In this document: in pieces, positions 1 through 64,000 of the stretch
Position numbering within the stretch: the stretch's first letter is position 1
Layout: each line of letters starts with the position of its first letter
Origin: a bacterium
GTDB lineage: Bacteria; UBA8248
Assembly (NCBI GenBank): GCA_965219955.1
Contig: OZ244799.1
Span: forward strand, 4,000,001 to 4,064,000
DNA length: 64,000 nt
Reading direction: 5' to 3'
Notes under the pieces: model-generated
Database searches by the model: none
Seen by the model: only the letters and a program-made list of their open reading frames with translations
Told to the model about the DNA's origin: nothing
Program-made: the position numbers and the translations under genes

Positions 1-2556
1 GAGGGGGAGCAAATCGCCGTCGTGGGCATGGCGTGCCGCTTCCCCGGCGCGCCGGATATCTCCGCTTTTTGGCGACTGCTCGAAGCGGGCGGTGACGCGG
101 TGACGGACGGGCGGCGGGATTCCGGCCCCTGGAGCGGCGTCGCCGGAGACCCGGCCGCCGAAAAAGACTTCTACCGGCAAGGCGGGTTCATCGAAGGAAT
201 CGACCAGTTCGATGCGAGTTTCTTCGGCATCAGGCCGATCGAGGCGCGCTTGATGGATCCGCGCCAAAGACTGTTGCTCGAGACGAGTTGGGGGGCGCTC
301 GAGGACGCAGGCATAGACCCCGCTCCGCTCAAGGGTACTCGCACCGGTGCGTATGTCGGACTGGGCGTCAGCGAGTACCGCGACCTCGTCGTGGCCGGCG
401 GCCTGGCTGACAGCCACATCGGCAACGCGCCGAGCGTGGCCATCGGGCGGATCGCCTTCGTTCTTGGCCTGATGGGACCGGCGGTGCCGCTGGACATGAC
501 CTGCGCGTCGTCGCTGGTGGCGGTTCACCAGGCGGCCGCAGCCCTTCGGGAGGGCGAAGTCGACCTGGCTCTCGCCGGGGGCGTGCACGCGGTGCTCTCG
601 CCTCCGGTTTCGAAATTCATGGCGGAGTTCGGGATGTTGTCGCCGAGCGGCCGGTGCCGGACCTTCGATGCGGACGCGGACGGCTACGTGCGGGGTGAAG
701 GCTGCGGGATGGTGGTCATGAAGCGGCTGAGCGACGCAGAGACGGACGGCGACCGCATCTGGGGTCTGGTGCAGGGATCGGCGGTGAACCAGAACGGCGC
801 GAGCGCCGCGCTTACGGTGCCCAACGGCACGGCGCAGGAACAGGTGCTCGAGGATGCGCTTTCCCGGTCCGGCTTTTCGCCCTCGGAGGTGGATTATCTG
901 GAAGTACACGCGACGGGGTCGCAATTGGGCGACCCGATCGAGGTGCGCGCGTCGGCGGCGGTGTACGGGCGAGGACGCGCTCCTGACCGTCCTCTCCTGC
1001 TCGGTACGGTGAAGACGAACATCGGCCATCTGGAATCGGCGGCGGGGATCGCCGGCCTGATCAAGGTGTTGCTGGCGATGAAGCACGGAATGATCCCAAA
1101 GCACCTGCATTTCGATAACCCGAATCCGCATATGGACTGGGACGCGCTTCCGTTGCGGGTGACGTCTGAAGCGACGGCCTGGCCGCTCGTATCCGATCGT
1201 CCGCGCCGGGCGGGCGTGAGCGCTTTTGCGCTTTCGGGTACGAACGCGCACGTCCTGGTGGAGGGGTACGGCGCGCCGGAGGGGGAGTCAGCCGCAGACG
1301 CCGGACCGGGTTCCCCCGCGGGTTTCGCGCAGCCCGTCTCCGTAACGCTGCCGGAGTCGGTCCCGGAATCGCCGTCGGTAGATGGGATGCGTCCGCGCAG
1401 GACGCGGATGCTGCCGCTCTCGGGAAAATCGGACGAAGCGCTTCGTGAGTCGGCGGGGCGGTATCTCTCCTGGCTGGATGAGTGCGCCGGGGAGCTTTCC
1501 TCCGAGGGCGCCGCTGCAGAGCCGCTGCTTTCGGATATGGCCTGGACGGCGGCCGTGGGGCGGAGCCATTTCGCGCACCGCGTGGGTGTCGTATTCGAGG
1601 ACGCCGCGTCGTTGCGGGAAGGATTGAGAGCGATCGAGGAGTCAGACGGGTTGCCGAAGCCGCAGGCGGCGGCGAGGGTGGCCTTCGCGTATGCCGGAGA
1701 GAGCGGACACGGGGTCGGCATGGGCGAGGAACTCTATGAGAGCGAGCCGGTGGCGCGCGCGGTACTGGATAGATGCGACGAGGTGATTCGGGTGGAGCGC
1801 GGCGCCTCGCTGCTGGATGTGATGTTCGGCCGTTCTGGAGATCTGGACGATCCGGCGTGGTCGCAGCCGGCGGTCTTTGCGCTCGAGTGCGCGCTCACAA
1901 CGCTTTGGGCGAGTGTCGGGATTCGGCCGAACGTGGTGTTCGGCGCAGGTTCCGGAGAAGTTGCGGCGGCGCATGCGGCGGGCGTGTTCGCGCTGGAGGA
2001 GGGCTTGCGTTTCGCGGCGCGGCGCGGCGCGCTGATGGAGGCGCTCTCGGGAGACGAGGGAGTGGAGGCGGCCCTGGATGATATCGAAACGGCGCTCGAG
2101 GGCGTTGTGACGGCGTTGCCCTCGCTCACGCTGGTGAATCAGGTGACGGGCCGGGCGCTCGGGGCGGGCGAGACCATGGATGGCGCATATTGGCGACGGC
2201 AGGCGCGTGAACCGGCGGCGTTCGACGGATGCGCCAAGACGCTCGCGGAGTCGGGCGTGGAGGTCGTCGTGGAGATCGGGCCGGATGCGGCGTTCGTCCC
2301 GCAGGTGCTCTCGGCCTGGCCCGATCTTTCAGGCGACGCAGGAGCGAGCGGAAACGGCGCCGCGCCGCCGGTGATGCTTTCGAGCCTGAACCGGGCGTCT
2401 GAGAATGGCGCCGGGTTTGTCGAGGCGGTTGCGCGGGCGTATGAGGCGGGGCTCGCGCTCGACTTCGCCGGGCTGTTCGCCGGAGAGGAGAGGCGGCGGA
2501 TCTCGCTGCCGGGCTACCCGTTCCAACGCCGTCGCTTCTGGTTCGAGGCGCCCTGA
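1..2556 (+). CDS. supA: C-terminal part (KS + degenerate AT) of a type I PKS, SupA-like; 5' end lies outside the window
   Basis: Frame is open from base 1. KS motifs GMACRFPG, DMTCASS (Cys), EVHATGS, KTNIGHLE. The AT has GAGSGE in place of GHSxGE. Ends LPGYPFQRRRFW. Followed by ACP, PPTase, permease and hydrolase as in sponge-symbiont sup clusters. Confidence 0.85.
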   Translation, partial: EGEQIAVVGMACRFPGAPDISAFWRLLEAGGDAVTDGRRDSGPWSGVAGDPAAEKDFYRQGGFIEGIDQFDASFFGIRPIEARLMDPRQRLLLETSWGALEDAGIDPAPLKGTRTGAYVGLGVSEYRDLVVAGGLADSHIGNAPSVAIGRIAFVLGLMGPAVPLDMTCASSLVAVHQAAAALREGEVDLALAGGVHAVLSPPVSKFMAEFGMLSPSGRCRTFDADADGYVRGEGCGMVVMKRLSDAETDGDRIWGLVQGSAVNQNGASAALTVPNGTAQEQVLEDALSRSGFSPSEVDYLEVHATGSQLGDPIEVRASAAVYGRGRAPDRPLLLGTVKTNIGHLESAAGIAGLIKVLLAMKHGMIPKHLHFDNPNPHMDWDALPLRVTSEATAWPLVSDRPRRAGVSAFALSGTNAHVLVEGYGAPEGESAADAGPGSPAGFAQPVSVTLPESVPESPSVDGMRPRRTRMLPLSGKSDEALRESAGRYLSWLDECAGELSSEGAAAEPLLSDMAWTAAVGRSHFAHRVGVVFEDAASLREGLRAIEESDGLPKPQAAARVAFAYAGESGHGVGMGEELYESEPVARAVLDRCDEVIRVERGASLLDVMFGRSGDLDDPAWSQPAVFALECALTTLWASVGIRPNVVFGAGSGEVAAAHAAGVFALEEGLRFAARRGALMEALSGDEGVEAALDDIETALEGVVTALPSLTLVNQVTGRALGAGETMDGAYWRRQAREPAAFDGCAKTLAESGVEVVVEIGPDAAFVPQVLSAWPDLSGDAGASGNGAAPPVMLSSLNRASENGAGFVEAVARAYEAGLALDFAGLFAGEERRRISLPGYPFQRRRFWFEAP

Positions 2557-2560
2557 TTGC

Positions 2561-2588
2561 TTGACAACGATATCGGGAAAGTTATGAT
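2561..2588 (+). promoter_or_regulatory. Putative sigma70 promoter upstream of the ACP
   Basis: TTGACA (2561-2566), 16 nt spacer, TATGAT (2583-2588). Confidence 0.4.
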
Positions 2589-2644
2589 TTCACTATCGTT
2601 TTGTTCACCGCTTTAACATTTTTCAAATGGGAGACAGCGCGACC

Positions 2645-2866
2645 ATGGCAAGTGTCGAAGAACGCATGGGGGATCTGGTGGAGAAACATCTGGGCATCTC
2701 GGATCGGGCGATGCTGGACGCGGACTTGGGCGAAATCGGCGTGAACTCGGTGGATGCCGTGAACTTTCTCAAGGTCGTCGATCGGGAATTCGGGGTCGAA
2801 ATTACACAGGAAATTGCCAGAGACTTCAGAACTTTGAGGGACCTGATCGACTATCTGGATGGTTGA
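2645..2866 (+). CDS. supB: Stand-alone acyl carrier protein (SupB-like)
   Basis: 73 aa acidic protein with phosphopantetheine site IGVNSVD and C-terminal FRTLRDLIDYL; directly after the PKS. Confidence 0.8.
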   Translation: MASVEERMGDLVEKHLGISDRAMLDADLGEIGVNSVDAVNFLKVVDREFGVEITQEIARDFRTLRDLIDYLDG

Positions 2867-3050
2867 AGCCGACGTAGTTGAGCGCGGACCCCGAATCAGA
2901 AAGTTGCAATAACTTTCAGACAGGAACACTGATTTTCAGGAAATGAAACAACAAGTTTCGTTTTGGAGCCGGGGCCAGTCCTGCAGGACTGGCCTCTGGT
3001 TTCAAGGCGCACAGGCGGCGACTCCCACACTCGCGGAAAGACTGGTTTCT

Positions 3051-3791
3051 ATGGCTGCTGAGGTTGTCGATTCCTGGTTTCACACGTTCCGTGAAATAGA
3101 CGATATTCTCGTCATACATGTCGACCTGACGCCCGATGAAGATCGCGAGGCGCACGCGATTTCATGGCTCGATGAGAAAGAGCGGGCGCGCCGGCGTCGT
3201 TACCGGTATGACCGTCCCCGGCGCGAGTTCACCCTGTGCCGCGCCGCGCTGCGCGCCATTCTCTGCCGTCGGCTCGGTTGCGGGAACGAGCGACTCGCGT
3301 TCGGCGCTTCCGAGCATGGAAAGCCGTTCGCGTTGGTAGACGGGGTAGCAGCTCCCGTCAGCTTCAACGTCTCTCACAGCGGCAAGCATGGGTTGATCGC
3401 CTTTTCGGCGCAAGGGCGGCTCGGCGTGGACGTGGAAGAACGCGCCGACCGCCTCGACCTCGACGGGATTAGCGAGTTCGTGTTCGGTCCGGACGAACAG
3501 GCCGACTTCGCTGCGACGCGTGGACGGGAAAAGTTTCACTTGTTCTTCACGCTCTGGACGCTCAAGGAGGCGCTGATCAAGGCTCTGGGCACGGGGTTTT
3601 CCCTGGACCCTGCCCGGTTCGAGATTCCATCGTCCATGCGGCATGGTGCGAGAGAGGATACATTCAGGTTCCCCCACATGCCGAATGTCGGATGGAGACT
3701 CGAAAATCTGGGCAACGCGGATTTCGCCGCCGCCATCGCCTATGAACCGGACCAGGCGCTCATGCGAGGAGAGAGCGAGGCGGCTCGATGA
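3051..3791 (+). CDS. Sfp-type 4'-phosphopantetheinyl transferase (SupC-like)
   Basis: GKP, FNVSHS, LGVDVE and WTLKEALIKALG motifs. Start placed at ATG 3051 (track ORF starts 2943). Confidence 0.92.
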   Translation: MAAEVVDSWFHTFREIDDILVIHVDLTPDEDREAHAISWLDEKERARRRRYRYDRPRREFTLCRAALRAILCRRLGCGNERLAFGASEHGKPFALVDGVAAPVSFNVSHSGKHGLIAFSAQGRLGVDVEERADRLDLDGISEFVFGPDEQADFAATRGREKFHLFFTLWTLKEALIKALGTGFSLDPARFEIPSSMRHGAREDTFRFPHMPNVGWRLENLGNADFAAAIAYEPDQALMRGESEAAR

Positions 3792-3867
3792 CGATCTCGG
3801 AAAAAGCCCGGGCGATACCCTGACCGCTCGCCGCCCATGAAGTTCGGGTGGACGACGGCGGTTTGAA

Positions 3868-4184
3868 GGGTTGTTGAAAAAGTCCCGTGAAGCGATTTTG
3901 GGAATTCAGGCAACTGATGAGAGAGAAGAATCACTCCCCCCTTGAGGGGGTTGTTGAAAAACCTGATGAAGGAGGAATCGCGGTTGTAGGGACAACCCTC
4001 CGTGGTTGTCCTTTCCGGGATGGTTGCCATCAGGACAGGCACGGAGGCCTGTCCCTACGGGTCATCACGCCGCCGACCGTACGCATAGTGGGCTTTTTCA
4101 ACAGCCCCCTCAAGGGGGGGAGCGTATCTTGCTCTTTCATTGGTCGTATCGAACCCTGGTTCATCGGGGTTGTTCAACAGCTCC
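3868..4184. repeat. Intergenic repeat mosaic: GGGGTTGTTGAAAAA-type inverted ends, CACTCCCCCCTTGAGGGGG repeat and a GTAG REP doublet (3986-4058)
   Basis: Palindromic units that recur at 56217-56409, 59943-60470 and 63379-63497. Confidence 0.8.
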
Positions 4185-4346
4185 TTTGATCCATGTATTC
4201 ACTCGCAATGCGAGGGATTTGTCTATGACGGATGATGGTGCGGGAGATCCTTTCAGACGAGTTGGCCGCACGAGAATTCTTCAAGCGCTGCGCCGTTTTC
4301 GTTTCGTCGGGCGCGCGCTCGGTGTTTTCAGGACATCGGTTGCGTC

Positions 4347-6077
4347 ATGAGTTCGAACGATTCGGGGCTTCGCTACCAGGCCGACGAAAAGCCACCGGTA
4401 AAAGTCGCTTTGGTCCTCGGCCTGCAACTCACCGCTATCAGCGTATCCGCCACGATTTTGCTCACGACGGTCGTGATGCGGGCCGCCGGCCAGAGCGAAG
4501 CCTATCTGGCATGGGCCGTGTTCGCCGCCGTCCTGATCGGAGGCGGGGCCACGATGCTGCAGGCGTTCCGGCTCGGGCGTTTCGGCATGGGGCACGTGCT
4601 CATGATGGGCAGCTCGGGGGCCTTCATCGCGGTATCCATCGAGGCGCTCACCGAGGGAGGGCCCGCTACCTTCGCCACCCTGGTCGTCGTCGCAGCGCTT
4701 TTTCAGTTCGTCATATCCGACAGGCTCGCGCTGTTCCGGCGGGTCCTGACCCCGTCCGTATCGGGAACGGTGCTCATGCTGATCCCGGTCTCGGTGATGG
4801 CGCCCGTCCTCAATCTGCTCAAGGACGTGCCGGAGGGCAGCCCGGCCCCGGGCGCTCCGCTGAGCGCTCTGGCGACAGTGCTCGTCATCTGCGGCCTCAC
4901 CCTCAAGGCGAGCGGGTCGCTTCGCCTCTGGGCGCCTGTCATCGGCGTCCTCGCAGGCTCGCTCGTCGCCGTCTTCTTCGGCATTTACGATACGGCCCGC
5001 GTCGCGGAGGCCGCCTGGGCCGGGCTGCCCCCGGTCGAATGGCAGGGCCTCGATCTCGGCTTCGGGCCGGCTTTCTGGTCGCTTCTTCCCGGGTTCCTGC
5101 TGGCGGCCACCATCGGCGCCATCCGGACGATCAGCAGCGCCGCCGCCGCCCAGCGCGTCTCCTGGCGTCGGCCCCGGGCGGTGGATTTCCGGGCGGTGCA
5201 GGGCGCGGTGGCCACTGACGGTCTGAGCAACCTGCTCTCCGGCCTCGCGGGAACGATGCCGAACACGTCCTATACGACGGGCGCATCCCTGGCCCAGCTC
5301 ACCGGGGTCGCGGCCCGCCACGTCGGGATCGCCGCAGGCGCGATGTTCGCGGCGCTGGCGTTTTTTCCGAAGGCGCTCGCCCTGGTGCTGGCGATACCGG
5401 GGCCGGTCTTCGCCGCCTATCTCATCGTGATGATGGCGATCCTCTTCATGATCGGCGTGCAGATGATCGTTCAGGACGGGATCGACTACCGCAAGAGCCT
5501 GATCGTCGGCGTCTCGTTCTGGCTCGGCGTGGCTTTCCAGAGCGGGGTCGTCTTCCCGGAGTTTTTCTCGAAATTCGCGGGCGGCCTCATGAACAACGGG
5601 ATGACGGCCGGGGGCCTCGTCGCCATCATCATGACCCTGTTCGTGGAGATGACCGAACCCCGCCCCGCCCGGACGGAAGCGGCGCTCGACGCCTCGTCCC
5701 TGCCGGAGCTCAGGGGGTTTCTCGGCGCGTTCGCCTCCGCGTGCAACTGGGATGAGGCGATGGCGAAGCGTCTGGGTGGCGTCTGCGAGGAGATTCTGCT
5801 GACGCTGCATGGACGAGACGAGGGCAGGGAGCAAAGCGGACGGCGTCTGGTTCTGCTCGCGAAAAAAGACAGCAGCGCAGCGGTTCTCGAGTTCATCGCG
5901 GCGGCGGGCGAGGGAGAGAACCTGGAGGATCGAGTCACCCTGCTCGGCGAGCAGACCGAAGAAGCCCACCTCGAGCAGGAAGTGTCGCTCAGGCTCTTGC
6001 GCCATCACGCGGCTTCGGTTCGCCACCAGCAATACCACGGCGCGGACATCGTGACCGTCCGCGTGGAAGCCCCATAG
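4347..6077 (+). CDS. Xanthine/uracil (NCS2/NAT) family permease with an extra C-terminal soluble domain
   Basis: Many hydrophobic segments, LGLQ near the N-terminus, NAT-like segment MPNTSYTTGASLAQLTGVAAR, and a soluble tail of about 140 aa. Confidence 0.85.
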   Translation: MSSNDSGLRYQADEKPPVKVALVLGLQLTAISVSATILLTTVVMRAAGQSEAYLAWAVFAAVLIGGGATMLQAFRLGRFGMGHVLMMGSSGAFIAVSIEALTEGGPATFATLVVVAALFQFVISDRLALFRRVLTPSVSGTVLMLIPVSVMAPVLNLLKDVPEGSPAPGAPLSALATVLVICGLTLKASGSLRLWAPVIGVLAGSLVAVFFGIYDTARVAEAAWAGLPPVEWQGLDLGFGPAFWSLLPGFLLAATIGAIRTISSAAAAQRVSWRRPRAVDFRAVQGAVATDGLSNLLSGLAGTMPNTSYTTGASLAQLTGVAARHVGIAAGAMFAALAFFPKALALVLAIPGPVFAAYLIVMMAILFMIGVQMIVQDGIDYRKSLIVGVSFWLGVAFQSGVVFPEFFSKFAGGLMNNGMTAGGLVAIIMTLFVEMTEPRPARTEAALDASSLPELRGFLGAFASACNWDEAMAKRLGGVCEEILLTLHGRDEGREQSGRRLVLLAKKDSSAAVLEFIAAAGEGENLEDRVTLLGEQTEEAHLEQEVSLRLLRHHAASVRHQQYHGADIVTVRVEAP

Positions 6078-6274
6078 CCGCTTGTTCGCGCACAGGCGAG
6101 AAGAATCATATACATGGCTCGAAGCGGGATTCCGGGCTTTGGATTCGACGGGGAACGACGTATCACTCCCCCAGGGGAAGTTGAAAAAGTTTGTTTCACG
6201 AGCGGGCGGACCCATGTGTCCGCCCATCCCCTAGAAGGGACCGCCACCTACAGAACCCCCCAACCCCCCTTGTC

Positions 6275-6487
6275 GGGGTTGTTGAAAAAGCCCTCCTCTC
6301 TCAGAAATGACGAACAAAACCACACCGCCTCATCCTGAGTAGCGGCGAAGCCGCGTATCGAAGGATGCCCTCTCGCCACGGCGCGAGTTCCTCGCCCTTC
6401 GATACGCCGCCTTCGGCGGCTACTCAGGGTGAGGAAAGAAGCGTCGGCGGTTTTCAGGGGACGCCTATGGGCTTTTTCAACAACCCC
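6275..6487. mobile_element. MITE-like element with terminal inverted repeats, carrying a GIY-YIG-type repeat doublet
   Basis: Ends GGGGTTGTTGAAAAAG ... CTTTTTCAACAACCCC; flanked by TTGTC at 6270-6274 and 6488-6492; internal doublet at 6329-6433. Confidence 0.75.
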
Positions 6488-6645
6488 TTGTCAGGGGGGC
6501 TTTTTGGGCAAACCCCTCAAGGGGAGAGCGGGAAACCGCCCGGAAGTTCATCGTCGGTGTGACCGACTGCGCTGCGGCGCTCATTCGGGACGGTCGGCGG
6601 CCCGCCATGCCGGGATCATCGATGCGGGCCTTCGGGGCCGGAGGC

Positions 6646-6675
6646 TTGTCAGGATGCGGGTGCTTCACTTATAAT
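6646..6675 (+). promoter_or_regulatory. Putative sigma70 promoter upstream of the second ACP
   Basis: TTGTCA (6646-6651), 18 nt spacer, TATAAT (6670-6675). Confidence 0.4.
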
Positions 6676-6750
6676 CTCGATATGGATTACGCGAAACGCA
6701 CCCGCTTCAGAATCTCACGCTAGCTACCACCGGAAAAGGAGTGAACACTC

Positions 6751-6978
6751 ATGTCGGCAACACAGGATCGCATCAAAGAGATCATCGCGAAAACGCTCGA
6801 CCTCGGCCATGAACCTGATTTCAACGCCCAGTTCAGCGAAGCAGATATTAACTCGATGGAGGCGGTCGCTTTCTTCAAACTCGTCAACGATGAGTTCGGC
6901 CTCGATATGGCCATAGAGGACTTCTCGAAGTTCAAGGACCTGCAGGCTCTTGTAGAACATATCGACGCGCGCGGCTGA
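6751..6978 (+). CDS. Second stand-alone acyl carrier protein
   Basis: 75 aa acidic protein with DINSMEAV Ser site, paralogous to 2645-2866; AAGGAG RBS. Confidence 0.85.
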   Translation: MSATQDRIKEIIAKTLDLGHEPDFNAQFSEADINSMEAVAFFKLVNDEFGLDMAIEDFSKFKDLQALVEHIDARG

Positions 6979-7019
6979 TCGGCGTTCCTCGACGCTCGGG
7001 CGCAGCCAGACCTTCGGAT

Positions 7020-7919
7020 ATGACGAAAGGGGCGCATTGGGCGATACCCGAGCCCGTTTCGACATGCGAGGTCCGACTCGACGAACGCACTGTGACCACG
7101 GTGCGGCGACACGGCAATCCGGCAGGTCCCCGGCTCGTCCTGACCCACGGCAACGGTCTCGCGGTCGATCCCTATTATCCGTTCTGGTCGCTGCTCGCCG
7201 ACGATTTCGACCTGATGGTCTACGACCTCAGGAACCACGGCTGGAACAGCGTCGGCGCGCAGCGGGATCACAACATCCCGGCAATGATTTCCGACCATGA
7301 CCTCATTCTCGACGCCATCGTCGAGGAATACGGCGAAAAACCGACCGTGGGCGTGTTTCACTCCCTTTCGACGCTTGTGGCGCTCCTCTCCTTCACCGAC
7401 GCCTATTCCGCGCTCATCCTGTTCGATCCGCCGCTATGCAAACCCGCCAGGAGAGAGGAGGAATGGATCGCGGCGACGGAACGGATGGCGGCGATGATCC
7501 GGAAGCGGGCGGATCGGTTCGAGAGCCTGGAGCAGTTAACCGAAATCTTCGCCATCGTTCCCGGATACGCCCGCATCCTGCCGGGGGTGCGCGATCTCAT
7601 AGCGCAGTCGACCCTTCGCAAGAGCGCCGACGGGGACGCTTACGAACTCCGCTGCCCGCGCGATTACGAGGCCCAGATCGCGGAATATATGAGGAGCTTC
7701 TCGCCTTTGCTGGATCTGACGACACTGACCTGCCCGACGAAGGTCATCGGAGCCGACCCCACGCTGCCCTACGCGTACCTGCCGACTTTCGACCTGAGCC
7801 ACGCAGCGGCCGTCGACTACGACTTCGTGCCCGAGGCTTCGCACTTCCTGCAGGTGGAAAAGCCGGAGGAGTGCGCCGCGATGGTCCGGGAATACCTGGC
7901 AAGCCACGGAATTCGCTAG
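7020..7919 (+). CDS. Alpha/beta hydrolase (sup-cluster associated)
   Basis: HGNG oxyanion motif, DLRNHG, nucleophile elbow FHSLS, C-terminal SHFLQVEKP. Confidence 0.88.
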   Translation: MTKGAHWAIPEPVSTCEVRLDERTVTTVRRHGNPAGPRLVLTHGNGLAVDPYYPFWSLLADDFDLMVYDLRNHGWNSVGAQRDHNIPAMISDHDLILDAIVEEYGEKPTVGVFHSLSTLVALLSFTDAYSALILFDPPLCKPARREEEWIAATERMAAMIRKRADRFESLEQLTEIFAIVPGYARILPGVRDLIAQSTLRKSADGDAYELRCPRDYEAQIAEYMRSFSPLLDLTTLTCPTKVIGADPTLPYAYLPTFDLSHAAAVDYDFVPEASHFLQVEKPEECAAMVREYLASHGIR

Positions 7920-7929
7920 GCCGCGCGCG

Positions 7930-8414
7930 AAGGACTGTTGAAAAAGCCCCCCTTTTCAGGGGATAGAGGGGACGCCGCCGTAGGGACAGGTCGCGACCTG
8001 TCCCTACAAGAAGCGGTGTGGTTTTGTTCGTCATTCCGGCGAAAGCCGGAATCCATTTTGACTTTTCACCGAGCAGGGCGGCCAAGACCTTGTTGTTGCC
8101 CGGCGTCCGGATGCGGAATGCAGAGAATCCGCCTTTCGTTTTTGTATTCGATTCCGGTCCTCCCCACCGGAGTGTAAAAATGTCCAAGCGAGGAGGTAAA
8201 AAGGCAAAGGCGGAAATGGATTCCGGCTTTCGCCGGAATGACGGGTGTTGTGATCTCTCCGGAAGGGTGTCGTAGGGGCGCTTCGTGAAGCGCCCGTTTC
8301 TCCGGCAAGGGCCGTTCGCGAACGTGGGCGGTTCGCGAACCGCCCCTACGGACCCCCTATCCCTCCTTGTCAGGGTGGGTGCTTTTCAAGTCAAGGGAGC
8401 GGTCAACAACCTCG
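7930..8414. repeat. Intergenic repeat mosaic between convergent genes
   Basis: Perfect 28-bp palindrome GTAGGGACAGGTCGCGACCTGTCCCTAC (7980-8007); inverted pair CGTCATTCCGGCGAAAGCCGGAATCCA (8029-8055 and 8217-8243); GTAG doublet at 8272-8349. Confidence 0.85.
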
Positions 8415-9590
8415 TCAGGGGCTGTCTGCGGTTGTGGCGTCCCGCGCGGCCATCCTCTTGCTGACTATCTCCTGAAACACCATCAAGAGCCCTTCCTCGA
8501 GACCCAGCATGTGGGTTTCGTTCACTCCGTCCAGCAGGTTGGCCTGAACCCGTTCCGCCATCATGTAATCTTCGTCGTCCAACGTGACCTCCGCGTAGAG
8601 GAAGCGGTTGCGCAACGCTTTCTGCCCCGACTCCCCGACGTATTTATCGGGAAGATAGAGCAGTTCCTGCGAGCAGAGCGTTCGATCCGGGGCCAGCGGC
8701 AAGAACCTGCTGATTAAAATGGTGTCATCGCGCACGATGAAAATCGTGTTGGGGAACAGAACATAAAAAAGCGTTACGAAGTCGATAAGCTTTCTCTGTT
8801 TCTCCGGGACGTTTTCCGCCTCCGGCAAGTTCGTTTGTGCGGCCATAACGCGCAGATGAGGCCCCTCCACGTCGTGAGAAAGAAAACCTTCGCGGAAATT
8901 CGGAGCCAGGGTTCCTTTGTGAAGATGCGCAACGTGGTAGCCTTCCAGGTTCATTTGAACAAGAAGTTTCCAGTTGGCCTTTTTCTCCGTCACGACCCTT
9001 TTGTAGCTGACAAAACGCTCAAGTTGGAACTCCGCGAAATCTTCCGCGAAAGCGCCCAGATCCTGCGCCGGATCGAACGACTCATGTCCAGTTGGGTGAA
9101 CCCATATCAATCCCGTGCTCTCCGCCACCGAACACGCTTTCAGGCCGTAGTCGCGCTTGTCGATGCAAGGAAAGGAGGATGACCGCGGAATACCCCGTAG
9201 CGCGCCGTCCAGGCCATACGTCCACCCGTGAAACGGACAAACCAGCGCCCGCAGCGGTTCGTCTTTCTCCCTGAGAAGAAGCGGTGAGCCCCGATGACGG
9301 CAGGTGTTCAGAAATGCCCGGAGTACGCCGTCTTCGCCCCGGACGACGAAATACGGCCGGCGCGTCCAGTCGCCGAGCATGTAACTGCCAGGCTCACGAA
9401 CGCTGTCCATGTGCCCGGCCACGAGCGGGCTGCCAGAAAACAGCGTCTCGAGCTCGCGCTCGAAGATCTCCTGGCTGGTATAGGCGTCCAGGGGCAGACG
9501 CAAGGCCGTGTCGTAAATCTGTTGGTCTTCGGGTCGCCCGCGGAGTTCAAGCATTCTGTCGAGCAACGCCATCTGACGATCGTGTTTCAT
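8415..9590 (-). CDS. Rieske non-heme iron oxygenase alpha subunit (ring-hydroxylating / choline monooxygenase-like)
   Basis: CRHRG...CPFHGW Rieske motif; NWK...EGYHVAHLH mononuclear iron site; distal DED. Confidence 0.92.
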   Translation of the reverse strand: MKHDRQMALLDRMLELRGRPEDQQIYDTALRLPLDAYTSQEIFERELETLFSGSPLVAGHMDSVREPGSYMLGDWTRRPYFVVRGEDGVLRAFLNTCRHRGSPLLLREKDEPLRALVCPFHGWTYGLDGALRGIPRSSSFPCIDKRDYGLKACSVAESTGLIWVHPTGHESFDPAQDLGAFAEDFAEFQLERFVSYKRVVTEKKANWKLLVQMNLEGYHVAHLHKGTLAPNFREGFLSHDVEGPHLRVMAAQTNLPEAENVPEKQRKLIDFVTLFYVLFPNTIFIVRDDTILISRFLPLAPDRTLCSQELLYLPDKYVGESGQKALRNRFLYAEVTLDDEDYMMAERVQANLLDGVNETHMLGLEEGLLMVFQEIVSKRMAARDATTADSP

Positions 9591-10597
9591 CGTTCCACGC
9601 GCTCCTTTGGTTCAGGTCGAAAGTCCCGTTCGCGCCGGATCGTACGACGCTCGCGGTTATCGAAAAAGGCGCATTCCGCGAGAACGTCGCCGTCCTTTGC
9701 TCCGGCTTCCGCGATCTCCATGTGGAAACGGGTAATCGGTTTATACGGGAAGAACCCCTTCCCGTACTGTTCCGCTGGGTATTCGAGGTTTTTCGCCCGC
9801 TCCAGATCGTAGTGCGACCCGACATCCACAAAGCGCATCGCGTAGGCGGCGCGCTTGGGGAGCGCGCCCTCACCGAGCATGATGCTGCGGTGGACGACCA
9901 TTTTGTTGAACAGGAGCGCGTCGCCGGGCGCAAAATCGTCTTCGATCTGGTGGTTCTCCAGTATCTCGCACATGGTCGGCGAATTCAGGATTCCTTCGCG
10001 CATGGCGAAGTACTCATTTACGTTCGTCCTGACCCCGGCGCGCTCCTTGGCCTCCAGCGTCGAGACGACCGCCGGCTCGATCTGGCGGAAGACGAAATCG
10101 CCCGATATGACGTTCTGGGGGACATAAGCCATTCCGCCCCGCTGGCCCTTCGTATCCACGGGATGCAGCGGCGCCCAAATGGTGCACGCGAATTCCTCAG
10201 CGGGCTGAAAGCCGAAGCTCTGCACGCCGACGTGCCAGGGGAGCCCCTTGCTGACGTTCTTTTCGATTTCAAAGCACAACTCGGCAGTCAGGAAGAGATC
10301 GCATTCGGCCAGATCCGTCAGAGCCCGCCGGAAATAAGGCCGTTCCATCAGTTCATAGACTTGCCCTTTATCGGTCTCGAAGTCATACGTCGTTCGTATG
10401 TCGAGAAGTTCCGCTGAACGAGATTTGTTGAAATCGGTGGCCCCCTCCCCACTCAATTCGACTTCGACACGATTCAGAAGCGTCTCGACCACGTTATCGT
10501 TCAGGAACCCTTCCAGTTTGACGAAGCCGTCGCGCCGGAATTGCTCCTTCTGCTCCGGGGTGATGAAGAACTCGTTGTCGAAAGGATGGCTGCTCAT
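9587..10597 (-). CDS. PhyH-like Fe(II)/2-oxoglutarate enzyme with HxG motif (candidate halogenase), copy 2
   Basis: FRRDGFV N-terminus, WHVG, PGDALLFNKMVVHRS, downstream Arg (KRAAY); AGGAGG RBS; 4-nt overlap with the Rieske gene. Confidence 0.8.
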   Translation of the reverse strand: MSSHPFDNEFFITPEQKEQFRRDGFVKLEGFLNDNVVETLLNRVEVELSGEGATDFNKSRSAELLDIRTTYDFETDKGQVYELMERPYFRRALTDLAECDLFLTAELCFEIEKNVSKGLPWHVGVQSFGFQPAEEFACTIWAPLHPVDTKGQRGGMAYVPQNVISGDFVFRQIEPAVVSTLEAKERAGVRTNVNEYFAMREGILNSPTMCEILENHQIEDDFAPGDALLFNKMVVHRSIMLGEGALPKRAAYAMRFVDVGSHYDLERAKNLEYPAEQYGKGFFPYKPITRFHMEIAEAGAKDGDVLAECAFFDNRERRTIRRERDFRPEPKERVER

Positions 10598-10629
10598 CGT
10601 ATCCTCCTGCGCGTTTCCGCCGGCGATAT

Positions 10630-11607
10630 TCAACCGGCCTGGAGAGAGCGTTCGCGCCGGATGGTACGACGCTCGCGGTCGTCGAAAAAGGCGCATTCCG
10701 CGAGAAGGTCGCCGTCGCTCGCTCCGGCTTCTGCGATCTCGATGTGCTGACGGGTGAAAGGTTTATACGGAAAGAACCCCTTCCCGTACATTTCCACGGG
10801 GAATTCGAGCATCCGCGCCCGCTCCAGATCGTAGTGCGAGCCCGCATCGATGAAGCGCATCACGTAGGCGGCCCGCCTGGGAAGCGCCCCCTCACCGAGC
10901 ATGATGCTCCGGTGGACGACCATTTTGTTGAACAGGAGCGCGTCGCCGGGCTCGAAATCGTCTTCGACCTGGTGGTTCTCGAGTATCTCGCACATGGTCG
11001 GTGAATTGAGGATCCCCGAGCGCATGGAGAAGTATTCGTTTACGTTCGTCCTGTCCCCGGCCCGCTCCCTGGCCTGCAGCGTCGAGACGACCGCCGGCTC
11101 GATCTGGTGGAAGATGAAATCGCCCGATATGACGCGATCGGGGACATAAGCCATCCCGCCCCGCTGCCCCTTCGTATCCACGGGGTGCAGCGGCCCCCAT
11201 AGCGTGCACCCGAATTCTTCCGCGATCTGAAAACCGAAGCTCTGTGCGCCGACATGCCAGGGAAATCCCTTGCTGACGTTCTTTTCGACTTCAAAGCACT
11301 GCTCGAAGGTCAAAAAGAGGTCGCATTCGACCAGATCCGTAAGGGCCCTTCGCAAGTAAGGCCGTTCCAGCAGTTCATAGACAGCGGTCATTTCGCCCGC
11401 GAAGTCATATTTCGCTCGATTGAACATTGCATCGGCCTTGAAACTGTCGGCCTCCCCCCGGTCCATTTCGGCTTCGACACGATTCAGCAGCGCCTCGACC
11501 ACTTCAGAGTTGTAGAACCCTTCCAGTTTGACGAAGCCGTCGCGCCGGAATCGCTCCTTGTGCTCGGGGGTGACGTGGAACTCGTTGTCGAAAGGATGGC
11601 TGCTCAT
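10630..11607 (-). CDS. PhyH-like Fe(II)/2-oxoglutarate enzyme with HxG motif (candidate halogenase), copy 1
   Basis: Close paralogue of 9587-10597 with the same WHVG and VVHRS motifs; GGAGGAG RBS before ATG 11607. Confidence 0.8.
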   Translation of the reverse strand: MSSHPFDNEFHVTPEHKERFRRDGFVKLEGFYNSEVVEALLNRVEAEMDRGEADSFKADAMFNRAKYDFAGEMTAVYELLERPYLRRALTDLVECDLFLTFEQCFEVEKNVSKGFPWHVGAQSFGFQIAEEFGCTLWGPLHPVDTKGQRGGMAYVPDRVISGDFIFHQIEPAVVSTLQARERAGDRTNVNEYFSMRSGILNSPTMCEILENHQVEDDFEPGDALLFNKMVVHRSIMLGEGALPRRAAYVMRFIDAGSHYDLERARMLEFPVEMYGKGFFPYKPFTRQHIEIAEAGASDGDLLAECAFFDDRERRTIRRERSLQAG

Positions 11608-11780
11608 GGCTTGCTCCTCCCATGACTGTCTGTTCACATACATCCGGCTGCCTGGAAAAGTAAGTTAGCATAGCGTGGCGAACGAGGGTAGTTTTTTTTC
11701 AGAGGGAAGGATCCGTGGCGCTTTGGCGGAATGACGGCGGTGGTCAATTCCGACCCGTGAGGACTTCTTCAACAACCCCG

Positions 11781-13922
11781 CTAAGCGAGGGTCCCGTTTC
11801 GTTTCGTTTTGCCTGTTTTCTTGCGCGTCATGACCAGCCGGCCGAGCGGGTCCACCTCCACGCGGAACGAAGGCGGTATGAGTACCGTGGAATCGGGCTG
11901 CTCGATGACCGCGGGTCCCGGAACCCGGTTTCCGCCTTTGAGGCGTTCGCGTTCATAGATGGGACAGTCGATGAAACTACCGGCTTCGCGAAAATGCACC
12001 TTCCGCTCGCCCTTGAGCGCCGCTTTTGGGCTTCGTGAGCCTGCGGCGATTTCTTTCGGGCGAATCCGGTCCGTGAGGCCGATGGCCGAGACGCGGAGGC
12101 TGACGGCCTGGACGCTTTCCGCCTCATCGGAGTAGCTGTACTGGCGCAGGTGCGCGTCGTGAAACGCCCTTCGCGCCTTGCCGAGCCATCTGGCGTTCAC
12201 CTTGCCGCCGGGCAGCGGCACGTTGATCTCGTAGTTCTGAAGCGGGTAGCGCAGGTCGGCCGAGCGCGCGAGCATACGCCTCAATCGGGGCGCCTTCTCG
12301 GCCTTGAGCCATTCGTCCGCCGCAGCTTCCAGCTCGGCCATGAGAGCGGCGATGGAGCCTGCGTTATCCCCGGCGAGGCTCAGGCGGGTGGTGGCCGTGA
12401 AGTCCGCTCTCATGTCCGCCCAAAGCAGGCCGAGGGCTGAGAAAACGCCCGGCGCCTCGGGGATGACGATGCGCGGAATCCCGAGTTCGTCCGCCAGGTC
12501 CGCCGCGTGCAGGGGGCCCGCGCCGCCGAAACCGATGAGCGCGAAATCACGCGGGTCATAGCCCCTGGCGACCGAGACCACGCGCAGGGTGCGGACCATG
12601 TGCGCGTTGACGACTTCAATGACGCCTGCGGCGGCTTCCATGGTGGACAGACCGAGCGGCCCGGCTATCTTCTCCTCGATGGCTTTTTCCGCAAATTCGA
12701 GGTTGAGGCGAGATTCTCCCCCGACGAAATAATCGGGGTTCAGGCGGCCCAGGACGAGGTTGGCGTCCGTGACGGTGGGTTCCTCGCCCCCGCGCCCGTA
12801 GCAGACCGGGCCGGGTTCGGAACCCGCGCTGCGGGGGCCGACTTTCAGAACGCCCACGCCGTCCACCGAAGCGATGGAGCCGCCGCCCGCGCCGCATTCG
12901 GTGAGATCGATGACGGGCGTCTTGACGGGGTACCCCGTGAAGCGCACCGCCAGGGACTGGTGCATGCCCATCCCGATCTCGTATTCGGTGGTGGTCTTGT
13001 AGGCGCCGCCCTCGATGAGGCTCGCCTTGGCCGTGGTGCCGCCCATGTCGAAGGAGATGACGTCGGGCTCTCCGAGCTCTTGAGCGAGAACGGCGGCGGC
13101 GATGACGCCTGCCGCGGGGCCTGATTCGATGAGCGTGTGGGGGCGTTCTCGCGCAGAAGCCGGCGACATCAGCCCGCCGGCGGAGTTCATGATGAGGAGC
13201 TTCTCGGGGCGGTGGCCGAGCCGGGAAACCTCATCGTGCAGCCTTTCCGTATAGCGCGCGAATATGGGCTTCAGGTAGCCGACGAGTGAGGCCGTGCTGG
13301 TTCGTTCGAACTCGCGGAATTCGGGCGTGATGTCGGAAGAAGCGACGATGTGGCGGCCCGGAAGCGCGCGAACGAGATGTTCTTTCACCCGGTGCTCGTG
13401 GGCGGGATTCAGGTAGGAGAAGAGCAGCGCGATCACCACAGATTCGGCGCCCGAGACGTCTAGCGCGTCCGCGAGCCGGTCGAGTTCTTTTTTCGTCAGC
13501 TTTGTGACGACGTCTCCGTTCCACGCCAGCCGCTCGTTCACCTCGAAACAGAGCCGCCGGGGGATGAGGGGCCTGGCCTTCACTTCCTGCAAGTTATACA
13601 GGCTCGGCCTGCGCTGGCGGGCGATCTCGAGGATGTCCCGGAACCCCCGGGTGGCGACCAGGGCGGTGCGCGCGCCTTTTGACTCCAAAACGGTGTTGGT
13701 GGCCACGGTGGTGGCGTGGAGGATGCGCCCCACCTCTCCGGGCGATATGCCTTGCGTCGCCCTCAGGAGTCCGTTTACGAAACAGCCCTCCAGGTTCACC
13801 GGCGTGGTGTCCACCTTATAGGAGGCGATGAGTCCCTCCTGCTCTCCCATGAGGACGACGTCGGTGAACGTGCCGCCGATGTCCACGCCGACGCGGTATT
13901 TCGCTTTCTTCTCAGGAGCCAT
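11781..13922 (-). CDS. hyuA: Hydantoinase/oxoprolinase family subunit A (N-methylhydantoinase A-like)
   Basis: VDIGGTFTD, SGPAAG, DMGGTT, GAGGGS, GPVCYG and PTVTDA motifs. Confidence 0.9.
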   Translation of the reverse strand: MAPEKKAKYRVGVDIGGTFTDVVLMGEQEGLIASYKVDTTPVNLEGCFVNGLLRATQGISPGEVGRILHATTVATNTVLESKGARTALVATRGFRDILEIARQRRPSLYNLQEVKARPLIPRRLCFEVNERLAWNGDVVTKLTKKELDRLADALDVSGAESVVIALLFSYLNPAHEHRVKEHLVRALPGRHIVASSDITPEFREFERTSTASLVGYLKPIFARYTERLHDEVSRLGHRPEKLLIMNSAGGLMSPASARERPHTLIESGPAAGVIAAAVLAQELGEPDVISFDMGGTTAKASLIEGGAYKTTTEYEIGMGMHQSLAVRFTGYPVKTPVIDLTECGAGGGSIASVDGVGVLKVGPRSAGSEPGPVCYGRGGEEPTVTDANLVLGRLNPDYFVGGESRLNLEFAEKAIEEKIAGPLGLSTMEAAAGVIEVVNAHMVRTLRVVSVARGYDPRDFALIGFGGAGPLHAADLADELGIPRIVIPEAPGVFSALGLLWADMRADFTATTRLSLAGDNAGSIAALMAELEAAADEWLKAEKAPRLRRMLARSADLRYPLQNYEINVPLPGGKVNARWLGKARRAFHDAHLRQYSYSDEAESVQAVSLRVSAIGLTDRIRPKEIAAGSRSPKAALKGERKVHFREAGSFIDCPIYERERLKGGNRVPGPAVIEQPDSTVLIPPSFRVEVDPLGRLVMTRKKTGKTKRNGTLA

Positions 13923-15708
13923 GCTGGAGGGCCTCCCTGCGTTTCAGCGCTTCATCGACAAGGGCGTTCGGATAGGACGCCCTGGCGTATTCGAGCGAAA
14001 TCTTTCCGTCCGCGAGATCGGCCGCCAACTCTTCCGGAGGGTGTTCGGCCGGGTCGCCGTACCCGCCGGCCCCGGCCGACTGGCACCTGAGCACATCACC
14101 CTCCCGCATCTCGTGGGGGCCGCCCTTGCTCGGCAGCTTCGTTTCATTCGGCTCCCCGGGATTTTTCAGGTGAATCCCCCTCGCGCCTTCCTTGCCCCCG
14201 AAAAGGGGCCAGGGGGAGAAATCGTGCCGGTCGGCGTGGGCGATGAAGCCCGTGTCGCTGAGCATCAGAAAGTCTTTTCTCGTGGCGAGTCCGCCCCGGC
14301 GGCGTCCCGCGCCGCCGCTGTCGGGCACGAGCTCGAAGCGCTCCACGCGGATGGGGTATTCACTCTCGAGGATCTCGACGGGCAGGTTCGGTATGTTGTT
14401 CGTGTGAATCTGGACGGCGTCCATTCCGTTGCTCGTCTCGCGGCCGCCCATGCCGCCGCCGATGCCGTCGATGCAGATGAACGGCCTTCGCCGGATGGCG
14501 TCGAAGCCGTGGATGTTGATGGAGGTGGTGCCGTGGCCGCAGGCGCATACGCGCTCCGGCGCGACCTTCGACATGACGCCGATGAGCAGATCGGCCAGCC
14601 GCTGGCAGGTGGTGCCGCGTCCGCCCACGGGCGCGGGCGGGCTGGGGTTCACGACGCTCTCCTCGGGCGCTACGAGCCTCACCACGCGCTCGAACGCCGC
14701 GTTCGACCACAGTTCGGGGTCGATGGTCGCCTTGAGCGCGTAGGCGACAGTGGCGAACAGCGCTTCATAGACGACGTTCACGCCGCCCGTTCTCTGCCGG
14801 CTCGAACCCGTGAAGTCGAAAACCATGTGAGGCTCAGGATTATGCGAGATGGTGAGCGTCACCTTGAGCGGTACCGGGCCGGGCACGTGGGCGTCGTCGT
14901 CGAGCTGGTCCTCGAAATCCCACGTCCCCTCGGGCAGTTCCTTTATCTTCGCGCGGATCGTTCGTTCGTTGTAGTCGAGCACGCCTTCCACGAGTTCGAG
15001 AAAACGCCCGGCGCCGTATTTTTCGCTCAGTTCCTGAAGGCGCCGGACGCCCAGCTGGTTGCACGCGGCCTGCGCGCGGAGGTCGGCCGGTCTGTCTTCC
15101 GAGAAGCGCATGTTCAGGAGGATGAAGGAGAAGAGGTCTTCCTGCAGTACGCCCTCCTTGAAAATTTTCATGGGTGGTATGCGCAGGCCCTCCTGGTATA
15201 TCTCGTTGCAGCCCTCGGTCATCGCGGCGCCCGGCTTGATGCCGCCCACGTCCGGCCAGTGGCCCATGTTGGCGACGAAGCCGATGAGGCGCTTGCCGTC
15301 GAACACCGGCGAGGCCACCGTGACGTCGGCGAGGTGGGTTCCGCCGCCGTGGTAGGCGTCGTTCGCCAGGAAGGCGTCGCCGGGCCTGAGTTCTTCCAGC
15401 GGGTAGCGCTTCAGGATGTTGCGGATGATGCTCAGCATCGCGCCCAGGTGCATGGGGATGTGCTCGGCCTGTGCGATGAGGCGGCCTTCGGCGTCGAAGA
15501 TGGCCGTCGAGGCGTCCTGGCGCTCCTTGATGTTCGTGGAGTAGGCCGTGCGGATGAGCGCCGCGCCCATCTCCTCGGCCACCGAGAGGAGGGCGTTCGA
15601 GAAGACCTCGAGCGCGACCGGATCGGGGGTCGCCGATGCGCGCCGCTTCGTGGTCTTCCGGCGCGAGGCCGCTTTTTTCGAACCCGCTTTCGTGCGTCCG
15701 GCCGGCAT
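13912..15708 (-). CDS. hyuB: Hydantoinase/oxoprolinase family subunit B
   Basis: RTAYSTNIKE, HIPMHLG, GGTHLAD, HWPDVGG, QEGLRIPP, GAGGYGDP; AAGGAG RBS; basic N-terminal extension. Confidence 0.9.
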   Translation of the reverse strand: MPAGRTKAGSKKAASRRKTTKRRASATPDPVALEVFSNALLSVAEEMGAALIRTAYSTNIKERQDASTAIFDAEGRLIAQAEHIPMHLGAMLSIIRNILKRYPLEELRPGDAFLANDAYHGGGTHLADVTVASPVFDGKRLIGFVANMGHWPDVGGIKPGAAMTEGCNEIYQEGLRIPPMKIFKEGVLQEDLFSFILLNMRFSEDRPADLRAQAACNQLGVRRLQELSEKYGAGRFLELVEGVLDYNERTIRAKIKELPEGTWDFEDQLDDDAHVPGPVPLKVTLTISHNPEPHMVFDFTGSSRQRTGGVNVVYEALFATVAYALKATIDPELWSNAAFERVVRLVAPEESVVNPSPPAPVGGRGTTCQRLADLLIGVMSKVAPERVCACGHGTTSINIHGFDAIRRRPFICIDGIGGGMGGRETSNGMDAVQIHTNNIPNLPVEILESEYPIRVERFELVPDSGGAGRRRGGLATRKDFLMLSDTGFIAHADRHDFSPWPLFGGKEGARGIHLKNPGEPNETKLPSKGGPHEMREGDVLRCQSAGAGGYGDPAEHPPEELAADLADGKISLEYARASYPNALVDEALKRREALQHGS

Positions 15709-16007
15709 GAAGATATTTCTCCTTCGCCTGGGCGGATGAGGCAACGGGAAGCCGTGCCCCTCATCCGGGGAAATCGTTTTTCCGCTCTTCGTTCAAGGCG
15801 GGGCGTTTCGGGAATGCGCGGCCGCCGCCGGGTGGCTGTAGAGGCGAACGCGCTGTTCACCGGACGCCCGGGTTTTTCGCTGCAACTTCACGGGAAAACC
15901 ACGCGCGCATTCCGCTTCCCGGGCGCAGCGCCAAGGTGGAGCGGATGTGTCGAGCCGCAGGTTTAGAGAGGAAGTTTTACACGAGTTTTCCGCCTGTGGG
16001 CAAAGGG

Positions 16008-16263
16008 GTCGGTGGACTCGCCGAAACAGGCCCGCCCCTGCAGCCTGGCGCGGAAGCGTAGAGCTGCTGCCAAAGAGGCGTAGGCCGCCGAGAGGCCCTC
16101 CTCGTAGAACTCTCCCGGGAACGCCGCCATCCCGGCGCCGGACTCCGGATACCCCGGAACCCTCGAACGCCCGGAGCGCCGTCGCGTACACACGGCGGGT
16201 GTTCTCAGACATCGACGCCCTTGCAAGTACCCCGGCCGGGTCCCTTCCGGGCGTTTTCGTCAT
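16008..16263 (-). pseudogene. Frameshifted N-terminal fragment of a Cre-like tyrosine recombinase
   Basis: ASMSENTRRVYATALRAF continues in another frame as GMAAFPGEFYEEGLSAAYASLAAALRFRARLQG, which resembles the SAM-like core-binding domain. No catalytic domain follows. Confidence 0.55.
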
Positions 16264-16672
16264 GGTGGCGTTTCGTGTCGACTCTGATGGCGTCGTCTCC
16301 GTTGTCATGGTGAGAAGCCAATTGGCTCAGCCTGCAAATTGCCCCAAAGCATTTGACGACGGACAATTCATTCATATCCTCGATACATTGATTAAAAACT
16401 CTGTCGTTTTTGATATCATGTGGCGCGTTAGGGTGTCGCCGGCCCGGCGCAAATCCATGATGGGTCCATACGCCAAACCGTCGGCATTTGAAGAAAACGC
16501 CGCCGCGTTCGAGCCGTTGACTGCAGCCGGGCCGCCTCCGGCTATCCTCTCGAATGGAACAGAGGATATGCCGGCCAGCCGCTTGAGGGGCTTGGCGTCC
16601 CCCCCCACCGCATTTGCGCATCATTGACGGATGTCGCCAATTTCGCCAAATCTCCGATGAACTGAGGACACC

Positions 16673-17017
16673 ATGCTTGCCGTTATTTTTGAAGTTAACC
16701 CAACTGCCGAAGGCAAACAGGAATATCTCGATATCGCCGCCAGCCTCAGGGAACACCTTGTAAAGATTGATGGATTCATCTCCATCGAGCGGTTTCAAAG
16801 CCTGGTGGATGGAGGGAAAATTCTGTCCTTGTCATTCTGGCGGGATGAGGCAGCGCTGTCGGAGTGGCGCAACCTGCTTGAACACCGTCAGGCGCAGGCA
16901 AAGGGCCGCAATGAATTGTTTGCCGATTATCGTATCCGCGTGGCCGAAGTGTCACGCGACTACACGATGACCAAACGCGATGGAGCGCCCAGGGACAGTC
17001 TTGCTGCTCTAGGCTGA
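16673..17017 (+). CDS. Antibiotic biosynthesis monooxygenase (ABM) family protein
   Basis: MLAVIFEV...YLDIAA...GFISIERFQS...LSLSFWRDE...HRQAQAKGR; GAGG RBS. Confidence 0.9.
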   Translation: MLAVIFEVNPTAEGKQEYLDIAASLREHLVKIDGFISIERFQSLVDGGKILSLSFWRDEAALSEWRNLLEHRQAQAKGRNELFADYRIRVAEVSRDYTMTKRDGAPRDSLAALG

Positions 17018-17351
17018 CGCGGGCGGCGTGTCGGATCCAATCACCGGGATAATGTAAATCACCCGGTTCGTGTCACCACCGCACATGCGGAGGGCGACCT
17101 TCGGAGACGGTCGCCCTCAACTCGGGGAGCGCGTTGCACGGGCCGTTCGCGAACGGCCCCCACGGGAGGTGAAGCATGAGCGCGGGGGGAGGTTTTTTCA
17201 ACAGCCCCGTACGGCGCGCTTCCGGGGGTCGGCGAGGCGGTCAGGTGCGTGAACATGGCTGCGGACGCGGGCGCGGATCGAAGGATCCGGATGGCCGCTC
17301 AGGCGAGGCGGGGAGCGCGTAATAATGCAAAAAATAATATGTGAGAAATAA

Positions 17352-17495
17352 GATAAAATCAGATAAATTCAGGGGGTTTTTCGATAAAAAACTGAAAATT
17401 TATTTTTTGAGAATGACGCCGCGGAATCCGGGCGCAGGGGAATTCTGCCATGGCCCGTTACGAATGAGATAACGGCAAATGCGCGGATTTGCGGG
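17352..17495 (-). repeat. Copy 1 of a dispersed bipartite AT-rich motif (TTTATC repeats)
   Basis: The reverse complement matches 55985-56021 (32/37) and 55871-55893 (21/23). Confidence 0.6.
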
Positions 17496-17742
17496 ATGTT
17501 GCGGGGTGATGGGGCGCGGCGGGCCGAATCGTCATGGCCGGAAGCCGGTGATCACCCGCCCGGTGCGGCCGCCGCCGCCGGAGAAGGGGGGGAATCGTCT
17601 CGGAGCCCGGATGGTTCAAGGTCTTGATTCACAAGGATATATGGATACGCTGGGGCGGACTCTCTCCGTAGCCGCACGGATTTGACGCCACTCTCTTGAA
17701 GGGTTCCGCCGGGCCGGACGCATGCACAGGAGGGCATGAAAC

Positions 17743-18819
17743 ATGAAAAAAGAAATTGGAGTCGCGGTAATCGGATCGGGCCGCATCGGTACGCTTCGCG
17801 CCAACATGGCCTCGCGCCACCCGTCCGTCCGGTTTCTCGCGATTTCGGACAAAGAGCCCGAGCGTGCGGATTTGCTGGCCGAAAGCGTCGCGGCGCATCT
17901 CTCCTCGGGAGACAACTACGAGATCATCGCCCACCCCGAAGTGGACACCGTCATCGTCTCAACACCCGAGCATGATCATACCGAAGCCATCCTTCAGGCC
18001 CTGGAATTGGGCAAGCCTGTATTTGTCGAAAAACCCCTGACCCTGACCCTGGAGGATGCGGACAAGGTCGTGGAGGCGGTGGAAAGAACCGGAGTCGAAC
18101 TCCGGATTGGATACTCCCGGCGCCATGATCGCCGCTGGATGCTGGCCCGGGAGCAGGTGGCCCGGGGACGACTCGGCCAGATCCTGGGAATCAATTCCCG
18201 CATATACTCCTCGAGAGCCCAGATAGCCGAGCCTCTCAAGCGCTCACCGAACGCAACGCCGGTCCTCGACGTTCTCACCTACTACGTGGACATGGCCTGC
18301 TGGTTTCTGGAGGGTATCCGCCCGGTGGAAGTGTTTGCCAGGGGGAACGCGAAAATCTTCAAATCATGGGGCTACTCCGCCCACGACGTTACCTGGTCCA
18401 TCGTGACCTTCGAGGACGGAACGGTCGTAAACCTCGGTGTGTGTTGCGCCCTTCCAGCAAAATATCCAACCTATGGACAGAGCGCCCGCTTCGAGATTCT
18501 GGGTGTAGACGGAGCCATTCTCCTGGATGTCGACAACAAGGATAGTTTGTTGTTCACCGACAAGGGCGTGCCCCACGCCTACGTTCCTGATCATCGTGTA
18601 AATTTGCTCTTCATGCAGAGCAATTCGTCCGGCGACTGGGCCATGGGCGACTACTGGGGGCCTATCGCGAACGAGACACGCTCCTGGCTCGACCACCTCG
18701 CGACCGGTTCTCCTTGCGTTCACACGACTGCGATCGAGGGACGGCAGACGCTGGCGGTGACCTTGGCCATTGAAGAATCGGCAAGAACCGGCGAGATAGT
18801 TTCCTTGCCTCCCCGCTAA
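17743..18819 (+). CDS. Gfo/Idh/MocA family oxidoreductase
   Basis: VIGSGRIG Rossmann motif, VSTPEHDH, VFVEKP. Confidence 0.92.
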   Translation: MKKEIGVAVIGSGRIGTLRANMASRHPSVRFLAISDKEPERADLLAESVAAHLSSGDNYEIIAHPEVDTVIVSTPEHDHTEAILQALELGKPVFVEKPLTLTLEDADKVVEAVERTGVELRIGYSRRHDRRWMLAREQVARGRLGQILGINSRIYSSRAQIAEPLKRSPNATPVLDVLTYYVDMACWFLEGIRPVEVFARGNAKIFKSWGYSAHDVTWSIVTFEDGTVVNLGVCCALPAKYPTYGQSARFEILGVDGAILLDVDNKDSLLFTDKGVPHAYVPDHRVNLLFMQSNSSGDWAMGDYWGPIANETRSWLDHLATGSPCVHTTAIEGRQTLAVTLAIEESARTGEIVSLPPR

Positions 18820-19031
18820 CCCGAAAACCGGGTTTTGCTCCCTATCCATAGCGGAAATTTCAAGGCGAGCGGGAGCGCACCACCTCTTGCGGAGGGGTTC
18901 TCTCGAAGCCCGGAAAAACAGCCTTCTGGAAGGAGGGATTCTCAACTGATGCAAGAGGGGTTTCCTGTTGAGGAGAAAAGGACTCCGCGACCGGCAATCC
19001 TTCCTTCATCAGTCGGGATAGACCTTTTCCC

Positions 19032-19060
19032 TTGACACTCACCTTGCCCCTCGCTAGGTT
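19032..19060 (+). promoter_or_regulatory. Putative sigma70 promoter of fhs
   Basis: TTGACA, 17 nt spacer, TAGGTT. Confidence 0.45.
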
Positions 19061-19107
19061 GCTCTGGGGCGTTCATCCGCCCCTCCGTCGGTCCGGAAGG
19101 GGGGACT

Positions 19108-20790
19108 ATGGCCATCGCATCGGACGTGGAAATCGCACAAGCCGCAAAGCTGAAACCCATCACGGAAATCGCTGAAGAGCTGGGCCTGGGAGCCGATGAA
19201 GTAGAACCCTACGGCGCGCACAAGGCCAAGGTGAGCCTCGATGCGCTCGAACGCCGCAAGGACGCGCCGGACGGAAAACTCATCCTCGTCACCGCCATGA
19301 CGCCCACCCCGCTGGGCGAGGGCAAGACGCTCACCACGGTGGGCCTCGGCCAGGCGCTGGCGCGGCTCGGCAAAAAAAGCGTCATCTGCGTGCGCGAACC
19401 CTCACTCGGCCCCGTGTTCGGCATCAAGGGGGGCGCGGCGGGCGGCGGCATGTCCCAGGTGCTGCCGATGGAGGACATCAACCTCCACTTCACGGGCGAC
19501 ATCCACGCGGTCACCTCCGCCCACAACCTGCTCTCCGCCCTCATGGACGCGCACATATTCCACGGAAACGAACTTGCGCTGGACGTGAACCGCGTCACCT
19601 GGAAGCGCGTGCTGGACATGAACGACCGCGCGCTGCGCCACGTGCTGGTCGGCCTCGGCGGCAGGACGCACGGCGTGCCGAGGGAAGAGGGCTTCATGAT
19701 CACGGCGGCGTCCGAGATCATGGCCGTGCTGTGCCTCGCGAGCGACCCGGGGGACATGAAAGAGCGCATCGCGCGCATCGTGGTCGGCTACACGCGAAAG
19801 GGCGCGCCCGTCACCGCGGGCGATCTGAACGCCGCGGGCGCCATGGCCCTGCTCCTGAAAGACGCCATCAAGCCCAACTTGGTGCAAACTTTGGAACACT
19901 CCCCCGCCTTCGTCCACGGGGGGCCTTTCGGGAACATCGCGCATGGGACGAACTCGCTCATCGCGGACAGGCTGGCGTTAAAGCTGGGCGACGTGATGGT
20001 CGTGGAAGCCGGATTCGGCTCGGATTTGGGTGCGGAGAAATTCTTCGACATCACCGCGCGCACGGGGGGCCTGAGCGTGGACGCGGTGGTGCTCGTGGCC
20101 ACCGTCCGCGCGCTCAAGCTCCACGGGGGCGTTCCATTCGACAAGGACGCGCTGGCGGAGGAGAACGTGGACGCCATAGGGCAAGGCTTCGCGAACCTCA
20201 AAGTCCACATCGAGAACATGCAGGGCTTTGGCGCGCCCGTGGTGGTGGCCGTGAACCGCTTCGCTTCGGATACGGACGCCGAAATCGCGCGCGTGAAGGA
20301 GCTTTGCGCCGAGGCGGGAGCGCCCTGCCACGCGCACGAATTACACGCCAAAGGCGGCGATGGCGGCGTCGAACTCGCCGAGACGGCTTTCGATCTCGCC
20401 GCCGCGAACGATGCGCCCTACACCCCGCTTTATTCGCTCGAAGCGCCGCTCAAGGAGAAGATAGAGGCCATCGCGACGCGCATCTACCGCGCGGGCGCTG
20501 TGCGCTTCGAGCCGGCGGCGGCGCGCAGCCTGCGCTCGCTTACGAGGCTGGGCTACGGGGAGCTGCCCGTCTGCATCGCGAAGACGCAGGCCTCCCTCTC
20601 GGACGACCCCAAGAAGCCGGGCGCGCCCGAGGGCTTTACCCTGAACGTGCGCGAGGTCTACGTGTCAGCAGGGGCGGGGTTCGTCGTCGCCATCGCGGGA
20701 AACATCATGCAGATGCCCGGCCTCGCCAAAACCCCCGCCTCGGCCGGGATGGACGTCACGGCCGAGGGCAGGATTACGGGGCTGTTTTAG
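19108..20790 (+). CDS. fhs: Formate--tetrahydrofolate ligase
   Basis: TPTPLGEGKT, KGGAAGGG, INLHFTGDIHA, HGGPFGNIAHG, EAGFGSDLGAEKF, C-terminal ITGLF. Confidence 0.98.
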   Translation: MAIASDVEIAQAAKLKPITEIAEELGLGADEVEPYGAHKAKVSLDALERRKDAPDGKLILVTAMTPTPLGEGKTLTTVGLGQALARLGKKSVICVREPSLGPVFGIKGGAAGGGMSQVLPMEDINLHFTGDIHAVTSAHNLLSALMDAHIFHGNELALDVNRVTWKRVLDMNDRALRHVLVGLGGRTHGVPREEGFMITAASEIMAVLCLASDPGDMKERIARIVVGYTRKGAPVTAGDLNAAGAMALLLKDAIKPNLVQTLEHSPAFVHGGPFGNIAHGTNSLIADRLALKLGDVMVVEAGFGSDLGAEKFFDITARTGGLSVDAVVLVATVRALKLHGGVPFDKDALAEENVDAIGQGFANLKVHIENMQGFGAPVVVAVNRFASDTDAEIARVKELCAEAGAPCHAHELHAKGGDGGVELAETAFDLAAANDAPYTPLYSLEAPLKEKIEAIATRIYRAGAVRFEPAAARSLRSLTRLGYGELPVCIAKTQASLSDDPKKPGAPEGFTLNVREVYVSAGAGFVVAIAGNIMQMPGLAKTPASAGMDVTAEGRITGLF

Positions 20791-20835
20791 GGAGCGCGCG
20801 CGGCGCCCGGCGCCGCGTCGGGCAACGGCCTGGAA

Positions 20836-21249
20836 CTACCCCTCCCCGCCCAGCTCATCCAGCTTGCTCTCGAGCCGGTCGATGACCTCGGCGGCGTCGG
20901 ATGCCGCGTTGTAGTCCTGCGCGAGGTCGCCGTCGCCGCAGGGGCTTTTCACGACGAAGAACACGGACTTCTCCCCGATGGTGCGCCCGCCGTGGCGCGT
21001 GTTCCGGGGGATGTGGACGAGGTCGCCCGGCTCGACGACCCGCTCCTCATCACCCACGATCACGTAGCGTTTGCCTTCGAGCACGAGGTAGAACTGCTCC
21101 TCGTTGGGGTGGTAGTGCGGCGTCGCGCCCTCGCCCTTCAGGTACGTCACGATACCCACCTTCATCAGTTCGCCGGGCACCGTCCTGGCGGTCGCAGGCG
21201 ATATCGAGGCGCGTACCTCTTCCATCTCGGAAATCTTGTAGAACGGCAT
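20836..21249 (-). CDS. Cupin domain protein
   Basis: PHYHPNEEQ...VHIPRNTRHG cupin motifs. Confidence 0.9.
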   Translation of the reverse strand: MPFYKISEMEEVRASISPATARTVPGELMKVGIVTYLKGEGATPHYHPNEEQFYLVLEGKRYVIVGDEERVVEPGDLVHIPRNTRHGGRTIGEKSVFFVVKSPCGDGDLAQDYNAASDAAEVIDRLESKLDELGGEG

Positions 21250-21261
21250 GATTCTCTCCTC

Positions 21262-21669
21262 TTATTCGGTGTATTCGCGCAGCTTCTCTTGCAAGCGTTG
21301 GGTGATGGCCTCCGCGTCTTCCGCGTCGTGGTGATCCTGATCGAGCGTGCCGTCGCCGGCGGGGCTCTTGGCGGTGAACATGCGCACCTCCTCGATGATG
21401 ACGCCGCCGTGCTTCGCCCCCCGGGGGATGTGGACGAGGCCGCCGGGGCCGATGAGCCCTTCCTCATCGCCCACGATCATCCACTGCCTGCCCTCGAGGA
21501 TGTAGAGGAACTGCTCCTCGTTCGGGTGGTAGTGGGGTCTCGACATCTTGCCCTCGGGATAGGTGACGAAACCCACCTTCACCAACTCGCCCGCCAGACC
21601 CTTGAAGCGGCCCATGGGCTGGGCGGCAACGTGTGATTCGGCCATCTCGGATGCTCTGTAAAAAGGCAT
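21262..21669 (-). CDS. Cupin domain protein, tandem paralogue
   Basis: Starts MPFYRASEM; PHYHPNEEQ...HIPRGAKHG; AGGAGG RBS. Confidence 0.88.
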   Translation of the reverse strand: MPFYRASEMAESHVAAQPMGRFKGLAGELVKVGFVTYPEGKMSRPHYHPNEEQFLYILEGRQWMIVGDEEGLIGPGGLVHIPRGAKHGGVIIEEVRMFTAKSPAGDGTLDQDHHDAEDAEAITQRLQEKLREYTE

Positions 21670-21842
21670 TTTAATACGTCTCCTCCTGTCTGTTGCTCCC
21701 CATTTTTCGTAGAGAGTGGCACGCCAGAACCCCTTGCCGGTTGGGGCAATCGGGCGCTCGGGAACCCTTTCATCTGCAACACCGGATTCGCCCATTCTAT
21801 AGAATCCACCCGCTTTTCGCACGAGAAAGCCTGAGCGCTTCC

Positions 21843-22021
21843 GGGTTGTTAAAAAAACCCTCCCCGCTCGGAATTGACCGCCGCCGGAATGACGAGCGAA
21901 TACCGCGCCCGTTGCAGGGGCGGTTCGCGAACCGCCCCTACGGCTGGGAGCACTCCGATGAAGATGGTTCGGACTGGCTACATACGCCGAATCACGGAAT
22001 CGAGGCTCTTTCAACAACCCC
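21843..22021. repeat. MITE-like element with degenerate GGGTTGTT(G/A)AAAA ends and an internal GTAG-type palindrome
   Basis: GGGTTGTTAAAAAA ... CTTTTCAACAACCCC enclosing GGGGCGGTTCGCGAACCGCCCCTAC. Confidence 0.6.
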
Positions 22022-22111
22022 GCTTGCGGGCGATTCGGCGACTCAAGTATGTGGTAATATCTCTTTCGGATGCCGCCGTTTCACGCAAGGGTTCCCGGAG
22101 GAAATCCCGCC

Positions 22112-22681
22112 ATGCCTCTCGCCACCGCCCGCGGGCTCAAAAGCTCCGCCGCTATTGCATTCGCCCTCTTGCTCACGGGCTGCGCGGTCCAGACGTTCCC
22201 CACGATGGGAGTGCTGCGAGAGGGGCTGGCCGGAATGGTGGGCGCTCCCGTAGACGCTCTCGTCCAGCAGATAGGGTATCCGGAGAGCGACGTCACGATC
22301 GGCGGCCGGAAAGTCTACACCTGGGACCACAGGAAAGCCTTCACCTATTTCGTGCCGGAAACCATTTGCCGCGATGAGATCACGTTCTATCCCCGGGGCC
22401 GCAAGGAAGTGGTGCGCGTGTGCGAAACGCATCAGGTGGAGAAAACGGTGCTCCACCACTGCACGATCAAGGTGGAAGCCGACGAGGCGGAGAATATCAT
22501 CGGGTTCAGCTTCGACGGGAACGCGGATGGGTGCGAACGCTTCGCCGTGGCCTTCCGGAATCTCCCCTACGAGGCGTGCATCGAGAAGCTCTCGGGGCTC
22601 AAGTTCGCGGTGAACATCGGGACGGAGCCGCAGGAGAAGCTGACCGCGGCCATCGAACGGTGCAAGAGACTGCACCGCTAG
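22112..22681 (+). CDS. Hypothetical lipoprotein
   Basis: Signal peptide with lipobox LTGC; several cysteines; GGAGG RBS. Confidence 0.7.
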   Translation: MPLATARGLKSSAAIAFALLLTGCAVQTFPTMGVLREGLAGMVGAPVDALVQQIGYPESDVTIGGRKVYTWDHRKAFTYFVPETICRDEITFYPRGRKEVVRVCETHQVEKTVLHHCTIKVEADEAENIIGFSFDGNADGCERFAVAFRNLPYEACIEKLSGLKFAVNIGTEPQEKLTAAIERCKRLHR

Positions 22682-22711
22682 GCCTGAATCATCACAAGAA
22701 CTCCAGGGACC

Positions 22712-24106
22712 TCACGCCGTCTGTCCCGCCGTCCGCGCCCGCGCGCCCGCCCCGCCTAGAAGCCGCATCAGGGATTCGATCTCGGGCTGCGCTTCAAGTG
22801 ATTCCAGGCGCGAGAGCACTTCCTCGTACTCTTCCTCCGCTAGGCGGGATTTCGCGCAATCGCGGAACTTGGAGCGTATCTTCTCATCCTCCAGCGGCCA
22901 GAGCGCGCAGCCGCGCGAGACGTCCGTTCTCTTTTTGAGGGTTCGCCCGTCGTTCAGGTATACGCGCACTTCGCTCGGGCGGCGCTCTCCGGGCCGCCAG
23001 CCCATGTCGTCGGCGGTGGCGTGGATTTTCTTCATCCAATCCTGGAGCAGGGGTTCGCGCACCGCCTCGTCCGTGAAGGTCTCAAGGCGCAAGTCCCTAT
23101 CCAGCAACATGCGCGCGAGGCAGTATTCGATGGAGAATTTCCCCTCCAGCCCCGTCTTGGGCGCGTGGTAGCGAAGCACCTGCATGGAGATTTCGAGCAA
23201 GGAGACCTCGATGCGCGCCACGTCCGCCGCAGTCAGGCCCGCCTCCTCCACCAGGTCGTAGAGCGCGTCCACCGCCGGGTGGGTCGAGAGGCAGCACGGA
23301 TAGGGCTTCATGTTCATCCCCGGTTCCGCCAGCGCGAAGGGCCGTCCGAGGCTCTCGATGACCGCCTCGCCATCTGGCGAGCCGCCGCCCGCGTATACGT
23401 CCAGAAAACCGCGTGGGGCTTCAAGGATCGTCGTATTCGCCGTGAGGCCCGCCGCCGCCAGTTCCGCCGCGCGAAGGCCGGCCTCGGGCGCCAGGCCTGC
23501 GTGGAGCGGCTTCGTCATCGTGCCGAAGTTCGCGTGAACGCCCGAGGCATGGGATGCCGCGATGCCGAGCGCGTGGCGCGTGGTCTCGGTGTCGAACCCG
23601 CGCAGGTGTGCGGCGGCGGCCGCCGCGCCCATCGTGCCGAGCGTGCAGGTGGAATGCCAGCCCGAGCCGTAGTGTTCGGGATTCATCCCCTGGCCCAGCT
23701 TGGTCGAAATCTCATAGCCGATGATGAAGGCCTCCAGAACCTCGCGGCCCGATGCCCCTTGCGCTTCCCCCTGCGCCAGGACGGCAGGCAGGACGACTAC
23801 GCTCGGGTGGCCGCTCAGCAGATAGCTCGAATCGTCGAAATCGAGCGCGTGGCCCATTGCCCCGTTGACGAGAGCGGCCATCGGCGCCGCCGCGCGGGTG
23901 TTCACCCCGATGATGCTGGCCTCGGGCGCGCCGCTCATTTTTCGCACGAATTCGGCCACGATGCGACCGACGGGCTCATCCACACCCGCGAGCGTCACGC
24001 CCACGGTGTCGACCACCGCCTTCTTCGCGCGCTCAATGACAAGTGGTGGAAAATTCGCCCACTTCGTTTCGACGATGAACTCCGCCATCCGTTCGGTAAC
24101 GCTCAT
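22712..24106 (-). CDS. MmgE/PrpD family protein
   Basis: HALDFDD, HPS, GWHST, TMTKPLHAG, KPYPCC, KFS motifs. Confidence 0.93.
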   Translation of the reverse strand: MSVTERMAEFIVETKWANFPPLVIERAKKAVVDTVGVTLAGVDEPVGRIVAEFVRKMSGAPEASIIGVNTRAAAPMAALVNGAMGHALDFDDSSYLLSGHPSVVVLPAVLAQGEAQGASGREVLEAFIIGYEISTKLGQGMNPEHYGSGWHSTCTLGTMGAAAAAAHLRGFDTETTRHALGIAASHASGVHANFGTMTKPLHAGLAPEAGLRAAELAAAGLTANTTILEAPRGFLDVYAGGGSPDGEAVIESLGRPFALAEPGMNMKPYPCCLSTHPAVDALYDLVEEAGLTAADVARIEVSLLEISMQVLRYHAPKTGLEGKFSIEYCLARMLLDRDLRLETFTDEAVREPLLQDWMKKIHATADDMGWRPGERRPSEVRVYLNDGRTLKKRTDVSRGCALWPLEDEKIRSKFRDCAKSRLAEEEYEEVLSRLESLEAQPEIESLMRLLGGAGARARTAGQTA

Positions 24107-24182
24107 GTACGCCTCCAGATTCAAAAGTCCGATCCGGCTCGACTTTCAGGAATTTCTCCCACCGAGATGGTTTGCGCCCTCA

Positions 24183-25277
24183 TCACGAAGACCCGCCTTT
24201 GATTGCGTTGATCGAGGCGGGTTCGATGGAAACGTAAACGCTCGCGCCTGATTCGAGTATCGGCAGCCGGTGTCCGTGGACGCGGATTTTCTGGCCTCCG
24301 GCGCTCAGCCAGAGTTCCAGCACGCCGCCCATGTACACCGCCTTGTCGACGCTGCACTCGATGGCGTTCGGAGTCCCCTCCGGAGGCGCCTCGGTGCTTG
24401 CGACGCAGTCCTCGGGCCGGATCGATAGCAGCACTTTCGAGCCTTCCGAAACGCCGGCGGTTCTGCAGAACAGCGTCACCTCGCCGATTTTCACCGCAGT
24501 CTGCGCGTCGCCCAACCCTGTGGCGACGACTTCGCCTTCCAGGAAGTTCGAGATGCCGACGAAACCGGCGACGAACTGATTGGCGGGGTTCTGGTAGATG
24601 TCGCTCGGCGATCCCATCTGCTCGATGCGCCCCTCGTTCATCACCACGATGATGTCGCTCATGACCATGGCCTCCACCTGGTCGTGGGTGACGAATATGG
24701 TGGTGATGCCGGATTCAGTTTGCAGTTCCTTGAGCTCCAGGCGCATCTCCTCGCGCAGCGCCGCATCGAGGTTCGAGAGGGGTTCGTCGAGGAGCAATAC
24801 GTCGGGTTCGTACACCAGCGCGCGGGCGAAGGCGACGCGCTGCTGCTGGCCGCCCGAGAGTTGCGAGGGGTAGCGCTCCCCCAGACCCTCGAGCCGCACG
24901 AGCCCCAGGGCGCGTTCCACGGCGCCTGCGATTTCGTTTTTGGGCGTTTTCCGCATCTGCAGGCCGAAGGCGACGTTGTCGCGCACCCGCAAGTGCGGCC
25001 ACAGCCCGTAGGACTGAAACACCATGCCGAGGTTTCGCTTGTGTGCCGGGACCAGCACGTTTTCCGAAGCGCTCGAAATGAGCCTCTCGCCGACGTGGAC
25101 GTCGCCGCCGTCGGGGGTCTCGAAACCGGCGATGATGTTCAGGGTGGTCGTCTTGCCGCAGCCGCTCGGCCCCAGCAGGGTCAGCAGCTTGCCTTTGGGC
25201 ACCTCGAAGGAAATCCCGGCGACGGCGACCACGTCGCCGAATCTCTTGACCAGATTATCCACCCGTACGTTTTGCAT
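24183..25277 (-). CDS. ABC transporter ATP-binding protein (FbpC/PotA-like)
   Basis: GPSGCGKT, LSGGQQQR, LLLDEP; start overlaps the permease stop. Confidence 0.93.
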   Translation of the reverse strand: MQNVRVDNLVKRFGDVVAVAGISFEVPKGKLLTLLGPSGCGKTTTLNIIAGFETPDGGDVHVGERLISSASENVLVPAHKRNLGMVFQSYGLWPHLRVRDNVAFGLQMRKTPKNEIAGAVERALGLVRLEGLGERYPSQLSGGQQQRVAFARALVYEPDVLLLDEPLSNLDAALREEMRLELKELQTESGITTIFVTHDQVEAMVMSDIIVVMNEGRIEQMGSPSDIYQNPANQFVAGFVGISNFLEGEVVATGLGDAQTAVKIGEVTLFCRTAGVSEGSKVLLSIRPEDCVASTEAPPEGTPNAIECSVDKAVYMGGVLELWLSAGGQKIRVHGHRLPILESGASVYVSIEPASINAIKGGSS

Positions 25278-26992
25278 CAGGTGAGTCCCTCCACGTCCGT
25301 TTGCTTCGTAAGCCAGCGCACCAGCGCCACCGAACCCAGCGAGAGGATAACAATGATGAGCGAGAGAATGCATACATGCGAGAAGAGCCCCTCGTCGTAG
25401 AGCTGGATGAGAATTGTGCTGATCACCTCCTTGTTCGAACTGAACAGCATGATCGAGGCCGAGAGTTCGCGCATCATCGATACGAATAGAATGATCCAGC
25501 CGGCGACGATGCCCGGCATGGCCAGGGGCACGAGGATCTTCCAGAAGACGACGCCCCAGTTCGCGCCGCTCACGGCGGCGGCCCGTTCCAACTCCTCATG
25601 GATTTGCGTGATTGAATTCGAGACCGAACGCACGCCGAAGGGCAGGAAGCGCGTAATGTAGGCGATGAGGATAATCCACAGCGTGTGATACAGGTTGAAC
25701 GGTTCGCGGATGTAGGCCCAGAGCATCGCGATGGCGATGACCGCCCCCGGAATGGCCACCGGGATGAGCGCGAGAAAATCGAGCGTTCCCCGGCCCTTCC
25801 AGGTGCTGCGTACCACGAAGTAGGCGACCACGGCGGAGAGCGCGATGCCGATGGTCGCACCCATGAAACTCAGGAAAAGACTGTTCTGGATGGACCGGAG
25901 GATGACCGCGCCCCCGTCTCCGGTGATGATCTCATGCAGGTGGCCCAGCGTGAGGAATTCCAGGGTTGGCGGGCGGCCGCGGTTGGAGATGAACGTGCCG
26001 TAAATCAGCGTCAGCACCGGCAGGATCGCCGAAACCAGAAGGTAGAAGGAGGCGAAGGCCAGTGCGACGTATTTCCACGGGCCCAGCTCCACGAGCCTCG
26101 GCCGGAAGCTCTTGCCCGCGACCGTGGTGTATCTGGCGCTTCGCCCCAGCGCCCTTGTCTGGCCCCAGAGCGCCAGCCCGCAAACCAGCAGGATGGGGAT
26201 CGACATGGCGGCGGCGTGCGAGAAGTTCGGCGGGATGCCGAGCATCATGCGCCATAGCTGGGTCGAGAACACGTATATGCCGCCCGAGACGCCGATGGTC
26301 GCCGGTATGGCGAACACCTCCAGCGACTGGATGAACGTGAGCAGCGCGCCCGACAGGATGGCCGGCGCCGCCATGGGCAGCGTGATCCAGAGCGTCGTTT
26401 GCCACTGGTTCGCGCCGCTCACGTGGGCGGCGTTCTCCAGCGTCGGGTCCATGTTCTTGAACGCCGTGACCGTGAAGATGAACACGTAGGGCGCAAGCGA
26501 GAGCGCCATCACGAAGATGAGCCCGCCCATGGTGAAGATGTCGAACAGCGGTTCCTTGGTGCCGGCCAGCCACTTCCAGAACAGGTTCACGAAGCCGACG
26601 CGCGGCGTGCCGAGATAGGCCCATGCCACCGCCACCACCACGGGCGGCATGATGAAGGGCAGAATCGCGATCATGTTGATGTAGTTCTTGAGCGGCGTGT
26701 CGGTTCGTCCGACGATCCAGGCGAGGGGAACGCCGATAAGGACGGACAGGCTCGTGACCCCGACCGACATGACGGCGGTGTTCCACAACACCTCGCCCAT
26801 GTACTCTTCTTCGAAGATGGCGTAGTAGGCGTCGAGGGTAAATTCCGTGCTTATCGGGTCGGGCCGGAAGCTGCCCAGCACCAGCCAGTACAGCGGGTAG
26901 AGCACCACGAAGCCGATGACGAGAAGACATCCCCATTCGAGCACCCGAACAGTGCTCGGCAGCCTGAACATGGCGAACGAACGGGGACGCAT
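25277..26992 (-). CDS. ABC transporter permease (FbpB/AfuB-like, duplicated TM domain)
   Basis: Two EAA loops (LENAAHVSGA and LERAAAVSGA); highly hydrophobic. Confidence 0.92.
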   Translation of the reverse strand: MRPRSFAMFRLPSTVRVLEWGCLLVIGFVVLYPLYWLVLGSFRPDPISTEFTLDAYYAIFEEEYMGEVLWNTAVMSVGVTSLSVLIGVPLAWIVGRTDTPLKNYINMIAILPFIMPPVVVAVAWAYLGTPRVGFVNLFWKWLAGTKEPLFDIFTMGGLIFVMALSLAPYVFIFTVTAFKNMDPTLENAAHVSGANQWQTTLWITLPMAAPAILSGALLTFIQSLEVFAIPATIGVSGGIYVFSTQLWRMMLGIPPNFSHAAAMSIPILLVCGLALWGQTRALGRSARYTTVAGKSFRPRLVELGPWKYVALAFASFYLLVSAILPVLTLIYGTFISNRGRPPTLEFLTLGHLHEIITGDGGAVILRSIQNSLFLSFMGATIGIALSAVVAYFVVRSTWKGRGTLDFLALIPVAIPGAVIAIAMLWAYIREPFNLYHTLWIILIAYITRFLPFGVRSVSNSITQIHEELERAAAVSGANWGVVFWKILVPLAMPGIVAGWIILFVSMMRELSASIMLFSSNKEVISTILIQLYDEGLFSHVCILSLIIVILSLGSVALVRWLTKQTDVEGLT

Positions 26993-27020
26993 CTCAGGTC
27001 ATCGACCGGTCAGAAGCCGG

Positions 27021-28031
27021 TTATTTCTTTCTCTTCGCGTCACGAATGTGCTTGGTCATGAACGCGCGGTATTTCTTCTGATCCTTGAACACCTTCTCCC
27101 AGTTCGCATACAGCGGCTTGAAGGGGAAAGGGATGCCCTTCACGTGCGGCACGTCCGAACGCGCGGAGTTGATCTTGACGTCCTGGGTGATGACCGTCTG
27201 GCCTTCCTTGGAGAGGATCCAGCGGTACACCCGCTCCGCGTTCTTGGGGTTCGGGCCGTCCTTCACCATGCCGAACGAGGCGGGGACGACCGGCGTGCCT
27301 TCGGCCATCTTGGCGATCTTGATCTTCGCGCCCTTGTTGATGCGCCGGATGGCGATGTATTCGAACACCATCGTCACGTCGCGCTCGCCCGTGGCGACGC
27401 GCTCGGTGGAAGCGCCCATGCGCGACTGCACCAGCGCGCCGTTATAGAGCAGGCCCTTGATGTATTCTTCGCCGAATCCATCCGCGCCGTAGAAGAAATC
27501 CCAGAGACCCGCGGACTGGAACGGGTCGACCAGCACGAGACGGTTCTTCCATTTGGGCTTGGTCAGTTCCGCAAAGCTCTTCGGCGCCTCGCCGGGCTTC
27601 ACGTTGTCGGTGTTGTAGATGACCTGCAGCGTCGGCGCGCGGAGGCCTACCCACTGGGCCTTTTCGTCCTTGCCCCAGGCCGGGAATTTCTTGGCCTCGG
27701 GGAATTGCGTCACGTTCTTCACGTAGCCTCTTTTGGCGAGGTCGTACCAGCCCGGCGTGTAGCTGAAGTGCAGCAGATCGATCTTGCCCTTGCCCACGCT
27801 GCGCTCGGCCACGAAACGCTGATACAAGCTCACGCCGCCGGCCGTGATGGACTGGACCTTGATGTCCGGGAATTTCTTTTCGATGCCCTTCACCAGCGTG
27901 GCCTGTGCGGCGGTGGTGAGCGAGGAGTAGAAGATGAGGTTGGCTTTTTGCGCCACGGCTGCGTGGGACGTGAACGCCACGAACCCGGCAATCAGCAAAA
28001 TCGCGAGAATCGACTTGATGGAACGTTTCAT
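27021..28031 (-). CDS. ABC transporter substrate-binding protein (Fe3+/thiamine/polyamine-like class)
   Basis: Signal peptide, YSS, YNT...PKSFAEL, WILSKEGQ; first gene of the operon. Confidence 0.88.
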   Translation of the reverse strand: MKRSIKSILAILLIAGFVAFTSHAAVAQKANLIFYSSLTTAAQATLVKGIEKKFPDIKVQSITAGGVSLYQRFVAERSVGKGKIDLLHFSYTPGWYDLAKRGYVKNVTQFPEAKKFPAWGKDEKAQWVGLRAPTLQVIYNTDNVKPGEAPKSFAELTKPKWKNRLVLVDPFQSAGLWDFFYGADGFGEEYIKGLLYNGALVQSRMGASTERVATGERDVTMVFEYIAIRRINKGAKIKIAKMAEGTPVVPASFGMVKDGPNPKNAERVYRWILSKEGQTVITQDVKINSARSDVPHVKGIPFPFKPLYANWEKVFKDQKKYRAFMTKHIRDAKRKK

Positions 28032-28258
28032 ATTTGCCTCTCCTTTTACGGTGAAACGGATTTCCCAAGAACAAGTCTGACGAGAACTTGTTCGCTGCGA
28101 GTTTTTCCGACGCGGTTACGCCGCTCCCAAATTTTACGATTGAATTCATTAAAGCAGGTTCGGGGGGGTCGGGTCAAATCAACTCCAGGGGAGATGAGCG
28201 AGGCTGTACCGGACAAAAGATCCGTTGAATACTCCAACGAAGGAGGGTTGCCGGTTTT

Positions 28259-28286
28259 GTAGGAACAGGTCGCGACCTGTCACTAC
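28259..28286. repeat. Degenerate GTAG REP palindrome
   Basis: GTAGGAACAGGTCGCGACCTGTCACTAC differs from 7980-8007 at two positions. Confidence 0.75.
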
Positions 28287-28336
28287 GGCCACGCAACGAC
28301 GTCATTCCCGGCCTCCCAAGGCCATTTCACCAACCC

Positions 28337-29755
28337 CTAAAGGTCGGGTTTTCTCTCCCGCCATTCGGGGGTTGCTTCCTCATACGCATGCCCGACCCGG
28401 AACCCGCGCGCCTCATCGCCGGGTCGGGTCGTAATTTGCATCGCCATGGGGAGTCCGTGGGCCGAATCGAAGCCCGTGGGCACCATCAGGCCGGGGAAGC
28501 CGAGGAAGCTCTGCACGCCCGTCAGGTTGCGCCCCAGGCCGATGAAATCCATCTCCTTTCCGTTCACGAGCGCGGTGGTCGTTTCGACGGGTGCCGCCAG
28601 GCAGGGATAGCCGGGCGAGAGCATGGCGTTGTAAGGCGCCATGAGGTCGAGCATCCTGCGGATAATCGCCTTGCGGCGGTTGATCGCGTCGATATAGGTC
28701 GCCAGCGTGGTTTTCTCTGCGTTGGCGATACGCTGTTGCAAGCGAAGCCCATAGCCATCCGGATCCGCGTGATAGCGCTCGCCGTGCACGCGGTAGAATT
28801 CCGCGTCCGCGATGGCGCGGCGGTGGGGGTTGATCTCCCCTGCGAAGGGGCAGGGGACTTCTTCGATCTCGGCGCCCAGCCCGCGCAGCACGTCGAGCGC
28901 CGCCTCGAACGCGCTCAGGATGGGCGCATCGATCTCGACGTCAATCAAATCTTGGGAGATCATGAATCGCATGCCGCCGACCCCCTTTTCCAGGTCGGCG
29001 GAAAAATCGGGCGTCTCCATATCGGCGGAGAAAGGGTCGGCATGGTCGTAGCCCGCAAGCGCCTGGAGCAGCAGAGCACAGTCGCGCACCGTCCGCGTCA
29101 GGGGTCCTACGTGGTCGAGACTCGTCGCATTCGGATAGACGCCGCGCAGGCTGATCCGCCCGTAGGTCGGCTTGAGACCCACCACGCCGCAAATCGCCGC
29201 CGGTCCCCGCACGGATCCGCCGGTGTCGGTTCCGAGCGTACCGGGCGCCATTCGCGCGGCGACCGCTGCGCCTGAGCCGCCGCTCGAGCCCGCCGGCACA
29301 CGGGAGACGTCCCAGGGGTTGCGGCACGCCCCGTGGTGGGGGTTCTTGGTCGCCGATTCGGCGGCGAACTCCGCCGTGTTGCACTTGCCGATCATGACGG
29401 CGCCGGCCTCCCGCAGCCGCCGGACGCATTCGGCGTCCTGCGCCGGCACGTTGTCGCGGAAAAAGCTGGACCCCTGCGTGGTGCGTACGCCCGCCGTGTC
29501 GATGATGTCCTTGACCCCGACCGGCACGCCGTGCAACGGCCCGCGAATCCTGCCTCCCATCATTTCGGTTTCAGCCGCCTTCGCCTCGGCGCGCGCGCGC
29601 TCATGCGCCACGGTGGTGAACGCGTTCAGGGCCGGGTTGAGGGCGTCGATCTGCGCCAGATGCGCGTCGGTCACCTCTACCGGGGATAATTCCCTTGCGG
29701 CGATTTTTTTCGAGAGCTCATCAATCGTGAGATCACAGATTTCGGTTGTGGACAC
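28337..29755 (-). CDS. Amidase signature family protein (GatA/AtzE-like)
   Basis: VKD, GSSGGS, GTDTGGSVRGPA (Ser-cisSer-Lys). Start placed at GTG 29755. Confidence 0.92.
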   Translation of the reverse strand: MSTTEICDLTIDELSKKIAARELSPVEVTDAHLAQIDALNPALNAFTTVAHERARAEAKAAETEMMGGRIRGPLHGVPVGVKDIIDTAGVRTTQGSSFFRDNVPAQDAECVRRLREAGAVMIGKCNTAEFAAESATKNPHHGACRNPWDVSRVPAGSSGGSGAAVAARMAPGTLGTDTGGSVRGPAAICGVVGLKPTYGRISLRGVYPNATSLDHVGPLTRTVRDCALLLQALAGYDHADPFSADMETPDFSADLEKGVGGMRFMISQDLIDVEIDAPILSAFEAALDVLRGLGAEIEEVPCPFAGEINPHRRAIADAEFYRVHGERYHADPDGYGLRLQQRIANAEKTTLATYIDAINRRKAIIRRMLDLMAPYNAMLSPGYPCLAAPVETTTALVNGKEMDFIGLGRNLTGVQSFLGFPGLMVPTGFDSAHGLPMAMQITTRPGDEARGFRVGHAYEEATPEWRERKPDL

Positions 29756-30040
29756 TTCCTTATCCTCGATTGCGTGTGGATAACCTGATGAGCGGGAAAT
29801 TCCGGTCTTCCGGCGATTCCCTGCGCCATGACTCGGATTGCGCATCTTAACAGGTTTCGGGAGTGGGGCTAAGGGTGTGGTACATTCGCCATTTTTCTGC
29901 TCGTGTGATCCGGCAGAAGAAACCCCCCGCGGTTCGGCGCACAGGCCGAAAGTGTTAGGATGATTTTTCGTTTCCATCAATCTTATAGAGAACGTCCCGG
30001 CGAAAACCGGGCGGCCTCATTATCAGCAAAGGAGCGCGTC

Positions 30041-31216
30041 ATGCCGGAAGCACCCGCCAACACCCGATGGTTCACCTATTTTCCCGAGGATTACCGCTGG
30101 TCCTCAGGCGTCGTGAACTGCCTCTCCGTGGCCCCCTGGGGCGGGGCCGACATCGGCGAGGTCGATCAGGTGGGCAGACGCCTCAGGAAAGACGTCGGAA
30201 ACGATGCGCTCTGGTTCCGCGAGTGGGTCCGCATGGCGAACAAGGTGCGCGATTTGGGATTAGCGGCGGAAGAGAACAACCACCGACTCAGCGCCGCCTA
30301 CCACCACAAGCGCGCCGCGATGTATTACCAGATAGGTGAGCGCTTCCGCACGCCCAAGGACAAGCGGGCGAAAGACGCCTACAAACTCGCTCTCGACAGC
30401 TTCCTGCGCTTCACGAAGCTGACCGACGCGCCCAGGATCGAGCGCGTGGAGGTGCCTTACGAGAACGGCGCGAGCCTGCCGGGATATTTCGTGCACGCGC
30501 AGAACACGAAAAAGGCCAAGCCCCCCGTCGTCGTTTATTTCGATGGTCTCGACATCACGAAGGAGATTCAGTACCTGCGCGGCGTTGAGGAATTCGTGCG
30601 GCGCGGTATGAGCTGTCTCGTCATGGACGGGCCGGGAACCGGGGAGGCCATCCGTTTCAGGGAACAATACCTCCGCCCCGACTATGAAGTTGCAGGCTCC
30701 GCCGCGCTTGATTACCTCGAGACGCGCGGAGACGTGAACGCCCGTAAGGCCGCCGTCATCGGCATCAGCCTGGGCGGTTACTACGCGCCCCGCATCGCCA
30801 GCATGGAGAGGCGCTACAAGGCGTGCGTCGCCTGGGGGGCGTGCTGGGATTACCACGCGACGTGGAAAAAGCGCGTCGCCGCTTCGATGCAGACGGAACT
30901 ATCCGTGCCGGGTCACCACATCCTGTGGATCTTCAACACGACGAATTTCGAGGACACCTTCAGGAAGCTCGAGGGTTTCCGGCTCGACGGCGTGGTGCAG
31001 AAGATGCGGTGTCCGTTCCTGCTCACCCACGGGATCGACGACAAGCAGGTGCCCACGCGCGACGCGAGAAAACTCTTTAACGCCGTGGGTTCGAAGGACA
31101 AGACACTTAAGATATTCACCGTGAAGGAGGGCGGTTCCCAGCACTGCCAGCGCGACAACCTCTCGCTCGGCGTCACCTACATCGCGGATTGGCTGATGGA
31201 AAAGCTAAGGCCCTGA
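30041..31216 (+). CDS. Alpha/beta hydrolase, FrsA / 2,6-dihydroxypseudooxynicotine hydrolase-like
   Basis: GLD, DGPGTGE, GISLGGYYAPR, C-terminal HCQ; AAGGAG RBS. Confidence 0.9.
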   Translation: MPEAPANTRWFTYFPEDYRWSSGVVNCLSVAPWGGADIGEVDQVGRRLRKDVGNDALWFREWVRMANKVRDLGLAAEENNHRLSAAYHHKRAAMYYQIGERFRTPKDKRAKDAYKLALDSFLRFTKLTDAPRIERVEVPYENGASLPGYFVHAQNTKKAKPPVVVYFDGLDITKEIQYLRGVEEFVRRGMSCLVMDGPGTGEAIRFREQYLRPDYEVAGSAALDYLETRGDVNARKAAVIGISLGGYYAPRIASMERRYKACVAWGACWDYHATWKKRVAASMQTELSVPGHHILWIFNTTNFEDTFRKLEGFRLDGVVQKMRCPFLLTHGIDDKQVPTRDARKLFNAVGSKDKTLKIFTVKEGGSQHCQRDNLSLGVTYIADWLMEKLRP

Positions 31217-31217
31217 G
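30988..31217 (+). repeat. Left copy of a 230-bp direct repeat (3' end of the hydrolase gene)
   Basis: Colinear and gap-free with 34093-34322, with scattered substitutions. Confidence 0.9.
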
Positions 31218-31375
31218 AGTCAATTCCGAGCGATGCGGGAGAAGTAGACCATCCGCAGAATGAGGGTTCGCGGCTTTCGCAGAAGGTGGTTTCCGCCCCG
31301 AGAAGACGCTCTACCTCCTCCTTGAACCGGACGGGATATCGGAACCATCACCAACCCCGGCCTGCCAATTGAATA

Positions 31376-31405
31376 CCTGTCGGCCTTTCGGGGAAGGCCG
31401 ACAGG
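31376..31405. terminator. Strong hairpin, possible terminator
   Basis: CCTGTCGGCCTT-TCGGGG-AAGGCCGACAGG; no clear U-tract. Confidence 0.35.
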
Positions 31406-31614
31406 CGGGAACCCGCTTCAAGAACTTATACCTCGTGGATCGTGTCGCAACCAGCCTGGACCACGAATCGACCATACTGCCTTCGGCCTGCCCGAAAAAT
31501 TACAAACGGCTTGATGACGTCCCCCGAACATGCTCCTTCCCATGAAGTCCTCGAAGCTCTCCACGTCGCCCATGCGCCGACTTTCGCGGTCTTTGAACTC
31601 ACCCTTTGCAATTT

Positions 31615-31656
31615 TATGGATTATATGAATAATAATATGAATTAGGTATGAATAAT
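31615..31656 (+). promoter_or_regulatory. AT-rich tandem TATGAAT repeats upstream of the hybrid kinase gene
   Basis: TATGGAT at 31615; TATGAAT at 31624, 31636 and 31647. Confidence 0.4.
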
Positions 31657-31740
31657 TCAGTTTTTACATGACTTCAGCACGAATTCTGCATCTTCCGGTA
31701 ACCGATCCGGCCAACCCCCCGCCGGAAGAGGGCAGATGCC

Positions 31741-34080
31741 ATGAGTAATCCTGACGACCGAGAAGTCACCGAGCAGGGACATGAGGCGCGCCATTCCGGT
31801 TTGGCTGCGGCGATGCTGCGCATCGGTGCGAGCCTCGATCTGGAGACCGTCCTCAACGAGGTGGTGGAAAGCGCCCGAGCGCTGACTGGCGCGCGTCACA
31901 GCATCATCTCCACCATCGACGAAACAGGCGCGCCCCAGAACTTCGTCTCCTCGGGCTTTACCGAAGAGGAACAGCGCAACATGGTCGAATGGCCCGACGG
32001 CCCGAAGCTCTTCGCGTTCTTCCGCGACGTGCCGGGGCCGCTGCGCATCACCGACTTCCCGGCCTATATCAGCTCGATCGGCTTCTCGGCAGACTTCCTG
32101 CCGTCGACGCCGAAGACTTTCCAGGGAACGCCGATGCGTCACCGGGGGGTGCACGTCGGCAGCTTCTTCCTCGCCGGGAAGGAAGGCGGTGAGACGTTCA
32201 CCGACGAGGACGAGGCGGTGCTGGTGCTGTTCGCCGCGCAGGCAGCTGCAGCCATCGCCCATGCCCGCGCCTACCATGACGAGCGGCGCGCCCGCGCCGA
32301 CCTCGAAGCGCTCATCGAGACCTCGCCGGTTGGAGTGGTCGTGTTCGACGCGACGAGTGGCAACCCGATATCGCTCAACCGCGAGGCGCGGCGGATCGTC
32401 GAGAGCCTCCTCAAGCCGGTGCGGGCCGCCGAGGACCTCCTGCGAACGATCAATTGCCGGCGCGGCGACGGGCGTGAGATCGCGCTCACCGAGTTGCCCA
32501 TGGCCGCGGCGCTGAGCAGCGCGGAGACGGTGCGCGCCGAGGAGATCGAACTCTCGGTTCCCGACGGGCGCAGCGTGAAGGTACTGGTCAACGCGACCCC
32601 GATCCGCGTCGAGGACGGCTCGCTCGTCTCCATGGTGGTCACCATGCAGGATCTCGCGCCGCTCGAGGATCTGGAGCGCATGCGCGCGGAGTTTCTCGGC
32701 ATGGTGAGCCACGAGTTGCGCGCGCCTCTGGCCTCGATAAAGGGATCGGCCGCCACGGTGCTCGGCCGCTCGCGGAACTTCGCACCGGCAGAAATCGAAC
32801 AGTTCTTTCGCATCATCGAGGAGCAGGCCGACCGCATGGACAGCCTGATCGGCGACCTGCTCGACGCCGGGCGCATCGAGACGGGCACGCTCTCGGTCGC
32901 GCCCGAGCCTTCGGAGGTGGTGGACCTGCTCGACCGGGCGCGCACCACTTTCCTTTCCGGCGGCGGCCGTCACCGGGTGGTCATTGACCTGCCGCCGGAC
33001 CTCCCCCAGGTTTTGGCCGACCGGGCGCGCATCGTGCAAGTGCTGAACAACCTGCTCGCCAACGCCGCCCGGTACTCGCCAGAGTCTTCGCCAATCCGGA
33101 TCGAGGCGGCCTGTGAGGGCGTCCACGTCGCGATAGCGATATCCGACGAGGGTCACGGCCTTACACCGGAGCGGCTGGCGAAGCTGTTCCGCAAATATGC
33201 CCGCGACGGGAAGCGCTGGGCCGGGGGCGGGCTCGGTCTCGCTATCTGCAAGGGCCTGGTCGAGGCGCATGGCGGTCGTATCCGGGCCGAGAGCGGCGGG
33301 CCCGGCCAGGGAGCGCGCTTCACCTTCACGCTTCCGGCGGCCGACGATACCGGCGGTACCAGTGCCGAGCGAAGTCGTACGACGGCACGTATCGACGACG
33401 GCGAACGGACGCGCATCCTCGTGGTCGACGACGATCCGGAGACGCTGCGCTTTGTCCGCGACGCACTCGGCGAGGCGGGCTACGCCCAGGTGGTGACGGG
33501 CAACCATGATGAACTCTCTTACGTCCTCGAGACGGAGAAGCCCGCCCTGGTCCTGCTCGACCTGATGCTGCCGGGGACCGACGGCATCGAACTGATGGAA
33601 CAGGTTCCCGGGCTCTCGGACGTCCCGGTCGTTTTCATCTCCGGCTACGGCCGGGACGAGACGATCGCGCGGGCGCTCGAGGCCGGCGCCGAGGACTACA
33701 TCGTCAAGCCCTTCTCGCCGACCGAACTGGTGGCGCGGGTCCGGGCAGCGCTCCGGCGCCGGACCAAGCCGGAACCCTTCATTCTTGGCGACCTCGCCAT
33801 CGACTACGACCGGCGCCGGGTGAGCGTCGGCGGACGCCTGGTCGCGCTCACGGCAACGGAATACGATCTGCTACGCACCCTCTCGCTGGGCGCCGGGCGT
33901 GTGTTGACATACGATGCCCTGCTGCGACAGGTCTGGAGCGGGCGGAACAGCGACGCGAAGATCGTGCGGGCCTACGTCAAGAGGCTGCGCAGGAAGCTCG
34001 GCGACGACGCCAAGAGGCCCACCTACATCCTGACCGAGCTCCGAGTCGGCTACCGCATGCCCCGTCCGGGCGACCCGTAA
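31741..34080 (+). CDS. Soluble hybrid sensor: GAF-PAS-HisKA-HATPase-REC-OmpR/KdpE-type winged helix
   Basis: VSHELRAPL H-box, NLLANA, DEGHG, GLGL; REC VVDDD, LLDLMLP, KPF; wHTH LTATEYDLL...YVKRLRRKLGDD...VGY. Confidence 0.92.
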   Translation: MSNPDDREVTEQGHEARHSGLAAAMLRIGASLDLETVLNEVVESARALTGARHSIISTIDETGAPQNFVSSGFTEEEQRNMVEWPDGPKLFAFFRDVPGPLRITDFPAYISSIGFSADFLPSTPKTFQGTPMRHRGVHVGSFFLAGKEGGETFTDEDEAVLVLFAAQAAAAIAHARAYHDERRARADLEALIETSPVGVVVFDATSGNPISLNREARRIVESLLKPVRAAEDLLRTINCRRGDGREIALTELPMAAALSSAETVRAEEIELSVPDGRSVKVLVNATPIRVEDGSLVSMVVTMQDLAPLEDLERMRAEFLGMVSHELRAPLASIKGSAATVLGRSRNFAPAEIEQFFRIIEEQADRMDSLIGDLLDAGRIETGTLSVAPEPSEVVDLLDRARTTFLSGGGRHRVVIDLPPDLPQVLADRARIVQVLNNLLANAARYSPESSPIRIEAACEGVHVAIAISDEGHGLTPERLAKLFRKYARDGKRWAGGGLGLAICKGLVEAHGGRIRAESGGPGQGARFTFTLPAADDTGGTSAERSRTTARIDDGERTRILVVDDDPETLRFVRDALGEAGYAQVVTGNHDELSYVLETEKPALVLLDLMLPGTDGIELMEQVPGLSDVPVVFISGYGRDETIARALEAGAEDYIVKPFSPTELVARVRAALRRRTKPEPFILGDLAIDYDRRRVSVGGRLVALTATEYDLLRTLSLGAGRVLTYDALLRQVWSGRNSDAKIVRAYVKRLRRKLGDDAKRPTYILTELRVGYRMPRPGDP

Positions 34081-34092
34081 ACGCCCGGGTGC

Positions 34093-34322
34093 CGGCGTGG
34101 TGCAGAAGATGATGTGCCCGCTCCTGCTCACCCACGGGATCGACGACAAGCAGATGCCCACGCGCGACGCGCGCGAACTCTTCGGCGCCGTGGACTCGAA
34201 GGACAAAATGCTCAAGATCTTCACCGTCAGGGAAGGCGGTTCCCGGCATTGCCAGCGCGACAACCTCTCGCTCGGTGTCACCTACATCGCCGACTGGCTG
34301 ATGGAGAAGCTCAAGCCGTGAG
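34093..34322 (+). pseudogene. Displaced 3' fragment of the hydrolase gene (right copy of the 230-bp repeat)
   Basis: Encodes only the last ~74 aa of 30041-31216 and has no 5' part. Confidence 0.85.
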
Positions 34323-34358
34323 GCTCGAACCCGACCGATGAGGGAGAGTTACGGTTTT

Positions 34359-34526
34359 GTAGGGGCCGCATAAATGCGGCCCAAACGATGGCTGGCGAAA
34401 AAGGGTCGCATATATGCGACCCCTACGGATCAATTCCTATCTCAATCGGCTTGTTCTAATCACCTCATTACGGTGTCAAACACATCGAGGAAGCTGGTGG
34501 TAGGGACAGGTCGAGTCCTGTCCTAC
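34359..34526. repeat. GTAG REP doublet (34359-34426) and single palindrome (34500-34526)
   Basis: GTAGGGGCCGCATAAATGCGGCCC ... GGGTCGCATATATGCGACCCCTAC; GTAGGGACAGGTCGAGTCCTGTCCTAC. Confidence 0.75.
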
Positions 34527-34529
34527 AGG

Positions 34530-35153
34530 CTATTTCCCCGCAAGCCACGCCTCCGCATCCTTCCGGACGGCCGCCTCTTCCGCGCTGTGCTGGAGCACGA
34601 TGTCCCCGGCGGGCGGGTGGCCGATTTTCGCGTTCCGCCAGCAATGGTAGCGGATGGCCGCCGGGTAGCCTGCGAGGTCGATGGAGGCGTAGAACGAGGC
34701 GGGCACTTCGTCGGGCTTGTACGGGTCCATCCGGTCTTTTTCGTAGATGTTGGTTCGCTTCCAGATGCGCCACGCGCCGTCTCGTTTCTCCAGCAGGGCG
34801 AGCACGCGGCTCCAGGTCGTGAAATCGAGTTCCACGCCGTCGATGAACCTTCGCTGGTAGAGGATCAGGTCGTGCTCGGCGGCGGCGCGCGCGCCTGCCA
34901 GGCGCACCCAGGGGTTCGTGACGGTGTGCTTCTGGCTCTCGCCGGGGTGGCGGGCGACCTTCATCTTCTTCGCGGCTTCGACGAACTCATCCCGCGTTCC
35001 GCTGAACCAGGAAGTCGTGAGCGTGGCGTCTTCGTGATAGCAATCTCGCCACGCCTCCCAGAGGCCTGCGTCGCGCGCGTAGTTCACGACTGAGAGAACG
35101 TCCTTTATCTCGTTCTTGTCGACGCTCTCCTGAATTCTTTTGTCCGCTTCCAC
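34530..35153 (-). CDS. NTF2/SnoaL-like family protein
   Basis: ARDAGLWEAWRDCYHEDA...WFSG...EKRDGAWRI...YEKDRMDP. Start placed at GTG 35153. Confidence 0.8.
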   Translation of the reverse strand: MEADKRIQESVDKNEIKDVLSVVNYARDAGLWEAWRDCYHEDATLTTSWFSGTRDEFVEAAKKMKVARHPGESQKHTVTNPWVRLAGARAAAEHDLILYQRRFIDGVELDFTTWSRVLALLEKRDGAWRIWKRTNIYEKDRMDPYKPDEVPASFYASIDLAGYPAAIRYHCWRNAKIGHPPAGDIVLQHSAEEAAVRKDAEAWLAGK

Positions 35154-35167
35154 CGAAGATCCTTTCC

Positions 35168-35584
35168 TCAAACGAACTCGTGCACTTCGGCGAACATGCC
35201 CTTCACGACGCCCCCGCTCAGGTGGCCGACCAGGACTTCGCCGGGCTGGTAGGGGCCGCCGCTCAGCGCCAGGTGGAGGTGGATGTAGGGCTTGGGTTCC
35301 TCCCACGTCTCGTCCCCGCGGACGGCGGGCGGTTTCTCGGGCCAGGAGATGTTGCCTACGGCGATGAGTTCGCGCCAGTCGTGGAAATAGCGCTGCGCCG
35401 ATGGGCCGATGATGTCTCTGAAACCCGTGCGTATGTCCGATTCCTTGAGCGCGCCGAACACGATGAGCGATGCGCTCCGTATGTTCTTCTCGATGACGAA
35501 ACGCTCGAACTCCCCGAAGAAATCATCGTCCTCATCGAATTCCAGATGAAAGACGCGGCCCAGTTTCTTCTCTTCCGCTCGCAT
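35168..35584 (-). CDS. PPC domain (DUF296) protein
   Basis: GRVF...GAL...ELIAVGNI...HLHLALS...VGHL. Confidence 0.8.
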   Translation of the reverse strand: MRAEEKKLGRVFHLEFDEDDDFFGEFERFVIEKNIRSASLIVFGALKESDIRTGFRDIIGPSAQRYFHDWRELIAVGNISWPEKPPAVRGDETWEEPKPYIHLHLALSGGPYQPGEVLVGHLSGGVVKGMFAEVHEFV

Positions 35585-35586
35585 TC

Positions 35587-36450
35587 CTATCCCTCCTTCA
35601 CCTCCGCGTAGAGGTTTTCGAGCCCCCGCCGGAACGTCCGCCTCCTGTGCGCGATCCACGATTCGCCGCGTCCCGTATCGGACCAGAAGAATTTCTCGAA
35701 CGAATCGTCGGTTGAGACGTCCTCCTGCGTCATGCCCTTTTCCACCAATCCTTCCATGATTCCCCACATCTCCTCGAATTCGTTCCTGAAACGCCGCACT
35801 TCCCCGACGCCGCATATCTCCCCGTGGCCAGGGACGACGTGCGCGACGGGCAGGCGCTCCATCCAGGCGAGCGCCTCGATCCACTCCCGAAAGCGCGCCT
35901 CGCGCATCCCGGGGCCCGGCTCGTTGATCATCACGTCACCCGTGAAGATGACGCCTTCCTCGGGCACGTACACCGAACTGCATGCGGGCGTGTGGCCGCC
36001 CAGGCGGTAAATCTCGAACGTCAGGGGATGCAGGTGGAGCGTCATCACCTCATCGAAACAAACTTGAGGCAGGGGGAGGACAGCCTCCGCGATCTCTTTC
36101 GCCTCATCATGCGCGCCGATGTCATCCAGCGTGTCGATGAAAGTCTCGCGTCCGGCTAGAGAGCCGCCCTTCGCGGCGAGCGCATCATATACGCGCTGCG
36201 GCGCGATGGAGACGACATCCGCATCCTCGATGAACGCGGCGCCGATGGTGTGATCACCGTGATAATCCGTCGAAATGCGGTAGCGGATGCCTTCGGGGCT
36301 AAGCGCCCTCAGTTTTTCCTGCCAGTTCCTTGAGTCCGAGGGCCGCACGGGGCAGTCGATGAGCACCACACCGGCCTCGGTGACGGCAGCGCCCACGTTC
36401 GCCCACAGATATTCGGTCTCCGCAACGAGATGATCACTCAGGCGCCGCAT
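35587..36450 (-). CDS. Metallo-beta-lactamase fold hydrolase (cyclase-like)
   Basis: TDYHGDH, GGHT, FTGD, VPGHG. Confidence 0.88.
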   Translation of the reverse strand: MRRLSDHLVAETEYLWANVGAAVTEAGVVLIDCPVRPSDSRNWQEKLRALSPEGIRYRISTDYHGDHTIGAAFIEDADVVSIAPQRVYDALAAKGGSLAGRETFIDTLDDIGAHDEAKEIAEAVLPLPQVCFDEVMTLHLHPLTFEIYRLGGHTPACSSVYVPEEGVIFTGDVMINEPGPGMREARFREWIEALAWMERLPVAHVVPGHGEICGVGEVRRFRNEFEEMWGIMEGLVEKGMTQEDVSTDDSFEKFFWSDTGRGESWIAHRRRTFRRGLENLYAEVKEG

Positions 36451-36480
36451 ATCCGGTTCCGCCCAATCGAGAAAACGCAG

Positions 36481-36508
36481 AGGCGGGGGCGCGACTCCAC
36501 CCCCGCCT
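36481..36508 (-). terminator. Hairpin downstream of tctC
   Basis: AGGCGGGGG-n10-CCCCCGCCT stem-loop. Confidence 0.4.
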
Positions 36509-36540
36509 GATTCATCAACTTCCTGGTAACGCCTGTGTTC

Positions 36541-37530
36541 CTAGTTCCTGATCTTCACCCCTGCATTCTTGTAGATGTCCTTGTTGCTCTCGTATTCCGC
36601 TCTCACCTCTTTCAGGAGCTTCTCGCCGACGACAGGCTCGGCCTTGACGCCCATCTTCCTGAGCAGGCGCTTGAAGGTCTTGTCCTTCGCCACCTTGAGC
36701 AGGGCCTTCTCCAGGATGTCGATCCTGTCCTTGGGCGTTCCCGCGGGCACCATGACGATGCGCTTCGAAGACAGCAGAAGGTCCACCCCCTGCTCCCTGA
36801 AGGTCGGCACGTCCGGGAAAAGCGGGAACCGCTTGGCGGCGGCGATGCCCAGAATGCGGATTTTGCCGGACTTGTAGTTGGAGAGAACGCCGCCCGTCGC
36901 CGGGTTGGCGCCCGCCGTTTGCACGTGCCCGCCCAGCATGGCCTTCATGGCCGGGCCGCCGCCGCGGAAGGGAACGTGGGGCAACGGCGCCTTCGTGTCG
37001 TAGGCGATCTTGAGCATCATGGTGTGGCTCAGGCCATAGGTTCCCGTGGAGCCGTGCTTGATCTTGCCTTTGCTCTTTTTCGCCGCGGCGATGTATTCCT
37101 TGAAGTTCTTCCACGGCTGGTTCCCCAGCGTGACCAGCAGGTAGGGGAGTTCGTTGATCTGGAACACGGGGATGAAATCCTTGAAGGGGTCGAAGCCCAT
37201 GTCCTTCACGTGGGGCGACATGTAGAGATGGCTGTTCGCGCCCATCGCGAGGGTATAGCCGTCGGGCTTGGCGCGCTTGAGCGCTCCCATCCCAATCTTT
37301 CCGCCGCCGCCCGGCACGAGCTGCACGTAAGCGGGCTGACCGATGTACTGGTGCAGCACGCTGGCCACGGCGCGCGAGTGGAGGTCGTGCGATCCGCCCG
37401 CGCCCAGGGGCACGATGATCTTGATGGGTTTCGAGGGGTACTTCTCCGCCGCGGCGGGGAGGGCGGTGAAAGCGAGGAGCCCAAGCGACAGAACCGCCGC
37501 CAGGGCGATCTTCCAGGATTTGCGCATCAT
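36541..37530 (-). CDS. tctC: Tripartite tricarboxylate transporter substrate-binding protein (Bug/TctC)
   Basis: YPSKPIKIIVP..AGG..D, PDGYTL, HVPFRGGG, PDVPTFREQG. Confidence 0.92.
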   Translation of the reverse strand: MMRKSWKIALAAVLSLGLLAFTALPAAAEKYPSKPIKIIVPLGAGGSHDLHSRAVASVLHQYIGQPAYVQLVPGGGGKIGMGALKRAKPDGYTLAMGANSHLYMSPHVKDMGFDPFKDFIPVFQINELPYLLVTLGNQPWKNFKEYIAAAKKSKGKIKHGSTGTYGLSHTMMLKIAYDTKAPLPHVPFRGGGPAMKAMLGGHVQTAGANPATGGVLSNYKSGKIRILGIAAAKRFPLFPDVPTFREQGVDLLLSSKRIVMVPAGTPKDRIDILEKALLKVAKDKTFKRLLRKMGVKAEPVVGEKLLKEVRAEYESNKDIYKNAGVKIRN

Positions 37531-39065
37531 TTTGGTTCCTCCTTTGAATTGGATGAATCGGCCACCGTTTGCGGCCTCAAGGTCTCGGCCCACGGTCGCT
37601 TCCAGATGCTGGTCACCAGCATGAGCACGGTCAAACCGATGAAAAAGGCCGCGATGGGACGGGTGATGAAGACAGAATAATCGCCGTCGGAGATGATAAG
37701 CGCCTGCTGAAGCGCTTCTTCCGCCCTGGGCGCCAGGATGAACGCGATGACGAGCGGGGCCATCGGAAATTTCAGTTTTCTGAACCCGTATCCGAACAGG
37801 CCCGCGATGAGCGCGAGAACGAGGTCGCCCAGGTTGCTGTGATAGACGTACGCCCCCACCAGACAGGAAACGATGATGCCGGGCACCAGCAACGACTGGC
37901 GGATCGTGACGATCTTGGCGAACATGCCCGTCAAGAGCCAGCCCTGAACCAGCATGATGGGGTTCCCGATAAGCAGCAGGGTGAAGATGGCGTACATGAC
38001 GGGGGCGTGTTCCTGGAAAAGGCTCGGCCCCGGCCGCAACCCCTGGGCGATGAACGCGCCCATGAGAATCGCCGCGCTCGGGTCCCCGGGTATTCCGAAC
38101 GTGAGGGTGGGGATGAGGTCCGCACCCGCGACGGCGCTGTTGGCGGCTTCAGAGGCCGCGACGCCCTCGTAGCTGCCGTGGCCGTATTCTTCGGGTTTCT
38201 TGGAAGCCCGCTTCGACGCCGCGTAGCTCACGAAGGTGGCGATGGCCGCTCCCGTGCCCGGAATCGCGCCGACGAAGGTGCCTATCATGGACGAGCGCAC
38301 GATGGTGCGCGCCGAATGCCAGACCTCGATGATCCTGAGTTTCCTGCCGCCTCGCAGATGCAGGGTATCGGGCGGACTCGAGAGGACGGAAGCCTTTTTT
38401 TCCGCCTGTATGAACACCTCGCTCACGGCGAAAAGTCCGATGAGCAGGGGAACCACCCCAATCCCTTCGGCCAGTCCGTGAAGACCGAACGTGAAGCGCT
38501 CCCCGCCCGAGATGATGTCCGTGCCCACCATGCCGAGTTGGAGCCCGATGAGGGCCGACAGCACGCCCTTCACCAGGGAGGCGCCCGTCACGCTGGAGAT
38601 GATGGCCAGCCCCATGAGCAGGAGTCCGAAAAACTCGGTCGGCCCGAACAGGAGCGCCACAGCGGCCAGCGGAAGCGCCGCGAGAATCAGCACGAGATCG
38701 CTGAAAGTATCGCCGATGGTGGAGGAGTAGAGCGCCATCTGGATCGCGCTCCTCGCCTCTCCTTTTTGCGCGAGCGGAAACCCGTCCATACACGTCGCCG
38801 CCGCGGGCGCGGTTCCCGGCGTATTCACCAGAATGGCGGGGATGGAGCCTCCGAAAAGGGTTCCCTTGTGAATCCCGAGCAAGAAGGGAATGCCCAGCAC
38901 GGGCGGCATGAAAAAGGAGAAGGGAACCAGGATCGCCGTCGCCATCACGCTGGTGAGCCCCGGAATGGCGCCCACCGTGATGCCCACGAAGACGCCCAGC
39001 GCTATCATGGCGATACCCTGCCACGTGAGTGCCATCATGACTCCCTCGAGTATCTGTTCGAACAT
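37527..39065 (-). CDS. tctA: Tripartite tricarboxylate transporter large membrane subunit
   Basis: GAIPGL, GGSIPAILVNTPG, SEAANSA, GIPG. Confidence 0.93.
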   Translation of the reverse strand: MFEQILEGVMMALTWQGIAMIALGVFVGITVGAIPGLTSVMATAILVPFSFFMPPVLGIPFLLGIHKGTLFGGSIPAILVNTPGTAPAAATCMDGFPLAQKGEARSAIQMALYSSTIGDTFSDLVLILAALPLAAVALLFGPTEFFGLLLMGLAIISSVTGASLVKGVLSALIGLQLGMVGTDIISGGERFTFGLHGLAEGIGVVPLLIGLFAVSEVFIQAEKKASVLSSPPDTLHLRGGRKLRIIEVWHSARTIVRSSMIGTFVGAIPGTGAAIATFVSYAASKRASKKPEEYGHGSYEGVAASEAANSAVAGADLIPTLTFGIPGDPSAAILMGAFIAQGLRPGPSLFQEHAPVMYAIFTLLLIGNPIMLVQGWLLTGMFAKIVTIRQSLLVPGIIVSCLVGAYVYHSNLGDLVLALIAGLFGYGFRKLKFPMAPLVIAFILAPRAEEALQQALIISDGDYSVFITRPIAAFFIGLTVLMLVTSIWKRPWAETLRPQTVADSSNSKEEPK

Positions 39066-39072
39066 ACGCGCC

Positions 39073-39549
39073 CTAACTGAAGAGGCTGCCCTCGGGCAGC
39101 GCCAGCTTGAAGGCGAACCAGAAGAAATAGTTCACCACGACGGGAAACAGGAGCGACATCGCCGCGACGTAGCGCCAGTCGCGCGTGCCCATGGACGTAA
39201 CGAGGATTGCGAGAAATACGGGAGTACTCACCAGAAAGCCGAAATACGCCAAAGACTCGACGTAGACGTAGCAAAGAACGAAAACGGCGCAGACTTGCAC
39301 GAGCGCCCTTTTGCTCGAAATCACCTGCCCGCCCGCTTCACCCCGCCTGAGAGCCCCGAAGAGGAACATCGCGCTCACCAGCCCGAAGGTGACGACGGCG
39401 GAGGTGGGGAAGAAAGTGGGCAAAAAGACGGCGTTCGTGACTTCTTCGGGCGGAATGGCGTATTGAATCTGTGTGGGAATGATATAGAAAAAGCCGATGA
39501 CGCTATAGAGTATAAAAATGACGGCTGTGTAAATATCGGCTTTCCGCAC
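39073..39549 (-). CDS. tctB: Tripartite tricarboxylate transporter small membrane subunit
   Basis: Four TM segments, FP motif, C-terminal LPEG; upstream of tctA. Confidence 0.85.
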   Translation of the reverse strand: MRKADIYTAVIFILYSVIGFFYIIPTQIQYAIPPEEVTNAVFLPTFFPTSAVVTFGLVSAMFLFGALRRGEAGGQVISSKRALVQVCAVFVLCYVYVESLAYFGFLVSTPVFLAILVTSMGTRDWRYVAAMSLLFPVVVNYFFWFAFKLALPEGSLFS

Positions 39550-39785
39550 GTCCGGCCCTCTTCACGGATGTGGAACACTGGACGCGCCGAGAACGAAGTC
39601 CAGATTCCGGGACGCTGAAACCCCCTTCCGTCTTATCTGCGTATATCAAACAGGCTAGCAAGAATCGCCGCATGTGTCATCCCGGAACGACATCCGAAGA
39701 CAGCGTGAAAGATGGCGCATGTTGTGGGAAAATGAACCATTCACCGGAAAATTCTCGCAATTCGCATTCGATGAGGAGTCATCCC

Positions 39786-40439
39786 GTGTCCAGAGTCCCG
39801 TTGCTCGGCAAAGAGGGTGCGGAGGGTGAAATTGCGCGCACCTTCGACATCCTGAACAACTTCCAAAGCAGGCAGGTCAACTCCACCCGGGCGACGGCGC
39901 ACTCCCCGTTTCTCGCGCGCATCTTCTATCCCCTCGTCCAGACACTGATGCGCGAGGGGCTCGGTACCGTCCTCTCTTCCAAAATAAAAGAGATCGCTGT
40001 CATCAAGACCAGCCAGTTGAACGGGTGCGACTACTGACTCGCCCACAACACCGCTCTCGGCCGGGTGCTGGGAATCACCGAGGAACACGTCGCCGCCATC
40101 GGCTCGGATGAGTACATGGATTCGCCGCTGCTGACCCCAAGGGAAAAGGCGACCGTCCTGTGGGCCGAACACGTGACGCGCAACTCCGCCAAATCAAGGG
40201 ACGACGTGGCGGAGGAAGTGCAAAAGTATTTCACGAACGCCGAGTTTGTGGAGCTCACCTTCGTCATCAGCTACTTCAACATGCGAAACCGCTACCACGA
40301 CTCCCTCAAGCTGCCGAATGATGAGGTAGATATCATCGAGGACGTGGACCGCCTCCGGCCCGACCCGGAAAAACTCAAGGTTTATCTGCAGGAAGTTCTC
40401 GACAACTGGCCGGACGCCTTCCCCGAACCCAACGATTGA
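39786..40439 (+). CDS. AhpD/carboxymuconolactone decarboxylase-like selenoprotein (CxxU; TGA 40035-40037 read as Sec), 217 aa
   Basis: KEIAVIKTSQLNGCDY-TGA-LAHN continues in frame into LGITEEHVAAI...EKATVLWAEHVT...EFVELT; TGA sits at the second Cys of the AhpD CxxC motif; GAGGAG RBS before GTG 39786. Confidence 0.8.
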
Positions 40440-40506
40440 GCTCACACGCGCGCGCAAGGGTGAAACGACGAACATTCACGAACACGCCAAAGAGGAGAAG
40501 CGATAA

Positions 40507-41229
40507 ATGGACCGAGGAATCTGGGCGGTATGGTACGACCTTCCCGAAGAGGGAGCGGATGAATACGTCTCCTGGCTTCATGAGACCCACATTCCCGAGG
40601 CACTCGGGCGACCGGGCTACCTGTGGGCTGCACACGTGAAGAACGTCGTCACGCCCGAGCGTGAGGAGCGGATCCGGGGCGTTGTCCATCATACGGACGA
40701 CTCAAGCGTGCCTAAGGGAGTTCAGTACCTGATGCTCTACGGCGCGCTCTCGCCGAACGCTTTTCTGGACCCGAGTCCCGAGCAGATGGCGGAGAAGATG
40801 ACGGCGGATGACCGGGAAATGCTCGGCAGGCGAATGAACGCGCGATCCTGCATCTTCATGGAGCACAACCGTATCGACGGCCCCGAGGCCAGGACCCGCG
40901 CGCCCGGCATCACGCCCGGTCCGGGTATCCAGTTCGGGACCTTCAACATCAACGCCGTCGAGAACGAGGACGAGCTCGGTTGCTGGTACTCCCAGGTGCG
41001 TATGCCGCGCCTGACGAGCATGGAGGGCTGCGTCGGCGCGCGGAACCTCGTATCGGTCTCGGGCTGGGCGAAACACGGCATTCTTTACGAGTGGGTTTCC
41101 CTGGAATCGCTTCAGAAGAATTTCACGACGGAGAAGATACCCCGCTCGCGCCAGGCCGTGAACACCCTCGTCCATGCACCCAGTTCTCCCAGCCTGGGAG
41201 AGCGTATCTGGCCGCCGGCGGGGGGATAG
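40507..41229 (+). CDS. Hypothetical protein with two predicted dimeric alpha-beta barrel (EthD-like) repeats
   Basis: Repeated motif EYVSWLHETHIP / ELGCWYSQVRMP; GAGGAG RBS. Confidence 0.7.
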   Translation: MDRGIWAVWYDLPEEGADEYVSWLHETHIPEALGRPGYLWAAHVKNVVTPEREERIRGVVHHTDDSSVPKGVQYLMLYGALSPNAFLDPSPEQMAEKMTADDREMLGRRMNARSCIFMEHNRIDGPEARTRAPGITPGPGIQFGTFNINAVENEDELGCWYSQVRMPRLTSMEGCVGARNLVSVSGWAKHGILYEWVSLESLQKNFTTEKIPRSRQAVNTLVHAPSSPSLGERIWPPAGG

Positions 41230-41274
41230 TTAATTTTCAGGCCTTCGTCGTGGTGGTGAACAAGCACCCCACAA

Positions 41275-42660
41275 TCAATACGTGAGTTTCGAGAAGCCCT
41301 CGAAGAAACGCGCCAAGAATTTCTCGGACTGGAGAACCCCTGACACCTGCGCGTATTCGTTCGCCGCGTGTTTTCGCATGGCGTTGCACGGAAGCCCGCC
41401 GATCCAGGGCACGCCCAGCTCTTCGGTCCACAGGGCCACGGGCATCCCCGCCGGGTGCACCGGCCAGACCTCCGGGTCCGCGCCCATGTCCGCATGGGCC
41501 TCCAGGAAGCACTGGATGAGGGGATGCGCCAGCGGCGTTCCGCCGCCCGCGTAGTGGTTGTTCACGACGAACTCGACGTCGCCGTAGCTGCCCTCCGCCA
41601 GGATGTTGCGGACGTTCCCGATGCGCTCGTCGGGGTCTTCGCCCGGCTGGAAGCGCATGTTCACCACGGCCTGGGCTTCGGAGGGAATGCTGACCTTGAC
41701 GGATTTCCCCTCTCCGAGGAAGCCCGCGTGCAGGCCCGTGAGCGTGAATTCCGCCTTGAACAGGTGCGAGCGGACGGCGGCGTGGAAATCATCCTGCCGG
41801 AAGCGTTTCACGCCCAGGCTCTGCTTCATCCTCTCGGGGTCCATGCGCTCTGCGAGTATTCGGCACAACTCTTCTTCGGCCTCGCTCGGCGTCCAGCCCT
41901 CGCCGTTTTGGTAAATCTCCTCGAGCCTCGCCTGCAAATAAGCGATCGCCTCCACGATGCGCTCCGCCGGGTTGCCTATCCAGTTGCAGTTGAGCGCGTG
42001 AATCTCGTTGCCCACCGGCCCGCCCCATTCTCCGGGACGGCAGAAGAGCCTGCCCATCAGGTTGCCCTTGAGCCCCAGCGGGACGATGGGCGTGCCGTCG
42101 GTCTGCCCCATCGGGCAGAGCCAGTAGGCCGCGTTCGCCTTTTGCATCTTCTCTTTGTAGCGCGGGAAGAAATCCTTGATGCCGCCGCTGCCGAGTTCGG
42201 ACGCCTCGTGGACGAACATGAGGTTGAGCGGGAGCTTTTCCCCCGCGGCGCGCGCCGCGTAGACCGTGTTCATCACGCAGGCGATGCCGGTCTTCATGTC
42301 CTCCGCTCCCCGGCCCACGATGCAGGGCCCCAGGCCCTCGAGTTCCTGAATCTCGGGCTCGAAGGGAGGATTGATCCAGTTGGGTTCCTCCGCAGGCGTC
42401 ACGTCGTAGAGACCGTGGCAGAGCAGCGTGCGATCCGCGCCCTCGTCGATCAGGCCGTAGACGACGGGAAACTCCGCCGTCTCCACCACCTCCGCCTCGC
42501 CGCCGACCTCGACGATCTCATCGGCCAGCATCCGGGCCATCTCGTCGTTTCCGAGGTTGAGCGCGGAGACGCTCGGCTGGCGGATGTATTTCAGGAGACG
42601 CTCGATATGGGCGGATTCGAAATCCGCCTCGATTTGCGCGCTGACCCGTTCGACGTCCAT
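41275..42660 (-). CDS. M20/M25/M40 family metallopeptidase-like protein
   Basis: QPSVSA, YDV.P, GRGAEDMK, HAANE. Confidence 0.85.
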   Translation of the reverse strand: MDVERVSAQIEADFESAHIERLLKYIRQPSVSALNLGNDEMARMLADEIVEVGGEAEVVETAEFPVVYGLIDEGADRTLLCHGLYDVTPAEEPNWINPPFEPEIQELEGLGPCIVGRGAEDMKTGIACVMNTVYAARAAGEKLPLNLMFVHEASELGSGGIKDFFPRYKEKMQKANAAYWLCPMGQTDGTPIVPLGLKGNLMGRLFCRPGEWGGPVGNEIHALNCNWIGNPAERIVEAIAYLQARLEEIYQNGEGWTPSEAEEELCRILAERMDPERMKQSLGVKRFRQDDFHAAVRSHLFKAEFTLTGLHAGFLGEGKSVKVSIPSEAQAVVNMRFQPGEDPDERIGNVRNILAEGSYGDVEFVVNNHYAGGGTPLAHPLIQCFLEAHADMGADPEVWPVHPAGMPVALWTEELGVPWIGGLPCNAMRKHAANEYAQVSGVLQSEKFLARFFEGFSKLTY

Positions 42661-42700
42661 TGGAGAACCTCCTCATCCCCTGCGGGGGAAGACTGGGCTT

Positions 42701-43012
42701 TCAGGGAATCATGAGACCGAGCAGCGGGCCGTGCTGCTGCGCCCCGTACACGTCGCGGTCGCCCGGTGCGCCCGAGGTCGGCCCTTTCCTCGGTATGGTG
42801 ATCTTGATGGCGTTGGCCGCGTCGAAATGGACGATCTTCACCTGCTCGGCCTCCATCTCGTAGAGTTCTGAAACCACGCCCGGCGTGAGTGCTTCGCTGT
42901 CGGCTACGCGCCGGTAGGTCGCCTCATCAGGGAACAACAGGTCCAGCGTGATGTGCAGGGGGCCCGCGTTCTTGCTTCGCAGCACCTCGGCGAGGTCGTA
43001 GAGCCGCTCCAC
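42701..43012 (-). CDS. DUF4387 family protein
   Basis: RSKNAGP...AIKITIPR...DRDVYGAQQH; typical partner of AtuA-like genes. Confidence 0.88.
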   Translation of the reverse strand: MERLYDLAEVLRSKNAGPLHITLDLLFPDEATYRRVADSEALTPGVVSELYEMEAEQVKIVHFDAANAIKITIPRKGPTSGAPGDRDVYGAQQHGPLLGLMIP

Positions 43013-43014
43013 GC

Positions 43015-44379
43015 TCAGCCCACCTGCGCGAATTCGACCTCGAAGGGCGCCGCGGCGTCTTCGAGCTCCACGAGGTGATAGATGTGGAACTCATACACCG
43101 GCCCGCCCTCGAAATCAGACGGCGAGAACGGGAAGGCGAGGTTCCCGGCGGTGGCTTTCCGGCCTTCGAAGCCCGAGTGCAGGAACGTGCTCCGCGTGAG
43201 CGAGAGCACCGCGTTGGCCGTCGTCTGATCCTTGGCGATCGCCTCCATCACCACGCCGACCTCCCTTGGAGCGCTCGATTCATCCGCCGCCGGACGGCCC
43301 ATCACGCCGTCGCGCCCGTAGAAGATGAAGCGCAGCTCGTAATCCTCGGGCGAGAGCGCCCCCCGCACCATGTCCGCGACGGTGTTCTTCACGTTCGCCT
43401 CGACCTCATCGAGACTCGCGATGAGACGCGGGTCCGTCATCCCGGCGACGGCGATGGTGCGGTAACCTCTCAGGCGCACGCCTTCGATCTTGATGGTCGG
43501 AGTCTGCGCCTGCACGAATCGGCTGCCGCTCACCCGCACGCGGCGCTCGCCGATCTGTTCGAACTCCGAGTCCTTGAGGTCGATCACCCCCTCCGGTTCA
43601 TAGAACAGGTAGGGATCGGGCTGTTCGTACATCATGTGCGCCGCCACGGAACCCGGCGTCACGCGCATCCCCTCGTTCATCGGTTCGAGCTCGAAATGAT
43701 CTTCCCGCAGCGTGCCCAGAATGCAGTCGTTCGCCCCGATGGGCAGGGCGCACTGCGCGCCGCACTCGATGATCTTCGCCATGTGGAAGGCGAGACCAAG
43801 GTCGAAGCCTTGCATCGCGGCGTAGGAAGTATAAATGGCCGTATCGCAGGAGCGTCCGGCGAGAACGACATCCGCACCACCCTCGAGAGCCGTCATGAAA
43901 GGCTCAAGCCCCATCTGGCCCACGATGCGCACGCTCTCGTCCACCATCTCCTCGGTGAGTTCGGGGAGTTTCCCCAGGGTGCGTGTTCTCTTCTCGCGCA
44001 CGGCGCGCTTGACGAACTCCTTGTCCATCTCGGAGCGGATCACGGCGAGCTTGAAGCGGTGCCCGTCGCGCTTCGCCAGCTCGCGCATCGTGTCGAGCAC
44101 GCTGTCCACGTGTGGATTTCCCCCCGCCGTCCCGGCGGAGCCGATGATGTAGGGAATCTTCTTCTTTCTGGCGGCGGCCAGCGAAAAGCCCAGGTCCCTG
44201 CGTATCTGCTCGCGCTTGGTGAGCTGATCGCCGCTGCCGAGGTAGTAGGGGCCCGCGTCGGTCGAGCCGTTGTCCGCCCCCATGATGTGCGGGTCGCGGG
44301 CGAGGCCGTTATCGAGTGAGGTTTTGGGGAATCCATAGCCGAGATTGCCGCATACGGACAATACCCTGAGTTCATCCAT
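43015..44379 (-). CDS. Acyclic terpene utilization AtuA-like (DUF1446-related) protein
   Basis: LGYGF, DNGSTDAGPYYLG, GRSCD, KIIECGA, AGNLAFPFSP. Confidence 0.85.
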   Translation of the reverse strand: MDELRVLSVCGNLGYGFPKTSLDNGLARDPHIMGADNGSTDAGPYYLGSGDQLTKREQIRRDLGFSLAAARKKKIPYIIGSAGTAGGNPHVDSVLDTMRELAKRDGHRFKLAVIRSEMDKEFVKRAVREKRTRTLGKLPELTEEMVDESVRIVGQMGLEPFMTALEGGADVVLAGRSCDTAIYTSYAAMQGFDLGLAFHMAKIIECGAQCALPIGANDCILGTLREDHFELEPMNEGMRVTPGSVAAHMMYEQPDPYLFYEPEGVIDLKDSEFEQIGERRVRVSGSRFVQAQTPTIKIEGVRLRGYRTIAVAGMTDPRLIASLDEVEANVKNTVADMVRGALSPEDYELRFIFYGRDGVMGRPAADESSAPREVGVVMEAIAKDQTTANAVLSLTRSTFLHSGFEGRKATAGNLAFPFSPSDFEGGPVYEFHIYHLVELEDAAAPFEVEFAQVG

Positions 44380-44574
44380 GCGAGACTCCCGAGGCATTTT
44401 GACTGGAAGATACTCGAAACCTACACGATCACCCGTCCGGGGTAAACGCCGGCGAGCGTCTAACGGCCTGTAACTCGCTTGTCATGCAGGCTGATGAAAG
44501 TTTATATTTAATGGGATTGTAGTGGAATGGTCGGTGATTCTGTCCGATACACCCGGAACAACCCGAGAGCTACA

Positions 44575-44976
44575 ATGGCCACAGCCTCCAAGAACCCGCC
44601 GGGCAACACAAAAAAGATTCATCAGACCTACGCGCGCCGGATTGAGGAACTTCGCGGCTTTGCCGCGGCCGATGCCGAGTGCGCCGATGTGAGAGAAGCA
44701 TCTGAAACGGATTTCTGGTCGTTCGTTAAGTCTATTCCATCAGCCAAGAAAGCCGGGTTGTTTCTCCTGGACAACGGAAACCTCCGCGCCGTCTGGAAAG
44801 GAGACGACAAGGCGCACATTGGTCTCCAGTTTCTCGGCGACCGGTCCGCAAGGTACGTGATATTCAAACGACGACCGGCGTCCGAAAAAGTTTCGAGAGT
44901 GAGCGGTATCGACACACTGGACGGAGTGAAAAAGCAGGCCCGCGCTTTCGGCATCACGTTGCTGGAGAATGGATGA
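44575..44976 (+). CDS. Hypothetical protein, putative antitoxin
   Basis: RRIEEL...FW...DNGNLRAVW...GLQF pattern; lower GC than neighbours; ATGA-coupled to the next gene. Start may be 44527. Confidence 0.6.
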   Translation: MATASKNPPGNTKKIHQTYARRIEELRGFAAADAECADVREASETDFWSFVKSIPSAKKAGLFLLDNGNLRAVWKGDDKAHIGLQFLGDRSARYVIFKRRPASEKVSRVSGIDTLDGVKKQARAFGITLLENG

Positions 44977-45416
44977 CCGGCGACGATTTACCGAATGAAG
45001 ACCATGCCGTCCGCTACGTCAAACCATCTCAATTCGATGAAGATGAGGGCGTGGACGGCTCCGCTTTTCAGTTACGACAAAACGAGAGTGGTTTGTCCGT
45101 CCACTGGCTGGAATGTTTCGAAGACCTCTTGAAACCTCAACAACTCGATGAAGTGAGGCGTCTGTCCAGGCTGACAATCAGCAGGAACGGTCGCCTTGCC
45201 GAAGTGAACGTGGGCAGAACAAAACAGCATCTCAAAGAACAACTCTTGGATATCCGTTTCATACACATGCCGCTGAATGCAGAGGGCGATTATGAGGCCG
45301 ACCCATCGCATAGCGAGATATCGGGGCTGCCGGATTTCCCCGATGAGGAGTTGATCGGAGACTTAATCGCCGAAGAATGTATAGAAGTCATCCATCCGGG
45401 ATTGCAAGCAACTTGA
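44973..45416 (+). CDS. Hypothetical protein, putative ADP-ribosyltransferase-fold toxin
   Basis: VRY ... SAF ... GLSV ... PSHSEI pattern; acidic; lower GC. Confidence 0.6.
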   Translation: MTGDDLPNEDHAVRYVKPSQFDEDEGVDGSAFQLRQNESGLSVHWLECFEDLLKPQQLDEVRRLSRLTISRNGRLAEVNVGRTKQHLKEQLLDIRFIHMPLNAEGDYEADPSHSEISGLPDFPDEELIGDLIAEECIEVIHPGLQAT

Positions 45417-45621
45417 TTGTCGGCTTTGCTCCCTCGAAAAAGTATAGCGAGCAAAAGTAACAAAACACCTCTCGACATCAGAGCACCCGAGTTAATCGAA
45501 ATGCTCGCGCAAGATGCGCCCCGAAGTTGAAATTCTGGTGTTTTGAAAGAGAAAAGCCGCTCTACCGGCCCGATGAACTGAAACGGGGACGCGGGCTTAC
45601 GGCCTCTCCCCTGCGCAACGC

Positions 45622-46059
45622 CTACGGCTGGACCCGCAGCCGCTCGGGCTCGATGATGGCCTCCGCCGTGATCTCGATCATCGCGTCGGGAGGACCGAGG
45701 CGGGAGATCTCGATCAGCGTGCTGGCCGGGCGGACGTTCTTGAAGTATTTGAAGCGCTCGTCCGAGTGCTTGTAGTACTCCATGATGTCGGTCACATACG
45801 TCGTGGAGCTGACGATGTCGTCGAACGTAGCACCCGCGTGGGCCAGCCCCTTGCCGATGTTCTCGCAAGTCACCCGTATCTGGGTGCGCATGTCGCCGAC
45901 GCCTTCCACCTCGCCGCTCGGCTTGCGGGGCACCTGGCCGGAAAGGTAGATGTGTGCGTGGTCCGAACCGTGAATTGTCACCACGGGCACGTAGAGAAGC
46001 TCGTCGTTCTCCACGCGGGACCACATGTCGTCGGGCTGCATGAACTGTCTCTGGATCAT
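45622..46059 (-). CDS. RidA/YjgF family protein
   Basis: IYLSGQV, Q...ENI, R...F...PASTL, IEITAEA. Confidence 0.9.
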   Translation of the reverse strand: MIQRQFMQPDDMWSRVENDELLYVPVVTIHGSDHAHIYLSGQVPRKPSGEVEGVGDMRTQIRVTCENIGKGLAHAGATFDDIVSSTTYVTDIMEYYKHSDERFKYFKNVRPASTLIEISRLGPPDAMIEITAEAIIEPERLRVQP

Positions 46060-46091
46060 CTCGTCGCTTCCTTCCTCTGATAGATGTTCGT

Positions 46092-46907
46092 TTAATCAGT
46101 CACCCATGCGGGCTGACCATCGGATTGCCCCATGAGGCCCGCCAGCGTCTCGGCCACCTTTCTTTCACACTCGAGAAATTCCACCGAAAGAACGTCACGC
46201 GGACGGGGCAGGTCGATTTTGATCTCCTCGGCGATGCGCCCCGGGCGAGGCGACATCAGGAGCACACGGTCCGAGAGATAGGCCGCCTCGCGGACGCTGT
46301 GCGTCACGAAGAGCACCGTCTTGTGGGTTTCCATCCACACCTGCACGAGGAGCTGCTGGAGGCTCGAGCGCGTCTGGGCGTCGAGGGCGCCGAAGGGTTC
46401 GTCCATGAGCATCACCTCGGGGTCGAAGGCCAGTGCGCGCGCGATGCCCACCCTCTGCTTCATCCCGCCCGAGAGGCGGTATGGATAGACATCCTTGAAG
46501 CCCTCGAGTTCCACCAGCCGCAGGAGGCGGTCGACCACGGGGTCGCGCTCGGCCTTGGGGATTCCCTTCATGCGCATGCCGAAGCGGACGTTGCCGGCTA
46601 CCGTCAGCCAGGGGAATACGGCGAACTCCTGGAACACGACGCCGCGGTCGAAACCCGTGTCGTTGATGTGATGGCCGTCGAGGACGACGTCGCCCGAGGT
46701 TTTTTCATACAGGCCCGCCACGATCATCAACAGTGTGCTCTTGCCGCACCCGCTCGGGCCGATGAGGGAGATGAACTCGCCGCTTCGCACCTCGAAGCTC
46801 ACCGATTCGAGGGCGGTGATGTCCGTCGTCCGCCCCCATCCCTCGTCGATGGTGAAGACCTTGTCCAGGCCCGTGACCTGGAGTTTTACAGGACCCTGAA
46901 TCGCCAA
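46092..46907 (-). CDS. ABC transporter ATP-binding protein (SsuB/TauB-like)
   Basis: GPSGCGKST, LSGGMKQR, MDEPFGALD, LPRPR. Confidence 0.93.
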   Translation of the reverse strand: MAIQGPVKLQVTGLDKVFTIDEGWGRTTDITALESVSFEVRSGEFISLIGPSGCGKSTLLMIVAGLYEKTSGDVVLDGHHINDTGFDRGVVFQEFAVFPWLTVAGNVRFGMRMKGIPKAERDPVVDRLLRLVELEGFKDVYPYRLSGGMKQRVGIARALAFDPEVMLMDEPFGALDAQTRSSLQQLLVQVWMETHKTVLFVTHSVREAAYLSDRVLLMSPRPGRIAEEIKIDLPRPRDVLSVEFLECERKVAETLAGLMGQSDGQPAWVTD

Positions 46908-46927
46908 GATATGCTCCTATCGGCGCG

Positions 46928-47788
46928 TTATTCGCGCAGTGTTCCCCAGCGCTGGACCGTGGCCAACTCGATGCTGCGCAGGCAGACACGCTCCACGATC
47001 ACGCCCAGAATACCAACGACCACCACCCCGCCGTACATCATGTCCGCCGCGAGGAAATCGCGGGCCGCGAAAATCCGGAAGCCCAGGCCGGCCTCGAGCG
47101 CGACTATCATCTCCCCGGTCACGACGATGCGCCATGCGCGGCTGAACGCGATGCGGTAGCCGGCGATGAGATTCGGCAGCGCGCCCGGCACCATCACCTG
47201 GAAGAAAAGCGTCATGCCCTTGGCGCCCATGGCGCGGCCTGCGCGAATGAGAGAGGCGTCCACGGTCTTCACGCCCGTCCATGCGTTCACCATGACGGTG
47301 ATCATGCCCTCGAACCAGAGCACGGAGATCAGGGTGAAGTCACTCAGCCCGAACCAGAGAATGACGATGGGAAAGAGCGCGAGGCCCGGCACGGCCAGGA
47401 AAAAATACATCGGCGGGGCCAGAATGCGCTCCACCGTCTGGTTCATACCCATCACCAGGCCGACCACGGTTCCCGAAACGAGGGCGAGAGCCGCCCCGAT
47501 CAGGAGCCGGTAAAGCGAAACATAGATGTCCAGCCAGAGGATGCCGGACTTCGCCTGGTCGACCATCGTCACCCATATCTTTTCCAGGGGAGGGAAAAGG
47601 ACAGGATGGAGCGTGCCTGAGTGCGCGAGCAACTCCCAGAAGATGAGCAACCCGATGAGAGGCGCCGCCATGAGGAAAAAGGCCTTGCCGGAGTTTCGAA
47701 AAACCACGCCCCAGTTGGGAGGCCCGAGTTCTCTCTCGGTTCCCGGCGTTTGTCCGGCTTGAGTTTGCGCTTTATCGGCCGACGCCAC
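46928..47788 (-). CDS. ABC transporter permease (SsuC/TauC-like)
   Basis: SLYRL, ILWFG, RAGRAMGA, EM...GLG. Start placed at GTG 47788. Confidence 0.9.
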   Translation of the reverse strand: MASADKAQTQAGQTPGTERELGPPNWGVVFRNSGKAFFLMAAPLIGLLIFWELLAHSGTLHPVLFPPLEKIWVTMVDQAKSGILWLDIYVSLYRLLIGAALALVSGTVVGLVMGMNQTVERILAPPMYFFLAVPGLALFPIVILWFGLSDFTLISVLWFEGMITVMVNAWTGVKTVDASLIRAGRAMGAKGMTLFFQVMVPGALPNLIAGYRIAFSRAWRIVVTGEMIVALEAGLGFRIFAARDFLAADMMYGGVVVVGILGVIVERVCLRSIELATVQRWGTLRE

Positions 47789-47802
47789 GAAAATTTCCTT
47801 TC

Positions 47803-49152
47803 TCAGCTTCCGAGAGCCGTTATTCGTCCGCTTCCGAGAGCTTCTATTTGTCCGGGTTCGGGCAGGTTCGCGTAGGGGTCCGGCGCGATGGCGGAGGCGT
47901 CGCGCTCCCGTGAGCAAAGATCCAGCGCTGCGAGGGCGAACATCTTTGTCGTGTCCACCAGCGCGTCGACGTGGATGTGTTCGCCGATATCGGCGTTCCA
48001 GCCGTAATCGGCATCAAACGTCCGGCCCGCCAACCCGTACGTGATTGTCTGGACCCCGTATCGGTTCATGTGGGCGGCGTCGAGATAGGAAGTCTTTACG
48101 ATGATGTTGGGCTTTTCGCCGGTGATTTGCTCGTGCGCGCGAATCATCGCTTTGGAAGGCAGTGAATCGACGGGGATGCCCGAGGGCGGGTGCGAGGAGA
48201 ACACCTCGACTTTAGCCCCGATGTCAGGGTGTTCTTCGTTCACCTGCTCGATGACGCCCTTGAACTCCGCCTGTACGTCCTGAATCGTCTGTCCAGGCAC
48301 CAGGCGGACGTCCACGTACAGACGGCACTCGATGGGCGAGCGCGCGCAACGGTAGGGCCATCCGCCCTCGATGGCGGCCATATTCACGTGGGGGCGCTCG
48401 CCCAGGAATTCATTGCGCCCCCGGTACTCGGGAATCCACTTCCGGATGGCCGCCTGCACCCTTTCCATGCGTTCGATGGCGCTGGCCGTGTAATCGCCGT
48501 AACAGGTATGGCCCATCGACCCTCGCGTGATGATCTTGAACCACACCGTGCCCCCGTGCCAGGGCGCAACCTGCATGCCGGTCGGCTCCCCGAGAATGCA
48601 AAAATCCGTCAGATAACCGTGCGAAATAAGATGCCGGGTGCCGACGCCGTAGCCGTCGTAGAGCACGTCCTGGTACTGGTCGATACGGTTTTTCTCGATC
48701 TCTCCCGCGACGGAGGCGAGGACGATGTCGCCCCTGAGCTTCACGCCCGCGTCCTGGAGGGCCTTCGCCGCGCCGAGGTAGGAGACGTCGGCGCTCTTCA
48801 TGTTGGCGGCGCCGTTCCCGATGATCCAGTCGCCCTCGCGAATCGCCTTGTTCTTGTAGCCCGGCTGGGTGAGTTCGGGCTCCTCGCCGGAATAGGAGGT
48901 GTCCAGGTGGCCGTTGAACATCACGGAATAGCCGCCGCCCGTGCCCGGTGAGATGCCGACCGCGTTGTAGCGGCCCTCTGCCACTTTTTGCAGATGCGCC
49001 TCGAAGCCGGCCTCCTCATACTTCGCGTGCATGTAGCGGGCCGCTTCCTCTTCGTACCCGGTGGGGCTCGGTATGTCCACGAGTTCCATCGTCGTCTTGA
49101 TGAGGAATTCCTCATCAACCGCGTCGACGACTTTCTTTTGAAGTTCATCCAT
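47803..49152 (-). CDS. M20 family (ArgE/DapE-like) amidohydrolase with atypical metal-site motifs
   Basis: IPSPTG.E, FNGHLDT, GNGAANMK, GEPT. Confidence 0.88.
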   Translation of the reverse strand: MDELQKKVVDAVDEEFLIKTTMELVDIPSPTGYEEEAARYMHAKYEEAGFEAHLQKVAEGRYNAVGISPGTGGGYSVMFNGHLDTSYSGEEPELTQPGYKNKAIREGDWIIGNGAANMKSADVSYLGAAKALQDAGVKLRGDIVLASVAGEIEKNRIDQYQDVLYDGYGVGTRHLISHGYLTDFCILGEPTGMQVAPWHGGTVWFKIITRGSMGHTCYGDYTASAIERMERVQAAIRKWIPEYRGRNEFLGERPHVNMAAIEGGWPYRCARSPIECRLYVDVRLVPGQTIQDVQAEFKGVIEQVNEEHPDIGAKVEVFSSHPPSGIPVDSLPSKAMIRAHEQITGEKPNIIVKTSYLDAAHMNRYGVQTITYGLAGRTFDADYGWNADIGEHIHVDALVDTTKMFALAALDLCSRERDASAIAPDPYANLPEPGQIEALGSGRITALGS

Positions 49153-49272
49153 GATTCCCGATTCTCCTCGACTCACTCGCCTATGCGCGCGCAAAATCCC
49201 TTTCGCCCCTCCGGAGGGATGATTCGGCCCTCCAGAGGGGCAGCAATAAAGTGTTTCGGGTTATCTCTCGCC

Positions 49273-50268
49273 TTACTTCATCAAATTAAAGTAGGCGTTC
49301 TCAACCAACTGGGTGTCGATATGCTTGGTGACGTCGATGCGCTTGGGCAGCTTGCCCTTCTTGACGCTCACGTCCACGCCGTCCTGCACTTCCTTGATGT
49401 CCCTGTGCGTGATCATCGCGCGGTCCCAGCGCATGAACCTGTAGAGATTGCTCTTCACCTTCTTCAAGTCGAATTTGAAGCCCTGGCTCTTCCAGAATTC
49501 CTGCACAATCTTCGCGGACTCATCGCGATTGCGGTTCAGGAAACGCATTGCGCGAACGTGCGCGTTCATGAAGCGCTGCGCGCCGTCAGGATTCTTTTTC
49601 CTGATGTAGGACCACGAAGACGTCAAAAAGACCGGGGAAGTATAGCCGAGCAGGTCGTCATATTCTTTCGGCCCCATGACCATACGGCCCAGTCCCTTGT
49701 CGACGATGATCGAGCCCCAGGGCTCCCAGGTCAGTCCCGCGTCCAGCGCGCCGCGCTCGAAGGCGGCCGGCAGCGAACCCGTCTTGGTGTTGCGGATTTT
49801 GAAGTCCTTATCCGACATGCCGATGCGCGAGAGGTACGTCATCCAGGTGGCCCAGGTGCCGGTGCCCATCTGCGCGCCCACGGTCTTGCCCTTCAAGTCC
49901 TTGATCGACTTGGTGGTCTTGTCCTTCACGGGCACGAGCACCATGTTCTGGTTCCCGTAGCGGTTGAGCGCGATGCCCACCACGTCCAGGCCGCGCGCCG
50001 CAATCTGGCCCACGCGGGAGCCGCGCGTGCTGATGATGTCGGCGGTGCCGCCGATGAGAGCGTCAATCAGCGCGCGGGGGCTCGTGACCCGGCGCTTCAC
50101 GTTGACCCCCTCGGCTTTGTAATAGCCTTTCTTCTCCGCGATGTAGGGGATGGCGGCGTGCGAAGTGTTGTCGTGAATCAAGTTGATGACGCCTTTCGCG
50201 GCCAGTGCATTCGAGGTCATTCCCAGGACAGCGATTGTTGCGATCAAAGCCAGGCCAAACCTTTTCAT
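49273..50268 (-). CDS. ABC transporter substrate-binding protein (SsuA/NMT1-like)
   Basis: Signal peptide, IAEKKGYY, DLKGKTVG, DA...WEPW. Confidence 0.9.
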   Translation of the reverse strand: MKRFGLALIATIAVLGMTSNALAAKGVINLIHDNTSHAAIPYIAEKKGYYKAEGVNVKRRVTSPRALIDALIGGTADIISTRGSRVGQIAARGLDVVGIALNRYGNQNMVLVPVKDKTTKSIKDLKGKTVGAQMGTGTWATWMTYLSRIGMSDKDFKIRNTKTGSLPAAFERGALDAGLTWEPWGSIIVDKGLGRMVMGPKEYDDLLGYTSPVFLTSSWSYIRKKNPDGAQRFMNAHVRAMRFLNRNRDESAKIVQEFWKSQGFKFDLKKVKSNLYRFMRWDRAMITHRDIKEVQDGVDVSVKKGKLPKRIDVTKHIDTQLVENAYFNLMK

Positions 50269-50362
50269 CTTATTCTCCTCCTAGATTGAGAACCCACTAC
50301 TGCTACGTCAACCAGAGATGGAACCAAAGACAAAACGACCAAAACCGGCGAGAGGAAACTCT

Positions 50363-50710
50363 TTATTCCCTCGCCGGGTGAAATATGGCCAGCAGCTTTA
50401 CGTCCTTATCCCCTCCCGTCATGCTGCGGTGCATCGTCTTTCTGGGAAGGAAAATGCAGTCTCCGCCCCGAAACTCGATGCTCCGATCTTCCAACTCGTA
50501 TCGCCCTTCGCCCTCGATGATGTAGATGAGTTCATCCTCTTCGTGGTCGTGCCACTCGTGCGTCTCGCCGGGGCGGAAAACAGTCAGCCAGGCGTCGACG
50601 TTCCAGCCGTGGTCCTCCTGCGAAGTCATCCGCCAGGCGTGCGCACCACCGTCGAGCACCTTGTGCTTCTGGTTCTCGGGCCTTATCAGGCAGGCTTCGC
50701 GGTCGCTCAA
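50363..50710 (-). CDS. Cupin domain protein
   Basis: HDHEEDELIYIIEGEG...LPRKTMH; start uncertain (TTG 50710). Confidence 0.8.
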   Translation of the reverse strand: MSDREACLIRPENQKHKVLDGGAHAWRMTSQEDHGWNVDAWLTVFRPGETHEWHDHEEDELIYIIEGEGRYELEDRSIEFRGGDCIFLPRKTMHRSMTGGDKDVKLLAIFHPARE

Positions 50711-50784
50711 TCCCCGTCTCTCCAAACACTTACCCTGCGCGCGAGATGAAACCACCATGTATGAAATTTGTATGATATTCGATG

Positions 50785-50813
50785 ATGCTATGCGCTTGTT
50801 CCGCTATTGTCAA
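50785..50813 (-). promoter_or_regulatory. Putative sigma70 promoter of the cupin/ABC operon
   Basis: Minus strand: TTGACA, 17 nt spacer, TAGCAT. Confidence 0.5.
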
Positions 50814-50880
50814 TCGCGCGAGGGGTTGGCCTGGTGAAAAAACCGACTCTGGAAGCGAGCGCTTTTGAAGCGACCACCGC

Positions 50881-51051
50881 CGTCATTCCGGCGTATGCCG
50901 GAATTCAGATTCGAGCAGAATGGCATTGCGCCGGCTTTTCATTTCCCCGTTATCGGCGGGAAGCAATCAGAAAACAAAAGCAAAAAATGGATTCCGGCTT
51001 TCGCCGGAATGACGGTGAAAACTCTCGATCGGGAGACTTTTTCAACATCCC
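50881..51051. repeat. CGTC-type palindrome doublet (50881-50907 and 50988-51014) followed by a TTTTTCAACATCCCC end
   Basis: Same family as 8029-8243. Confidence 0.8.
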
Positions 51052-51082
51052 CGCATACGCAGGTGTATTAAGGATTACCCCG

Positions 51083-52564
51083 TCACGTCTTCTTCGCGCG
51101 TCCCCTGCGGAAGATGCCGTCGTAGAAGGTGAACACCGAGACGATCATCAGGATCGTGCCGACGGGGCTCGTGAGGAAATACCACAGCGGCTTGTTCTCG
51201 AACGTGATGAGCGCGCGGCGCAGGTTCTCATCGGCCAGCGAACCGAGGATGACGGCCAGAACCATTGGCGCGAGCGGCAGGCCGAGGCACCTGAGCGCGT
51301 AGCCGACGAAGCCTGCGGCCAGCATGACGTAGACGTCGAACATGCTCAGGCGCACCGCGTACGCCCCCAGGATGCAGATGGGGATGATGATGGGCATCAG
51401 CAGGGTGCGCGGCAGGCTGTAGAGCTTGACGGCGGGCTTCACCAGCAGGAGGCCGAACACGTACATCAGGAAGTTCGCCACGATGAGCGCACCGTAGATG
51501 AAGTAGACGAGACCCGGGTTTTCCACGTCGATGGTGGGCCCCATCACCACGTGCTTGAGCTCCAGGGCCGCCATGAAGGCGGCGGCGGGCGGGCTGCCCG
51601 GTATCCCGAGCGTGAGCGTGGGAAGAATGGTTCCGCCGATGCACGCGTTGTTCGCCACCTCCCCGCACACGATGCCCTCGTAGCTCCCCTTGCCGAATTT
51701 CTCGCGCTCCTCGGGACTGGCGCGGCGCTTGCCCACGTCGTAGGCCACGAAGGCGGCGATGTTTCCTCCCGCGCCGGGGATGGCGCCTATCACCGTGCCG
51801 ATGATGCCGGAGCGCACCGAGGCGCGCGCGTAGCGCCACAACATACTGAAGGGGGGCACCACCCGTTCCACTTTTTCGGGGATTACCGGCGGCTCCTTCT
51901 GGGGCAGCACCCAGAGCACCTCGGTCAGGCCGAAGAAGCCGATGATCACCGGGATGTAGCTGATGCCGTCTTCCAGGAGCACGTTCCCGAAGGTGAAGCG
52001 CGGAACGCCGTAGATGTTGTCGAGGCCGACGAAAGCGATGAGCAGCCCCAGCCAGCCGGATATCCAGCCCTTGATGGGCGCCTCGCCCGAGGTGAGCGTG
52101 CCACAGATGGCGATCCCCCAAAGGGCCAGCAGGAACATCTCCCAGGAGCGGAACTGCAGGGCGATGAGCAAAATGAGCGGGATGAATGCCACCAGGATCA
52201 GGATGCCCACCCAGTTTCCGAGAAAGGAAGCCACCAGCGCGGTGCCGAGCGCCTGTCCCCCCTCTCCTCTTTGAGCGAGCTGGTAGCCCTCGATCATGGT
52301 GGGAACGGCGGCGGGCGTGCCCGGAATGTTGATGAGCACCGCGGTAATCGAACCGCCGAACACGCTCGCCGTATACACGCCCAGCAGGAACATGATGGCC
52401 ACGTCCTGGCTCATCTGGGTGGAGAGTCCGATGAGTAGCACCATGGACATGGTCGTCGAGATGCCCGGCATCGAGCCCCACAGGAGTCCCAGGATGGTGC
52501 CCAGTATGCAGACGAACACCAGATACGGGTTCATGGCGTGGATGAGTTGTTCCAGGAAAAACAT
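51083..52564 (-). CDS. tctA: Tripartite tricarboxylate transporter large subunit
   Basis: GGSITAVLINIPG, EVANNA, GIPGS. Confidence 0.93.
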   Translation of the reverse strand: MFFLEQLIHAMNPYLVFVCILGTILGLLWGSMPGISTTMSMVLLIGLSTQMSQDVAIMFLLGVYTASVFGGSITAVLINIPGTPAAVPTMIEGYQLAQRGEGGQALGTALVASFLGNWVGILILVAFIPLILLIALQFRSWEMFLLALWGIAICGTLTSGEAPIKGWISGWLGLLIAFVGLDNIYGVPRFTFGNVLLEDGISYIPVIIGFFGLTEVLWVLPQKEPPVIPEKVERVVPPFSMLWRYARASVRSGIIGTVIGAIPGAGGNIAAFVAYDVGKRRASPEEREKFGKGSYEGIVCGEVANNACIGGTILPTLTLGIPGSPPAAAFMAALELKHVVMGPTIDVENPGLVYFIYGALIVANFLMYVFGLLLVKPAVKLYSLPRTLLMPIIIPICILGAYAVRLSMFDVYVMLAAGFVGYALRCLGLPLAPMVLAVILGSLADENLRRALITFENKPLWYFLTSPVGTILMIVSVFTFYDGIFRRGRAKKT

Positions 52565-52567
52565 GGC

Positions 52568-53197
52568 CTACCCCGAACCCGGCAGCGGAATGCGGAAGCC
52601 GTAGCGAAACGCGGCGGCCAGAACGAGCGTCGAAATCGCGGAGACGACGAGGCACTGCAGAAACGACTTCGGCCAGAAGATGCGCAGGGCGATGGCCAGC
52701 ATGGGTATGGTGACGGCTTCGAAGCTGCTGAAGCCGAGCCGGAAGCCTCCTATCACCAGCGGAACCGTGATGATGAAGGTCACCCAGTCGAGGAGCACCA
52801 CGTATACGACCACCAGGCCCATCAGGATGAGCGCCCACTGGTTCTCGTAGTCGGCGAAATACCTGCCCAGCAATTCAGCGGGCGAGAGGTTCAGTTCCGA
52901 ACCGCCGCCTCGTTTGAGCGCGCCCACTCCCAGCCCGATGGCCATGGCGAGCAGGCTCAGGCCCGTGAGAATGGGCATGAAGCCCGGCGCGGTGAAGATG
53001 TTGCTCTCCGGGATGGGCATGAGCAGCCCGAGGATGACGGCGAGGATAGCGACGACGCCCACGACGCTCGCCGCCGCCAGGTCCCTGCCCGGCGTGGCGG
53101 CGTCCCCCCCCTCCTCGGAAAGCAGTTGCGAGGCGGCGTCTTCGGGCTCATCCGCGGGCGGATGCGCCTTGCGGTCATCGTCGTTCGAGGAAACCAT
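52568..53197 (-). CDS. tctB: TctB-like small membrane subunit
   Basis: Hydrophobic, APG.MP motif, C-terminal IPLP; lies between tctC and tctA. Confidence 0.75.
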   Translation of the reverse strand: MVSSNDDDRKAHPPADEPEDAASQLLSEEGGDAATPGRDLAAASVVGVVAILAVILGLLMPIPESNIFTAPGFMPILTGLSLLAMAIGLGVGALKRGGGSELNLSPAELLGRYFADYENQWALILMGLVVVYVVLLDWVTFIITVPLVIGGFRLGFSSFEAVTIPMLAIALRIFWPKSFLQCLVVSAISTLVLAAAFRYGFRIPLPGSG

Positions 53198-53240
53198 GCA
53201 ACTCTCTCGGCGTAGAACAAAATCAATGAATACGGCCTAC

Positions 53241-53278
53241 CCGAGCGGGCCGCCTCGTCTCCAGGGCGGCCCGCTCGG
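53241..53278 (-). terminator. Hairpin downstream of tctC
   Basis: CCGAGCGGGCCGCC-n10-GGCGGCCCGCTCGG, a perfect 14-bp stem. Confidence 0.5.
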
Positions 53279-53307
53279 GGCAGGCATTGCGCGATGAGCC
53301 GTCCGGC

Positions 53308-54453
53308 TCAGATGCGAGGCTTGTAGCCCTTCGGCGGCCACCAGGCGTCGAAATCCTTCGGTTCGGGAAGCCCGAGTTCCTTGGGTCCGCGCACCTTTTT
53401 GCCGATGTGCTTCTGCAGCTTGAGCAGCGTCGCAGCGCTCAGGCACTCGAGCTGCGCGGCCCGGCGATCGGCCGCTTCTCCCACGCGGACGTCGATCTGG
53501 AAGTACTTGCGCGTCGCGATCTTCCCGAAGGCATCGGACTTCGCGGCCGCGACCCAGACCGGCTTGATCTTGTTGAGCACGTCGACGGGCGTCCCCCGCC
53601 TCAGGGCGATGCTGTACATCCCGCCCATCGGCAACAGGGCCTTGAGCGCGGGTATGAAGTTGGCGATGGTGTAAGCCTTGCCGTAGTTGGCAATGTCCAG
53701 ATCCTTCGGCCCCGTGTGCATGAGGTTTCTCAGCTTGCCGGCGCGCAGGAACTCGACGTGCTCGTGCACGCCGCCGCCTGCGATGTCCACCTCGCCCTGC
53801 AGGCCCGCGACGGTGGCGGGTTTTCCGCCCTTGTAGGGCACGAAGCGCAATTCGATGCCCGCTGCGTCCGCGACGGTGGCGCCCACCTCGTGCCAGATGC
53901 TGCCCACGCCCGAAGTCGAGATGGTGAGCTTGCCGGATTTCTTCTTGGCCGCGGCGACCACGTCGTTGAAGGTCTTGAAGGGCGAGTCGGGCCGCACCGA
54001 CCAGCTCGCGAGCGAAGCCGCCGCCGCGAAGTGCTGCCAGTCCACCCACGCCGCCGAATCCGTGTATCCCATCGGCCGGACGAACTTGTTGTAGTTCCCG
54101 GCGCCCAGCCAGGTGTAGCCGTCGGCCGCCTTGTTGAGCACGTAGCGGGTGGCCACGCCTCCCACCGACCCCGGACGGTTGATGACGTTGACGGGCCAGC
54201 CGGTTGTGCGGGCCATCTCGCCGCACAGGGTGCGGATGACGGTGTCCGTGCCGCCGCCCGCGGCGTACATCACCACCCCGGTGATGGGGCGGGCGGGCCA
54301 TTTCGCGGCGTCCGCCTTTCTGGTCGTGAGCACCATCGGCGCCGCGGCCGCGACGCCGGCGACCCCGAGGGTCTGGATGAAGCTCCTGCGCGTGAGTTCG
54401 GATGATTCGGGAATGATGATTTCGGGATGCTCATGAGACTCTTTGTTCGACAT
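53308..54453 (-). CDS. tctC: TctC/Bug substrate-binding protein with Tat signal
   Basis: TRRSFIQ twin-arginine motif; WPARPI...AGGGTD; ADGYT; VPYKGG. Confidence 0.9.
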   Translation of the reverse strand: MSNKESHEHPEIIIPESSELTRRSFIQTLGVAGVAAAAPMVLTTRKADAAKWPARPITGVVMYAAGGGTDTVIRTLCGEMARTTGWPVNVINRPGSVGGVATRYVLNKAADGYTWLGAGNYNKFVRPMGYTDSAAWVDWQHFAAAASLASWSVRPDSPFKTFNDVVAAAKKKSGKLTISTSGVGSIWHEVGATVADAAGIELRFVPYKGGKPATVAGLQGEVDIAGGGVHEHVEFLRAGKLRNLMHTGPKDLDIANYGKAYTIANFIPALKALLPMGGMYSIALRRGTPVDVLNKIKPVWVAAAKSDAFGKIATRKYFQIDVRVGEAADRRAAQLECLSAATLLKLQKHIGKKVRGPKELGLPEPKDFDAWWPPKGYKPRI

Positions 54454-54802
54454 GATGCTCTCCTCCGGTTGAAATGAAACGACCACTCGGTGTGAACCGG
54501 CGGCCGACTACGGCCCTTCCGGCGCAGAATCCACCCAGAATCTTCCAGCACATATTCATTTTTCGACTGACGGCAATCCTAGCACGAAAGACGCAAGCCG
54601 CCAAATTTTGTTTCGCGAGCCCCGCCCGGAGAGCCACCTTTCGCGAGCGGCGAATCCGTGCAGGATCGCGTTATCAGGGGAACCGGACGGGTTGTTCATC
54701 CAATCGTAACGCGCGCAACACATAATTATAATCAGGCTGTGATAATATGGTTTCAGTGCGAAAAACAGTTGAATCCCACTTCAGCAGAAGGAAACGCGAG
54801 TC

Positions 54803-55831
54803 ATGAAGCTAGGCGTATTGACGGGGGGCGGAGACTGCCCCGGCCTGAACGCGGTCATCCGCGCGGTGACGGCATCGAATTTCCATCGCGGCAGCCATAC
54901 GCTGGGAATCCGCCGGGGCTGGCGCGGCCTGGTGGACGCCGATTTCGTCGAAATTACGGGCCCGATGATCTCCGGCATCCTCGACAAGGGCGGCACCATT
55001 CTGGGGTCATCGAGGACGAACCCCACGAAGGACCCGGCCGTGCTCGAGCAACTCAAGGAAAACTGGCGCGCCTCGCGCATCGACGGCCTCATCGCCATCG
55101 GGGGGGACGATACGCTGAGCGTCGCCGCCTACCTGAGCAAGGAAGGCTACAACGTCATCAGCGTGCCCAAGACCATCGACAACGACATCGGCCTCACGGA
55201 CTACTCCTTCGGCTTCCACACCGCCGTCGGCGTCATCACCGACGCCATCGACCGCCTGCGCACCACGGCGGAGGCGCACGACCGCGTCATCATCCTCGAA
55301 GTCATGGGACGCCACTCGGGCTGGCTCGCCACCTACGCGGGCATCGCGGGCGGGGCCGACCTCATCCTCGTGCCCGAGCGGCCCTTCGACATCGAGGAGG
55401 TCGTCGGGGTGCTCAAGGCGCGTTTCGCGCGCGGGCGCAACTTCGCCAACGTGGTCGTGGCCGAGGGCGCTAAGCCCGAGGGCATCGAGGACTACATCAC
55501 GCGCAGCCAGGCGGTGGACGAGTTCGGGCACGTGCAGCTCGGCGGCGTCGGCGAATACCTCGCCAAGGAGATCGGCGACCGGATGAACGTGGACACGCGC
55601 GCCGTCATCCTGGGGCACATCCAGCGCGGCGGCTCCCCCGTGCCCTACGACCGCGTGCTGGCGACGCGCCTGGGCGTGCGGGCGAGCGAACTCGCCCACG
55701 AGGGAACCTGGGGCGTGATGGCCGCGCTGCAGGGGCGCGACATCAACCCGGTGCCGCTCGAGGACGTGCTCGGCAGGGTGAACACCCTGCGGGAGGACTT
55801 CTTCGATGCGGCGGAGCTGTTCTTCGGCTAG
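54803..55831 (+). CDS. pfkA: 6-phosphofructokinase (PfkA family), probably PPi-dependent
   Basis: LTGGGDCPGLN, GGTILGSSR, GGDDT, PKTIDND, EVMGR, LGHIQRGG. Confidence 0.93.
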   Translation: MKLGVLTGGGDCPGLNAVIRAVTASNFHRGSHTLGIRRGWRGLVDADFVEITGPMISGILDKGGTILGSSRTNPTKDPAVLEQLKENWRASRIDGLIAIGGDDTLSVAAYLSKEGYNVISVPKTIDNDIGLTDYSFGFHTAVGVITDAIDRLRTTAEAHDRVIILEVMGRHSGWLATYAGIAGGADLILVPERPFDIEEVVGVLKARFARGRNFANVVVAEGAKPEGIEDYITRSQAVDEFGHVQLGGVGEYLAKEIGDRMNVDTRAVILGHIQRGGSPVPYDRVLATRLGVRASELAHEGTWGVMAALQGRDINPVPLEDVLGRVNTLREDFFDAAELFFG

Positions 55832-55870
55832 CCTCCCCGGGCGTTCCCCGTGGAACAACTCGCGCATCTG

Positions 55871-56031
55871 CCCGCAACTCCCCGCATTTGCCGCCGCGGC
55901 TTTCGCTCCTGACCCCGTATACTCGGCAAAGTACCGAACGCGGGAGCAAGTGCGCCCGCGCGGGGGGCGTTTTCGGGAAAACAATTTATCGAAAAACCCC
56001 GTTAATTTATCGGTATTTATCCAATTTTATC
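55871..56031 (+). repeat. Copy 2 of the dispersed bipartite AT-rich motif
   Basis: Matches 17352-17495 in reverse complement; four TTTATC units. Confidence 0.6.
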
Positions 56032-56085
56032 GAATTTTTCGGAAATGCGGCGGCGAGGGTGCGTCCTTGCGCGCGGCAATCCCCT

Positions 56086-56184
56086 CTCATCCCGAGCAGG
56101 CGCGCTTGCGCGCCGTATCGAGGGAGTCGCATCAAAACCCGAGAAGCGCCCTTCGATACGCCGCTTCGCGGCTACTCAGGGTGA
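56086..56184. repeat. Gene-less inverted doublet of the GIY-YIG-flanking repeat
   Basis: 56086-56125 matches the reverse complement of 63961-64000 at 37/40; 56149-56184 is the inverted partner. Confidence 0.85.
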
Positions 56185-56216
56185 AGAGGGACTGTTCCGA
56201 GGGATGCCGCGCCGTA

Positions 56217-56409
56217 GGGGGCTGTTGAAAAAGTCCTGTCCGACCCTCGAGATTGTTCGCCGTAGGGACAGGCCTCCGTGCCTGTCCTGACGAAGGACAA
56301 CCACGAAGAGCAGGACAGGCACGGAGGCCTGTCCCTACAAAACCATCACGTCTGCGCCGCATGAACCTCCTTGCCGCCGATCCCGCATCAGACTTTTTCA
56401 ACAACCCCC
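56217..56409. mobile_element. MITE-like element with TIRs carrying a GTAG REP doublet (56262-56338)
   Basis: GGGGGCTGTTGAAAAAG ... CTTTTTCAACAACCCCC; the last ~148 bp are nearly identical to 60263-60410. Confidence 0.75.
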
Positions 56410-56435
56410 GGAGGAACGGGTTTCTTCTGTCCCCC

Positions 56436-57512
56436 TCACCCCTCCACCCGCGCGCCGGTCGCGCCGTCGAAGGTGTGGGCGTTTTCCATGTCGAAGAACA
56501 CGCGGATTTGCTCGCCCACCCGGGCGCGGAAATGGCCCTCTTCCTTCACGGTGAGGACGATTCCGTCGATATCGAGGGCGACGAAGGTGTCCGAACCCAA
56601 AGGCTCGACGAGTTCCACCCGGCCCTCGGCGGAGACGGGGCGCGCGCCTGCGTCCTGAAAGCCCAGGTGCTCGGGGCGGAAGCCGAGAACATAGGCCTCC
56701 CCCTCCCGGCAGGCTTGCGGCAGCGGGAAGCGCAGGGCGCCCGCCTCGAGTTCGAGGCCGTCCTCCGCCCGCTGCGCGCGGCCCTCGATGAAGTTCATGG
56801 CCGGGCTGCCCAGAAACCCCGCCACGAAGCGGTTGACGGGGTGGTCGTAGAGCTCGATGGGCGGCCCCACCTGCAGGATTTTTCCCAGGTCCATGACGAC
56901 GATGCGGTCGCCCATCGTCATCGCCTCGGTCTGGTCGTGGGTGACGTAGATGGAGGTCGTGCCCAGTCGGCGCTGGAGCTTTCGTATCTCGGCCCGGGCG
57001 GTGACGCGCAGCTTGGCGTCCAGGTTGCTGAGCGGCTCGTCGAAGAGGTATGCGACCGGGTCGCGCACGATGGCCCGGCAGACCGCCACGCGCTGGCGCT
57101 GGCCGCCGGAGAGCTGCCGCGGCTTGCGGTGGAGCAGGTCTTCGAGCCCCATGAGGGCGGCGGCCTCCTTGACGCGGCGGTCGATGTCGCCCGCGGAAAA
57201 CCGCCGCACGCGCAGGCCGAAGGCCATGTTCTCGTACACCGTCATGTGGGGGTAGAGGGCGTAGTTCTGGAACACCATGGCCATGTTGCGGTCCTTGGCG
57301 GGAATCTCGTTCACGCGCTCGCCCGAGACGCGGATCTCGCCGCCGGTCGGGAACTCCAGACCCGCCACCATGCGCAGCGTCGTCGTCTTCCCGCAGCCCG
57401 AAGGCCCCACCAGGACGAGGAACTCCCCCTCGCCGACTTCGAGGTCGATGCCGTCCACGGCGCGCACGCTGCCGAAGTGCTTGCTCAGGTTCTCGATGCT
57501 CACCGTGCCCAA
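56436..57512 (-). CDS. Carbohydrate ABC transporter ATP-binding protein (MalK/UgpC-like)
   Basis: GPSGCGKT, FQNYALYPHM, LSGGQRQR, FLGSPAMN; TTG start with GGAGG RBS. Confidence 0.92.
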   Translation of the reverse strand: MGTVSIENLSKHFGSVRAVDGIDLEVGEGEFLVLVGPSGCGKTTTLRMVAGLEFPTGGEIRVSGERVNEIPAKDRNMAMVFQNYALYPHMTVYENMAFGLRVRRFSAGDIDRRVKEAAALMGLEDLLHRKPRQLSGGQRQRVAVCRAIVRDPVAYLFDEPLSNLDAKLRVTARAEIRKLQRRLGTTSIYVTHDQTEAMTMGDRIVVMDLGKILQVGPPIELYDHPVNRFVAGFLGSPAMNFIEGRAQRAEDGLELEAGALRFPLPQACREGEAYVLGFRPEHLGFQDAGARPVSAEGRVELVEPLGSDTFVALDIDGIVLTVKEEGHFRARVGEQIRVFFDMENAHTFDGATGARVEG

Positions 57513-57591
57513 ACCGGTTCCTCCATCATCGCGCGCCGCGCCCCGAACGCGGCTGGTGAAAAACGCCTTGCGGGCCGGGCGGGATTCCACC

Positions 57592-58020
57592 GTAGCGGGC
57601 CGTTTTCGTGAACGGCCCCCACGATAACGCGATTCTTGCGTAGGGACAGGCCTCCGTGCCTGTCCGAGGCCCGTTTTGCAAAGGACAACCACGGAGGGTT
57701 GTCCCTACAAAACCATCGCGTCCACGCGCGCCTGCTCGGGATGAGGGATCGTCGCGCCCGAATCCGGAACGGATGAGGCGGATATATATGGCGGTATCCG
57801 TATCTTCCCCGGTCGGGAGAGAGTGCGGCCGTCCGAAAGGCCAAAGGCAAAGGCGTAAAAATGGATTCCGTCGAATCCTCCCGCATTGGTCGGCTCCGAC
57901 ACCGGAATGACGGGGGGTGCGGTTTTCGTAGGGGCGGACCTGTGTGTCCGCCCTGTGTGTTCTCCCGTTTTTCCGTGTTCTCGCCTGAGCGATTGGGCGG
58001 ACACGCAGGTCCGCCCCTAC
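57592..58020. repeat. Intra-operon repeat mosaic (GTAG doublets 57640-57708 and 57928-58020; partial GIY-type repeat 57726-57745; CGTC variant 57862-57912)
   Basis: Direct matches to the repeat families found elsewhere in the window. Confidence 0.8.
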
Positions 58021-58100
58021 ATATCGAACCCGATGGATCCAGGCTTTTTCAAGGGAGCGAACGCTCCCTCCCCGGTCGCGTTCGACCCCCAACACACCCA

Positions 58101-58949
58101 TCACTTCACCGCCCCGGCCGTCAGGGCGCGGATGAGATAGCGCTGCATGAAAAAGCCCACGAGCAGGGCGGGCAGCATGATCAGCGTCGCCAGGGTGGAC
58201 ATGTCCTGCCAGAAGACCTGCATCTCCCCCATCGTCTCCGCCAGCCGGACGGGGATGGTGCGCGCGTACACGTTCGTCAGCATGAACGCGAACATGAACT
58301 CGTTCCAGGCCAGCAGGAAGACGAAGATGGAGGTCGCGGCGATGCCCGATGACGCGAGGGGGAAGGTCACCCGCGCCAGCGTGCGCAGCGCGCCGCAGCC
58401 GTCCAAAGCCGCGGCCTCTTCGAGTTCTTTCGGGATGCCGTCGAAAAACGCCTTCATCAGCCAGGTGCCGAACGGGATGTTCAGGGCGGTGTAGATGAGG
58501 ATCAGGATGAAGCGCGTGTCGAGTATCTGGAGATAGCGGAACAGGAGATAGAGCGGCACCACCGCCGTGACGGGCGGCAGCAGCCGCGTCGCCAGCATGA
58601 AGAAGAGCAGGTAGTTCGACGCCCTGAAGCGGTAGCGCGAGAACGCGTAGGCGGCCAGCGAGGAGACCAGCAGCGTCAGAAAGGTCGTCACCACCGCGAT
58701 GAAGGTGCTGTTCCAGATAAACCGGAGCGCTGATTCGTTCCCGAAGCCCAGGAACTTCCAGTACGAGGAGAAGTCCGGGGTCACGAAGACCTTGGGCGGG
58801 ATGGAGAAGATGGCGGTCTCGTCCTTCACCGAGGTGAGCATGATCCAGACGATCGGGAACAGGCTGAACGCAAGCAGGACCATCATCGCCCCGCGCGCCG
58901 CGGGGAAAGAAGGAATCCCCGGCCCGATCTGTTCTTCGCCGCGCGCCAT
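58101..58949 (-). CDS. Carbohydrate ABC transporter permease
   Basis: EEAAALDG loop, WNEF, ALTAGAVK. Confidence 0.93.
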   Translation of the reverse strand: MARGEEQIGPGIPSFPAARGAMMVLLAFSLFPIVWIMLTSVKDETAIFSIPPKVFVTPDFSSYWKFLGFGNESALRFIWNSTFIAVVTTFLTLLVSSLAAYAFSRYRFRASNYLLFFMLATRLLPPVTAVVPLYLLFRYLQILDTRFILILIYTALNIPFGTWLMKAFFDGIPKELEEAAALDGCGALRTLARVTFPLASSGIAATSIFVFLLAWNEFMFAFMLTNVYARTIPVRLAETMGEMQVFWQDMSTLATLIMLPALLVGFFMQRYLIRALTAGAVK

Positions 58950-58952
58950 GGC

Positions 58953-59882
58953 CTAGCCGTCCCTGTCCCGGATGAGCCTTAAGTAAGCGAACGCGATCCC
59001 CGCGCCCAGCACGAGGAGGATGACCGAGGTGGCCGCCGCGTTGCCCACGTCGAAATAGCGGAAATAAATGCGCTGGATGAACAGGCCGTACGGCATGGTG
59101 GACGTGCCGGGCCCTCCCTCGGTGAGGATGTAGGGAATGTCGAACACCCGCAGCTTGAATATGGTCTGGAAGAGCAGCGCCACCACCAGCGGGGGCAGGA
59201 TGAGCGGGAAGGTGATCCGCCGGAACACCTGCACCCGGTTCGCGCCGTCCACGTGGGCGGCCTCGAACACCTCGTTGGGAAGCGCCGTGATGCCCGCCAG
59301 GAGGATCATGGTGACGAAGGGCGTCGAGCGCCAGACCTCGCAGATCACGATGGCCCAGAAGGCGGGGCCGGTCTCGGCGAGCCAGTTCACCTTGGCGACG
59401 CCCACGAGGGTGATGAGCAGGTTCACGATGCCGATGTCGCGGTCCCACATGAGCCGCCAGCCGAGGCCCACTGCGATGGGGGCGACCATGTAGGGGGTGA
59501 GGAGAAAGGACGTCATGAGCCTGCGCCCGCGCACGAGGCCGTAGAGCAGCAGCGCGCTCGCCACCCCGATGATGAACTCCAGCGCGATGGTGGCCACGGT
59601 GAAGCCCAGGCTGAAACGGGTCACCTCCCAGAAGTCGGGGTCGACCCAGAGCAGGTGGACGTAGTTCGCGAAGCCGACGAAAGTGGAGAGGTGCGGCGTC
59701 GTGAGGCGCCATTTCCACAGCGAGAGATAGATGTTGTAGATGGAGGGGTAGACCAGTATCGCGCCCAGGATGATGAAGGCGGGCGCCATGAGCAGGTAGG
59801 GCGCCATCGCCTGCTTGCGCGCGGGGGTGAGCCAGCCACGGCCGCCCCGCCGCGCCGTATCCTGAACGGCTCCGGTATTCAC
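58953..59882 (-). CDS. Carbohydrate ABC transporter permease
   Basis: FVGFANY, EAAHVDGA, LTEGGPG. Confidence 0.93.
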   Translation of the reverse strand: MNTGAVQDTARRGGRGWLTPARKQAMAPYLLMAPAFIILGAILVYPSIYNIYLSLWKWRLTTPHLSTFVGFANYVHLLWVDPDFWEVTRFSLGFTVATIALEFIIGVASALLLYGLVRGRRLMTSFLLTPYMVAPIAVGLGWRLMWDRDIGIVNLLITLVGVAKVNWLAETGPAFWAIVICEVWRSTPFVTMILLAGITALPNEVFEAAHVDGANRVQVFRRITFPLILPPLVVALLFQTIFKLRVFDIPYILTEGGPGTSTMPYGLFIQRIYFRYFDVGNAAATSVILLVLGAGIAFAYLRLIRDRDG

Positions 59883-59942
59883 GTTCCTCTCCGTGCTTGC
59901 GCCTGTCCCGACGTGTTGACCGCCATCATCCCGTCAATCCGT

Positions 59943-60132
59943 AATCACTCCCCCCTTGAGGGGGAGTCGAAGAGCTAAGGGCGTAAGCCCGCAAGCGAAT
60001 CGGTGGGGGGTATAATTCGGAATGGCGATAAAACGCATTTTACCCCCCACCGCATCAGCCTTCGCAAAAAACGCTCGGCTTCTGTCGGGCTTTCCCCTCG
60101 GGAAGCCCGACCCCCTCAAGGGGGGAGTGATT
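59943..60132. repeat. Long inverted-repeat element AATCACTCCCCCCTTGAGGGGG ... CCCCCTCAAGGGGGGAGTGATT
   Basis: 22-bp terminal inverted repeats with nested hairpins; the same ends occur at 3929-4122 and partly at 63478. Confidence 0.75.
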
Positions 60133-60203
60133 CTTCCTCTTTCATCGGACGAGTCGAACCCTCATTCATCAATCGGGTTCGACCCCCCCCAACCCCCCTT
60201 ATC

Positions 60204-60410
60204 GGGGTTTTTGAAAAAGTCCCCCTAGGGAGGGATGGAATCCCGATCATCGAATTATTCACCGTAGGGACAGGCCTCCGTGCCTGTCCAGACGAAGGAC
60301 AACCACGAAGAGCAGGACAAGCACGGAGGCCTGTCCCTACAAAACCATCACGTCTGCGCCGCGTGAACCTCCTTGCCGCCGATTCCGCATCAGGCTTTTT
60401 CAACAACCCC
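60204..60410. mobile_element. MITE-like element with TIRs and a 4-bp target duplication, carrying a GTAG doublet
   Basis: GGGGTTTTTGAAAAAG ... CTTTTTCAACAACCCC; TATC at 60200-60203 and 60411-60414. Confidence 0.78.
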
Positions 60411-60559
60411 TATCAGGGGGACGTTCTTTTTTCACCCCCCTGTCAAGGGGGGGTAGGGGGGGTTGGTTTTATCCCCTGACAAGAGGATTTTTCCAACCTC
60501 CCCCGGTATGCCTTCGCGCCCGGGTTCCGGCCCGGTGCGCCTTTGTTTTCTATACCGCG

Positions 60560-61834
60560 CTACTTCAGAACCGCGTTGATCTGCTTGCAGGCGTCCCCCA
60601 TGGCCTGCTTCGCGCTCTTCTTCTTCTGCAGGTAGTTGATGACCTCCTTCGAGGTGACGTCGCTTATCTCGGACGCGCGCGGATGCTGCGCCGCGCCGCT
60701 GCCCCGGCTGATGGCGGTCAGCCACGCCTTCGCCACCGGGAACTTCTTGAGATATTCCGCGTTGTTGTAGACCGAACTGCGGACGGGACCGTTCGCCCAG
60801 TTGAGGGCGCCCCGGAGCTGGTTCTTCTTGTTGGAGAGCGCCATCATGAGCTCCCACGCCGCCGCCTTGTTCTTGCTCTTCTTGTCCATGACGAGGTGCC
60901 AGCCGCCGTTCAGCGTGGCGCCCCGGTTCTTGCCGTCCAGCGTGGGGACGAGGAAGTAGCCCAGCTTGTCGGCCGTCTTGGATTTCTTGGGGTTGGTCAT
61001 CAGGCCCCAGTAGGGGGAGAAGTAGACCCCCATCGCGGCGCGGCCCTGCATCATGGCGTTCCGGTATTCGTCGCGGCCCCAGGCCAGCATGTCGGGCGGG
61101 GACCAGCCGCTGCGGAAGGGCTTGCCGAAGACCTCGAGCAGCTTGATCGAATCGGCGCGGTCGAGCAGGCAGGTCTTGTTGTCGGCGGAGAGTACGCCGT
61201 GGCCCGAGCTGTGGAGATAGCGCAGAAAGTCCTGCTCCACGTGGACGCCCGGTTTTCCGCGCTGCACGACGCCGTAGACCTTGCCGGGCTGGTTCAGCTT
61301 CTCGGCCGCTGCGAGGAACTCGTCCCAGGTCTTGGGAATCGCGACCTTGGCCGCCGCGAAGAGGTCCTTGCGGTAGTAGACGATGCCCGTTCCCGTCCGG
61401 TAGGGAACGCCGTAGGCGGGGCCTTTCGGCTTGGGAAAGCGGGTCGTGCCCGAGAGGGCGGGGATGAGGTCCCCGTAGTCGTAACCCTTGGGCGCGTTCT
61501 TGATGTAGTTGTCCAGCGGTTCGAGGAAGCCGATGGTCTCGGGGTTGACCCAAGCGTCCACCCAGGACACCACGTCGAACTGCCCGCCCCCGGCCGCGAA
61601 GGAGAGCACCGCCTTGTCCTTGATCTTCCCGTAGGGGGTGGTCACCACGGTCACCTTGATGCCCTTTTCCTTCTCGAGGTCTGCCACCACGCCCTTGGGA
61701 CCCCCCGCCGCCTTGAACAGGGTCGGGTGGATGAGGAGGGTGACATTCTTGGCCGCCGCTGCGGGCAGCGCGAGCCCCGCCACAAAGGCGGCCACGGCGA
61801 TAATGCTGAATAGCCAGCGTCCGGTACGTTTCAT
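60560..61834 (-). CDS. Carbohydrate ABC transporter substrate-binding protein
   Basis: Signal peptide, FDVV, YYRKDLF, PKTWDE, GGW.L; AGGAG RBS. Confidence 0.92.
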   Translation of the reverse strand: MKRTGRWLFSIIAVAAFVAGLALPAAAAKNVTLLIHPTLFKAAGGPKGVVADLEKEKGIKVTVVTTPYGKIKDKAVLSFAAGGGQFDVVSWVDAWVNPETIGFLEPLDNYIKNAPKGYDYGDLIPALSGTTRFPKPKGPAYGVPYRTGTGIVYYRKDLFAAAKVAIPKTWDEFLAAAEKLNQPGKVYGVVQRGKPGVHVEQDFLRYLHSSGHGVLSADNKTCLLDRADSIKLLEVFGKPFRSGWSPPDMLAWGRDEYRNAMMQGRAAMGVYFSPYWGLMTNPKKSKTADKLGYFLVPTLDGKNRGATLNGGWHLVMDKKSKNKAAAWELMMALSNKKNQLRGALNWANGPVRSSVYNNAEYLKKFPVAKAWLTAISRGSGAAQHPRASEISDVTSKEVINYLQKKKSAKQAMGDACKQINAVLK

Positions 61835-61886
61835 CGTTTCTCCTCCTTTTTCTGGGTGATCGGATGATGCGTATTCAAAAGAGCGG

Positions 61887-63272
61887 TCACACGACCGCTC
61901 CGTCCTGACGAAGTTTTTCCCTGAGCGGCTCGACCGGCAACTCGCGCGGGGTCGTCCTGCGCTCCACGCACATGGCCGCCGCCGTGCCCGCCGCCTGCCC
62001 GATGGTCATGATGTGGGCCTGGTTGCGCACGGAGCCGTTCGCGAAGCGGTCGCTCGAGACGGGCCGGCCCGCCACGAGGCAGTTCTCGATTTTCTGCGGG
62101 AGCATGACGCCGTAGGGAATGCCGTAGGCCTCCCCGTCCCTGACGTGCTTGTGCTCGATGACGCCGGTGGGCTGGTGGACGTCCAGGCAGTAGGCCCCCT
62201 GGCCGATGTCGCGCGGACCCTTGCGCGCATCGATGCAGTCCTCGTCCGTGAGGGTCTCCTCCCCGATGATGCGGCGCGTCTCGCGCACCCCGATGGCCGA
62301 GGCCGAGTCGATCACGTAGCACTCCTCGAAGCCGGGGGCGTATTTGCGGTAGAAATCGCGCACCTTGAATATCTGCTCGCGGCCCTCGATGGCGACCTGG
62401 TTCAGATCGTCGTTGTCGACGCCGCTGTAGCCGAGCATGCTCGTCGAGTTGATGGTGACGACCCCGGGCGTGGTGGTGACGGAGAACACCACGCGCTGGC
62501 GGTTCGGGTGGAACTCGCCGCGCGACTGGGCGAGCTTGACCGACTCGTAATAGCCGGTCACGAGGGGGTAGTCCTTGTGCGTGCGCAGCCCTGCGGCTAT
62601 CTCCTCGCGGGACTTGCCGATGTAGGGGTCCTCGCCGAGCATGAAGTTGGTCGGGTTCTCCTTCACGTGCCGGAGGTGGCGGTCCAGGTCCACGTTCCCC
62701 ATGCGCGAGAAGAGGCTGATGGACATCATCTTCCCCTCCGTATCACCGAGGTGGAAGGGCGCGCCCGCCTGTGCGGCGATGTCGGCGTCCCCGCTCGCGT
62801 CGATGACGACCTTCGCGCGTATCTCGCTCTCCCCGCTCTTGTTCACGATGCGCGCGCCGGCCACCCGGTCGCCGTCCATAATTGGCCCGATGGTGTAGGT
62901 GTTCAGCACCAGGTCCACGCCCGCCTCCAGGCAGAGCTTCTGGTTCACGAGCTTGAGCACCTCGCCGTCCTGGGGCGTCACGGAGTAGGAGTTGCCGTAG
63001 GCGTTGTGGAGGTGGCCCTCGGGAAAGGCGCCGCCCAGTTTGATGAGCTCGTCCACGATCTCCTGGGGGATGCCGTTGCAGATCTGCTCCCCCTTCATGT
63101 TGTGGAAGGTGAGGAAGTTGCCGAGAAGGCCCGCTGTCGCGTTGCCCCCCAGGAAGGCGTAGCGGTCCGTGAGGACCGTCCGCGCGCCGCCCCGCGCCGC
63201 GGCGATGGCGGCGCACACACCGGCCATGCCCGCTCCGACTACGAGAACGTCGACGTTGCTCCTGTCCGCCAT
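61887..63272 (-). CDS. FAD-dependent oxidoreductase (FAD_oxidored family)
   Basis: DVLVVGAGMAG, IDASGDAD, GVRETRRI.G, IPYG, VAGR, GQAAGTAAA. Confidence 0.92.
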   Translation of the reverse strand: MADRSNVDVLVVGAGMAGVCAAIAAARGGARTVLTDRYAFLGGNATAGLLGNFLTFHNMKGEQICNGIPQEIVDELIKLGGAFPEGHLHNAYGNSYSVTPQDGEVLKLVNQKLCLEAGVDLVLNTYTIGPIMDGDRVAGARIVNKSGESEIRAKVVIDASGDADIAAQAGAPFHLGDTEGKMMSISLFSRMGNVDLDRHLRHVKENPTNFMLGEDPYIGKSREEIAAGLRTHKDYPLVTGYYESVKLAQSRGEFHPNRQRVVFSVTTTPGVVTINSTSMLGYSGVDNDDLNQVAIEGREQIFKVRDFYRKYAPGFEECYVIDSASAIGVRETRRIIGEETLTDEDCIDARKGPRDIGQGAYCLDVHQPTGVIEHKHVRDGEAYGIPYGVMLPQKIENCLVAGRPVSSDRFANGSVRNQAHIMTIGQAAGTAAAMCVERRTTPRELPVEPLREKLRQDGAVV

Positions 63273-63378
63273 GGGCGTCTCCTTTTCTGGAATGATATGC
63301 TTCGGCTGACGACCTTCCGGCCGGTCAGTTTATGAATCCCTATCCGTGGCAAACTCTCTCAATGATCGAAAACGGCCC

Positions 63379-63444
63379 GTAGGGACAACCCTCCGTGGTT
63401 GTCCTTTGTCAGAACGTCGGACAGGCACGGAGGCCTGTCCCTAC
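63379..63444. repeat. GTAG REP doublet
   Basis: Arms match those at 3986-4058. Confidence 0.85.
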
Positions 63445-63571
63445 AAAAACCGCCCTCTCCCCGGTCGGGTTTCAATATCACTCCCCCCTTGAGGGTCGAT
63501 TCCGACCGAAGAGGGGTTTTTCTGTAATCGAGCCTCCCCGTCTCCCTAACCCTGGGTAGTCCCATATCGAC

Positions 63572-63610
63572 CTCACCCTGAGTAGCCGCCGAAGGCGGCG
63601 TATCGAAGGG
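63572..63610 (+). repeat. Left flank repeat of the GIY-YIG gene
   Basis: CTCACCCTGAGTAGCCGCCGAAGGCGGCGTATCGAAGGG is the exact reverse complement of 6395-6433. Confidence 0.9.
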
Positions 63611-63640
63611 CGGCCCCGAACCCATCGAAAGAAGCGCCCC

Positions 63641-63931
63641 TCACCCTTTTCGTTTGAAATCCTTCTTCGCCGCCCGCTTCAACCGCTCCCAGTCGCCGTC
63701 GATCAGGGCGAGTTTCTTCCGGCGCGACCACCCCTTGATTCGCCGTTCCGCCTCTATGGCCGCCTCGGCGCTGTGAAACTCCTGATGCCAGGCAAGTTCG
63801 ACCGGCCTTCGCGTGGCCGTATAACCACCAAGTGCGCCGCTGTTGTGATCGCCGACGCGCTCTTCAAGTGGCCGCCGGGTAACGCCGGTATAGAAACTGC
63901 CGTCCGCGCAACGCAACATGTAGACGAACAT
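63641..63931 (-). CDS. Small GIY-YIG nuclease (UPF0213/YhbQ-like)
   Basis: FVYMLRCADGSFYTGVT, R..DH, YT..RRPV, A...E..IKGWSRRKK. Confidence 0.92.
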   Translation of the reverse strand: MFVYMLRCADGSFYTGVTRRPLEERVGDHNSGALGGYTATRRPVELAWHQEFHSAEAAIEAERRIKGWSRRKKLALIDGDWERLKRAAKKDFKRKG

Positions 63932-63960
63932 CGTCGGCTCGCGTGGTGACACGCCTCCCG

Positions 63961-64000
63961 TCCTTCGATACGGCGCGCAAGCGCGCCTACTCAGGATGAG
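63961..64000 (-). repeat. Right (inverted) flank repeat of the GIY-YIG gene; reaches the window edge
   Basis: TCCTTCGATACGGCGCGCAAGCGCGCCTACTCAGGATGAG is inverted relative to 63572-63610, with a different internal hairpin. Confidence 0.88.

Follow-up and report, generated by a model that had tools for sequence, protein, structure and literature searches.

Two BtnX-family halogenase genes and a Rieske oxygenase gene form a candidate tailoring cassette of a SupA-type polyketide synthase cluster

Two halogenase-like genes beside a polyketide synthase

What might two tandem iron enzymes, each with glycine at a metal-ligand position, be doing beside a large polyketide synthase (PKS)? The window analysed here is a 64,000-nucleotide stretch of bacterial contig OZ244799.1 (positions 4,000,001 to 4,064,000), and the following features bear on the question.

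1–2556, plus strand: 3′ end of a ~3,500-aa SupA-type PKS (ORF G000:C1:3992048-4002556, start outside the window)
2645–2866, plus strand: free-standing acyl carrier protein (ACP; 73 aa)
2943–3791, plus strand: phosphopantetheinyl transferase (PPTase)
4347–6077, plus strand: NCS2-family permease of the PKS cluster
6751–6978, plus strand: second free-standing ACP (75 aa)
7020–7919, plus strand: putative PKS thioesterase of the alpha/beta hydrolase type (H-S-L-S, nucleophile-like)
7920–8414, no strand: genome-wide REP-like repeats separating the convergent units
8415–9590, minus strand: alpha subunit of a Rieske non-haem iron oxygenase (391 aa; C97-x-H99, C118-x-x-H121)
9587–10597, minus strand: halogenase B (P0002, 336 aa), BtnX-family Fe/2OG enzyme (H122-G124-H236; Y71/Q126/S127/R255)
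10630–11607, minus strand: halogenase A (P0001, 325 aa), BtnX-family Fe/2OG enzyme (H118-G120-H232; Y67/Q122/S123/R251)

The PKS has the domain order KS-AT-DH-MT-ER-KR-ACP-KS-AT. We take its cluster to be of the sup type from its gene set and architecture, in which each of the expected features (a PKS of this order, ACP, PPTase, hydrolase and permease) is present; the name SupA appears in the source records of 0 of the best 120 PKS homologues. In the window the cassette faces the PKS genes from the opposite strand and is poorer in GC (0.58–0.59 vs 0.63–0.68), which speaks against its belonging to their cluster. The intervening repeats, with up to ~280 blastn matches per 25-nt bin, do not mark a functional boundary because they are genome-wide and occur within the PKS cluster as well (6078–6750), and we rejected them as a divide between operons. 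A scan for promoters and terminators gave no signal beyond that of shuffled sequences. The available portions of three papers describe sup, the sponge symbiont ubiquitous PKS, as dominating sponge metagenomes and as a proposed source of mid-chain-branched fatty acids, the products being only proposed (PMC4245539, PMC3908369, PMC9426513). The clusters described there resemble this one in combining one large PKS with an ACP, PPTase, hydrolase and permease, and occur in many phyla of uncultured bacteria, but a halogenase or Rieske accessory gene goes unmentioned in those portions.

A and B are close relatives of the alpha-chlorinase BtnX

The products of A and B are 77% identical and both contain a PhyH domain (Pfam). 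Each has the W-H-V-G motif that the earlier note had picked out, with its His codon at 11256–11254 (CAT, A) or 10234–10232 (CAC, B) in the minus-strand sequence, and each retains the distal His of VVHRS (H232 in A, H236 in B) and, further downstream, two arginines (R245 and R251 in A, R249 and R255 in B). A PDB search matched both over their full length, with 66% identity in each case (E 2e-139 and 5e-134), to BtnX of Dinoroseobacter shibae (Dshi_3684 on pDSHI01; UniProt A8LT50; PDB 9PV1/9Q04), an Fe/2OG enzyme demonstrated to chlorinate biotin and free carboxylic acids at the alpha carbon (Kipouros and Chang, Nature 2026, PMC13489965). With Fe(II), 2OG and chloride bound, BtnX holds its substrate by the free carboxylate and chlorinates the alpha carbon (2R in the case of biotin); it accepts a range of tails, fatty acids among them (PMC13489965). 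The iron-site residues H118/G120/H232 (A) and H122/G124/H236 (B) align with BtnX H115/G117/H229, and Y64, Q119, S120 and R248, the carboxylate network of BtnX, are likewise conserved in both proteins. As far as this alignment goes, no new Asp or Glu appears relative to BtnX in 95–140 or 210–255, in line with the earlier expectation that no other carboxylate completes the site. The glycine is not a chance substitution, since it occurs at the motif position in 117 of the 124 homologues with at least 55% identity to BtnX (Asp or Glu replaces it in 6) and both genes are under purifying selection (dN/dS of 0.16–0.29 for A and 0.10–0.18 for B, against four relatives).

At the level of sequence, then, A and B are Fe/2OG enzymes of the BtnX family in which both the 2His-1Gly site and the carboxylate clamp are intact, and they are very probably alpha-halogenases. 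The proposal that they are radical halogenases thus gains support from a 66%-identical enzyme, whereas the further suggestion of an uncharacterised family falls to the same match. We ruled out a new family on the full-length BtnX matches and on two Nitrospinota proteins (A0A9E4F048, A0A9E4KE74) that PMC13489965 already places in the clade neighbouring BtnX, in the table of Fig. 1d and the tree of Fig. 4c; the identity of A and B to BtnX also exceeds the 50% network cut-off of that paper. The enzyme family itself is already published, as is, for BtnX, the glycine-to-aspartate switch that the earlier note had proposed to test (PMC13489965, legend of Extended Data Fig. 9). Neither A, B nor BtnX is covered by an NCBIfam model.

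BesD, WelO5 and SyrB2, the reference families first proposed, proved distant: a PDB search to E 10 returned six sequences, these three absent and CytC3 present only at E 0.96. The next closest solved structure after BtnX is instead the CurA halogenase domain (CurA-Hal; PDB 3NNF/3NNL; E 1.6e-26), which Foldseek matched while missing BtnX in a library that ends in April 2026. CurA-Hal shares the W-H-V-G motif, the fold (TM 0.78) and a PKS context, but it is ~20% identical by structural alignment, PKS-embedded and ACP-dependent, whereas A and B are free-standing. There are differences from BtnX too. BtnX is single-copy and adjoins BioY/ECF biotin uptake genes, in contrast to two paralogues and a Rieske gene beside a PKS here, and compared with it A and B have an altered 50–63 segment and a 5-residue insertion near 275; the insertion is common to the other near-full-length loci of at least 60% identity and absent from BtnX and loci L027-L029. 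Relative to A, B has large-to-small changes at BtnX positions 98, 112 and 246 and a longer 50–63 segment, and the two probably differ in the size of substrate they accept, B being the roomier.

The halogenase travels with SupA-type PKSs across phyla

The earlier note had rested the PKS link on adjacency alone, but the link is conserved well beyond this locus. In 15 of 25 other genomes, from five phyla, a halogenase gene is found no more than 10 kb from a SupA-type PKS (12/20, plus 3/5 new genomes from searches made without a peptide pattern). Outside the genus the figure is 11/18; chance would give ~0.10 of 17, though kin are not independent. Ten of the 25 are unlinked, two of them cut off by contig ends that could hide a link, and in five genomes the gene is far from the PKS; a further genome (G035) stands outside the count, having a halogenase fragment of residues 1–89 and its PKS on another contig. 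The association is kept across many different gene orders and includes same-strand embedding, as hydrolase-PKS-halogenase-ACP-PPTase in L030 and ACP-hydrolase-halogenase-PKS in L143. Among eight metagenome loci of at least 60% identity, four have sup genes, three have BioY/ECF genes and one is too short; among 67 more distant loci none has sup genes, one 26% ER-region match aside. BioY is absent from all sup-linked loci, whereas L027-L029, like BtnX, adjoin BioY/ECF genes.

The trees agree in part. An 8-row halogenase clade (support 100/99) corresponds to an 8-row PKS clade (support 1.0) spanning three phyla, even where the genes are unlinked. Congruence over 12 lineages gave rho 0.38 (p 0.001), a value that leans on one clade, and for linked pairs only (9 lineages) it was not significant (rho 0.24, p 0.09). 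We do not claim that the non-BioY clade is monophyletic because its FastTree support is weak (0.85) and IQ-TREE did not resolve it. As judged from these sequences, the halogenase family travels with SupA-type PKSs across phyla, and such co-transfer could be hitch-hiking.

The halogenase nevertheless appears to be optional, since it is absent from 3/11 PKS-bearing genomes of the same order and occurs in only 3/28 genomes of one family, against 15 with a matching KS, some of which belong to other PKSs. In the family of G015 it was found in the seed genome only, among 85 genomes. Conversely, 8/9 halogenase genomes of the order contain the PKS, the exception (G034) having a broken halogenase. Halogenation is not universal among the linked relatives either: L144 is an HxD copy, L145 has Gln in place of His, L021 contains a stop, and one clade reads H-x-G-x-D. 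A cluster look-up yielded no context for homologues with HxD/E.

Two RNA runs (X1 and X2) from a single study under the label sponge metagenome also gave contigs that match portions of A, B, the Rieske gene and the two ACPs at ~87–99% identity; the contigs belong to relatives and may hold DNA, and neither expression level nor co-transcription can be read from them.

The Rieske oxygenase

The third gene of the cassette overlaps B by 4 nt, as first noted, with the TGA of B lying over its ATG (9587–9590). Its product has the Rieske and Ring_hydroxyl_A domains (Pfam), a mononuclear-site motif at 216–224 and an acidic motif at 338–341; we take the Cys/His motifs to bind the cluster and a His-His-Asp site to hold the mononuclear iron. 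Seven of 44 genomes of the order have the gene, downstream of the halogenase in 7/7, and in another phylum (G1081) a 61% orthologue lies with two halogenase copies between the permease and PKS of a sup cluster. No match above 35% identity was found in 13 other halogenase genomes, a linked locus with A only (L025) lacks the gene, and a plasmid search gave no informative context (best ~31%). The domain pair and metal motifs are those of CntA/GbcA-type oxygenases, and carnitine monooxygenases are the nearest solved enzymes (E 7e-27), but the similarity is weak (110 bits against a cut-off of 670) and no partner reductase gene lies within the cassette unit. One NAD_binding_1 gene is located far from the cassette. 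On balance we favour a place for the Rieske enzyme in the same pathway as the halogenases, with some reservation.

A proposed route and its alternatives

The reading we prefer, with belief and doubt about evenly balanced, is that the cassette tailors the product of the SupA-type PKS cluster. The PKS would supply an acyl chain, reduced and bearing methyl branches, which the alpha/beta hydrolase would set free as the acid; A and/or B would place chlorine on C2, and the co-oriented Rieske oxygenase, served by a reductase encoded elsewhere, would then add a hydroxylation or desaturation. That the substrate derives from sup is somewhat probable, and that it is a free rather than a tethered acid is likely. 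Where the earlier note had allowed either sup-ACP-bound or free chains, the conserved carboxylate clamp favours the free acid and disfavours an ordinary ACP-bound acyl chain. The analysis suggests that the lipid products of the cluster may be able to carry chlorine next to the acid group; a literature search, as judged by its listings, yielded no pointer to 2-chloro fatty acids in sponges.

The clamp also bears on the idea, unlikely though deserving some weight, that A and B act as CurA-Hal does, on a chain that is tethered to one of the two free ACPs and keeps an unbound carboxylate at its far end, as a diacid or HMG-like unit does. The CurA substrate has such a carboxylate. CurA-Hal is the closest structure after BtnX, the cluster encodes two free ACPs, the L030 halogenase sits between PKS and ACP, and BtnX has been placed between ACP-dependent and free-standing enzymes (PMC13489965). 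However, a plain acyl-ACP would offer the clamp no free carboxylate, no beta-branching or HMG-CoA-synthase cassette occurs among the annotated neighbours, and the identity to a free-acid enzyme is 66% against ~20% to CurA-Hal. If A and B were instead true BtnX orthologues acting on biotin or a similar vitamin-like acid, their place beside the PKS being due to hitch-hiking in a mobile region, the 66% identity, the conservation of every named contact, the five genomes with a distant gene and a radical-SAM gene of the source genome whose BATS domain marks it as a presumed bioB would all be accommodated. We think this rather improbable: BioY has no match in that genome (94% complete) or in any sup-linked locus, the BioY-adjacent enzymes lack the insertion near 275, the PKS link survives many gene orders, and PKS loss coincides with halogenase decay in G034. 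A variant in which the PKS makes pimelate for (chloro)biotin was considered and set aside: no bioF/A/D/B block was seen beside the PKS loci that were annotated, and the bioB-like gene lies ~2.7 Mb away.

A comparably small chance attaches to A and B being mainly alpha-hydroxylases or general alpha-oxidases, for instance in alpha-oxidation of methyl-branched fatty acids, with chlorination cryptic or a side reaction. The Asp/Glu variants among close homologues point this way, as do an HxD copy in G863 that precedes the PKS by 88 bp and the P450, TauD, luciferase-like and second Rieske-type oxygenases that recur beside the halogenase gene, but A and B have Gly and Gln exactly as in BtnX, where suppressing halogenation requires Asp or Glu at 117 (PMC13489965). 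Least credible is a catabolic unit shared with the hydantoinase/oxoprolinase A/B genes, which lie 173 bp upstream on the same strand and stay upstream in L003, L006 and G035; the kinship of the Rieske enzyme to choline/carnitine-type oxygenases would fit, yet it scores far below every NCBIfam cut-off (GbcA, BenA, HcaE and others), and the hydantoinase genes are absent upstream in L004, L005, L008, L012, L025 and all other-phylum loci. With this position not conserved, we excluded them from the cassette unit.

Implications

Because the chemistry of these halogenases can be predicted from a solved enzyme of 66% identity, they open a direct way to sup products, through the chlorine isotope pattern in extracts and through soluble 325-aa enzymes with which candidate acids could be assayed. 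The locus further suggests that lipids, and not biotin, are what much of the BtnX subfamily tailors, and it offers a promiscuous biocatalyst in naturally occurring paralogues and Gly/Asp variants. More speculatively, and with little confidence, a share of sup clusters may make halogenated lipids by sequential action, A adding a first chlorine and the roomier B a second (or B acting on an alpha-branched acid), before the Rieske enzyme turns the halo-acid into a halo-alkene lipid by desaturation or oxidative decarboxylation. Bacteria would in that case provide sponges with a route to vinyl- or gem-dihalo lipids, and natural Gly/Asp switching at the iron ligand would select 2-chloro or 2-hydroxy products across the microbiome.

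Two halogenase genes related to BtnX

Three genes adjoin on the minus strand, at the positions that an earlier note had given and with the 4-nt overlap it had reported between B and the Rieske gene:

11607-10630, minus strand, halogenase gene A
10597-9587, minus strand, halogenase gene B
9590-8415, minus strand, Rieske oxygenase gene

A and B are separated by a 32-nt gap, are 77% identical and are the sole two halogenase copies in the 4.28-Mb genome. Each has separate orthologues in relatives and is under purifying selection (dN/dS 0.10-0.29, with 0.37-0.47 for the Rieske gene). The W-H-V-G motif is present in both as the note had claimed (His codons at 11254-11256 and 10232-10234), and the retention of the distal His and Arg extends to both Arg residues. 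The best solved relative is the Fe/2OG chlorinase BtnX of Dinoroseobacter shibae (PDB 9PV1/9Q04; E = 2e-139 for A and 5e-134 for B), followed by the CurA halogenase. Translated from its plasmid, BtnX is 66% identical to A and likewise to B, and all of the residues named in the BtnX paper (PMC13489965) are retained in the alignment. No new acidic residue that might act as a replacement carboxylate appears in the segments flanking the metal ligands. The AlphaFold model of A (pLDDT 93) has CurA-Hal as its top structural match (TM 0.78). Relative to A, B carries F98A, F112L and V246A (BtnX numbering, in which V246 is two residues away from R248) and a longer 50-63 segment, which may give B a roomier pocket.

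The proposal of an uncharacterised radical halogenase family is supported for the halogenase assignment, as judged by 66% identity to BtnX, and fails for "uncharacterised", since the family is already known and published. Two Gly-type Nitrospinota proteins with close locus tags, in a clade adjoining BtnX, are already in the source data accompanying PMC13489965. The words "sponge" and "Rieske" are absent from its main text, and "sponge" from the supplements searched. No paper pairing sup (sponge symbiont ubiquitous PKS) clusters with a halogenase or phytanoyl-CoA dioxygenase was found in a search of chiefly open-access literature, which did not extend to the second supplementary figure of PMC13489965.

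Linkage to SupA-type PKS clusters

The PKS ORF on the opposite strand (~3,500 aa; KS-AT-DH-MT-ER-KR-ACP-KS-AT) is one which we take to be SupA-type, from its architecture and its spread in uncultured bacteria in a homologue search. Downstream lie, in order, an ACP, a PPTase, an NCS2 permease, a second ACP and an alpha/beta hydrolase. In most homologues aligned, the second KS (22-2556) keeps its Cys within an altered motif and the second AT (same interval) is missing the usual Ser motif; the permease (4347-6077) has ~170 additional C-terminal residues without a Pfam match. Published accounts have sup clusters occurring widely among sponge symbionts from several phyla, with methyl-branched fatty acids as the proposed product (PMC4245539, PMC9864124, PMC9426513, PMC3908369). 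The PKS type, together with two RNA runs labelled sponge, suggests a sponge habitat.

Among 20 genomes picked by peptide patterns, 19 contain the PKS, and in 12 the two lie no more than 10 kb from each other, the halogenase being present in all 20. The remainder comprise G001 (same gene order, split by a contig break), G005 (limited by a contig end), five unlinked genomes, and G010, which has no PKS match and whose halogenase is truncated and interrupted at codon 9 by a stop. Searching three orders (1,103 genomes) added five halogenase genomes: three linked, one with 24 kb separation, and one that lacks a PKS match and in which the halogenase adjoins a permease homologue. The earlier view that the PKS link rests only on adjacency is not borne out: linkage is found in 15/25 genomes (11/18 outside the genus) across Nitrospinota, Acidobacteriota, Gemmatimonadota, Actinomycetota and Pseudomonadota, with ~0.10 of 17 expected by chance, kin not being independent. 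Homologue synteny, which the note had proposed to examine, has the halogenase recurring beside the PKS in varied gene orders, in some loci on the same strand and between PKS genes (L030, L143; within 0.4 kb in L017-L020).

The metagenome comparison covered 75 loci. The eight at least 60% identical contain sup genes (four) or BioY/ECF genes (three), or are too short (one), and none of the 67 more distant loci (27 of at least 10 kb) has sup genes, one 26% ER-region match aside. Within the order (44 genomes), nine carry the halogenase, 11 the PKS and eight both, all in one genus. An eight-genome halogenase clade spanning three phyla corresponds to a PKS clade of the same eight, three unlinked genomes included; tree congruence across all 12 lineages gives rho 0.38 (p 0.001), and restricting it to the nine linked lineages gives rho 0.24 (p 0.09). 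The halogenase is optional, being carried by 3/28 genomes in the family of G016.

The Rieske gene

Close Rieske orthologues occur in 7/44 genomes of the order, each adjoining a halogenase, and in 0/13 halogenase genomes of other lineages. In G1081, a genome in the same order as a Vicinamibacteria genome, a 61% identical Rieske gene sits in the row permease, RND transporter, halogenase, His-to-Gln halogenase copy, Rieske, hydrolase, PKS. Single-copy loci differ: L008 has a B-like halogenase and keeps the Rieske gene, whereas L025 has an A-like halogenase without it. The comparison hints at a pairing of B with the Rieske enzyme.

Proposed chemistry and variant relatives

Sequence comparison establishes the family, motif and PKS linkage of A and B. 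BtnX is reported to alpha-chlorinate free carboxylic acids (PMC13489965) and, by analogy, A and B would do the same. The acid would be the PKS product, set free by the hydrolase; A and B would differ in substrate, and the Rieske enzyme would perform a further oxidation. An ordinary acyl-ACP lacks a free carboxylate, so an ACP-bound substrate, one of the options in the note, would have to be a diacid. Two observations argue against so simple a picture: PKS-linked relatives include HxD, H-x-G-x-D, His-to-Gln and stop-bearing copies, and none of the papers listed in a literature search pointed to 2-chloro fatty acids from sponges.

A clade in which Asp replaces BtnX Q119 (W-H-V-G-V-D-S; L014-L020, L022) has altered flanking strands and co-varies with one PKS clade; its members could act on another substrate or carry a substitute iron ligand. 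Natural HxD members occur at L144:9476-10450 (G863), 88 bp upstream of the PKS, and L141:9455-10486 (G382), and are candidate alpha-hydroxylases for the same products. An outgroup member with 47% identity (L033:2390-4013) likewise adjoins a gene resembling BioY, making it possible that the biotin context is the more ancient.

Other neighbouring genes

Two halogenase-bearing PKS loci share an amidase/second-type Rieske oxygenase/flavin reductase block 3' of the PPTase (L030:12148-16066, L114:875-4822). A DUF5916 protein (800-865 aa) adjoins the PKS or halogenase in five loci (L102, L103, L119, L143, L144). Further oxygenases adjoin the halogenase at L006:10442-11635, L007, L011:8288-11830 and L031:688-3370, namely luciferase-like monooxygenases, a P450 accompanied by a sulfate permease, and a pair of TauD genes; L007 has three luciferase-like copies and a duplicated Rieske gene. 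At 11781-15744 of the window lies a hydantoinase/oxoprolinase A/B pair, nearest to the caprolactamase CapAB, with scores below the CapAB cut-offs.

Follow-up and report, generated by a model that had tools for sequence, protein, structure and literature searches.

RAYT (TnpA-REP) is an HUH enzyme of the Y1 type; GIY-YIG domains are hydrolytic and are not known to have a strand-transfer step or a covalent intermediate. A layout in which a small GIY-YIG gene is bracketed by hairpins, NTS-ssnA-NTS, has been described for the Ssn nucleases (cd10448; Chenal et al., 2025, PMC11893778). According to the text of that paper, four Ssn proteins each cleave single-stranded DNA (ssDNA) immediately 5' of the hairpin that belongs to them, leaving double-stranded DNA and RNA uncut, and SsnA lowers transformation in Neisseria, the only role shown in vivo being a reduced integration of NTS-bearing DNA. 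Its Discussion likens the layout to IS200/IS605 and RAYT, and the enzymes, tiny sequence-specific ssDNA cutters, have been proposed as tools. The CGTC/CCTC-tagged REPs, as described in the text of Di Nocera et al. (2013; PMC3733652), lack a dedicated transposase and have stems of 8-9 bp with loops of 4-5 nt, odd loops being allowed in some species; that text contains no mention of a GIY nuclease.

Here we analyse a 64,000-nt stretch of a bacterial contig (OZ244799.1, positions 4,000,001 to 4,064,000; the window), which holds a comparable locus at its end. The relevant features are:

~63571-63611, plus strand: downstream arm, CCTC-tagged, with GAG, the inner hairpin and TCGA lying between the two halves of the outer stem; its head faces away from the gene
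63641-63931, minus strand: GIY-YIG gene, solo domain, 96 aa from the ATG (ORF call and Pfam; ORF at 63644-63931)
~63960-64000, minus strand: upstream arm of the same family with another inner hairpin, its first base one position beyond the window edge
6329-6433: gene-less head-out doublet, spacer 31 bp, predicted to fold into a single long hairpin (z -7.2)
6275-6487: IS1182-type shell around the previous doublet; its inverted ends, 6275-6289 and 6473-6487, correspond to those of the 1512-bp IS1182 copies
56086-56185: gene-less head-out doublet, spacer 25 bp (z -4.7), with a compensated C:G outer stem in one arm
57726-57745, minus strand: half arm, 5' part only (sequence match)

A GIY-YIG gene between head-out arms

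The arms of the locus lie 31 nt from the stop codon and 30 nt from the ATG. A reading of the window made previously from the letters alone (the sequence-only reading) had placed the 96-aa ORF between inverted repeats, and arms do bracket it at ~63572-63609 (+) and 63962-64000 (-); the gene-less doublets at 6329-6433 and 56086-56185 and the fragment at 57726, reported in the same reading, are also all present, with doublet arms identical to those of the gene at 40/40 and 37/40 positions. The 14-mer core of the arm is matched 8 times in the window, compared to 0.46 expected. Counted over the whole source genome (G000: 4.28 Mb, one contig, 94% complete), as had been suggested, the family comprises 333 arms, where one Markov genome of order 4 has 0, and 136 head-out doublets (gap ≤120) against 7 in the opposite orientation. 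Another 19 pairs of neighbouring arms are 120-1600 bp apart, three of them head-out: one encloses the GIY-YIG gene (352 bp), one a 430-bp gap with no ORF longer than 41 aa and one a 1536-bp gap with a 274-aa gene. Only the GIY-YIG gene of the window is tightly enclosed by a head-out pair in G000, and the possibility that the repeat encloses random genes just as often is not borne out, as other genes are almost never enclosed.

The earlier description of the locus as REP/RAYT-like with a different enzyme stands as far as the layout is concerned, which is real, but the layout is not new in kind, since it has been published for Ssn, including the RAYT analogy. RAYT/REPIN systems are similar in having a single arm-flanked gene, many dispersed gene-less doublets and a repeat load that tracks the gene, and differ in the enzyme, which is here GIY-YIG and not HUH. 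Searches of G000 (94% complete) with the PF01797 and NF047646 profiles found no RAYT, and RAYT was rejected on this basis as the partner enzyme of the repeat.

The spacer that holds the locus also contains GTAG-type and other repeats, with an IS1182 end recognisable solely on the upstream side of the gene. A GTAG-type REP doublet is found at 63379-63444, one of many in a genome with ~670 such arms; the abundance of these repeats with no RAYT found indicates that repeats persist without a resident enzyme. The genes at 60560-63272, for an FAD-dependent oxidoreductase and a sugar-type solute-binding protein, are ordinary, and their order is kept in 5/5 relatives.

An arm with an interrupted stem

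Each arm runs from a CCTC tag into one half of an outer stem of 4-5 bp, then through GAG, the variable inner hairpin and TCGA to the other half of that stem. The bases of the tag and the first stem base (C, C, T, C, A) are present in 312-333 of the 333 arms; over the whole arm family the GAG that faces TCGA is invariant and the tags are CCTC, TGTC or GTTC, with CCTCA or TGTCA the commonest among 201 gene-flanking arms. The inner part, with at least 4 stacked pairs in 312/333 arms, comes in 56 variants of 11-22 nt. Its variability had been noted before together with a fixed sequence of the flanks; the 56 variants agree with the former, but the flanks are not fixed, as they pair with each other and covary. 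At one outer-stem position in G000 the pair is T:A in 287 arms, C:G in 40 and mismatched in 6 (of 333), and at a second it is T:A in 153 and C:G in 117. Across species we find TCCT/AGGA, CCCT/AGGG, TGGT/ACCA and GTTC/GAAC in a search that itself required 4 pairs, and TAG..CGTA, adjacent to the core in G000, is replaced by GAG..CGTC or CAG..CGTG in relatives. The internal GTAG was considered as a RAYT tag and rejected, because relatives have GGAG or GCAG with a compensating change. Single arms fold no better than shuffles (z -1.5 and -1.2, compared to -7.2 and -4.7 for the whole doublets), so that the outer stem of the arm rests on covariation. Tandem G-A pairs are conceivable within the core, where GAG faces CGA. 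Rfam gave 0 matches in 5 loci.

Judged by text descriptions, the arms resemble CGTC-tagged REPs (PMC3733652) in the CCTC/TGTC tag followed by A, the dominance of head-out dimers, the frequent heterodimers and the same broad phyla, and differ from them in a stem that is interrupted and bears an inner hairpin.

The nuclease and its relatives

Pfam GIY-YIG matches the 96-aa ORF with E 4e-16, and a GTG start at 63952 would extend the same ORF to 103 aa. The protein, a single-domain GIY-YIG nuclease of the ~100-aa class, is encoded by one gene copy in its genome and matched no NCBIfam name. Its conserved residues are Y4, Y14, G16, R25, H29 and E62, among which Y4, Y14 and E62 are the equivalents of the catalytic Y6, Y17 and E64 of SsnA, all kept; the three are invariant in the A1 set, and Y14 is conserved to at least 90% in the A2 set. 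The W68/R70 end is invariant in the group of the window protein (the window group) and peculiar to it. The AlphaFold model (pLDDT 93.5) has its best fold matches in the UPF0213 structures 1ZG2 and 1YWL, followed by the structure-specific Slx1. UPF0213/YhbQ (E. coli b3155) is the best match in both sequence and fold, with E 1.6e-10 to 1ZG2 compared to 1.5e-3 for the Ssn protein of the same genome. YhbQ-like genes differ in that they are never flanked by the arm (0/20, compared to 121/134 in the window group), as well as at the W68/R70 end.

That Ssn protein is encoded by a canonical Ssn-type gene of 104 aa (C1:2883486, in the stretch C1:2883434-2883792; L002:1449-1810), which lies between NTS-type arms in the same orientation and shares 35% identity over 77 aa with the window protein. 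G000 has 292 NTS-type arms, and the window includes doublets of them near 8030-8242 and 50882. Each nuclease of G000 has its own repeat: there are two paralogues and two arm families. The likeness of the window system to Ssn extends to the ~95-aa single-domain GIY-YIG protein, the inverted-hairpin flanks, the catalytic residues, the hundreds of repeat copies and the one hairpin per homologue; the difference is that the window protein groups apart and resembles UPF0213.

For the tree we used 240 distinct small GIY-YIG proteins from fetched loci, with 139 rows in the window group, 134 of them with full flanks. The ML tree (98 columns, Neisseria SsnA absent) contains the Ssn rows as a 99/100 branch without the window group; IQ-TREE joins the two at 84/84, with 69/27 for the window group itself. 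FastTree makes the window group a sister to YhbQ (0.71) and IQ-TREE does not. AU tests reject none of the placements (window protein with Ssn, p 0.10; with YhbQ, p 0.18; whole group with YhbQ, p 0.47). A search with a nuclease profile gave 102 clusters at E≤1e-30, rising to 7170 at 1e-10; this profile cannot split the window group from Ssn/YhbQ. By its sequence and layout the system appears to work like Ssn/SRM, and the protein is at most a candidate member of the Ssn family. In the text of most supplements of PMC11893778 the terms cd10456, UPF0213 and CTGAG were not found. In the open-access text searched, no publication was found that pairs these proteins with this kind of arm; the figures of PMC11893778 and PMC3733652 may also bear on this.

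The arm accompanies the gene across phyla

We collected the best 80 GTDB loci (50-79% identity, 76 with full flanks, two of the 80 repeating loci already in the genus set), which by their titles come from Alpha-, Beta- and Gammaproteobacteria, Flavobacteriia, Dehalococcoidia, Nitrospirae and Desulfurivibrio. Head-out arms are found on both sides in 47/76 and on at least one side in 70/76, compared to 0/1086 and 53/1086 in control windows of the same size shifted by 1.2-2.4 kb. In the window group of the tree an arm is present on both sides in 75/134 loci and on any side in 121/134, and the loci from beyond the top-80 list behave similarly (29/61 and 54/61). The clade is thus consistently flanked across phyla, a point that the sequence-only reading had wanted checked, and orthologues devoid of flanks did not turn out to be the rule. 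The association of this UPF0213-like group of small GIY-YIG proteins with one hairpin family, in the arrangement arm-gene-arm, extends little to other groups, where the arm occurs on any side of Ssn-like genes in 3/71 loci, of YhbQ-like genes in 0/20 and of a fourth group in 0/9. Ssn-like loci have inverted flanking repeats of other types in 50/71 cases.

The window arm departs from the Ssn hairpin in its interrupted stem, GAG/TCGA core and variable inner hairpin, and the published SRM pattern matches 0/333 arms of G000 and 0/134 window-group loci, compared to 18/71 Ssn loci and 296 matches in G000 found by the same script. As a side observation, with inverted repeats at 50/71 Ssn-like loci (for example L013, L185-L213, L233 and L263) and the SRM pattern at 18, the pattern undercounts within the Ssn group. 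Two GIY-YIG genes of the fourth group (L024 and L235) are bracketed by another short palindrome.

The arm subtype is identical on both sides of the gene in 68/72 loci and follows the protein tree, as a tracking of nuclease by repeat sequence would have it: it changes 22 times on the tree, compared to 66.8 times after shuffling (minimum 59 of 300), a contrast that kinship inflates. The closest proteins outside the genus (70-77%) come from Alphaproteobacteria MAGs and share the TAG..CGTA subtype, the class of the window organism comprising some 30 genomes; such near relatives with a shared arm subtype suggest that gene and arms may have been transferred together. Metagenome loci selected by the arm (n=80, one arm variant) contain 32 doublets and 1 wide pair, with no gene family enclosed; no GIY-YIG gene lies within 1.5 kb of these 80 loci, which is uninformative, as only ~0.5 would be expected from 2 gene-flanking arms per 333.

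Repeat load follows the gene

Gene-less doublets accumulate where the gene is present, in line with the suggestion that repeat abundance should track the nuclease. In the genus (23 genomes), arm matches are most numerous in the three genomes whose gene is intact (260, 174 and 140). A genome with a stop-codon copy has 70 matches and two with 5'-truncated copies have 14 and 5, while the genomes with no gene match to the window query comprise eleven with 4-108 matches and six with none; six gene-less relatives, as judged with the window query, carry 44-108 matches. In the order that holds Rhizobium (120 genomes, centre left out) at least 20 matches are found in 9/10 carriers compared to 5/110 other genomes (Fisher p 2e-9, with kin that are not independent). 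In Flavobacteriaceae (100 genomes) at least 5 matches occur in 14/37 carriers and 5/63 non-carriers, counted with the pattern of one arm variant.

Movement and decay of the cassette

The cassette changes position and host. The window site is present in 5/5 relatives (93-96% identical DNA) with neither gene nor arm. At a second site the cassette is complete in G014, carries a stop codon in G013 and is deleted at the 5' side of the gene in G004 and G006, while G000 has just one arm there; with the third genomic context of the gene in G017, this makes three different gene sites within one genus. Beyond the genus, 78 loci fall into 47 neighbour groups and 13 Rhizobium-like loci into 7. Differences between the window and G014 genes fall at third positions in 32/59 cases. 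In strains from two further studies (public runs) the gene is kept at the window site. The contigs of 4 of 23 public runs, one possibly from the source sample, contain no excision joint or empty allele; the gene-skipping joints in those runs have short sides (≤34) and carry the spacers of other doublets, and so give no evidence of excision. In two RNA runs 4-6% of the sequence words were present.

Empty sites were sought across 15 relatives for 4 spacers, and in 4-6 loci each for 5 of the 6 sites without shells that were looked up. Turnover is fast in every compared spacer and most were replaced wholesale by other mosaics. The search for empty sites advised earlier was rewarded at the window site, free of gene and arms in 5/5 relatives, but a doublet alone gave a clean filled/empty pair in just 1 of the 9 doublet-bearing spacers compared. 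This is the shell-free doublet at C1:43160, absent in G011 and G016, where the insert extends 17 and 7 nt past the arms and there is a 6-8-bp direct repeat; this one case fits cut-and-repair at microhomology. No fixed target duplication was found at doublets in the compared spacers.

IS1182 shells

G000 contains four 1512-bp copies of IS1182 (C1:50839, 298860, 411122 and 3010188; family name from the G013 copy, NF033551). Each sits centrally in a C-run/G-run palindrome, which is itself a dispersed repeat. There are also ~324 gene-less shells with IS1182 ends, 311 of which hold at least one of five palindromic repeat families. Arm doublets lie within such shells in 67/136 cases, compared to 60/5000 random positions, as do 53/117 NTS-type and 77/216 GTAG-type doublets; for 22/136 arm doublets (11 under looser criteria) the nearest 350 bp contain no end of a shell. 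At one target site that is empty in 11 relatives, shells with differing cargo are present in 5 genomes, with the window-family doublet only in G000, so that cargo differs between species at an orthologous site. These two facts, half of the doublets in shells and different cargo at one site, point to the DDE transposase as a second route for doublet spread. IS1182 and its MITEs enclose half of the G000 doublets, carry every repeat family alike and have no link to the gene across phyla. The alternative raised at the outset, that a RAYT is the gene consistently tied to the repeat, finds no support in G000, where the profiles found none.

Proposed mechanism and alternatives

Our preferred explanation of the locus, with a probability of roughly 0.6, is that a second GIY-YIG lineage has a nuclease/hairpin pair of its own, similar to Ssn. 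By analogy to SsnA, the protein would bind the tag and the hairpin base in DNA that is single-stranded during replication, transcription or uptake, and would cut a few bases 5' of the hairpin, one strand at each end. That the window protein recognises and cuts its own arm in ssDNA is in our opinion quite probable. In the weakest step, host recombination would mend the cut end, using either microhomology or another repeat. In doing so it could copy arms and doublets, and occasionally the gene as well, to new positions that lie mostly in existing repeat mosaics, and IS1182 shells may then carry doublets further. Whether the nuclease itself multiplies the doublets is more doubtful: it may well do so, although we would put this somewhat short of even. 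In the fullest form of the idea, this lineage would drive the replication of a hairpin family found across bacteria, cutting ssDNA at its own arms and leaving host repair to copy doublets and cassette; we regard this as possible but less likely than not. The proposal that the element pair is spread by the nuclease is upheld in that the gene relocates and the load tracks it, but not for the spread itself, with 67/136 doublets in IS1182 shells. The latter, the repeat-rich relatives lacking the gene and the lack of any excision seen all argue against nuclease-driven spread.

An alternative is a host-kept enzyme of ssDNA restriction or hairpin processing, which would cut the hairpin while IS1182 shells and gene conversion spread the repeats, repeat-rich genomes being the ones that need the gene. 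It has the merit that lowering integration of NTS-bearing DNA is the only in vivo role demonstrated for SsnA (text of PMC11893778), and is consistent with the single gene copy per genome, its unchanged site in strains of 2 further studies, the half of doublets held in shells and the site that is empty in 11 relatives and shell-filled in 5 genomes; the correlation of gene and load fits either direction. We nevertheless consider it rather unlikely, as it leaves unexplained two head-out arms ~30 nt from the gene in many phyla, and the repeated relocation, decay and fusion of the gene; the 22/136 doublets (11 by looser criteria) with no shell end within 350 bp also speak against it.

Two other readings fare worse. 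The gene could simply be carried along, as a repair nuclease of UPF0213 type that came to lie in a spacer rich in repeats, is moved by other elements and does not recognise its arms, as might be expected from the GTAG-type and other repeats in the spacer, the fast turnover of all compared spacers, and UPF0213 and the structure-specific Slx1 being the closest solved structures. We consider this very unlikely, as two paralogues in one genome are each bracketed by a different repeat family, YhbQ-type genes are flanked in 0/20 cases and control windows in 0/1086, and enclosure of another gene is very rare, with 1 wide pair among the 80 metagenome loci selected by the repeat. Very unlikely, too, is a diverged member of the published Ssn family whose arm would be a form of SRM that the search pattern overlooks. 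The 35% identity over 77 aa to the same-genome Ssn, the ML union at 84/84, the AU value of p 0.10 and the tag-plus-A start shared with CGTC repeats all speak for it, but the Ssn rows form their 99/100 branch without the window group, SRM is found in 0/134 loci, 1ZG2 is matched far better by the window protein (1.6e-10) than by Ssn (1.5e-3), and union of the window group with YhbQ is equally unrejected (p 0.47).

Significance

An Ssn-like pair in this second lineage would carry the Ssn principle over to another widespread set of proteins. With an inner hairpin in the putative target that can vary freely, the window group is an obvious candidate for an ssDNA cutter that is orthogonal and guide-extendable. 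Such a pair also offers a candidate explanation for the spread of CGTC-type repeats, a question still open. G000, with both nuclease/repeat pairs and ~300 arms of each, provides matched controls for cross-specificity and mobilisation, and labels such as 'UPF0213 repair nuclease' also cover mobile, repeat-linked genes. If the lineage did drive the replication of the hairpin family, the system would be a replicator of the REPIN kind, powered by a hydrolytic nuclease that has no strand-transfer chemistry, and the nuclease would be, with Ssn, the missing mobiliser of CGTC-type REPs, and the housekeeping YhbQ/UPF0213 would be the ancestor or a domesticated offshoot of the window group.

Read-through fusions of the nuclease domain

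The nuclease domain is fused in frame to four unrelated neighbours in different hosts, namely SpoU, FGGY, JAB and MarR proteins. At the fusion loci (L036, L041 and L042; L055, L061 and L086; L066; L111) the frame reads through an arm, the partners being MarR, a SpoU methylase, an FGGY kinase and JAB. Judging from these reading frames, read-through may be a route by which the element adds its nuclease domain to host proteins. At L177 (G080:C1:653017), and also in G081 and G138, the nuclease domain starts ORFs of 417-448 aa, the remainder of which has no Pfam match at L177.
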